DNA of 64,000 bases from Diadema antillarum (Eukaryota): positions 620,001 through 684,000 of the forward strand of contig NW_027271046.1 in assembly GCF_040938485.1 (NCBI RefSeq), written 5' to 3'. Within the stretch, counting starts at the first letter, position 1; each line of letters opens with the position of its first letter. Below are positions 1-64,000 of this stretch, in pieces. The position numbers and the translations under genes were made by a program. The notes beneath the pieces are model-generated. The model searched no databases. It was given only the letters and a program-made list of their open reading frames with translations, and was not told where the DNA came from.

Positions 1-11087: not shown

Positions 11088-13184
11088 GGGCAAGTCCAAG
11101 ATAATGCGCGCGTTACGTATGGGACATTCAGAGACTTTCATGACCTGAAAAATAGTGTTAATGGCCTTTGATCGTATTGAACTTCATCATGGTGATTGAT
11201 ATCTAGGAGAAGTATAAACATGTAAAAAATTGAGAAAAATGACCTTGACAATTATATTCTAGAAGAGAAAATATGTGCCGTTACGTATGGGACCAGAAAA
11301 CTTTTGTTTTTTTGAACATTTTTTTCAACCTCAAAACTCTCTGAAAGTATTTTATTCTACAACTTGTAACTCACTGTGATGAAAGTCACAATACTCAAGA
11401 TTATCACAGGTAAGTTTCATGTCAGTAGGAAAAAAGCTCTAATTACAGGTTCTAATTAAAGACAGACATGACGTGTTACGTATGGGACAGTTACGTATGG
11501 GACAGTTTGTCCCCCATTCATTTAGTGTGTGAAGAACCATGTTTATGGGTATATTGCATAATTATTGAAGTAAAATCAGTTGAAACTACTCAAATACTGA
11601 TCCAGATTGTCAAGGAAACAATATTCCACGAATATTCACCATCATAATCATATTCAATCATATTTTTATATTCTTATGACCAACCTGAGTATGCGTGCCC
11701 TTTGTCCCCCATTCGTTTAGTGTGTGGAGAACCAAGTTTATATGGGTATTTTGCAAAATAATTTTGCAAAATACCCATAAACAAATTTTTGCATAATTAT
11801 TGAGGTAGAATCAGTTGAAATTACTCAAATGCTGTTCCAGATTGACAAGTGAACAATATTCCCCATATATTTACCATCATAATCATATTTAATCATATTC
11901 TATATTTTTTATGACCAACCTGAGTATGTTTTACATGGCCTATTTTTATCAGGATAGTTACTACTGAAAAATTGAATAGTTTAAAGTGTTTACTTCCATT
12001 GATGGAGGGCAGTTTGCCATTTAGTTTCAATAAAAAACGACTTGACACAAGAAATATTAATTGTAATAAATAAGCAATACCTGCTGCGTGGAACCCCAGT
12101 GATAGAGTAGATATACAATGTATGATGTCTGTCTAGCAGTCAGGTCATTGATTCGAGTCACACCTCAGTATGTATACCCATGAATTTTGTCGTGGCTACT
12201 ATTGAAACTGAATAAGGACAATCTGTGTATCACTTGCAATAAAAAGGAATCATTTTACTTTATATATTTATTTATAACAACCATTTCAAATTGGATCTCC
12301 ATCACATAAACTTTGAATACCTCTAGTCTTAGGATTGTATGCTCTTTAGTAATTCATATAATTGGTTTCCAATCATCTCATTAAATGTTGAAAACTGAAT
12401 CCCCATTTCTACAAAAACTATGCCATCCCTTTAATGCTGATTTTTCATTGTGTATTTTGCCATTTTCCCCTCCCCTTTCTGAAAATTGTTCAGTCAAGTA
12501 CATGCATTGTTTCAAGTGTCTATAACTCAAAAAGTAGCTACAAAGTTGGGATGCTTTCTTCAGGATGATTGACCATTTGTGTACTGAGAGACCTTCCCAG
12601 CTAGCTACATGCATTCACATGCAATATGTATGAGGATGTCCCATACGTAACGCATTTGTCCCACACGTAACATTATTTCAATGCCTAATAGAATATATTT
12701 CTTTTACTGTCTTTTCTTTTTTCTATGGTATTTAATTTCTCTAAACAATAAATTAGAACTTTCCAAAAGGGCATAAAAATAACCTAAGCAATTTCAGAAA
12801 AAACCTAAAAAAATGACCTCAATTTGTTACGTATGGGACATCTCATGATAGGACACGAGCTAATTTGCATAATCATTTGCATAATCCCTAAATTTTTATA
12901 CCAAGTTAAACTATTTGATGAACTTCTTATGTCCACATATAAATCAAATATCATTTGCTTTCCTTTGAATTAATATGAATTTTTATAAATGTCCCATACG
13001 TAACGCTGTGTTTCACATCTATGCAAATGAAGCCCTTGAAATTTGCATAAACTTACATAATATCATTTTTTCCTCCATGGAAATCAAAACTTCAACTCAT
13101 AACCTTCAAAATGATACCAAACATGTCAATATTGAGCAAAGATGAAATTTTGCCTTCTGAGGGGACCTTATCTTGGACTTGCCC
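11088..13184. mobile_element. 2.1-kb non-autonomous DNA transposon (Sola2-like ends)
   Basis: Perfect 17-bp TIR GGGCAAGTCCAAGATAA; flanking TTGG repeat; eight GTTACGTATGGGAC motifs; internal ~190-bp tandem duplication; no ORF. Confidence 0.7.
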
Positions 13185-13468
13185 TTGGTGCAAAAATTAC
13201 AGCTTTTACTCACAGTTTATATAGCCTTCACTAATGTGAAATATCTTCTAAATATCTCCAAACAGGAATTAAAAGCATGTGTGAAATTACAACAAGCAAT
13301 TGATCTGTGTTTGTGTAGGAACCATGACTTCATAGCTCTTGGCTGCTGTAGGAAGGAAGCTTATGGTCGCATCTAAAAAAAAAAAGGTAAGGAATCAGAG
13401 AAATAGCGCAGAGCAGCATTCACAGACAGAGTACACACACAAACAGCTACTTGGAACCATCAACAACT

Positions 13469-13553
13469 ATGGCCGGAACTCACGAGATTACCCAATCCCA
13501 GCTGAGCTGCAGTGGTATGAGCACCAGTACCATCAATGATACAACAAGATTAG
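13469..13553 (+). CDS. ECT2: ECT2 coding exon 1 (MAGTHEITQ..TTRL)
   Basis: aactATGG Kozak context; phase-1 donor matches the next exon; sequence poorly conserved. Confidence 0.6.
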
Positions 13554-16500
13554 GTGGGTGAACTCAACTATCCAAACATGACAGCAACATCTGAATTAAT
13601 GATGTTTTATCTTGGAAAGTTAATCCAGAAAGAGCTTCAGAGCAGCTTCCTCTTCATTTTCCTTCTGCCTGGACCTGTTTTGAACAGGATTTTTACAAAA
13701 ATTACAGCTTGCAATGACAGCATGTAACCATCATTGCAACAGTGACAGTGATGGCTACAACCAGTCAGTTGTCAGATTTTACTTCAATGGAAGCTGCAAC
13801 AAGTGCAGCTCCAAACTGTTTGAAATATACATATATTAAATTTGCTATCAGCCAATCAGACGCAAGGATTTCAGTAGCTTTTAACAGTTGTCGGTGTAAA
13901 TCACTGACAAAAAGTTTCATGAAACACCCCCCCCCCCCCCCCCCAGATTTTATTACAATGTTTTCTTGCATGTAATAGGAAGTTTCAGACATAAGAATGT
14001 TAAGAGGTGGCAAGACTCAGAGATCAGGGGGGTGTTTCATCAATTTAGTCAGCGCTGACAATTTCAGCAAAATCCTTGGTTTTGATTGGCTGAGATGCTC
14101 TGGTCACTGACTGTTACTATGATTATTGTCAGAGACTGACAACTTGTCAGCGCTGACTAACTTGGTGGAACACCCCCCAGTTTCACTCTTTAGCTCGTAC
14201 TATATATGCCCAGCTTGTACTGAACAATAGCAAACATTCATTGTTCTGGTATGTCCTGCATGGCTGCACTGCAGTGAGTACTTGATATTTAGACGTTCAG
14301 ATTTAATGATATTACCGATTACGTGATATTTGCCTGATCAGAAATTTGGTTGGGCTGGATATATATTTCTGTACTGACCGAGTCTAGTTGAAATACAATG
14401 TATGTTTATCAGCACAGAATGTCAATATAGAATTTAAATGAAGTTTTCACATTTCCACTTTACATGCCTGATGAAGTCTCAATGTCTGAAATGTTATTTC
14501 CACCTTATAACCTGGAATAATTTCATTACCCTTGGCAGGGCCAATGATGGCAGTGGATGTCAGATTTTGTCTGATTGGAGATCAACTTAGCAAACACACA
14601 CAACTTCACCAAGCATTACAAGTAAGTTTCAATTGTAAGAACTGTCTCTCATCCTGCTGTCAAACTGTATTGTGCATAAATGAAACCACACAGTCAATAA
14701 CTTGTGATGTACAGTATACATATTTGTCATTTTCGCATGATTATATGATATGATTTTTGTTTATCATTGAACACGATAACTGCAGCTTCGCAGGGTAAGA
14801 TATTTTGGGAGGCAAATTCCTCTGATATCCTGCAGCGAGTTGAACACTGATTTTATTCTAATGTACTATTAAATTCCCCCCCCCCCCCCCCACATAATTT
14901 GTGGTTATTTTGTTGAAATGATGCTACTACCTTTCATGTACATCGACGCCAATATCACATGAATGACACTGGAATGTGTTGATTTTTTATTTGATCACTG
15001 TCTCCTCAAAAACACCATACAATTTATTATGTTTTCTCTCTCTTCTCTTGACAGAAAATGAAGATGCCATATGTGTTCTCAGACACTGGCCAGGAGTATT
15101 TGTCCACCAAGCATGAGCCGGTGGAAACTGTATTCGTCCTCCCCGAGTTTGAAGGAGAGACGTTTCAGCTCCTTACCAAGAATGACCTACGTGTCCTGGG
15201 ACCCACTGCAATAATACAGAGTGCCGCAACAGAGGAGGTACAGGTCTTCATTCTCTGGTGACATTGATCCAAAAGATTGATCTCACAGTCTTAATTACGT
15301 TACCTAATGCTATATTTTATGTCTCAGATACAGTCCTGTGGTTTGGTGGTTTGTATTAGGTTTTTTCTTTGATTACTTTATTATAAATTATTGCATTGTT
15401 GGTAGAAGTAGGGTTTGAAAAAAATAATCTCCTTCACATAAATCCTTTGTTCATCTATGATTGTTTTCGTTCCTGCATTTTAAAAAGCATCTAAATTTTA
15501 AATTTGGAATCGATTTTTAAATTGGCAACATGTTTGACAATTTCTGTTTTTGTCTCAAATTAGCAAATTGCTGTAAATTTCTCTTTGTTATAAGGCTAGT
15601 GGGGTCCGTATAATAAATTCAAAAAGTTCCCTCTATTATCTTTTTCCAGTATTAGATATGCAGTGAACTTAAAGGGCTGGGATAGCTTTCTGCTTGGAAG
15701 GAAACATCATAGCACGGATCACAGCAGATAAGGCCTTATTCTTATTGTCATGCATGCCATTTGTAGGTCTGTAGGCTGGACCACCACAATGTTGGACTAT
15801 TTTTGCCAGTTCATTTTGGATGTAGCCAATGTATGGTGTTCTCACTGAAGATGTGTAACACCTTACAGAAGGTTTTGTTGTTGTTATTGTTGTGGTAGTT
15901 ATTGTTGTTGCTGCTACTGTTGTTTTATTTGTGTGGGGTTTTTGTTTTGTTTTGTTTTGTTTTATTTTGTTGCATCCTTCATGCTGGCTTTGATTTTGTC
16001 GTTTTTCCAGCACCTGCCCTGCGTGACCAGGCCACTGTTCTGCCGTCACATGGACAAGCTGGTGATCTGCTTCACAGGCTTCCTGGACAAGGCTGAGCTG
16101 AAGAGACTGGTGGTGGCCGTCCACAACATGGGGGGCAGCATTCGCAGGGACTATGGTCCCCGCATCACTCACCTAGTGGCAAACTCCACCAACAGTGAAA
16201 AGTACAGGGTGAGTGTGGCACCACACAACAAGCATCTCAGTACTACTCCTAGCCTGCCTATTTTCATTCTTGTGTACTTTGCATTTTTCTGGTATGGTTG
16301 TCAAAGGCCCCTATTTTGCTTCTGCTTTCATTAACCTTTGAGGTCATTTAAGGCGTAATTCCGCAATTATATGAAATGACACAGTTGTAATGTACTGTCT
16401 CCTGATCTTGCTTCGAAAATAGCAATTTCAATGGTACAAATGTGGTGATGCACAGATTGAAATGACTGGCCTGCTGCTAGTGATGCAGTAACCCCAAGTA

Positions 16501-19500
16501 AGATGACTTAAAGGGACTGCAGGGGCGGATCCAGGAATTTCGTAAAGAGGGGGCGTGTTTACAAAAATAAAGGGGGGCGCACGCACCCCTCCCCCCATTT
16601 TTTTCTTTTTATTTCTTTTGTTTCAACAAAAAATAAAGGGGGGGGGGCGTGCGCCGGTTGTGGTCCTCCCTGGATCCGCCCCTGGGACTGTACAATACTG
16701 GTTGAGGTGATGATTCAGGTTTATAACATTTTTTTTATTCTGTGAGATAATGAGAAACCTCTTATGAAATGTGAAAGGGCATGTAATTTCAAGGAGGATT
16801 CAACATTTATTTGATGAAAATTGGCCTTGAAATGGCTGAGGTATAAAAAAAAAGTGATCCTAATTGAATTGACAGGCCACGACTTTTATTAGGATCTCTT
16901 TGTTTTTCCTTGTTTGTATATATCTCAGTCATTTCAAAACCGATTTTCATCAAATAAACTTGATTCCCCTTAGAATTGTATGCTCTTTAACATTTCATAG
17001 TGTGGTTCTAAATATCTCACAAAACGTTACAAGCTACATCCTCACCTCAACCAGTACTGTACAGTCCCTTTAAGGTGAAGTCAAGGTCCTGATAATAAAC
17101 AGACACTGTTTCGGCCACTTTGATGTAGGTTGCGGTCAGCCTCGGGACACCCATCATGACGTCCGAGTGGATCCAGGCCACATGGGAGAGGAGAAACCAG
17201 GAGGACTGCACTGCGACATCGGAGGAAATGGTGAGTAATACCAGTGTTTTGACCGGGATGGAAAACTTTAAACCATACTGATGTGTCAGTGGGAGAAAAA
17301 CACTTGTAAAGCATTTTAATTACATACAGATCAAATGCTTGCAGTCTAGTTGTCTTGTTTGCAAGAACTGTTGGATACTGTGAAAATCTCTCTCCTTTTC
17401 CTTCTTTTTTTAAATTTTGATTTTGACTTTGGCAAAGGTTTTTTGTATAAATTGATGAGCAGATAAGCATTGATTGATATGAATGAATTCAGAGGTTCCT
17501 TTTTGGTTGGAAATTTTCATCAAAGCCATGCATTTTTGTAGCAGTGTTGTTCGAATGATTCTGACAAATATTTGTTTCACTTTTAAACTATGTACTTTTC
17601 TGGTCAGTTTCTCGTTCCCTCGCTGACAAGATGATGATTTTGGATCTCCAATTTTCCAAAGTCATCATCGTGAAAGGATAAGGCAGCTTTTTAAAAGAGT
17701 GTACAAATCCCTCCAATGCTGGTGTAAGATAAGGATGTTAGCAAAACAAGTGTAAGTGTGTGCTCACATTTTAGGATGAAATTTTCATTTTGTTTTGTTT
17801 TGTTTTTTAATGATCTGCTTCTTAGTGGGAACAAAAACTTAGCTTATGAATCTTTGACTGACAGAACCGTATCAGGGCAATTACCCCCGGCTAAATACTG
17901 GTTAGTGGTAAGGTTAGAGTAAAAATTAGGGTTAGGGTTAGGCTTAGGGTTAGGAGTTTGGATTAGGGTTAGGATTAGGAATAGGGCCAGGGGAAGGGTC
18001 CGGATTAATTGCCCAGGGGGTAATTGCCCTAGACCCACAACATTCAAAAACATTCAAGGACATAGGCCCTACATCATAAACATTGTCAACTTGAGATACA
18101 CAATCTCCAGCACCGGGACTTTATTACATTAGATTGATTTTAGAAAATGGTTGATGCTTGAATTCGCAAAGTATTTCATTAGGTTTGTGAATGTTTGTTC
18201 CATTAATACCATCAGAGAGGCAGATCCCTTAGCTCAGTCTTCTTTTGGAGTGTAGTCCTATCCAAACATCCATCACAAATATCCTCGACAACCCGAAGCT
18301 TCTAAAATTTTGATTGAGACTTGCCTGTCCCAGCAACAACCAACTAAAGCAAAGCAAATGTCAACATTTAAAGCAGAATAGAATTAGGCACATAAAATGA
18401 GATGCTCATAGCATTGTCAGACATTGAGGCCAAATGATGTCTGTTTGTTTGAATGCATCAGTATGTACAGATTACTGAATAATATATTCTTGTGTTTTTG
18501 TGATTGCACAGCTGAAGTATAAGATGCCACCTTTCTTTGGCTGTACCATCGGCTTCGTTGGCTTTTCAGAGGAAGAGCAGAGGCACATGGAAGAAATCAC
18601 ACAAACACAAGGTGAGCTTTACACTGTGATTATCAGTAGTCATGTTTGTTTGTTTGTTTGTTTGTTTGTTTGTTTGTTTTAGGAGAAATTCAAGTTCTTT
18701 GACTGATTGTGTGCTTTCAAATATATCCTAGATGTGTGTTGAGTAAAATCATGAAGTAATAAATCATCCTCCAAGAAAAAGATCACAAGAAGTGACATGT
18801 CCAGTGCAAGTGAAGTGCAAAGAAAGAAGCGCTATGCATGGTTTAGTAGACATGTACTGTATATGCCGAATATTTCGCGAGGTTTTTATTTTCGCGAATT
18901 TTGCGAGTCAGCTGCTATTCGCGAAATTAAAAACATGCAAAAATATTGACTCTGGTCCTGATATGAATGTGACGTATGCGTAAACATTTCTCCGTTCAGT
19001 TATATAGGACTCCACGATCGCGAATTTAACCACTCGCGACATTGTCGGGAAGTCTCGATTCGCAAAATTTAGACTCGCGAAATATATGGCATATACAGTA
19101 TGTGACCATGACCATTCTTTGTAGGTGCAGACATGATAAATGACTTTGACTACATAGCATTTTGCTATTTGTCTGCCATCACTCATGCATTAAATTCTGC
19201 ATTATGTAATTTTCTGTTAATTTATTTGCATTCTAAGGGTTTCTCAGGGAAATCAAATGTTTTTCAATGGAAAGGATTTTTTAAGCTGTTACCTTAGCAC
19301 AAAGTTTTGCTTGTGCAGACCACATTCATTACCCAGAGATTTGTATCTACTTTCTTTCTCTCTCTGCCTTTTGCTTGCTGTAAACTTGTGTTTTTCTCCT
19401 TCCCCTCCCTCTTTCACTGTATCTATTGTCTGTCTGAGTGTCAATTAGCATGCATCTATTACATTTCTGTGTTCCAGAACATGTGTTCCAGAACATTGCA

Positions 19501-22500
19501 TCAACTGTATTAACTGTTAAAAACTGATCTTGATTTTCTGTGATGGACAGGTGGAAGTGTAGTCTCTGTAGCTGATGATTCCTGCACTCACATAGTGGTG
19601 GATGAGAACACCGTTCCAGAGCAACTCTTGGATTATTCCAAGAACATCAAACTAGTCAAGCAAGAGGTAATGTAATTCCTGCACTGCATAAAGGCAAGAC
19701 ACATTTACACAACAAAAAATGGCAAGAGGCAATACATTTGCTTTACTGTCCATTGATTTCTTGTACTTCTATCAGTTTGCGCCAGTACTTCAATTATTGA
19801 AATGGAAATTTAGTGACATAGACAATTCTAATGCTGCTTGGCAGAACAATAACATTTTAGGGATGGCATACACCAAGTTTGCAAGGATTCACAATGACAT
19901 TCTTGATGTATTCAAAAATAACCTGCGAGTGTCTGCTTCACTACTTCTCAGTTAGATTTAACAAGAGGGCAAAATTACCTTTGATAGATTCCATCTCAGA
20001 ATAAGTTGAAATTCAACTGCTAAGCTCTGAGATTATTCTTTACTTCTATGCAAATCAGATACCGCAAAAGTTGGAGCTTTTTTTTTTTTTTTTGGTCAGT
20101 TGAGTCGCAGTAGATTTCGCTCACACAAGATTTGCGATAGTGAGGTTGAAAGAGTATATCTCATGAGAATCAGTGAGGAAGTCTGACACATTCCAATTTT
20201 AAAACTGTGTGTGTGATTCTGATCACAGAAAATGTGACATTAAGTAACTTGATTTCAGCGATTGAGTCAAGTATCATACAAGAAAGCTACAAAGTTAGAA
20301 AGTGAAATTTCTTACGAGTGATCACGTAGGACTACATCAGAACAATGAATGGATGAAAAATGATGTGTGTTTTCATATATCCCTCACAGTGGTTCTGGGC
20401 CAGCATTCAGATGGATGCCAGAGCAGAGGAAGGCTTGTACACCTTCAGGATTGTAAGTTATAAGGATATCAGTCTTACTTATCAGATGTGAACACATGTG
20501 TTGGGTTTTGGGCACACTCTTTTCTACCTTCTCCATTTATTTTTCATAATAAAAAAGAATAAAAAAGAAATAAGAAATAAAATGTGAAAAAGAAGTGGGC
20601 ATCAACTTGCATGTCTGCACAAGTCTATCCACTAGATTCATGATACAGCATGTAACACTAGATTAGATTTTCTTCAAAAGAGGAAATGTGACATAGTATC
20701 AAAATGATTAAGAATCTCTATTTCTTTAACTATCACTATTTGTGGGAGGGGTGGACGAGAAGGATAACCCTTAATGAAAATGACAAAGGTCAACCTTTCA
20801 TTTTTGAATTGTTGACTTTCGTGTATTACCTTGTTAGGAAATTGTCTACCTTCATATTTACCAAGAAATCCACAGAATTTCCACTTTGATAGTAATACCT
20901 GTTGCTAGTTTTCAGTATTTCTAATATTTCTACTATTAGCCTCATCGATATCACTCTGATGCATGTATTCTTCCCTTCGTTTTGTCTCTCTCTCTCTCTC
21001 TATCTCTCTCTCTTTTCTCATACTCTCATCACGCATCTATCATCAGGTCTCCACGCCAGCCTCAATACAAGGCACACCAACCATGATCTTCAGCGGCTCG
21101 AAGTCAAGTCGCAAGCGGCGGCTGAAGCAGAGCATCGCCGCCCTCAGCAGTGAGACGGACAGCCTGGAGTCCCCCCTGCCTCCCCAGAAGAGACGGTCAA
21201 GCTTTGCCGAGAGTGCCAGCTGTATGTCCATCTCTGCCTCGTCCATCCTGGATGCCAGCCAGACGCCAGAGTGCTCGTCTGCACGTGCAGGTGTGGACTT
21301 AGAATTACTTTTAAAGCAGCTAAGGTCACAAATTTGCATTTTTTGTGTGTAATTGAAACTGTTAATAAAGCCTGTTTGTTCATGTAGGCCAGTATCTTCT
21401 TTTGTTGTTGTTGTTCTTTTCTATGGTCAAAATATTTAACATACATGGAGACATCCAACTTATTTGAAGTCATGTGTTCACTTTGCCCCCCCCCCAAAAA
21501 AAAAAAACAAACAAACAAACAAACAAACAAAAACAAGAAAAACAACTCTTCCAAGTGAGGTTCTGTAAGCTGCACATCCACACATTTTCTTCTTGTATGA
21601 CACAAATCATTTTGAATTGAGCATTTTGAACGTGTCTTATTTGAGAGCGCTTGAGTTTGTTTCTTATTTCCAAATGATCGATATACACTGAATTTGCATA
21701 GCTTGACTCCTTTCTATCTGGAAGAAAATTGCCTGAAATCATGATCCTCATGGTGTCTAAGTAACAATGATGGCATCAATTCTAGAATGGAGTGTAACAT
21801 GTTTGTTTGTTTGTATTTTGGTGTTTTTTCTTCGATAACCGACAGTTGATCCATGTACACCAATGGAGACAGAGACGCCGAAGAAGGCGCCACCTGCCCA
21901 ACCTCTCTCCAAACGTCACATGACCCTGATGGAGCTTCTCCAGACAGAGATCAACTATGTCAAAATCCTGGACACAATCATCACTGTGAGTTAATGTGTC
22001 ACTCCTGTAATAGTAGGGCATGCTAACCAGACTCTCAATACAGTGGAAACACGATATAAAGAGATCTGATATAACCAAATACCTGATATAACAAATTAAT
22101 TTCTCCGATCCCAATGTACTTATTTCCTTAATTTTGTATCGTTCATGGACTACTGATATAACAAAATATCTGATATAAAGAACAAATTGTCTTGGTGGGA
22201 CCCACCTTTTATTAGGATTGATTTGTTTTACTTTGATTTTGGATATCTTAGCCATTTCAAAACCGATTTTCACCAACTAAACTCTGAAGTCCTCTTAGAA
22301 TTGTATGTTCTTTAACAATTTATAAAGTGTCTCGCAAAAGTTAAAAGCTGAATCCTAACCTCAACTAATACTATATTATCCCTTTAAGATCTCTGATGAA
22401 CTTTAATCCTGCTCTTGTTCAGGTATTCAAAGAGCCACTGGAAAAGGAGCAGACAGGGGGTGCCCTCTTACCCCAGGAGGACATAAAAACCATCTTCAAC

Positions 22501-25500
22501 CGCATCCCAGACATCTACGCCGTCCACTGCCGGTTGAAGGACGACATTCAGGCCCTCCTGGACGACTACTCAGATGACAAGAGCCTGGGTCAAATCATCG
22601 TCAAACATGTAAGGGCTATCCACCGATTCTGTCAATTGAAAGCAATTCCCTCAAATTTTCTCTCTGAATCATGAAGTATGCTGTGGAAACCCAATTATTT
22701 CATCAGTTTTGAAGCAGAAGGGAATAAGTACTGTCCAGAGTCTTAGATTTCAACATCCCTCTGCCTCTCAGTAACTTAATGATGCAACAGTACACTTTGA
22801 TGAACAAGGCCATAATCTCACCAATGGAAATGTTTTATGATATTTGGAAAGCATATTTACACATGTGAGGCAGAGATGTTGGTGATGTGTTTGAATGTGA
22901 AATCACTCTTTTAGAGCCATTTTCCAAATCAGTTACATTGAATGTTGCCTTCAGAAACAAGATCATGTGATGAAAGATAGGAAATTTTATCTTACTTTCT
23001 GGCAGCAAATGTATTTATAGGCCATTCGCTGAGCATGTGTGATGTTGGTCTAATATCACAGAGTACAGACATGAGCAAGGCGTACCCTCAGTTTGTGAAT
23101 TTCTTCGAGCTTGCCAAGCAGACGGTTGTTCAGTGTGACAAGCAGAAGCCCAGATTCCATGCCTTTCTCAAGGTGAGATTTTTTGCAGTGCATGTAATTC
23201 TTGTATTAAGTTTGTGCTGTGTGTTTTTCTTGAGAAAATCAAGAAAAAAATATGAGAAGACAAAGTCACGCAAATGCTGTACATTTCTGAGTAAGTTGTG
23301 TATGTGAAAGGTCATTACTTTGTTATTTTCTTTTTGATTTTTAGACTTTTAGAGAAATTTTTCTCTCTGTTGCCTACTTGATTTCATCGCTGGATAGCAA
23401 GGCTACAACAGCCATGCATGAAAATTTCTTTTAAGTGCTGAGCTAATATGTGTGTTGTTTATATGTTACCTCTCACCCCAGCCCCAGCTGGGGCCAATAA
23501 CAGCTGAACGTTTTGTCTTCATCATCATTGTCATATCATTCACCACACCCACCTTTGAAGGATCTCCTTTCTTGCCCATTTCTCTTTCCTCATTTGGCAG
23601 CTACATGCTCTGCATGCTGGTTTCTATACTGCTACTGGTTTCTTTTTCTGCATATACCCAGTCATTTCATATCCTCCTTCTATTCAGTAGTCATGGAACA
23701 AAGCAAATGCTGCCTCAATTTTTCCAAGTCTTGTGCATGCCAATCATTTGCCAGTCACATCATTATCCTTCTGGGTTTGTTTGTTTTTTCCATGCCAGTC
23801 TCTTCTCTCCCTTTTACTCTCATGTTCAAAGCACCCCACCTGCAGCTGACAGATCTTCCTGGTTCTACAAGACCTCCCATTAAAACTTCTTTATGTCCTC
23901 ACAAGAAAATAAACAAGCCTCCCCAATCTGGGAATTGTTTTCACCTATTGATATGTGTGTAACACATATAGGTATCTCCCTGATTGCTCTTTGGAATCTC
24001 CCTGATTTTGATGTGTAAATGTTTGTAGCCCTGTCTACCATATTTCCCTACATCTGCCTGTTCCTTCCTTTGTACTTACACCAACCTCTTTTTGAAACCC
24101 TGACCTGTTCTCATTTCTAAAAATGCTGTGCAGACCAACTCCAGTTTTTAATTCCTGGTACTGAAAAGGCCAGTCTTCATTAAAATTAATTTTATATTGT
24201 TTTTGTTATTTTTTTTGACCATCATCTTTGTGAATTTATGACAATCATCTTTGTGAATTTTTGCTCCCATGACACCCCAAGATCTGCCAAAGCAGACCAG
24301 AGTGCGGACGGCAATCCCTGACAGAGCTCCTGATAAGACCAGTCCAGAGGCTCCCTAGCATGATTCTCCTCCTCTCAGACCTATGGAAGAGAACTCCAGA
24401 GACCCACTCAGACTACACCCACCTCAAACAAGGCTTGGATGCCCTCAAGAAGGTCACAGAGTAAGTCCCCAAAGATGGTCAATACTCACCCTAACAGTAC
24501 TAGCCTTTATCTACAGTGTATGTGTGCAAAGGAGTCCAACGCTCAAATTAAGAGATAGTAACATGAGATAGCTTGAAAGTAAATTCAAGACTATGGATAG
24601 GTTCAAATACTCACACCCTGATTTGATTTAGATTTATACCTCTGCCCTGACGGGAAATGTCATAATAATTTATAAAACATCCGTTGTAATCATCGTAGTC
24701 GGCCCCAGCCTGTATCTGAGCATTAGATTTGTCAGAATCTATACTGTCTCCTTGACTGATGTTTACGTCAAAAGTGACTTTGGAGACCAAGCCAGCGGTG
24801 AAAGAGACGTGTGCAGGTTTCGCATGGGAGTTTAGGATCGGTGCGGCTTCAAGGATGTTCAGGACGCTCCTTTCTTCTGCATTTTACCTCCTCGTTCTGT
24901 TGTCTGTTCTGCTCGAAGGAGTTGGTTCCATTACAGATGGCAGTTCTTCAGGCTGTTCTATCCATTGCAATGTGCAGAAGAAGTAGAAATATTGTTTTTG
25001 ACTCATTCTGTTACAAAAACCACCTTCTGGTGAACTAAACGTAAGTACTTCCAGGGTTTTGTCAGCAGAAGACTGCAACATGAGTAAAGGCAGCACCCTC
25101 AATGTGCAAGGCAAGTCCTCTGTTGGGACATGTCATGGTATTAACCAAATTTGTATGTCTTAAACAGTAAGTGACAAACTTTTTCAAGTCCTTTGTATCT
25201 GATGTGATGGTGATCCATGAACTTTTGATCACTGAGTCAGGCATGTCTTGAATGCAGGAGTCGAAGTTTGCATAAAAGTAACTCTTCTATCAGTTAACCA
25301 AAGTCCAATGTGTATGACAAACAACAATCTTACCATGCTTTTGGCAGACAAATCAACGAGGACAAGCGCAAGACAGAAGGACACACCCAGATGTTTGACA
25401 TCATGAATGACATAGAGGGGGTCCCACCAGATCTGCTGTCAGCCCATCGGCAGTTCGTTACCAAGATCGACGTCAGTGAGATCGGAAAAGGGGACACTTT

Positions 25501-28500
25501 CAGCGAGAAGGGCATCTGTATCACAATGTTCCTTTTCTCAGACACACTTGAGGTTAGAGCTTTGTTTCACTCAGCTTCCCACACATTTTAGGAAACCAAA
25601 GAAATAAGTACAAATGGCAGTAGTAATAAAAATTTCTTTTGACATGCAGTTTATGAAGTTATTGCAATTATGTGTATAAAAATGACGCTGTTAATGTAAG
25701 TTGTACAATGAACTATTATTGACAAATTTTGTACATTGTAATGCGAATTGACATAGAGCAGCATATAAAGGGTGTCAAAGATTTGTCAACTTTCGCAAGC
25801 TAGCAGCTAAAACCCAGGGTGCTACATAACTTTATTTTACCACTTCCCCAGTCAGGCAAGCAGATTTTCATATTTGCCGCAAAACACTTGCCCGAAAAGA
25901 AAGTTCAAAATATAAGGAAATAATACCAAAATCATATGTTAGTCAATGGCTTAGTAAAATACAATCATTGGAATAAACAGCACACATTGATTTGCATGCT
26001 TAAACACATTGGAAACTTGGTCCAATCAAGTGTTGCCGTTGCATTGCATTGGGGCTTCTTCACGTATTTGTTGGAAAGTTGCTGAAATGAAATAACAGCC
26101 ATTATCTTTTGGCTTCAGTATGGTTGACTTTGTGGGTTTGGGGGGGGGGGTCCAAAAAGTGTAAAAAAGGTGGCTTCAAAACTTTTTGCTTGCCCAATTC
26201 AGGCAAGCATTTGTTCTTATTGTTCAAAAACCCTTGCCCAAATTTGATTTTCACTTGCCCCGGCAATCGGGCAAGTGCTTATGTAGCACCCTGAAACCTT
26301 GCCAGTGTGAACTTTACTCATATTTGCTGGTGCCATGAGTGCTTTGCTTCTTTGGTTGATAAAGTTGGACAGTGCATCTTGAGAACCGCTGGTGATGCAT
26401 GTGGATTTGTGATAGGATACACTGAGCATGTTTACTAAATGTTCACAAGCAGTTCACCTATCCAAATCAAGTTATTGAAAATGTGTAACATTTGTATACA
26501 GTTTTTTATTTTTAGCACATTATATTCTTGAAGATCTTCTTCTTTTTTTTTCAACCCACGAGATGTCATCTCATTCCATCACCTTGTGAAATCAGTTGAA
26601 CAGATCAAATCAATTTCAACACTGCTAACTGTGACTCTGTGTCCTAGAGATGTCAATGAACTTTTCTGTCTAGTTAAAGTTACAGTCACTCTCTTTGTAG
26701 CACCCACCACTTCAGGGCATCAAAAAGAGAACTGAAGTGTGATGTCATAGCCATTCATTGCCATAGAAACTGGTTCTAAACAACCTTATCTAGCCCAACT
26801 ATCTGTGAACACAACAATTGCTAACCATGCTCAGACAAAAGACTGTGATACCATCACTTTGACACTCAATTAGATGAGGTTCCTTGCCCGCGTAACTCTT
26901 TAAAAGTCCACCACAGTTGCCGCACCCCATGAACTGCTTCCATAGGAAATAAATCTGCATTTTTATGTCCCTCGTCAAATTGGGTTTTTCTTTTTTATGT
27001 ATTCATGTGCAGATCTGCAAGAAGCGGGCCAGGCATGCTAACAGTAAGACATCACAGAAGATGTTTAAACACATCGAGCTCCTCTCACTCTCCTACATCA
27101 GAAGAGTGCTGGACATCAACGAGACGGAAGGTATGCAATTATCTCACTGAACCAATTTAGTATCTATGTCCAATGCACTCCCGTTATAACGAACATGGTT
27201 ATAACGAAGTAATAATTCGGGCCGTAACATTATCCATTTTTAAAATTGTTTATTCGGTTTTAACAAAGTTTCGATATAACGTAAGAAAACTGCCGGTCCC
27301 GAGGACTTCATTATAGCGGGAGTCCACTGTACACGGCTTCACACTAGTGAGCAGTCATCCTCTCTCCCTTTAGTTCCTCAGATGTTTATGCACTCTTTTT
27401 TTGGGGGGTGGGGGTGGTGGTAGTTCTGTCTCAAGTTTGATGATCTCTACTAAAAGTTCAGAAAGTGCAACTGTTCTTTAAATCTTCTCCAAAAGCATGT
27501 TCCAGTTGCATTTAAGATAAACAAGATCACACAATTCCTCCTTGCATAATTGTTCCAGTGTAACTGAATATAGTGATATGTTACATTTAGATATAAGTCA
27601 GGGAGTTGTTAGTTTGAGCTACAGTAAGCCTTTTTTATTAAAGATTCCTCCCAATGCAATCTCCTTTTTGAGTTCTGCTACCAAGTTGATCTTCAAAGTA
27701 AAGATAAACTTAAAATTATGATATGCCATTGGTTTTCCTGTTCAGTTTTCTTTAATGTTTTCAGAGTCCACCTCAAATTGTTACCAAAATATACAGAAAA
27801 ATTCCTTAATCACTTATTTTATTTGGTATGCGAAAGGTTGTATGTCAATATCTCCTAAATTTTCACTTTCGTTAGAAAGCTAAGATATCATTGGAGACAC
27901 ACAGAACATACCATAATTTTAAGTTGATTTCATCTTTTAAGATTGACTTACATTTTTGGTGAAACACCCCTTCAGATGTTGCTTTACATGATAGAATGTA
28001 ACAATCTCTGCCTCTAATCAACCTTGTGTAATTGTATGACAGAGTGCCACAATGCCTTCGCCCTGCTGTGTAAACCGCCTGTGGACGTCCTGGAGAGAAC
28101 GGACCGCCTCTACATGTTTGCCGTGGCCAGCGAGGAGTCAAGTAAGACGGAGTGGCTAAAGACACTCTGCCAACACATGGCCAACACCACCTGCAAGACT
28201 GATGCTGTAAGTATACACATCAAGGCTGCTCAACTTTCCCTTTATTTCATTGTTTTCCTAAACATGCATTTCCCCTTTTCTCCTTGACCCAAAATGACTT
28301 TGGTAAAGTAGACCTACCAATTAGTCTGTCTGATTCTGCCGGAAGACTTACCAAAGTATCAAATACAGTCAACTCTGCGTCGGTCAGTTTAGACGGGACA
28401 TTAGGTGACATTTGACTTCTGCGTGTAAAGAGGAGTAACTCGCATACAGTTATGCATGTGAATTAGAACTTTTTGTTTTCATCAACCCAGCCAATTTTTG

Positions 28501-28831
28501 TGCCTTAGACTTGTGCAGAGTTGACTGTATTTCTTGTCCAAACGGAAGAATATAAAAACCTCTTAGATTTGACACTCGATATCGCCTTCTGAAATGCACA
28601 TCATACAGGAGTGTCTTCCTGAAACCTGTCTGAAACCTTTCTGCTTTGAATGTATGAATGTTGGCAGCCCTTGTATAGCAGAGCAGCCAAGTCTTTCCAA
28701 TTCTGCAAAAGGCTGCTTAATTGATAGACTTTGGTATCGCTTCAGGTCCTGACAAGACAGAGAATATGAAGCTTTCACTTGAAGAACTTTATTCAAGGTT
28801 AAATCATTGTCAGCTGTGTATTCTATGGACG

Positions 28832-28881
<50 letters not shown>

Positions 28882-29966
28882 GGGGGGGGGTCTGGGGAGG
28901 GGACCCAATGGCATGGGATATTGCAGTTTAAAAATGAACAAATCTGTTTGGCTGATATCAAAGATACTTTTTATTTCTTGATTTGGATTATATCACAACT
29001 TCCTATATTCTGATCATGCAACTAGATCGGAGCCCATTTCTATAGATAGTTGCAGTTGATTTCAAGTTTGCATAATACACATAGTAAGCCACTTGGCCAC
29101 TTATGATTCCTAGCTGTCTTAAAATCAAAATCACATCAGTCTTCTTACCATCATGCTGTCTGTGGATGCTAGTTTGTAACCTCCATTATTTTCTTCTTCT
29201 TTTTTTTCCTAGGAAAACTTCCTGTTGAAGATCTCCCCAGAGGACCTTGAACTGTCCAAGAGTGATTTTGACGTCAGTCGCAAGAATAAGGCTGTTCGGT
29301 ATGGTGCCTTAGATTTTATATCTCTGCCTAAAGGCCGTCGCACACTACACAACTTTGCCACAATTTACCAGTCGTACGACCTTAAAGGACAAGTTCACCT
29401 TCATAAACATAAGGATTGAGAGAATGTAGCAATATTAGTAGAACACATCATTGAAAGTTTGAGGAAAATCGGACAATCCGTTCAAAAGTTATGAATTTTT
29501 GAAGTTTTTGTGCAGTAACCGCTGGATGAGAAGACTACTGCAGTGTGTGAATAACTTAGATGTCCCATGCGTACAACAATATAAGGAAAATATAAAGAGA
29601 ATTTCACAAAATTTCATCTTTTGAAAAAAGTACACATTCCCCCAACTCGTTACCGACAAATGTTATGGGTAATATTATTCCCCCTGCCTTTAGAAAGAGG
29701 CAAGTCAAGTGCTCTTTTATTATGTGAAAAAAGTGAAAATATGTTGAATTTTCTTTACATTTTCTTTATACTGTTGTACGCATATGACTCACAAGCTGTA
29801 GTAGTCTCCTCATCCAGCGGTTCCAACACAAAAATTTTAAAAATTCATAACTTTTGCATCGATTGTCCAATTTTCCTCAAACTTTCAGTGATGTGTTCTA
29901 CTAATATTGTTGCATTCTCTCAATCCTTATGTTTATGAAGGTGAACTTGTCCTTTAACCCTATTCC

Positions 29967-29998
<32 letters not shown>

Positions 29999-32900
29999 CA
30001 TTGTGCCCCCCTCCCCCTCAAGCTCACGTGATTATTCCGCAAGGCGTGATGCTCTCGCCACGACATTTTGGACTTTTTTCTTTCAAGTATCGCGCAACAT
30101 TTGAGACCTTATTTGTCGCTCCCGGGCATACCGTTCTGAAGCACGCCCCTTTGAATAAAATTCGTCGACCCAAAAATTGCTCAAAAACATGATTTTGTGT
30201 ACAAATCCAATGTGAATTGTGTTTTTGCAATTAATTCATATGGAGATAAATGTTTTTACTTTCAATGGCTGATAATGATTTATTTTAGCCTGATTACGCT
30301 TTAAAAAGTTTCTGCGGCAAATTTTGACAAAAAAAAAAAAAAAAGTAAAAAAACAGAAATACATAAGAAATTTAATAAACAATAAAATGCATAAGAAAAA
30401 AATTTCGATACCGCCATTTTTTTGATGTACATTCAATAAGAATCCTAAGAAGAGTACCTAGACCAAAAATTAGCAGTTTTTTGTATTTCACTGTTTTCGA
30501 CATTTTGTTTATTTCGAGGGAAATCATCGGTGACACTATTCCGATCATAAACAACATGAAATTAAGTGATTTTAATCAGCAAAAGTAAAAATAATGATAC
30601 ATTTATGAACTTTGGTTAGAAACGTAATTTGCGTTGGATTTGTACATGAAATCACGTTTTTGAGCAATTTCGGGTCTGACATGCATTTACAAAATATTGC
30701 GTGACTTCAGAACCACAAACCTGGGCGTCGCGAATTTGGTCTCAAAAGTTGCGCAAGACTTTAAAGAAAAAAGTCATGAAACGTCGCGGGGCGAGATTGT
30801 TACGTTATGGATTTATTGTGAAAAATGTCAAGGGGGTCCCAAAAAGCCCCCCTCCCCCAGTCTTTTTAGAGTTAAAGGGACTGTACAGTACTGGTTGAGG
30901 TGGGAATTCATGTTTTGAACATTCCTGAATGAGATAATGAGAAACCTAGTATGAAATATGAAAGAGCATGTAATTTTAAGAAGGATTCAACGTTTATTTG
31001 ATGAAAATTGGTTTTCAAATGGCCGAGATATCCAAGAAAGTGATAATAATAAAAGGCGACAGGCCACGCCTTTTATTAGGATCTCTTTGTTTCACCTTGT
31101 TTTTGGATATCACAGCCATTTCAAAACCGATTTTCATCAAATAAACTTTTGGTACCCCTTAGAATTGCATGCTCTTTGACATCTCATAGAGTAGTTTCTG
31201 AATATCTCGCAAAACATTATAAGCTAAATCCTCACCTCGACCAGAGCTGTACACACCCTTTAAAGCATCTCATTGTACGAGTAGTACACTCATCCAATCA
31301 TATCCATGCCTATACAATATGTGCCTTTCTACCCCTTTTCGTGCAGGAATGAGGAGATAGCCTAGCCTCTTGGGCACTTCAGTAAATATCTCGGCTAATT
31401 TTCCCAGGATGTCACAATAAAATTACGACTGTTATTCTATTCTTGCATCTGACTTAAAGGAGACCTCCAGATGATTTTCAGACTTTTACATTTGAACAAC
31501 TACAAATTAGTTAAACTGAGTACAGAGTTTCCGACTTTATAGTGATTGGGATGAGGAATGAGAATGTTTTCAAAATTTATAACAAACTGCAATGAACAAG
31601 GATGATGACATGGCAGCCTCACCAGAAGAATGCATGAGTTGGGGCTCAAGGAAGCAGAACAAAAGAAGTCGGCATGCATAGATTCTTCACAGGTGAACTT
31701 GTTGAGCAAGCGGTATTGTAATGGAATTACACTGCTGCATTTCTGGAATATGTGAGGCTCTGATGTCATCAACACTGTTCAGTGTAATTTGTTGAAGAAT
31801 ATCATTTTATTGGTTTCTCTGCTCAAGGACCACAATAAATTCTACGAATCTATACACGGAGCTGTTGATTTATGTACTACATGATGTGAAATTATGAAAA
31901 TCGTCTGGAATGCCCCTTTAACAAGTATCATTTATGATTGCTCCAAGTTAGACACACATATAAATGCATCCCACAGCAGGCACTAGCAGTATTGCATAAT
32001 TACTGCTGAATTGTGGGTCACTGACATTAGAATTATCACACTCCCTTTGAACCTCAGACACGTAAGCCAACAAGACACCCTTATGAGATGAGCATAGCTT
32101 TAGTGACACCCCAGCAGCAAAGTACTTGTATGGTGATTCAGTCAGTTAGATTCAGTTGGCTTTCATGCATGCTACTGTGACATATCATTCTTGTTCAGGT
32201 TGAAGCAATCACAATTTCAGTTACCATAAGTGAATAAACTGTAGTGTAGACATGGATTTTTTTGGGGGGGCCGGCGATATCACCAAAATGAACAGCATCA
32301 GATGATATTCAATACATCCGGCTGTTTTCAAACTGCAGTGCTGCCAAGAGAGCCACAAAGAAGGTGACCCGGACATTCTCCTTCAACAAGACGCCTCGTC
32401 GGTCCATCCAGAAGGCCGTGTCCAGTGTGTCGTCCACCTTCAGTCCCATGGTGACCGGCGAGAACATGACACCGCAGCAGTTTGAGAAGATGGGCTCTCG
32501 GCTAGCTGGCACCATGACCCTCAAGGTATGCACTGCTGCACACTGGCACTGGTCCGACGGTCCCTGACCAGTAAAAATCACTGTCGGACTAGTAACTTTT
32601 TCAGGAATGGACCAGTAAAATTTTGAAAAACTGGGTACCTACCGGTCCAACAGACTGCTCGGACCAGTAGAAAACATGGGTTAGTGTGCAGCCCTGAGGT
32701 ATGGTATGGTTCTAAAGGGGATCAGCACTTCAAATTCATATTCATTGAAAAAGGGTCAAGTGAAACAAACAACAGTTAGGTCATTTTAAATCAAATTATA
32801 ACAGGGAAAAAATGCAAGACTGAAGTGCCTTTTGTTCAAATGAAGCAGTAATGTTGGTCAGTATCATCATTACACAAACTTGGGTTGGCAGTTCTCTGTG

Positions 32901-34310
32901 TGCTTGATTTGGCTTTAAATGTGAGGATTGACGTTAACATAGAGTGGCATACATCTTGTTGCAGACCTAGTTTGTTTACTTTTATGCTTTCTCCAGAATG
33001 TCTGGCAGTAATGGTTATTTGTCTTTATGACACCTTCGAATAGCTATCTTACTCTTGGTTGTTTTATCATTTTAGGAATTCATTGTACTATAATAAGATT
33101 GCACATGTTTGATATTTTGAAAAAGACAAATGACCTACACTCTGTACTGCTTTCATTGATTTTTTTTTTTTAACCTGTACAAAATCTTATGCTTTCAGCT
33201 TACAGAACTTATTCAAACTACCTTTTCCCGCAGGATATTTATGTGTTACAAAGAAAACCAACTCAGTTATTTGATTGCAGAGCTGCCAAGTCTCCATGAT
33301 TCTGCAGGAGTCTCCCTGAAAATGTCAAAATCTGTTCATGTCTGAATAAGAGAATATTAACCCTAACCAGGCCGGGCTTTTTTGGGCGTTCTGTGGCCGG
33401 GGAGGGGTTGATTCAACCCCCCCCCCCCCGAGATCTTGGCCGTCGATCGCGCAATCGCCATAAAATTTGGCACGTGCATTACCTGTGGCGTATTCTAGCA
33501 AGCTATACAAAAAGAAATGGAAATTTTCGTCATAATGATTAATTATGCTAATATATCCATAAAATCATACATTTTGCTCTAAATCAGAAATTAAAGCTCC
33601 TAGAATCCTAATTTTTTGTGAAAACATTCTTTGTAGCATTCCTAACAATGTACATGAAAAAAAATTTGGTATCAAAATCAATTTCTTAAGTATTTTATTG
33701 TTTTATGAATTTCTAATGTATTTCTCTGTTTTTTCGACCTTTTGTTTTATCATTTTTTTTTCCGCAAAATTTATGACAGGACCTATTTCAAGCATAATTA
33801 TGCTAAAATCAATTAGTTTCAGCATATGAAAGTGAAAATAATCATATCTTTATGAATAAGAAGAGAAAACTCCATTTACATAGACTTTATACACAAAATC
33901 ACGTTTTTGAGCCATTTTCGGTCTGACAGGCATGTATAAAACATCATGCAGCGTCGTAACGGTATGCGCGATTTTCGCAAAAATGGTGTCAAAAGGTGCG
34001 CGAGACTTGAAAGTAAAAAGTCAGCGAACGGCGCAGTCAAAAAATTTCGCGCGGCGGAGTAGTCGCGAAAAATAGTTGATTCAACCCCCCCCCCCCCCCC
34101 CCCCGGCCTTTTTAGGGTTAAAATCTCCCTGATTTGGGAATTATTTTCGCCCCTTGAAATGCATGTAACACACAGATATCTCCCTGATGGCTGTGTGGAA
34201 TCTCCCTGATTTGGATGTGGGAATGTTGGCAGACCTGTGATTGGTGAAAATTAAATTTGTTCACAAATCTGGTCTGGTTTGTTTAACGAATGGTTAAAAA
34301 TATGTGACAT

Positions 34311-34349
<39 letters not shown>

Positions 34350-34831
34350 ACTTACCCATGGTGTAAAACGAGGACAGACATACGAACTTTACATTTAAAC
34401 CGAGGACACACAGAGAACCAAGGACGTCCTTGGTATGCAGACCCTTCCAAACGGTCTGTTTTTGCATGTAGGGGTACATGTTTGTAGGTTCTCGATTAGC
34501 ATTACTGTAATAAGTACTCGGTTGGATGGTAATATATGAATGAGTCCTCGGTTGACAAGAGTCTTACTGACACACAATTCCTCGGTTATGTGGTAAATTC
34601 TTATGGGTAAAACAGGTCCTCAATTTCCACCATAGACGCGTATGTGTATGTGTGTGTGTGTGTGTTTGCATGTTGGGGTAGCTGTGACTTTCTGCAACTT
34701 CATGTAACTTTGATGTCATCCCCATTGCTCTTCCACAGGCTTTGTCACCGCTTGCTCGAAGAACTCCTCTCACACCGCGCCTCTTGCAGAAGAGTTTGAC
34801 CCTTGGCCCCTCCACGAGTCACAAGTTGTGA
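13469..34831 (+). CDS. ECT2: ECT2 / Pebble RhoGEF (BRCT repeats, DH, PH, polybasic tail); 19 coding exons, 2643 nt, 880 aa
   Basis: All exons GT-AG with matching phases. Motifs VICFTGF, THLVAN, EWFWASIQMDARA, ELLQTEINY, ECGRQSLTELLIRPVQRLPS, KRATKKVTRTFSFNKTP match ECT2 as I recall it. Confidence 0.97.
14028..14177. mobile_element. PIF/Harbinger-type MITE; a partial relative lies at ~13845-13930
   Basis: TIR GGGGGTGTTTCAT / GTGGAACACCCCC; TSD CAG. Confidence 0.75.
14539..14621 (+). CDS. ECT2: ECT2 exon 2 (GPMMAVDVRFCLIG..HQALQ)
   Basis: cag acceptor, GTAAGT donor, BRCT0 start. Confidence 0.85.
15055..15237 (+). CDS. ECT2: ECT2 exon 3 (BRCT0, VFVLPEFEG..RVLGPT)
   Basis: Phase 0/0; homologous motif. 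Confidence 0.9.
16011..16208 (+). CDS. ECT2: ECT2 exon 4 (BRCT1)
   Basis: RPLFC..VICFTGF..MGG..THLVAN..EKYR; GTGAGT donor. Confidence 0.97.
16512..17069. mobile_element. TTAA-flanked AGGG..CCCT (Kolobok-like) non-autonomous element
   Basis: TTAA on both sides; TIR AGGGACTGTAC(A)..TACTGGTTGAGGTG; relatives at 30876, 44334, ~22190-22387 and ~53390-53727. Confidence 0.8.
16520..16684. mobile_element. GGCGGATCCAG-family MITE, copy 4, inserted in the TIR of the Kolobok-like element
   Basis: 6-bp TSD GGACTG. Confidence 0.85.
17129..17230 (+). CDS. ECT2: ECT2 exon 5
   Basis: VAVSLGTPIMTSEWIQATWERRN. Confidence 0.97.
17874..18030. mobile_element. MITE carrying an internal TTAGGG-like array
   Basis: 15-bp TIR AGGGCAATTACCCCC / GGGGGTAATTGCCCT; internal TTAGGG/TTAGG repeats. 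Confidence 0.7.
18512..18611 (+). CDS. ECT2: ECT2 exon 6 (BRCT2)
   Basis: PPFFGCTIGFVGFSEEE. Confidence 0.97.
18855..19100. mobile_element. TACTGTA..TACAGTA MITE; relatives at ~45390-45612 and 46880-47036
   Basis: ~27-bp imperfect TIR; internal TTCGCG/CGCGAA repeats. Confidence 0.7.
19551..19666 (+). CDS. ECT2: ECT2 exon 7
   Basis: GG..CTHIVVDE..LVKQE. Confidence 0.95.
20390..20452 (+). CDS. ECT2: ECT2 exon 8
   Basis: WFWASIQMDARAEEGLY. Confidence 0.97.
21047..21290 (+). CDS. ECT2: ECT2 exon 9 (S-loop with RKRR/KRR NLS-like motifs)
   Basis: SRKRRLK, PQKRRSS, several S/T-P sites. Confidence 0.93.
21846..21985 (+). CDS. ECT2: ECT2 exon 10 (DH start)
   Basis: SKRHMTLMELLQTEINYVKILDTI. Confidence 0.95.
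22423..22608 (+). CDS. ECT2: ECT2 exon 11 (DH)
   Basis: VFKEPLE..IKTIFNRIPDIYAVH. Confidence 0.96.
23062..23172 (+). CDS. ECT2: ECT2 exon 12 (DH)
   Basis: KAYPQFVNFFE..KPRFHAFLK. Confidence 0.96.
24282..24460 (+). CDS. ECT2: ECT2 exon 13 (DH, PVQR motif)
   Basis: ICQSRPECGRQSLTELLIRPVQRLPS; AAG acceptor. Confidence 0.96.
24700..25300 (-). pseudogene. Decayed RTE-clade LINE 3' fragment
   Basis: Broken frames give AMDRTA*RTAICNGTNSFE and terminal C2H2-like CETCTRLFHRWLGLQSHF*RKH. Confidence 0.55.
25348..25552 (+). CDS. ECT2: ECT2 exon 14 (DH end / PH start)
   Basis: INEDKRKTEG..LLSAHR..TMFLFSDTLE. Confidence 0.96.
25815..26293. mobile_element. CAG..CTG MITE (hAT-like)
   Basis: TIR CAGGGTGCTACATAA; 5-bp TSD AAACC. 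Confidence 0.8.
27013..27130 (+). CDS. ECT2: ECT2 exon 15 (PH)
   Basis: ICKKR..FKHIELLSLSYIRRVLDINETE. Confidence 0.95.
28043..28206 (+). CDS. ECT2: ECT2 exon 16 (PH)
   Basis: CHNAFALL..KTEWLKTLCQHMANTTCKTDA. Confidence 0.95.
28366..28527. mobile_element. TA-flanked Tc1/mariner(pogo)-type MITE
   Basis: TA|CAGTCAACTCTGC .. GCAGAGTTGACTG|TA. Confidence 0.75.
29213..29298 (+). CDS. ECT2: ECT2 exon 17
   Basis: ENFLLKISPEDLELSKSD; phase 0/2 fits neighbours. Confidence 0.9.
29386..29953. mobile_element. TTAA-flanked Kolobok-like element with long TIRs
   Basis: AGGACAAGTTCACCTTCATAAACATAAGG.. and complement; near-perfect TIR of ~100 bp or more. Confidence 0.85.
29958..30871. mobile_element. TTAA-flanked piggyBac-like non-autonomous element
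   Basis: CCCTA..TAGAG ends; body is an inverted relative of 33361-34117. Confidence 0.7.
30876..31259. mobile_element. TTAA-flanked Kolobok-like element (AGGGACTGTAC family)
   Basis: TIRs and TTAA on both sides. Confidence 0.8.
31458..31917. mobile_element. TTAA-flanked AGG..CCT element
   Basis: TTAA|AGGAGACCTCCAGATG .. TCGTCTGGAATGCCCCT|TTAA; partial relatives near 44100 and 60840-61000. Confidence 0.65.
32339..32525 (+). CDS. ECT2: ECT2 exon 18 (polybasic membrane-binding region)
   Basis: AAKRATKKVTRTFSFNKTPRR. Confidence 0.95.
32531..32696. mobile_element. CAG..CTG-type MITE at the exon-18 donor; sibling at ~52488-52645
   Basis: Ends CACTGCTGCACACT / AGTGTGCAGCCCTG; 7-bp direct repeat AGGTATG. 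Confidence 0.75.
33278..34237. mobile_element. CAG..CTG MITE (6-bp TSD TGATTG) interrupted by a piggyBac-like element at 33361-34117
   Basis: Outer CAGAGCTGCCAAG / GTTGGCAGACCTG; inner TTAA|CCCTAACCAGGCCGG .. CCGGCCTTTTTAGGG|TTAA. Confidence 0.75.
34315..34668. repeat. (TG)n-flanked interspersed element
   Basis: TG tracts at both ends; imperfect inverted ends ATGGTG..GAGGAC. Confidence 0.45.
34739..34831 (+). CDS. ECT2: ECT2 exon 19 (last coding exon)
   Basis: ccacag acceptor; ALSPLARRTPLTPRLLQKSLTLGPSTSHKL*. Confidence 0.85.
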   Translation, partial: ALSPLARRTPLTPRLLQKSLTLGPSTSHKL

Positions 34832-37633
34832 GGTGTTACAGTGATGCCTTCCTCACCACGACAACATCCTCATCACCCTATTTGTGTTTCTGAGCCCCAT
34901 ATTGGAGCCATGAGCAGTAATGGGTCACAGCTACAAGATCAGTGCACTAGACACTTCCTTTGTAATGATATAGGATACCCTTTTAATATGTCAATTAAAG
35001 TATATCATTTGGACCTACGTGACTCTGCCATATGAAGTCCCAGACTTGTTTTAGGCCTAATCTGACTTGCTCTCAGTAATACTAAGTTGCGTTTTGTAAT
35101 ATTTGATTATGGATGACAGATTTCCGATTTCAGCAAGTGGCTAAAACCAAATTGATCTCACTTGTGGTACCCTAGCTAGATAAATTCATATAAATTGTAC
35201 TTAATGGTGATAAATGCTGAATCTAGACCATTACAGAGAGTGAAATGCAAACTTGGTATTAGTATTGGGAAATAGCCTTACAGTGATGGATGAAGGTGAA
35301 TTTTAGTTGTGTATTGTTTGGCGTTTTGGCAGTGTGCAAAAAATGCAGTATGTTTGCTGTAAAATTGCGAATTATGTCAAGCTTGTAACACAGGTTAACA
35401 ACCATCTATGACAAGTACTATGCTATGATGAAAGTGTCAGGTTTTTTTTAATCCTTAAAAAAATAAGTGTAAAATAACCAGTTGTATATTGTCCATACCT
35501 TGCGATAGGCACTGCTAATTTGTATGATAAAATAGTAGATATGCAGTACTTCTATTTATTAGTTTGATTGGATGCCTGAGCTGTATTCAATGTAAAAACA
35601 TATTCCATATATTGTTGCTGAAGGTTCACCCTATTGTCAATCATAACTTGAGAGTATATTTTTGGGATTTTTTTCTTCTTCAATTTCTTCTTCTTCTTCT
35701 TCTTCTTATTTTGGGAAGGGTTGGAGGATGGGATGGCCTATATATTCATATTTTTTCCTTCTTTTCTACCTTCCTGCCTTCTTTAAAGCTGTTGTGGAAA
35801 AATGAAAGTCTAGAAAGTACTGGTACCCAGCCCTGCATAGTGTATTGTCTGTGATTAAACTGCTTGTGGCATAGGCTTGTGTATGTATAACTTTTCGGTT
35901 GGCTAATGCTGTAGCTGTCCATCCATCATACCTAAACTTCACACTCGTCCCATGCTCACCTTAATTGGTTGGTCCTACAATGAAGGCAATGCAATTATCC
36001 TCCCCCCCCCCCAAAAAAAAAAAAAAAAAACCAACAACAACAACAACAACAAATAAACAAAGACAAAACAAATTATAAAGCATCTGTTAAACCCATTTCT
36101 CCTCCTCTTCCCACTAACATTCTTTTTGTTTTTGTTTTTTGCACATATATCAACTCATTGATTGCACTTCTGTATTCATATGTCCAATGGAATAACTGGG
36201 GATTTAATCTCAACTGCAGTTTGTGTAAATATCACCGTTTTCCTGATGCAGTCAAATCTACGGTATAGCAACCACTCAAGAAAGACGGCCTTTTCAGGGA
36301 GATGGCCGCTATAGAAACATAGGCAATCTGTTTGTTTTCCCTTGTTCACATGAAAATGAAACGGTAAGATGTTACTACTGGTAATTATCGTTGCTCAGAG
36401 AATAAAATAAGTGCACAAACCAGTTACTGGTTTTTGTTTCCTACCCTTCCAGCAAACAATTTCTTTGGTCCTAATAAGGCTGTTAGGTGTAAGACGCAGA
36501 AACCTCAGCGAAAAGAATAGCACAATGTGTTGTAGCTACTTGGTACGCTGACAGACCAAGCTCAACCTAGAGCCCGTGGTTGCTATGCACAATGAAATAC
36601 TGATTGTGTGACACGAACCTGGTAGTTGTTGGCCATATTAGAAAGGTGGCCATATTAGACAGGTGGCTGCTACTTGCACCCCAGACTGTCTTCAACACAT
36701 GATATGTACCTCTCCAGACAGATGCCTGTAGTGGTCACATAATTCAGATGGCCACTGTAGACAGGTGGCCAATATGACAGACTTGACTGTACACCAATTT
36801 TACTGTGTACTCCACATCACATTCCAGCCTCCATAGATCATGTGCTGGGTCTAGCTGGTGTTTGTTTTTGTTTTCCTCCTTCTGCTTATGTTGAATATTA
36901 ACACTTAAATATCAGTCTAGATGTGCCAGTAAAGACTAAATGCCACTGTTTTCATGTTACGCTACCCCTCTTGCTCTTGAGAACAGTATTAATGGAGTTA
37001 CTAGTACAAAGTTTCATGTTGCAGCAAATGTGCATGTTCTAATTTCTGTATAAGTCTGCAAGATTGTTCATTTGGACAGTATCATCATTTCCATGAATCT
37101 TATCAAAACATGGAAGTGAAACCCTGCAGGTCTCACAAAAAAGTCAAAACTGTAAAATGCATTTACTTATACAGCATTGCAATTTACTTGTACTTAAATT
37201 ACAGTCGGTGTCTATCATATCAAACTTTTACCCAAACCAACCGTAGTTTCTCAAGATTCTCTTCTGTACTTCTTGTTTTGTCAAGATTGTCACATTATAT
37301 TGTAATTTCTCTCAAAACTATATCATGCATCAGGCAATATCTATTAAAGCTGTATTTGTGAATGGTATGCTAAATTAGGATTCAGGTCAAATATCTCCCC
37401 AGTGTATGGTTCTTACAGATAGATTGCAGTATACATGTATCTTCCGTAAGCTGGGAGACCTGATTGGAACTGATATCCCTTGATAGGAAACTGAAATAAA
37501 CCATTGTATTTTTATTCCAATCCATCATTATGTTTAGCCATTTTAAAATGGTACATAGGTAGGTACGAAAAATTGGCTTCAATGGTGTATAGATCGAGGC
37601 TTTGACCATTGTACATTTACTCTTTGACACAAA

Positions 37634-37639
37634 AATAAA
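37634..37639 (+). terminator. Candidate ECT2 polyadenylation signal (alternatives at ~36401 and ~37495)
   Basis: AATAAA followed by GT-rich sequence; not verified. Confidence 0.35.
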
Positions 37640-37798
37640 TGACTGATATGATGTGAATGTACTTGAATTGAGTGGTTTGTGTATTCACATTCTTGTCTGA
37701 TTATGTACATGAGAGGCACTCAGGAAACTCATCCTAGTAGATGCAGCAGTTTGCATCAAATTTTGGTGATAACAGACAAAGGCCATGTCATCAGCCAT

Positions 37799-37927
37799 AA
37801 TAGGAAGATTAAATGAGAACTTACCTGTTTGAAATTTAATCTTGATTTTATAAGTAAGTCGTAGAGAAGAGACTACATGTCTCATCGGGTGTAATATGAG
37901 ATCCCGCTGGTCACGTGTGTGGCAATT
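37799..37927 (-). repeat. DIRS 3' ITR with 3' extension
   Basis: 37869-37927 is the exact complement of 42671-42729 (59 bp); 37799-37878 is the exact complement of 38032-38111 (80 bp). Confidence 0.97.
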
Positions 37928-38031
37928 TTTTAAAGCTGTACGAGACTACAGGATATATTGATAGGAAGATGAAGATGTTGAGAACTTTACCTGCATAAGG
38001 CTACGTAAGTCGCAGGGTGGGAAGAGGAGGG

Positions 38032-38166
38032 ATGTAGTCTCTTCTCTACGACTTACTTATAAAATCAAGATTAAATTTCAAACAGGTAAGTTCTCATTTA
38101 ATCTTCCTATTTTATTACGTAAGTCTCCGATCGAGACTACATGTCTCATCGGGTGTAATATGAGAT
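38032..38166 (-). repeat. DIRS internal complementary region (ICR, copy of the circle junction)
   Basis: Joins the complements of the element's 3' end (80 bp) and 5' end (58 bp, 42696-42753), both exact. Confidence 0.97.
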
Positions 38167-38290
38167 TTCAAAGCCCTGTAGTCACGTACAGAACAATACA
38201 TCTGTAAGCCATCAATGGCATCACTACAGACAGACATACCTGTGCACTCTGTGCAGACTGCCATTCCATATGCAGACTGAAGTTGCCAAG

Positions 38291-39271
38291 TCACATTTTC
38301 AGTAAAGCCTGGGCAAATTGGTTAGTATCTTGTAAGGGCTTGCAATAAAACTTGCGGAATGTCTTCTCAGCCACCCATCCAGCCCTTGAGAGGATTTCTG
38401 ACACAGGCACCTCACTCCTTTGTGCTGCTGACGTAGAGGCCGCCCTTGTGGAGTGAGCACTGAAGATCTGTGTATCGACACCAGCGTCATGTAGGACAGT
38501 CTTAATCCAACGTGCAATTGTTTGCTTTGATGCACGACGGTGAGGCTTCTTATAAGCTACTAACAAATGTCTCTCCATCCCTCTTAGATTCTGTGTCCGC
38601 TGCACATACTCTTTCATATAATTCACTATGCACAATCTCCTATCTGGAGGGTACGCATTTAGTGTGACACTGAATCCCGTATTTCCAGGCTTGTTTTGTT
38701 TCAGTGTGTTCTCAAAAGAAATCTCAACAGATGATTTTTTCCACCTCATCCTGTCCAGGTGGATAACATGAAGAGACTGCACCCTTTGTGCAGAAACAAG
38801 TGCTATCAGCATAGTCAATTTCTGAGTAAGTTGCTTCAGATTAAGTGCCTTGGATGGAGACAGCTTTCTGAGGTAGTCCAAGACGACTTTAACATCCCAG
38901 ATAGAAGAGTAGCGAGGAGCAGGCGGCTTTAAATGAAAAACTCCTTTCATAAACCTATTTACAAGTGGGTGCGACCCAAGAGGCTGTCGTCCACCATCAA
39001 CTATGAGAAACGTGGAAAGGGCACTCCTGGCTGTATTCAGGCTACTGTATCCAACTTTTTCTTTGTCTAACATATTTGTAAGAAATGCAAGGACATCACA
39101 AACTTGGACATTCAAATAATTAATGTGTCTCTCTGCACAAAATCTTTTCCATTTTCTGATGTACACCTGGTACTGTGCTTTAGTGGATCCTTTCCACGAC
39201 GCAGCTATGATGTCTATTGTCCTTTGTGTGAGGCCCTGCTCTGCGTAAAGTCCCTTCCAAGCCTGCAACAT
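38291..39271 (-). CDS. DIRS ORF3 tyrosine recombinase (326 aa)
   Basis: SAQR, HSTR, GW, KFY catalytic signature; N-terminal SAM-like integrase domain motif (YSSLNTARSALS). Confidence 0.95.
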   Translation of the reverse strand: MLQAWKGLYAEQGLTQRTIDIIAASWKGSTKAQYQVYIRKWKRFCAERHINYLNVQVCDVLAFLTNMLDKEKVGYSSLNTARSALSTFLIVDGGRQPLGSHPLVNRFMKGVFHLKPPAPRYSSIWDVKVVLDYLRKLSPSKALNLKQLTQKLTMLIALVSAQRVQSLHVIHLDRMRWKKSSVEISFENTLKQNKPGNTGFSVTLNAYPPDRRLCIVNYMKEYVQRTQNLRGMERHLLVAYKKPHRRASKQTIARWIKTVLHDAGVDTQIFSAHSTRAASTSAAQRSEVPVSEILSRAGWVAEKTFRKFYCKPLQDTNQFAQALLKM

Positions 39272-41334
39272 AATAGAGACAAGTGATTATTCAAAGGATG
39301 TGGGGTGCCTGAAACTGGTTGACATAATAATGTCTTACTCTTTCGAATTAACATGGGTTCCTCAACCAGCATACTCTTAAGGATAGGGTACCAAACCTGT
39401 GTTGGCCAATTGGGCACCACTAAAATCCCACATGCCTCATCCTTCTGAATTTTCTGCAAGCACATTGGCACTAGATTGAATGGGGGAAAGGCATAAAACT
39501 CCCACTGACTCCAATCAACTGTGAAGGCATCTACTGCCCAGGCCTCTGGTTCAGGCCTCCAAGAAATATATCGGTCTACCTGTTTATTTAGGCGGGAGGC
39601 AAACATGTCAATTTCAGGCACACCAAATCTCCTGATTATTCGTTGAAATATGCTCTTATTCAACATCCATTCTGTGCTGTCCGAGAATTTTCGAGACATG
39701 CGATCTGCTTCAATATTCAATCGCCCAGGTAGGTGAGCAGCTGTAAGCCAGATGTCCTTACTAATACACCATTCCCAAATATCAATGGCCATTTGATTAC
39801 ATTCAGGAGATTTTGTGCCACCCATATTGTTCAGATATGCGACAGCCGTTATGTTATCTGCTCTAACAAGTACATGATTGCTCCTTTTCTCTGAGCAAAA
39901 GGCTTTTAGCCCATGACTAACTGCTACCATTTCTAGCAGGTTAATTTTATTCTGATTTGCCTCTTTCAACTCATCACTATTCCATCTGCCACCTGTTGAA
40001 GTGCACAGATTTGTTGCCCCCCAGCCTTTACCACTGGCATCTGTGTGGATTTCCACATCTGGTTTTGCCCTCTGCATTGGGCTAAACTGTGACTCAAGGT
40101 TCCATATCCACCACTGAATTTCATGGATGCTTTCTCTTGACAAGGTCATATGCCTATCGAAATGTCCCTTGTTCCTTGCAAGGGCAAGAATCTTGTCTTT
40201 CTCTAAGGCTCTATAATAGAGAGGGCCATATTGTACTGCTGGGAATGATGCCACTAGTTGTCCAATAACCTTTGCAACTGTTCTGATAACAGGTTTCTCA
40301 GTAGCCAACAGTTCTTTACAAGACTGCTTTATGTTCTCCTGTTTTTCTTTTGGAAGCCTAACACTCATATCCAGAGTGTTCAGATTGAAACCCAGAAAGG
40401 TAATCTCATGAGTAGGCTCTAAAACTGATTTTTCAGGGTGAACAATAAACCCCAAATTTGATAGCAACTTAGTAGTTGCGCTCACTGCTGCCTGCATTTC
40501 CTCGGCAGTTTTTGCAATGATAAGTGTATCATCTAGATATGCAATTACAATGTGGCCCTGCTCCCTGAGCGTTGCCAAAACAGGCTTTAGCAGTTTTGTA
40601 AAGAGCCTTGGTGCTGAACTAAGCCCATTGGGAAGTGCTTGAAATTGCCATAACCTTCCCTGCCACGTAAATCTCAGGAATTTTCGAGAATCTGGGTGGA
40701 TAGGAACCGTGAAGTATGCGTCTCGGAGATCGACTGAAGCTAAATAATCTCCCGGAGAAATAAGCGGTAGAGCTGTCTTGATATTATCCATCTTAAAATG
40801 CTGATACAAAATACTCTTGTTTAATTCTGTCAAATCCAAGATGACCCTGAGGCCACCATTCTTCTTTGGCCTTGTGAAAATATTTGATATGAATTCCCCT
40901 TCTACATGTTCACATGCTTCTATGACATTTTTCTCAACCAGCTTGTTGATTTCTTCCTGAATCGAGGCCATTTCCTCAGAATTTCTTTTGAATTCATGAA
41001 GGGGTTTTTCCCTACAAGGGGGATATTTAGCTGGGTCAAATTCAAGCTTGTAGCCCTGTACAGCTTGCAAAATATATGTATCAGATGTAAGCTCTCCCCA
41101 GTTGTGCATATGTAGCTTCAGTCGACCTCCGACTGCAATATCATTGACATTAGATGTTATTGTCTCCCTTACCTCATCACTGTTTGGGAGTTGCTCTATT
41201 TCATCCTGCCCTGCCCTTGGCCGAGCTTCCGGTACTGTGGGGCTTGGCGTCCCTCTCGAGACGCTGTCGGGGTAAACGTATGGGGAGCTTGTGGGGTCCT
41301 CTTCCTCCACTGGTTTCGTTGGCCTAAAAAAGGC
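39214..41334 (-). CDS. DIRS ORF2: reverse transcriptase, RNase H, Dam-like methyltransferase domain
   Basis: VGGRL, DLRDAY, LPNGLSSAP, YLDD; TDAS..LLEM..ADN..EAD; DMFAS..YAFPP. Frame open from 41334; first ATG only at 41109. Confidence 0.96.
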   Translation of the reverse strand, partial: AFFRPTKPVEEEDPTSSPYVYPDSVSRGTPSPTVPEARPRAGQDEIEQLPNSDEVRETITSNVNDIAVGGRLKLHMHNWGELTSDTYILQAVQGYKLEFDPAKYPPCREKPLHEFKRNSEEMASIQEEINKLVEKNVIEACEHVEGEFISNIFTRPKKNGGLRVILDLTELNKSILYQHFKMDNIKTALPLISPGDYLASVDLRDAYFTVPIHPDSRKFLRFTWQGRLWQFQALPNGLSSAPRLFTKLLKPVLATLREQGHIVIAYLDDTLIIAKTAEEMQAAVSATTKLLSNLGFIVHPEKSVLEPTHEITFLGFNLNTLDMSVRLPKEKQENIKQSCKELLATEKPVIRTVAKVIGQLVASFPAVQYGPLYYRALEKDKILALARNKGHFDRHMTLSRESIHEIQWWIWNLESQFSPMQRAKPDVEIHTDASGKGWGATNLCTSTGGRWNSDELKEANQNKINLLEMVAVSHGLKAFCSEKRSNHVLVRADNITAVAYLNNMGGTKSPECNQMAIDIWEWCISKDIWLTAAHLPGRLNIEADRMSRKFSDSTEWMLNKSIFQRIIRRFGVPEIDMFASRLNKQVDRYISWRPEPEAWAVDAFTVDWSQWEFYAFPPFNLVPMCLQKIQKDEACGILVVPNWPTQVWYPILKSMLVEEPMLIRKSKTLLCQPVSGTPHPLNNHLSLLCCRLGRDFTQSRASHKGQ

Positions 41335-42575
41335 CTAGATGTGCTCCCTGACGAATCCGCGTAGGATGTCCGCGACACCCAACCAGCTTCCTTGTATCTG
41401 CGTTGAGACCCTTGGCTTGGGTAGGGGTGATAGGCCGGCTTGGGTCTTTTAAACCCGCCTCTCATCACTCCGGCCGCCGCTTTGTGCTGGTCTTGCAAGT
41501 CCTTTACTTGCTTGCCCAAGTCATCCCCAAAGAGATACTTGGTTACAGGGTTTGTTGGTTTGCAGAGATGAGTAAATTTCGCGTTCAGATCCGGCTTGAT
41601 CAATTCTTTACGAAGAGCATTCATCTCAAAGTTTGCGTTGCACAACAAAGCTAGAACGTCTTGCTGTTCGGGAGATATGTTGCTTGGATCGAGCAGGCTG
41701 ACGTAAGCCGAGATACCTCTTGTTAGGGATTTTTGGACCCTCTGAAGTTTCACATCCTTCGTACGAACAGGGGCAGAGAGGTTGTCCCAGATCGTCTGAT
41801 TCACTTTCGGGGTGTCGATCCCTCGACAGTTCGACGGCACTGGGTATTTGCTACTTGTCTCATCGAGCACTTTCTCTTCCAGATGATGGCTCATCAAGTA
41901 GTTGACAGAGCTTGCTAGCTCCTCATCAAGAGGCTGTCCAATATCTGATGCCACCGCAAATTTAGCAGCAAAAGCTGGTACTGTCTGTGCTTCTGCCCTA
42001 TCCACGCACGACTCCAGCTCTGAGCTATGCCCTGCACTCAAGGCATGCACCATGTCATCATCCTCAACATCCATTTCTTCTGTATGTGCCAAGTCATAAT
42101 CTGCACTAACGCTAGAAGTTGAAGCAGAGGCTGAATCACTTCCACTGCGATCAAGATGTCGGTCTGGCTGTGCATGTCCCATGCCTGCCACCCCTTCCCT
42201 TTTACTGGGAAGAGCCTCCATGAACTGACAGAGCAAGCCTTCGAGTCTATCAAGACGACTGTTTACGGTCCCAAAGTTATCATTTGTCAACTTTGACGAG
42301 TTGGATTTCGTAGCAATCCGAGGCCGAGTCGCCGCTACCGCCGCGCGGTCGCCAGCCTCCATCACCGCCGGTACTCCCCGTCCACGGCCCGTGTTGGCAG
42401 CCGTACCTTTCGCTGCCGCTGCGCGGTCAGCTTGGCTAGCACTCACCGCCTGTTGTGACTCCATTGCTGCTCTGTTTTCGCCCGAAGATTCTGCCGCTGC
42501 GCGGTCAGTTTTCTTCTCTTTGTTTTCTTTTTCCGCGGCCACGCCAGCGGATCTTCTATCCTTCTGTTCTTTCAT
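41196..42575 (-). CDS. DIRS ORF1 gag-like protein (459 aa from first ATG)
   Basis: Long open frame 5' of RT; PSNC..PKVN..IW and YLFGDDL motifs typical of DIRS ORF1. Confidence 0.88.
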   Translation of the reverse strand: MKEQKDRRSAGVAAEKENKEKKTDRAAAESSGENRAAMESQQAVSASQADRAAAAKGTAANTGRGRGVPAVMEAGDRAAVAATRPRIATKSNSSKLTNDNFGTVNSRLDRLEGLLCQFMEALPSKREGVAGMGHAQPDRHLDRSGSDSASASTSSVSADYDLAHTEEMDVEDDDMVHALSAGHSSELESCVDRAEAQTVPAFAAKFAVASDIGQPLDEELASSVNYLMSHHLEEKVLDETSSKYPVPSNCRGIDTPKVNQTIWDNLSAPVRTKDVKLQRVQKSLTRGISAYVSLLDPSNISPEQQDVLALLCNANFEMNALRKELIKPDLNAKFTHLCKPTNPVTKYLFGDDLGKQVKDLQDQHKAAAGVMRGGFKRPKPAYHPYPSQGSQRRYKEAGWVSRTSYADSSGSTSRPFLGQRNQWRKRTPQAPHTFTPTASREGRQAPQYRKLGQGQGRMK

Positions 42576-42670
42576 TATTCTGATAAGTCCGAAAGGAAGA
42601 ATTTCCGCGAAATTCTTGAATATTCGAGGGTTGTGAAAAATCCTTTTCACACACACAAAACGCGCCAACG

Positions 42671-42753
42671 AATTGCCACACACGTGACCAGCGGGATCTC
42701 ATATTACACCCGATGAGACATGTAGTCTCGATCGGAGACTTACGTAATAAAAT
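42671..42753 (-). repeat. DIRS 5' ITR
   Basis: Complementary to both the 3' ITR and the ICR. Confidence 0.97.
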
Positions 42754-43177
42754 GTGTGATCAATCATCATCAGCATATGAGGTGATAAGCCATAAAAAGG
42801 GCCATCTAAAACAGTCATGTGAGAGATGCATGGCTTTTATTCAAAATATACTTACAGTAAACCTCACCACAGTTAAATCCAAAGCATCATGAGAACACCC
42901 TCAAGACTGTGAATTCCAACTTGTACAATAGAATTAACACAGTAGGCCTATATGAAACTCCTGTTACGGCAGTTTTCTTTTTTACAATTGTAATAAAATT
43001 TTGCATACAGTAAAATACTGTATGTAAAGAGATAAATGTACAGATTTTAATTTTGGTACCTGAATTTTTACCATGTTGTATTGAGCATTTTTGTCATAAC
43101 CGCGTTCGTTATATATCGGGAGTGCACTGTATCCATCCAGGTAGAAAATTTCGTCAACTTGGTAAATTTTTCAACTA

Positions 43178-43719
43178 CAGTGCACTCCCGTTATAACGAA
43201 CACGGTTACACTGTATAACGTAATTTCGTTATAACGAAGTAAATCTTCTGGTCCCAAAATTATCACCATTATAGTCTGTGGTAAAAAAGAATCGCTTATA
43301 ACGAACACGGTTATAGCGAAATTTCCCGTATAACGAAGTCTTTTCCGAGCGCCACAGACAAAGAAAAACAAAAGAAATGTGCTCCATTATAACGAAATGC
43401 GAATTGCTTTCGAAAATACCTAGCGGAACAAGCATTTATAGCGTCTCTGCATGGGTGACCGCTTCACACCACTGTGTGTTCGCTCTTTGTGTCACGCACA
43501 GTTTCTGAGGGGATCTTGCGTTTATTATTGTGATACAGTTATCCCATCACATTTCACATAGCTTTCCGGTGTATGATGAGTATTCAGCAAACAGAATATG
43601 ATATGTACGTAGTTTCCTTGTTTTCGTTATATGTCGTATTTGTTCGGTTATAACGAAATTTCGTTATAATGAAAAAAAATTGCCGGTCCCGAGCATTTCG
43701 TTATAACGGGAGTGCACTG
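43178..43719. mobile_element. TA-flanked Tc1/mariner(pogo)-type MITE; relatives at ~27170-27330, ~43087-43130 and ~22040-22200
   Basis: TA|CAGTGCACTCCCGTTATAACGAA .. TTCGTTATAACGGGAGTGCACTG|TA; many TTATAACGAA subterminal repeats. Confidence 0.85.
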
Positions 43720-44333
43720 TAGTACAAGGTCATGATAAGCGGCGTTGACTGTAGCTCTTAGAGTTAACTTCGTGGGAGGTAGCGGTCCTCATGTGTAATG
43801 TGTGGGCAAGCAGACTTAACTTTGAACAAAAATGGGGCAAGCACAGCACACAAGGACAATCTACATACAGTTGTAGTTCCCTCTGAGGGAACAATATGAC
43901 GTCAGATGCTATCAATATGTAGTGTCATGGGTCTTTCTTTGTTTACAGCCAAAATATTTGTTAATTTTTATAATGCAAAGGATCAGCAAGTCAAACACAC
44001 AAAGTGAAGGAATGAAGACTGACATCTTGATTTGTTGTTCGATCTTTAAACTGTACTGTTTACAAGATTCTGAACTCTAAAGTCTAAAAATCATCTGGAG
44101 GTCTCCTTTAAGGGAGCACAGCCAGCCAGTCAGAGCTGAAAGAGTGACTTGGATGAGTCATGAATCTGTTCTCTCAGTGAATATCACGAGTAAGTCCAGT
44201 CAAACAGATTTAAAGGTTGAATATTATCCCCTTCGAGAACATAAAATCTTACAGGCTGAAGACTAATGTCTCCCAACATCGTGCATGAAATCTTACTGTA
44301 ACATAACTCAAATACCTGTCCTATGTCACTTAA

Positions 44334-44715
44334 AGGGATTGTATAGTTTTGGTTGAGACCTAATTTCAGGTTTCTAACATTTTTTGGTGAGATAATGAGA
44401 AACTTCTTATTAAATATGAAAGAGCATGTAATTCTGTGAGGAATCCAACGTTTATTTGATGAAAATTGGTCTTGAAATGGCTGAGATATCCAAAAAAGAG
44501 CAATTCTAATGAAGTGTGGGACCCACACTTTATTACGATCGCTTTGTCTTACTTTGTTTTTTTATGTTTCAGTCATTCCAAACCCGATTTTCATCAAATA
44601 AACTTTGAATTCCTCTTAGAATGGTTTGCTCTGTACTATATTATAAATGTTTTCTTGGTATCTCGCAAAAAGTTAAAAGCCCAATTCTCATCTCCACCAA
44701 TACTGTACTATCCCT
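44334..44715. mobile_element. TTAA-flanked Kolobok-like element
   Basis: TTAA|AGGGATTGTATAG .. GTACTATCCCT|TTAA. Confidence 0.75.
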
Positions 44716-46039
44716 TTAAGAATACACTCCCCTCTTGAACCAAGAATAGCGGTTGGAATTTCAAGAGGTTCCGAATGAATTCATTAGAAATCTGTAGTGA
44801 CCAATTCCCTCCATCATAAAGAAGATTCAAGTCTTATTATTCTGAGGAAAGGTCTTAATTACCTACCTCTACAATAACCAGCAGATGAAAGGAATCTAAT
44901 TTTTACTGTTGCAAAAAGAACACACACACTTTAATAACTTGTTGTTATTGTACTACTTGGGTGACTCAAAAGCTGTGGTCATACTGGCAAAAGAACGCAA
45001 AGTCAAAGATCGCGATCTTTGGTCATCCGTCCACACTGGCAGCCAAACTTCTTGATCACTTCTTGATCACTTGGGTCACTGGTATGCATGCACCATAAAG
45101 GTGAAAGAGCGCCCCATCTGACAGCTGGTGATTGTGACACAACAGTGCGCACCTGCACATTACAACGACCACGCCCTTCTGAGGCACTGCCAGCAAACAG
45201 ATGGTGGACTGGTCACATGACAAATCTCGCAAAGTTCAGCTGCTGGCGTTCACACTGCGCTCAAAGATCGAAAAGAATGGCAGAGGTCGGGAAATATCCC
45301 CAGTTTGAGTGGGAAGTTTTTACGGGAAGTTTGAAGTCACACTGGCAAAACTTTGAGATCTTTAAGATCGCAATCCTGAACTTGCAATCTTTACGGCTGT
45401 GAACATGGGGTGGGAATTTTCGCGGTGTTGAAATTTTCGCGCATTTCGCGCAATCCGAAACCAGAGCGAAAATAAGAGCACACAAATATTTTTGCTTGCC
45501 ATATGTTCCAGTAGTTGATGTCTGGATTCTGTGGAATTAAAAACACACGAAACTCTTCTTACCCAGCCGAGCACGAAAAATTAGTTGTGCGAAAATGTCC
45601 ACTTTTACAGTATCTCAGTCGATAAAGGGAGCACACGAGTAAAAAACTCATTGACTGCTGTCCATTGTAAGCCTCACACTTTCCAATTTATAGTCAGATT
45701 TTCTTTTATTCTGACTCCACTGACAATCAGCTGCTTGACCAACTCTTTGGTTGTTAGTATTTAAGGGACATTAGACAAAAAAGAAATAAAACAGTGCAGT
45801 AGGGCGTACAATTTTATTGTAAAGTTACCAACTGCATATTTGAACAAAATCTCACCATTAAACAGCTGCATATGTATTGCATAATATTCACTTTAATGCA
45901 TCTGAACTAATAACCTGATGCACTTCTCTAAGCTGGCACAGAGCATTAAAACACTTTTGGCAATTAGCTATGGAGATGCATCACTATGAGACAGCCACTA
46001 TAAAATCAATGGTGGGCCATTTCTATAGAAGCCTCGATG

Positions 46040-46158
46040 CTATTGCACAACGGGCACTTTGTCTGTCAGTTCCATCCAATCAGTGACCTTGTTCTCTGCG
46101 GAGGTTTTGCCATCTACAGCAGACGACATGACACCACTGAAGAGGTCAAACCAGCCCC
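46040..46158 (-). CDS. dcyD: DCyD-like exon 9 (last)
   Basis: GGWFDLF..KVPVVQ*. Confidence 0.88.
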
Positions 46159-49100
46159 CTGTCACAACCAAGACACACAGAAATAATAAATGTGATAAGA
46201 AGACATTCTTATCCACTTGTGAAGGGGAAGTAACAGAGAGGCTTATTGCCAAAACATTCCATACATTTCACGATGCATAGAAAAAGAACCCTCACATGTC
46301 GTGTTTATATCTAACAGGTAAAGAGAAGAGTAATAGGAGCGAAATGTGACATTCTGTACTGGGTAATCTAAAGCATATCAATGATATCTATAAGGTGTGG
46401 AGGAAATATATATGTGTACCTAGTTGAAGGCATTGTCAATTCACAAAATTTTGCTTCGAATAATACAGCACAGCATTTTACATTTCAGAGGGCAAGTCTG
46501 TATGTTTTTGTTTGTTTGTTTGTTTTCATTTTGTTTTGAAGTAGTGAAGAACAGAAACTGCTAATTCTGAGGCAGGTGGATGATAGGCCAAAATAATGAT
46601 GAATGTAAATTTGGGGATATTGCTCACGACAACAAATTCTCTTAGATAAGTCACCACTGTGAAGAATCAGCAACAGTACTTACTGTCATGATGAAATTTG
46701 CTACGGACTAGAGGCAAACTTCATGAAACTTTCTACACCATATTGTAAGGTACAAAAATCACAGTTCACTCGGAAATGGCCAGAATGTTCCCAGTTAATT
46801 GCTAAAATCCTAGCTGCTGCCATGTTCACTGTAATAACTGTTTACCGCTTTATGACACAGGACCCAGGACAGGCCAGGGTACTGTAATAATGAGGAATGT
46901 TCGCATGAATTTTAATTTCGTGAATTTCGTGAGAGCCAAGATTCGTGAAATTACAATGCACGCGAAAGTTCTTGCATTGCATGTTAGAGGCAACTCACAA
47001 AAATTTCATGCCGCGAAAATATCGTGTTTTACAGTATACACCTATCGCACATCCCAGGATGCCTCACCTGTGTGGATGAACAGAATTTCTTTTCCCTTGA
47101 ACCTGCCTGGATCCTCCCTCATGAGGCGCATGGTGTGGAAGGCTGCCTTGCCTGTGTAGCAGGGGTCTGTCAGGATTCCTGTTGTCATGGCAATCTCCTG
47201 GATACACTCTATCAAAATAACATGAAATGCACTCAAACCATGAACACCAGAAAAATACATACTTGTGTGTGGCAAAAACCACTACTGTATAAGCTGCTAT
47301 TTTTGCAAGGGATTGATTTTTATCAAATCTCGGAAATCCCTGTTGGTCCTCGAATTTAACATCTTGCCACCCGCTAGGGTAATAGAACACTTACAATAGC
47401 CTCAGTGGCAATTTGCAAAAACAGCATCTCACTATTAAAAACGTCTGTGACCTCCTCATTCGTGGAAACACCTGCTCACAAAAAGAACAGCTTATAAAGT
47501 CATTCAATACAGACTACCACAAACGGAATTAATCATTATGGATTACAGAAACCCCACATCCTCATCCTTACCTAATTCCTCTGGTGTTGAGAGGCCGTAT
47601 CCAATGCCTTTGGCTCCCTCAACAATGTCCATGATGTCTGCGGCCTTGACCCCCGATGACCCATCAGTTGCCTGGAGGCCAAGGTCCTGTAAAATCTGGT
47701 CAGCTTCAAAGTGAAAGTATGCAGCATCACCCAAGACTGCCATACCATGGATCCTGAAGACAGAAAAAGAAATAAAACATGAGTTTGATTGCAGCTGTTA
47801 TAGACAGATTTCATCTGTAGTTAGAAAAAAAAAGTCATTACAGAACTGAAAGTAAACATATGCAGATTCAGACATATATATTTTGAGAGTCATGGTCTTA
47901 ATTTGGGAAACCGGAAAAAAACTAAAAACAAAACATTAGATACTCTGAACTTTTAAGTGAAAAATCTTCCTAACATTTACTAGCAGTTACTAGCAAGTCT
48001 TCTATACTAATCAAAATGGAAGACAGTTCAAATGAAATAAGCCCTTAAAATTTAAAGCTTGTCAAAGTCATAATCTTTTTTACCCACGCCGATGAAAATC
48101 GGCAGGGGGTTATGTGAAGGGTTCCGTATGTTTGTTTGTTTGTTTGTTTGTTTGTTTGTTTGTTACCCACGCCGATGAAAATCGGCAGGGGGTTATGTAA
48201 AGGGTTCCGTATATTTGTTTGTTTGTTTGTTTGTTTGTTTGTTTGTTTGTTTGTTTGTTTGTTTGTTTGTTTGTTTGTTTGTGTACAAGATAACAAGAGA
48301 ACAGGTAAACGGATTTGCACGAAATGTTATGAGGATGTCTGGATAATGACAGGAAAGAATCGATTAGATTTTGGTGATAATCGGTTGACCCTTGCAAATT
48401 CTGTGCGACCTTTAAGTTTTGACCCCATGGTATAGTGACCACTCCGAAAATTTCCCGTTTCTCACTTTGCGATTTTCCGCTACCATACGAAAACATAAAC
48501 TCCCAAACGATCGGACTTCGCTGCTCAAATGTTCGTAAGAATTCCGAAATTTACGTTTAGGCCTATTTGAAGGACTATGTCCTTCTGGATTTATGAAAGT
48601 TCGTTCTCCGTCGTCACAAACTGGCCCGTATTTTGATGATTTTTCAAATTAACATTGATTGTTTCTTTCGTTGGAGGAGCATTTGCTCGGTCGCAGTAAC
48701 ACTGCACGATATGCGTGCTCAATGTCAATGCGTGTGCAAGGCCGCTGAAAATGCATCGCGCTCTACACTGTTGGTGCAAAATTGCATCGGGGACGTTGCG
48801 GCGCTCGTTGGTGGCCGAATACTGGTGCAGTAGACATTTGCATTCAACCCTTGCATTGAATAATTCCCGTAGACACTAATCATAGGGGTAATTGCCTAGG
48901 GGGTACGTAAATTTTGTTTTTCTTTTGCGCTTTTGTGGATACAATCGTACCATCAAAGATCGTACACTCATACGACCTTTGATATCATCACACTCTCGGC
49001 TTGCTATAATCAAAATATCCCGCAAGAAAATGGCGTATTTCTCGATTTTTAGCGCTTTTTCCGCGACCCGTCGCGTAGACAATACTCTTAAAACTGGACT

Positions 49101-51941
49101 TAATTCGCGCGCACTTGGAAAAGTTCCGATTCTGCACTTTTGACTGTGGAATTTGGGATTTTCGATGGATTTTTGGAGGAGACTTGAGGACTTTCCTGTA
49201 CGTGAATGAGTGTTAATACCGTATGTGTAATGATGTGATTTGCGTGTGATGTGACTGTAGAACCAAAGATCGTACACTTCAGTGTACGATCTTTGGTAGA
49301 ACTCACTGGCTGGTGATAAAGCACACTGGCAATTAAGTGGCCGAATTCTGGTAGATGACCGAATGCACATTATGTTTACCCCGACTTTGTACTTAGGCGT
49401 GGGTCTGCCGCCTTTGACGGCCCCTCTCTAGTTTGTGTGTTTGTTTGTTTGTTTGTTTGTGTACAAGATAACAAGAGAACAGGTAAACGGATTTGCACGA
49501 AATGTTCAGGGGATGTCTGGATAATGACAGGAAAGAATCGATCAGATTTTGGTGATAATCGGTTGACCCTTGCAAATTCTGTGCGACCTTTAAGTTTTGA
49601 CCCCATGGTATAGTGACCACTCCGAAAATTTCCCGTTTCTCACTTTGCGATTTTCCGCTACCATACGAAAACACTTTCCTGTGTTGGGTCTGCGGCCTTT
49701 GACGGCCCCTCTCTAGTTTTACACTATTTTTGCTAGTGTCAGCATAAGCTGCAACTGAAGAAACTCTTCCTTGTACCAGTGAAGTGAAGCATGATCTACA
49801 GAGAATACATTTCACTGGCGGATCCAGAGGGGGGCGCCCCCTCTTTATTTTTTGTTAAAACAACAGAAATAAAAATGAAAAGATGGGGAGCGTGCGCCCC
49901 CTTTAATTTCATAAAGGCACCTCCCCTTTACGGAATTCCTGGATCCGCCCCTGCATTTGGCAAAGAAGCTAAGACTTGCAATCAATTTAAAAGATGAATT
50001 AAGAATGCCTGCATGTTTGAATTTGAAAACGCAAAGACCAAACTGCTGCAGGTCACATCTTTTTTTTTCCACAGAAAAAAAATTAAAACAATGAAGATGT
50101 GTGTCACATCCAGACGTATTCAGATAATGTCATTATTTCACATTTCAATATCCTCACTTCAGATTATTTCCGGTCAGGAAATTCCCAATGGCAAGTCCTG
50201 TCACCGTTCCTGAGCTTCCCGAAGCTACAACAACATCTGTGACTTTCTCAAGTAGCCCCTGAAACAGTTCAAGCAGATAAATCCTTCCACTTGCACCATC
50301 AAAAGTCATAAACCACACAGTCACTACCCCCTTGGGGTTAAGCATTCAAAGTCATATGATTTGATCCTTGTTTGAGAGATATCACTGGTCTAAAACAAAA
50401 ATAGGGGCATTGCCACTTCAAGCACACACTTGTCTGGTTGACATACTACAGCATTCAATTTTGTACTGGGTGAATATCAAGCATATTTGACTGATAACAT
50501 AGTCCCCACATTTTCAAGACTCTTCAAACTCTTAAAAACACTGGACATAATGATGGATGGATTGTCGTTTCTGATTGCTGCTGAACGCATAGGAAACTTG
50601 AGCCAAACTTGCGTTCTCTTCTCGTGATAACTATAATCTTCAGATAAGATTTGGCAGACGTCAATAGAGTTAGAAAAACATGGAAGGATACTGTTTTTTA
50701 TCAGAGTTAGTGGATATTAATGACCTGTGACACGAGTTCCTGGAAGCAGTCAATGTACCCCCACACACCGACTGAGTTGGACCCACCCAGTGGAACGACA
50801 TAGCTCTTCTTCCCAGTAGTATCCCTGCAAGCATCACAAAAGAGAAACATAGGCAAAACATAGTTCTGGTACGCCTGCAAAATTGTCATATTTCGATGCA
50901 AAATGTACACGTATGCCTAAGAACTGTGTGGAATAATGCTGTAATAACAAGATATTCGTTGGGTAGCGACAAAAATGTGAAATATTAACTAATTATGTTC
51001 CCATCTAAGGGGTCAGATTAACTTGGACTCGGGGACAACTCGGCCTCACTTTGATGGCGGGCCAAGTTGTCCTTCTGTTTGTACAGTGTTGTACTGTGGG
51101 AGCGCTTCGTGTTCTGGCTGGTCACAGTTTTGGACCGAGTTGATACAACGCGCATATCAAAGAACCTCTACAAAATGAACGTGCGCCTAGATGTATACAA
51201 CATGGTGATTATGAACTGCTTATAAATTGTATGAGACCGAGTTAACCTGGATCCTTCTGGAATAAAAGTTGGTATACTGACTTTTCGTTTGATCTCAAAA
51301 TACTCCGAAATAACTCATCATCCCGGCAAATCGCGTCAGCCACATAAGTTTCTGAGTAGACTCTTTTGATATATTGCAAGCAAATATGAAATGGTGCAAG
51401 ACGGGCTCTCAGACCCTTACCAGAACTATGTTTTCACTTTAAATGTGGAGACCAAAGAATTATGAAAATAGGAAAAGCATTTGCACTAACACCTGCCAAG
51501 GCTCTAACCCAACAAAAGCAAGAAGGGTTAGGGCAAAATCTGCCCCTTGTTGAAGTCTTGCTATTAATCCTTTTTCATTCTTTTCTTCTTCTTTTTTAGC
51601 AATGTACTTAGCCACATACCTCTTTTATTTGTCTCCACAAGTGAGACTTCTTTTTTATTCCCAATGTGGTTTGATAAGAACATTAACAATAAAACAATTA
51701 AATCATCTGTACCACCATATGAATGTGACTAATTTGTATGTGCTGTTTGAAGATTTGTGCGCTGTTCTTTGACTATTTTGTAATCATTCAATATCACCTT
51801 GTGATATTCAACTACCCATCATATTCACCATGATGTAATATGAACATATAGATTTCATTCGACAATGTTAATTTCCACAGCTGGGAGCAGACTTTGCCAT
51901 CATTATCAACAAATTAAGAATATAAATCACTGTTCATGTGC

Positions 51942-51996
<55 letters not shown>

Positions 51997-52076
51997 CTTT
52001 GTTTTTGTTTTCCTTTATTTTGTGTTTTTGGGTTGTTGTTGTTGTTGTTTTTTTTTTTTTCTTTTTTTGTTTTTTT

Positions 52077-52107
<31 letters not shown>

Positions 52108-55100
52108 GGTAATGACCCCTTACTTGATATGCTCCTGCAGCTGAGTCATTCTGGGAAGGATTTCAGTCTGAAACGAACACTCATGTGGCACCAGGTAAAA
52201 ATTGCTGCCCACCATCCTGTCCAGCAGGGTGTTACCAGTGAACTGTCCTTGTAGATCCTGCAATCACACAGCACAATATTTTACTCTGTGATCACTTCAA
52301 TGACAAATTAAAACTTGTTACTGGCAGGTTTGATGGGATGACTACATTCTGATTATAATATATCACACACAGACAAATGAAAGAAGGGCATAACAAACAC
52401 TTTTTGGTCATGATTACACAAGAATATCTTTGGATGCCGTATTGCCTAATACATTGTGGGTGGTTTGTATGATAGAATATATACCAGCAACGCTGCACAC
52501 TGGCACTGGTCCCAGACCAGTAAAAATCACTGTCGGACCAGTAACTTTTTCAGGAATGGACCAGTAAAAAACAGAAAAACTGGGTATCTACTTGTCTGAC
52601 ATACAGGTCGGACCAGTAGAAAAAATAGGTTAGTGTGCAGCCTTAACCAGTATCACATACACACTCATAGCTTACCTGTGACCTGCCTTGGGTACATATA
52701 AACTGATCTGCATATCATTTGCATACAACAGGAAGCAGTTAGATCTCCCACCTGGTCTTGGACTCACCTGGGTCCTGGACCACAAGAAGAGGTGGCAATC
52801 CAGCCCCATCTGGCAGGAGGCGATGGCCGTTGCTCGACAGTGATTGGATCGCACCCCACCACACGTCATGATGACCTCACAGCCTTTCTCCACTGCATCA
52901 GCCAATAGGAACTCTAGCTTGCGGATCTGCCAAGTCAAGAGAACACAGGGAGGAATGAGTCTCAATAACAAAACTACAATGTGAACAATGATTTGTATTA
53001 AATCCAACTTAACTACAACAGACTAGCTATCTGCCATATCGATATGTGTTTAAATATCATACATAACTTCATAACAATGGTTGCTCCTGACAATCAGATA
53101 TCTTGTCAAGACTTACCCAAAATAGCAACAAGAAGGTACGATTGTATTGAAATGCATTGAGTATGTACAGGTAGATAGAATATAGCTTGTTTAATGTTAA
53201 CCCATTGAGGACGAGTCCCGAGTATACTCAGGCACGTGTCTATAGGAAATGTGTGTTGTAGCAAAATCAGCCCATCCTCAATGGGTTAATATGTTCTCAT
53301 AGAAACAACCCTTTTAAATATGAATGTATGATTTTGTACCATTTACAAACTCCACTACCTTGCTCCTACGCCCAGAAGAGTAGGAGGGTTGGGATTTATG
53401 TTATGGAATATGAAAGAGCATAATATTCTAAGATGAATTCAAAGATTATTTGATGAAAATGGGTTTTGAAATGACTGAGATATCCAAAATGAAGTGATCA
53501 CAATAAAAGGTGGGACCCATCTTTTATTAGGATTGCTTTGTTTTTCCTTGTTTTCTGGATATCTCAGCCATTTTAAAACAGATTTTCATCAAATAAACTT
53601 TAAATTTCACTTAGAATTGTATGCTCTTTAGCATTTCATAAGTGGCTTCTATTTATCTCGCAAAAAAAAAGAAAAAGAAAAAGTGAAAGCCTGAATCCTC
53701 ATCTCAGCGAATACTATATGCATCCCATTAACTCGTTGAAGACAGACTGAATTTGCTACAACACTCATTTTCCATAGACACCTGCCCGAGTATACCCGGG
53801 ACTCATCCTCAACGGGTTAAACTACATAACTCTTGGAGAAGTGAAAGTTAGGTTATAATCCAGCCTTACCTTGTTCCCTGAGAGAACACTGCCGGTCATG
53901 TCATCTCTTTTCAACAAGACCTGAAAATCTTCCGGTATCCCTGGTAGATGCCATCTTTGGATTGGTGTATTCCGGTTCGCAAACTCAAGGAATTAAAATA
54001 AAAAAGTGATACCCGTAATATCATTTCATTACACTAAATGAAGCATTTATATAACAGCTCAAGTTATAATTTTTAACAGTGGGTTCAATTACAATGATTG
54101 TCCAAAGACCAATTCAACAGGCACATATAGGGTTAATGATACACTGACTTAACTATAATGCATGGTTTCACATTTCCTCAGGCATTTAGTGCCATATTAT
54201 GGTTGGTCAAACTATTTCTATCTCAATTTATTGATCTAACTTGCGTGTACCATTTTTCTTGTAAAGTTTGTTCATGGCTCACTCTACTATCACATTTAAC
54301 AATTAAAATATTTCATTTTATTTCTTTTATTGAAAAAAGAAAACATCCCCACCTCAACAGCATAATACATTATATAGATGATGATTGGCGGGGGAGGGAA
54401 CATACTGAATGTTCCACCCGAAGGGTTTGAAATACGAGGGACTTATAGCCTCCCGAAATAGCATTTCAAACCCTGAGGGTGGAACGTTTGGTACATGTTC
54501 CCGACAACAAAAGTCATCATCTGTTATATTATATGGGTTAGTCAAATCACACTTTCGTACGCATTACAATAATCGGTCATCTGCTTTTTCACATTGTATG
54601 GAATAGGCAAATTTATCCTATCGATTGCGTGAAAAATATGATCGTTCAATAGTTTGGTATCTCTTGTCATTTGTTATGTGAAAATGTTTTCCCATGGGAG
54701 AACATTACAAAAATGTTCTGCCCATGGGCGAACATAACCAATGTGCCTCCATCACGTGACTGTGTTTAGCCAATCACTAACCAGTATTTGACTAACCCAT
54801 TTAATATAGACCGATACACATTCAGCTGGGCTCCCATTTCATAAAATGTTGCTATAATCGTATCATAGTGACTCTTGTTCAGCTGCAATATGGCAAGTGT
54901 CAAGAAAATGAAAGTAATCCTGCTTCCATTCCAGCAAGAAGTAGGAATCTGCTATCATAACTGTTTTTTGCTGGGTCACATAGTTGGCTATCTTCACAGG
55001 TTATGTGGAGGAGGGCCGGCCGTGTCATGATGATCATGAAAGTACATAATTTCCTAAACCCTCTATCACTCAGCACTGGCTTACCACCTTAAAATTCCAC

Positions 55101-55830
55101 TGACCTCCTCTGTCTGTGCAGCTGTGTAGTCTGACAAGTATACTTATCTCACTAATGCAATTTAATAATCTTCTTCTCCTGTGATACAGTGGATGCTGTT
55201 GCTAGAGTGCTAACAGTGTTTTTACCTCCGCCAAGGGAGGAGGTTGTTTTCTTTACCGTTGGTTTTTTGGTTTGTCTGTGCGCAAAATAACTCAAAAAGT
55301 TGTGAACGGATTTGGATGAAACTGACAGGAAAGGTATGACACAAGTAAATGATTAAATTTTGGCAGTGATCTGGCCATTTTTGTGCACTTTATGAGGGAT
55401 TTTTGATATTTTGGCAGGTAGGGTCAATGAACTCAGGAGTTCAAGCTGCACATTTTTGAGGTTTTCATACGCACACTAAAGTGCATGCTCTACTAGTTTC
55501 TGCTGGGTGAGGCACGGCACAGCTGGAAGTTGATGACATAACAAAAGGCTTCTACACCCAGTAGACCTCTATATTGGGAAATCGAGTGATTTTTCAGCAT
55601 GCATACTGCGTTGGGTGGGTGGAAGTCACTGATCTCTACAAGAAGAAAAAGATCACTAGCTGCTTGGCGGAGGTCTGCTCTCTCAGAGTGCTTCTCTAGT
55701 TATTGATATTGATTAGAAATTTCTAATCACTTTTCCAACAACCAACCTGGATCCTGTGCTTGGGAATAAATGTTAATCTGGATGCCCAACTTGGGGGTTC
55801 ATACGGGACAAGAGGGTAATCCGAGTTCAT
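46040..55830 (-). CDS. dcyD: PLP-dependent D-cysteine desulfhydrase-like enzyme (ACC deaminase/DCyD family); 9 coding exons, 377 aa
   Basis: KRDDMTG..GNK|IRKLE, GG..SNHCR, GGSN..G..GY, ASGSSGT, DPCYTGKA, FIHTGG; all intron phases consistent. Confidence 0.9.
47068..47208 (-). CDS. dcyD: DCyD-like exon 8
   Basis: TGILTDPCYTGKA..ILFIHT. Confidence 0.95.
47572..47753 (-). CDS. dcyD: DCyD-like exon 7
   Basis: HGMAV..KGIGYGLSTPEEL. Confidence 0.92.
48078..49717 (+). mobile_element. Helentron-associated (HINE/DINE-1-like) non-autonomous element, partly tandem
   Basis: subTIR TTACCCACGCC / GGCGTGGGT; hairpin GCCGAT..ATCGGC; (GTTT)n; 3' stem-loop then CTAGT. 5' end, body and 3' end are each duplicated. 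Confidence 0.65.
49813..49953. mobile_element. GGCGGATCCAG-family MITE, copy 5
   Basis: 5-bp TSD CATTT. Confidence 0.85.
50158..50258 (-). CDS. dcyD: DCyD-like exon 6
   Basis: DVVVASGSSGTVTGLAIG (phosphate-binding loop). Confidence 0.93.
50725..50824 (-). CDS. dcyD: DCyD-like exon 5
   Basis: YVVPLGGSNSVGVWGYID. Confidence 0.93.
51945..51993. repeat. (CA)n microsatellite; others at ~62905-62980 and 63905-63932
   Basis: Direct reading. Confidence 0.95.
52124..52257 (-). CDS. dcyD: DCyD-like exon 4
   Basis: GNTLLDRMVG; phase 0/2. Confidence 0.9.
52768..52926 (-). CDS. dcyD: DCyD-like exon 3
   Basis: IRKLEFLLADA..CGGVRSNHCRATA. Confidence 0.95.
53201..53285. mobile_element. 85-bp TTAA-flanked CCC..GGG MITE
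   Basis: TTAA|CCCATTGAGGA .. TCCTCAATGGG|TTAA. Confidence 0.75.
53732..53816. mobile_element. 85-bp TTAA-flanked MITE, inverted sibling of 53201-53285
   Basis: Same length; reverse-complement alignment by eye. Confidence 0.75.
53870..53983 (-). CDS. dcyD: DCyD-like exon 2 (ends in the PLP lysine, GNK)
   Basis: TPIQRW..KRDDMTGSVLSGNK; GAG acceptor. Confidence 0.9.
55220..55700 (+). mobile_element. HINE-like element, second family
   Basis: subTIR ACCTCCGCCAAG / CTTGGCGGAGGT; 3' hairpin and CTAGT. Confidence 0.6.
55747..55830 (-). CDS. dcyD: DCyD-like exon 1 (MNSDYPLVPYEPPSWA..RIQ)
   Basis: In-frame upstream stop; acceptor at 55892; phase-0 donor. Confidence 0.75.

Positions 55831-64000: not shown

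What the first reader, a model, noticed from the sequence alone, without database searches (positions are those of the whole stretch)
41247..41340. Predicted programmed -1 ribosomal frameshift joining DIRS Gag to RT (U_UUU_UUA)
Seen: ORF1 reads CCT TTT TTA (41333-41325), an X_XXY_YYZ heptamer in the correct frame and the same heptamer HIV-1 uses. ORF2 is in the -1 frame, and that frame opens only one codon earlier (TAG at 41337-41335, then GCC TTT TTT AGG). ORF2's first ATG (41109) lies downstream of the conserved VGGRL motif, so ordinary initiation would truncate it. The heptamer sits in a GGCCT-TTTTT-AGGCC mini-hairpin, and a 7-bp GAGA-tetraloop hairpin lies 60 nt downstream (41264-41247). 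Inference: a ~1120-aa Gag-RT-RNaseH-MT fusion is made by frameshifting. I am not aware that this mechanism has been demonstrated for DIRS elements.
Basis: partly seen in the sequence, partly recalled or inferred. Interest (0 to 1): 0.85.

Follow-up and report, generated by a model that had tools for sequence, protein, structure and literature searches.

The report
DIRS retrotransposon gag-pol -1 frameshift site
A jumping gene of the DIRS type almost certainly makes its reverse transcriptase as a Gag-Pol fusion by letting the ribosome slip back one base at a U_UUU_UUA site. It is the same trick retroviruses use, and it turns out to be conserved across 45 divergent relatives.

Summary
On the minus strand gag reads CCT TTT TTA (heptamer 41331-41325). 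Pol lies in the -1 frame, which opens one codon earlier, after TAG 41337-41335. The first pol-frame ATG (41109) lies after the conserved GGRLK motif.

In this window alone the heptamer is only modestly unlikely by chance (about 0.03-0.15). Comparison settles the matter. Among 85 fetched relatives (pol 37-65% identical), the -1 gag/pol overlap is the rule.
- All 45 independent lineages carry an in-phase X_XXY_YYZ heptamer inside the overlap. In 39 it is UUUUUUA, AAAAAAC or UUUAAAC, against 0-2 of 45 in equal-length control stretches.
- The heptamer type was exchanged several times on the pol tree.
- T6/A6 runs are phase-locked.
- 28 of 42 lineages have no pol-frame AUG before the conserved motif.
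- Four lineages are natural single-ORF gag-pol fusions.
- RNA structure is enriched just 3' of the heptamer family-wide (p 2e-6).

This copy itself has no convincing stimulator.

Verdict: a canonical retrovirus-type -1 frameshift, a new member of a known kind. I found no description of it for DIRS elements in the searchable literature. First-stage notes flagged the same signal on other DIRS copies of this genome.

The parts
41325..41331 (-). Slippery heptamer T_TTT_TTA (U_UUU_UUA) in the gag zero frame
   Evidence: conserved in phase in relatives
41335..41337 (-). TAG that closes the pol (-1) frame just upstream of the heptamer
41196..42575 (-). gag ORF, 459 aa from its first in-frame ATG (42575) to the stop at 41198-41196. 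It has no Pfam family but is homologous to the gag of relatives.
39214..41334 (-). pol ORF (RT, RNase H, methyltransferase-like) in the -1 frame. It is open from 41334 and has no ATG before 41109.
41196..41334 (-). gag/pol overlap of 139 nt
41116..41130 (-). GGRLK, the first conserved pol motif, encoded upstream of the first pol ATG
41107..41109 (-). First ATG of the pol frame. Its context is poor (C at -3, C at +4) and 26 ATGs lie between the gag start and it.
41274..41316 (-). Weak irregular stem-loop 8 nt after the heptamer (AAAC..GUGG.GGA / UCCCCAU..GUUU). It is not distinguishable from shuffled sequence and is only a candidate stimulator.
41247..41264 (-). 7-bp hairpin with a GAGA tetraloop. 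It is locally stable but lies 60 nt from the heptamer.
41321..41335 (-). GGCCU-UUUUU-AGGCC mini-hairpin that encloses the heptamer. It is not conserved in relatives.
38291..39271 (-). Tyrosine recombinase ORF of the same element
37799..38166 (.). Right terminal repeat (37799-37927) and internal complementary region (38024-38166) of the DIRS element
   Evidence: I1, I3, I4, D4
42671..42753 (.). Left terminal repeat. It is 100% complementary to 37869-37927 and to 38109-38166.

Best explanation
The element at about 37799-42753 (minus strand) is an intact DIRS1-like tyrosine-recombinase retrotransposon.

Proposed mechanism. Its full-length RNA is translated from the gag AUG (42575).
- Most ribosomes terminate at 41198-41196 and give a 459-aa Gag.
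- A minority slip back one nucleotide at U_UUU_UUA (41331-41325). The P- and A-site tRNAs re-pair from UUU-UUA to UUU-UUU.
- Those ribosomes continue in the pol frame (next codon AGG at 41325) and give a 1120-aa Gag-RT-RNaseH-MT fusion.

This is the retroviral gag-pol -1 programmed frameshift. It sets a low Pol:Gag ratio and ties Pol to Gag.

What is shown: the sequence anatomy, and conservation of the signal across the family.

What is inferred: that slippage happens, its efficiency, and the stimulator. In this copy the stimulator is at best a weak irregular stem 8 nt downstream, so this copy may rely mostly on the very slippery U6A.
For: 1. Heptamer phase, -1 frame and open frame are as described.
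2. Pol is in the -1 frame behind a long gag ORF in nearly all relatives with an intact upstream gag ORF, overlapping by 46-319 nt.
3. All 45 junction lineages (clustered at 75% nt identity) have an in-phase X_XXY_YYZ in the overlap. The density is 27.7 per 1000 positions against 3.5 in the rest of gag. Classical UUUUUUA/AAAAAAC/UUUAAAC occur in 39/45, against 0-2/45 in equal-length flanks. The log10 probability of all 45 by chance is about -38.
4. The flanking sequence and the gag residues are not conserved (FL, KN, LN, GF), so the constraint acts on the nucleotide pattern.
5. The heptamer type changed at least 7-11 times on the pol tree. AAAAAAC arose at least 3 times inside UUUUUUA clades, that is, replacement rather than loss.
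6. T6/A6 runs are phase-locked in overlaps (35 of 40) but spread over all phases in the rest of gag.
7. The 45-nt window starting 3 nt after the heptamer has mean z -1.47 against -0.08 for controls, Wilcoxon p 1.8e-6. Many lineages have GC-rich hairpins at a spacer of 5-8 nt with unrelated sequences.
8. 28 of 42 lineages have no AUG in the pol frame before the conserved motif.
9. Four lineages encode gag and pol as one 1150-1299 aa ORF, so a Gag-Pol fusion is a viable product.
10. A 99.2% identical copy in another sample (L089) and a 61%-identical relative (L001) keep CCT TTT TTA GG at the same place.
Against: - There are no expression data of any kind: no reporter, Ribo-seq, peptide or transcript map.
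- In this copy the 60-125 nt after the heptamer fold no better than shuffles (z +0.67 and +0.75; z -0.74). No Rfam frameshift element matches.
- The lineages share ancestry, so the chance calculation overstates independence.
- Hosts of most relatives are unknown, because they come from metagenome contigs.
- Loci with a disrupted or truncated gag were left out of the 45. Several of these still carry a phased U6A.
Confidence: 0.85

Rival explanations
1. The heptamer is incidental. Pol is translated on its own, from AUG 41109 or a non-AUG codon, by leaky scanning, by reinitiation after the gag stop 87 nt upstream, or by internal entry.
For: An ATG exists at 41109, only 7 codons after GGRLK, so little conserved sequence would be lost. 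This copy lacks a convincing stimulator.
Against: - 26 ATGs lie between the gag AUG and 41109, and its context is poor.
- 28 of 42 lineages have no pol-frame AUG before the conserved motif, and in many the first one is more than 90 codons inside pol.
- This rival does not explain 45/45 phased heptamers, their turnover, or the adjacent structures.
Confidence: 0.06
2. Pol is made from a spliced or subgenomic RNA that removes or bypasses gag. The overlap is only a by-product of compact coding.
For: Other first-stage notes on this genome propose splicing for the recombinase (s1-229904). An acceptor-like ttgcag precedes the YR ATG. No transcript data are available to exclude splicing.
Against: - Splicing needs no phased slippery heptamer and no hairpin 5-8 nt after it, yet both are conserved.
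- The -1 relation of pol to gag is itself conserved, which a separate mRNA would not require.
Confidence: 0.05
3. The shift is made by the RNA polymerase or reverse transcriptase. It slips on the T6 run and produces a fraction of transcripts with one extra or one missing base.
For: The window's site and 33 of the 45 lineages contain a run of six identical bases, U6 or A6.
Against: - The runs are locked to one codon phase (35 of 40), which polymerase slippage does not need.
- 11 lineages use UUUAAAC, GGGUUUU, GGGAAAC or CCCUUUU, which have no 6-base run.
- Runs of six are short for efficient transcriptional slippage (established knowledge; not tested here).
Confidence: 0.03

Closest known systems
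HIV-1 gag-pol -1 programmed ribosomal frameshift (U_UUU_UUA plus downstream stem-loop; Jacks et al. 1988, from my own knowledge)
   Same: - Identical heptamer, also followed by GG (UUUUUUAGG).
- It is encoded as Phe-Leu-Gly in gag, and pol is entered in the -1 frame.
- The purpose is a minority Gag-Pol fusion.
   Different: - No homologue of the HIV stem-loop is present: there is no Rfam hit and no significant fold in this copy.
- Pol here has no protease or DDE integrase, but carries a methyltransferase-like domain and is followed by a tyrosine recombinase ORF.
- The element is a DIRS retrotransposon, not a retrovirus.
-1 frameshift sites of animal Ty3/gypsy and BEL retrotransposons (Gao et al. 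2003, RNA 9:1422; cited from memory, paper not held)
   Same: Pol is in the -1 frame relative to gag, with conserved slippery heptamers in the overlap. DIRS RT/RNase H is regarded as related to Ty3/gypsy (PMC3266345).
   Different: A different order of retroelements: inverted terminal repeats, an internal complementary region and a tyrosine recombinase. As far as I recall that survey covered LTR elements only.
DIRS1-like retrotransposons as described by Piednoel et al. 2011 (PMC3266345)
   Same: - gag, RT/RH/MT and YR ORFs.
- Inverted terminal repeats, and an internal complementary region matching both termini.
   Different: That overview, and the other DIRS papers I could read, discuss pol/YR overlaps. 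They do not mention a gag-pol frameshift or a slippery site.

Membership tests
Programmed -1 ribosomal frameshift site (retroviral gag-pol type) | X_XXY_YYZ heptamer in the zero-frame phase | tested here: met
   CCT TTT TTA at 41333-41325 in the gag frame
Programmed -1 ribosomal frameshift site (retroviral gag-pol type) | Downstream ORF in the -1 frame, open from the heptamer onward, and lacking its own usable start | tested here: met
   The pol frame is open from 41334. The first ATG is at 41109, after GGRLK. 28 of 42 relatives have no AUG before the motif.
Programmed -1 ribosomal frameshift site (retroviral gag-pol type) | Stimulatory stem-loop or pseudoknot 5-9 nt downstream | tested here: inconclusive
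   This copy has only a weak irregular stem at an 8-nt spacer, with z +0.67 to -0.74. Family-wide, structure is enriched right after the heptamer (p 1.8e-6) and hairpins at a 5-8 nt spacer occur in many lineages. RNAalifold on 8 sequences gave no consensus.
Programmed -1 ribosomal frameshift site (retroviral gag-pol type) | Signal conserved in relatives beyond what coding explains | tested here: met
   45/45 lineages carry a phased heptamer, 39/45 a classical one. Types are exchanged on the tree and the encoded residues differ.
Programmed -1 ribosomal frameshift site (retroviral gag-pol type) | Trans-frame product or measured frameshift efficiency | not testable with these tools
   Needs a reporter assay, Ribo-seq or mass spectrometry.
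DIRS1-like tyrosine-recombinase retrotransposon | gag-like ORF, an RT/RNase H/methyltransferase ORF, and a tyrosine recombinase ORF | tested here: met
   The pol ORF hits RVT_1 at 1.4e-23. It also has sub-threshold hits to RT_RNaseH, PCIF1_WW and Dam. The third ORF hits Phage_integrase at 2.7e-9.
DIRS1-like tyrosine-recombinase retrotransposon | Inverted terminal repeats plus an internal complementary region matching both termini | tested here: met
   I3: 37869-37927 with 42671-42729, 100%. I4: 38109-38166 with 42696-42753, 100%. I1: 37799-37886 with 38024-38111, 97%.
HIV-1 frameshift element (Rfam HIV_FE) | Match to the family's sequence/structure model | tested here: not met
   cmscan of 40900-41600 at E up to 10 gave no hit to any Rfam family. 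Only the heptamer plus GG is shared.

The most novel reading that the evidence does not exclude
Retrovirus-type -1 ribosomal frameshifting would be the ancestral and near-universal way that animal-type DIRS1-like retrotransposons (gag-pol-YR order) make Gag-Pol. The slip site has been kept through repeated exchange of slippery heptamers (U6A, A6C, UUUAAAC, GGGUUUU, GGGAAAC) and of lineage-specific hairpins. This has not been described for the DIRS order. The family would then offer dozens of natural, highly divergent frameshift cassettes, and it would answer how DIRS pol is expressed.
Probability: 0.45. Interest if true: 0.6.

Novelty: new member of a known kind. Interest (0 to 1): 0.5.

Why it matters
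How DIRS elements express their reverse transcriptase is not addressed in the experimental and survey papers I could read. Those papers discuss only overlapping ORFs.

A conserved gag-pol -1 frameshift would have four consequences.
- DIRS elements would fall squarely under the retroviral/Ty3 expression logic: a Gag:Gag-Pol ratio set by recoding, with Pol delivered as a Gag fusion.
- It would support descent of DIRS elements from a gag-pol ancestor.
- It would tell annotators to model these elements as Gag plus a 1100-1300 aa Gag-Pol, rather than a pol ORF with an arbitrary ATG.
- It would give recoding researchers a set of natural heptamer/hairpin variants to test.

It is not surprising in kind, because -1 frameshifting is the textbook solution for retroelements.

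Tried and rejected
- Rfam scan of the junction: no hits at all.
- RNAalifold on eight UUUAAAC/GGGAAAC-clade junctions: no consensus helix, because the loops differ in length and the 3' arms do not align. I relied instead on per-sequence folds and shuffle z-scores.
- The mini-hairpin enclosing the heptamer: not conserved, and a ribosome sitting on the site would melt it.
- 'The frame opens only one codon earlier' as a signal: rejected. In relatives it opens 0-198 nt before the heptamer.
- ENA contigs of the closest relatives (79% and 59% identity): no DNA was returned.
- IMG/VR scan: only one locus.
- Literature: nine full-text searches and seven papers read found no statement on DIRS gag-pol frameshifting. 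Goodwin & Poulter 2001 and Gao et al. 2003 are not held, so prior mention cannot be excluded.
- Rows left out of the 45-lineage statistics:
  - 12 loci with a disrupted gag (L011, L012, L031, L035, L036, L044, L050, L060, L061, L066, L073, L077);
  - 8 loci truncated at the contig end;
  - 4 in-frame fusions;
  - L074, where pol is +1.
  - L045 and L055 lack a heptamer but cluster with L039 and L022, which have one.
A gag profile HMM was used only as a search device.
Full report
**1. What is in the window**

On the minus strand there are three long ORFs.
- A 459-aa gag-like ORF from its first ATG at 42575 to the stop at 41198-41196. It has no Pfam match.
- A 706-codon open frame, 41334-39214. 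It matches RVT_1 (1.4e-23) and has sub-threshold RNase H and methyltransferase-like hits.
- A 326-aa tyrosine recombinase, 39271-38291 (Phage_integrase 2.7e-9).

The repeats fit a DIRS element.
- The left terminus 42671-42753 is 100% complementary to 37869-37927.
- The left terminus is also 100% complementary to the internal block 38109-38166.
- The right terminus 37799-37886 is 97% complementary to 38024-38111.

This gives inverted terminal repeats plus an internal complementary region that matches both ends, which is the DIRS1-like layout described in PMC3266345. A 99.2% identical copy sits on a TARA metagenome scaffold (L089). The family is therefore young.

**2. The observation**

Reading the minus strand, gag runs ...TCT AGG CCT TTT TTA GGC CAA..., so T_TTT_TTA (41331-41325) is in the X_XXY_YYZ phase.

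The pol frame is one base upstream (-1). It has TAG at 41337-41335 and then GCC TTT TTT AGG CCA ACG.... The overlap is 139 nt.

The first pol-frame ATG is at 41109. That is seven codons after GGRLK (41130-41116), the first block conserved among 22 aligned pol proteins.

A slip gives 417 Gag residues plus 703 pol-frame residues, 1120 aa in total.

**3. Is it more than chance?**

For this copy alone, only mildly. Using the rate of in-phase heptamers in the rest of gag across the family (3.5 per 1000 positions), a 46-codon overlap holds one about 15% of the time. It holds a classical one a few percent of the time. The case rests on relatives.

**4. Relatives**

A protein search with pol returned 845 proteins at E <= 1e-20 among the 8000 candidates scored. 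I obtained DNA for the following:
- four Logan contigs (L001-L004, pol 61-65% identical);
- 80 metagenome loci (L005-L084, 37-54%);
- one IMG/VR locus (L085);
- L086-L089.

In nearly all loci with an intact upstream ORF, pol is in the -1 frame relative to a 270-520 codon gag ORF (the shorter values are ORFs cut by a contig end), overlapping by 46-319 nt. I clustered the junction regions at 75% nucleotide identity, which gave 45 lineages.

Heptamers:
- All 45 lineages have an in-phase X_XXY_YYZ heptamer inside the overlap. The two wrong phases have one in 12/45 and 5/45.
- The density is 27.7 per 1000 positions against 3.5 in the rest of gag.
- The chosen heptamers are UUUUUUA (22), AAAAAAC (10), UUUAAAC (7), GGGUUUU (2), and GGGAAAC, CCCUUUU, UUUUUUG and UUUUUUU (1 each).
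- The three classical ones occur in 39/45 overlaps, but in 0, 2 and 1 of 45 equal-length stretches upstream and downstream.
- Treating lineages as independent, log10 P that all 45 have a heptamer is about -38. Shared ancestry makes this an overstatement, but the next points do not depend on independence.

**5. The constraint is on the nucleotide pattern, not on a peptide**

The sequence around the heptamer is unalignable between lineages. The gag residues encoded are FL, KN, LN, GF, PF or GN.

On a pol tree the heptamer type changes at least 7-11 times. Well-supported branches force at least three separate origins of AAAAAAC inside UUUUUUA clades (for example L007 beside L008, and L039 with L032/L041). 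A deep clade uses UUUAAAC/GGGAAAC. Replacement of one slippery heptamer by another, never simple loss, is the classical signature of a functional slip site.

Even copies with a broken gag keep a phased U6A (L011, L012, L031, L044, L050).

**6. Ribosome or polymerase?**

Runs of exactly six T or A in the overlaps start at codon position 3 in 35 of 40 cases. In the rest of gag, A6 runs are spread over all three phases (18/17/10) and T6 runs are nearly absent. Eleven lineages use heptamers without a six-base run. Phase-locking fits tRNA re-pairing, not transcriptional slippage.

**7. Stimulator**

Across the 45 lineages, 45-nt windows starting 0-5 nt after the heptamer fold better than dinucleotide shuffles (mean z about -1.3). 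Windows elsewhere sit near -0.1.

A repeat run gave -1.47 against -0.08, Wilcoxon p 1.8e-6. 16/45 lineages reached z < -2, against 14/315 control windows.

Individual folds show GC-rich hairpins at a spacer of 5-8 nt with unrelated sequences (L017, L024, L028, L039, L047, L049, L065, L071, L078, L079, L081). RNAalifold gave no consensus on eight sequences, because loop lengths differ.

This window's copy is an exception.
- The 60 and 125 nt after the heptamer give z +0.67 and +0.75.
- The best candidate is an irregular stem at an 8-nt spacer (41316-41274).
- The near-identical copy L089 has U where the window has C at 41295. That completes a 6-bp GUGGAG/CUCCAC stem at a 14-nt spacer, still z about 0.
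- The GAGA hairpin (41264-41247) is locally stable (z -2.4 for its window). It lies 60 nt away, beyond the reach of a ribosome paused on the heptamer.
- No Rfam family matches.

The stimulator in this copy is therefore unresolved. U6A is the most slippery heptamer known (established knowledge) and may suffice for a low Gag-Pol yield.

**8. Alternatives for pol expression**

Independent initiation is unlikely.
- 26 ATGs precede 41109 after the gag start, and its context is poor.
- 28 of 42 lineages have no AUG in the pol frame between its opening and the conserved motif. Often the first AUG is 90-126 codons inside pol.

Four lineages (L037, L054, L064, L068) encode gag and pol as a single 1150-1299 aa ORF, with gag-profile hits of E 1e-35 to 1e-57. 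A Gag-Pol fusion is therefore a product the family tolerates.

A spliced pol mRNA cannot be excluded without RNA data. It would not explain the phased heptamers or the adjacent hairpins.

**9. Comparison with what is known**

The mechanism is the retroviral and Ty3/gypsy-type gag-pol -1 frameshift. The heptamer plus GG is the one HIV-1 uses (own knowledge). The HIV stem-loop is not present, so this is not a member of that RNA family.

The element meets the defining features of DIRS1-like retrotransposons.

In the searchable open literature I found no mention of a slippery site or gag-pol frameshifting in DIRS, Ngaro or other tyrosine-recombinase retrotransposons (searches). The DIRS overview, the fungal survey, the VIPER/TATE study and two Dictyostelium DIRS-1 papers speak only of overlapping ORFs. 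The original subscription descriptions (Goodwin & Poulter 2001; Poulter & Goodwin 2005) and Gao et al. 2003 could not be read. An earlier remark may exist there.

First-stage notes of this scan flag the same U_UUU_UUA signal on other DIRS copies of the same genome. Those notes are untested and are not independent evidence.

**10. Verdict**

Confidence that -1 ribosomal frameshifting at this heptamer is how the family makes Gag-Pol is about 0.85.

It is a new member of a well-known kind. The added value is that the signal is family-wide and turns over between classical heptamers.

Interest is moderate (0.5): not surprising in mechanism, but apparently an undocumented answer to how DIRS pol is expressed, and directly testable.

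Noticed in passing
window 39214-39271 (minus strand): The recombinase ORF is again in the -1 frame relative to pol and overlaps it by 58 nt. The overlap holds no slippery heptamer. The YR ATG (39271) overlaps an acceptor-like ttgcag (CAG at 39266-39264), which follows a pyrimidine-rich stretch. YR is therefore probably not made by frameshifting. Another first-stage note proposes splicing.
   Followed up: partly
L037:326-3775, L054:1035-4778, L064:935-4831, L068:818-4492: Four related lineages encode gag and pol as one continuous ORF of 1150-1299 aa. L068 still has RPFLGK and TTTTTTA in phase, so the fusion there may be a recent indel or an assembly error.
   Followed up: partly
L074:1-1188: This is the one relative with pol in the +1 frame behind a 395-codon upstream ORF. 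It could be an indel in a dead copy, a sequencing error or a different recoding event.
   Followed up: no
L089 (TARA_SAMEA6040077 metagenome scaffold) versus window 39020-42750: A copy 99.2% identical over 3737 nt (25 mismatches) lies in an ocean-expedition metagenome. The family is young, and the host or a close relative was sampled there. Window 41295 is C where L089 has U, which completes a 6-bp stem.
   Followed up: partly
junctions of the 45 lineages: The bases just after the heptamer are biased. UUUUUUA is mostly followed by GG (as in HIV-1), AAAAAAC in 7 of 10 lineages by UU, and UUUAAAC always by U. The bias could reflect an effect of the 3' context on slippage, or the first pol-frame residue (R or L).
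   Followed up: no
window 41196-42575 (minus strand): The gag protein has no Pfam family and no zinc knuckle. It is nevertheless clearly homologous across lineages whose pol is only 40-60% identical: a profile built from them hits the fused ORFs at E 1e-35 to 1e-57.
   Followed up: partly
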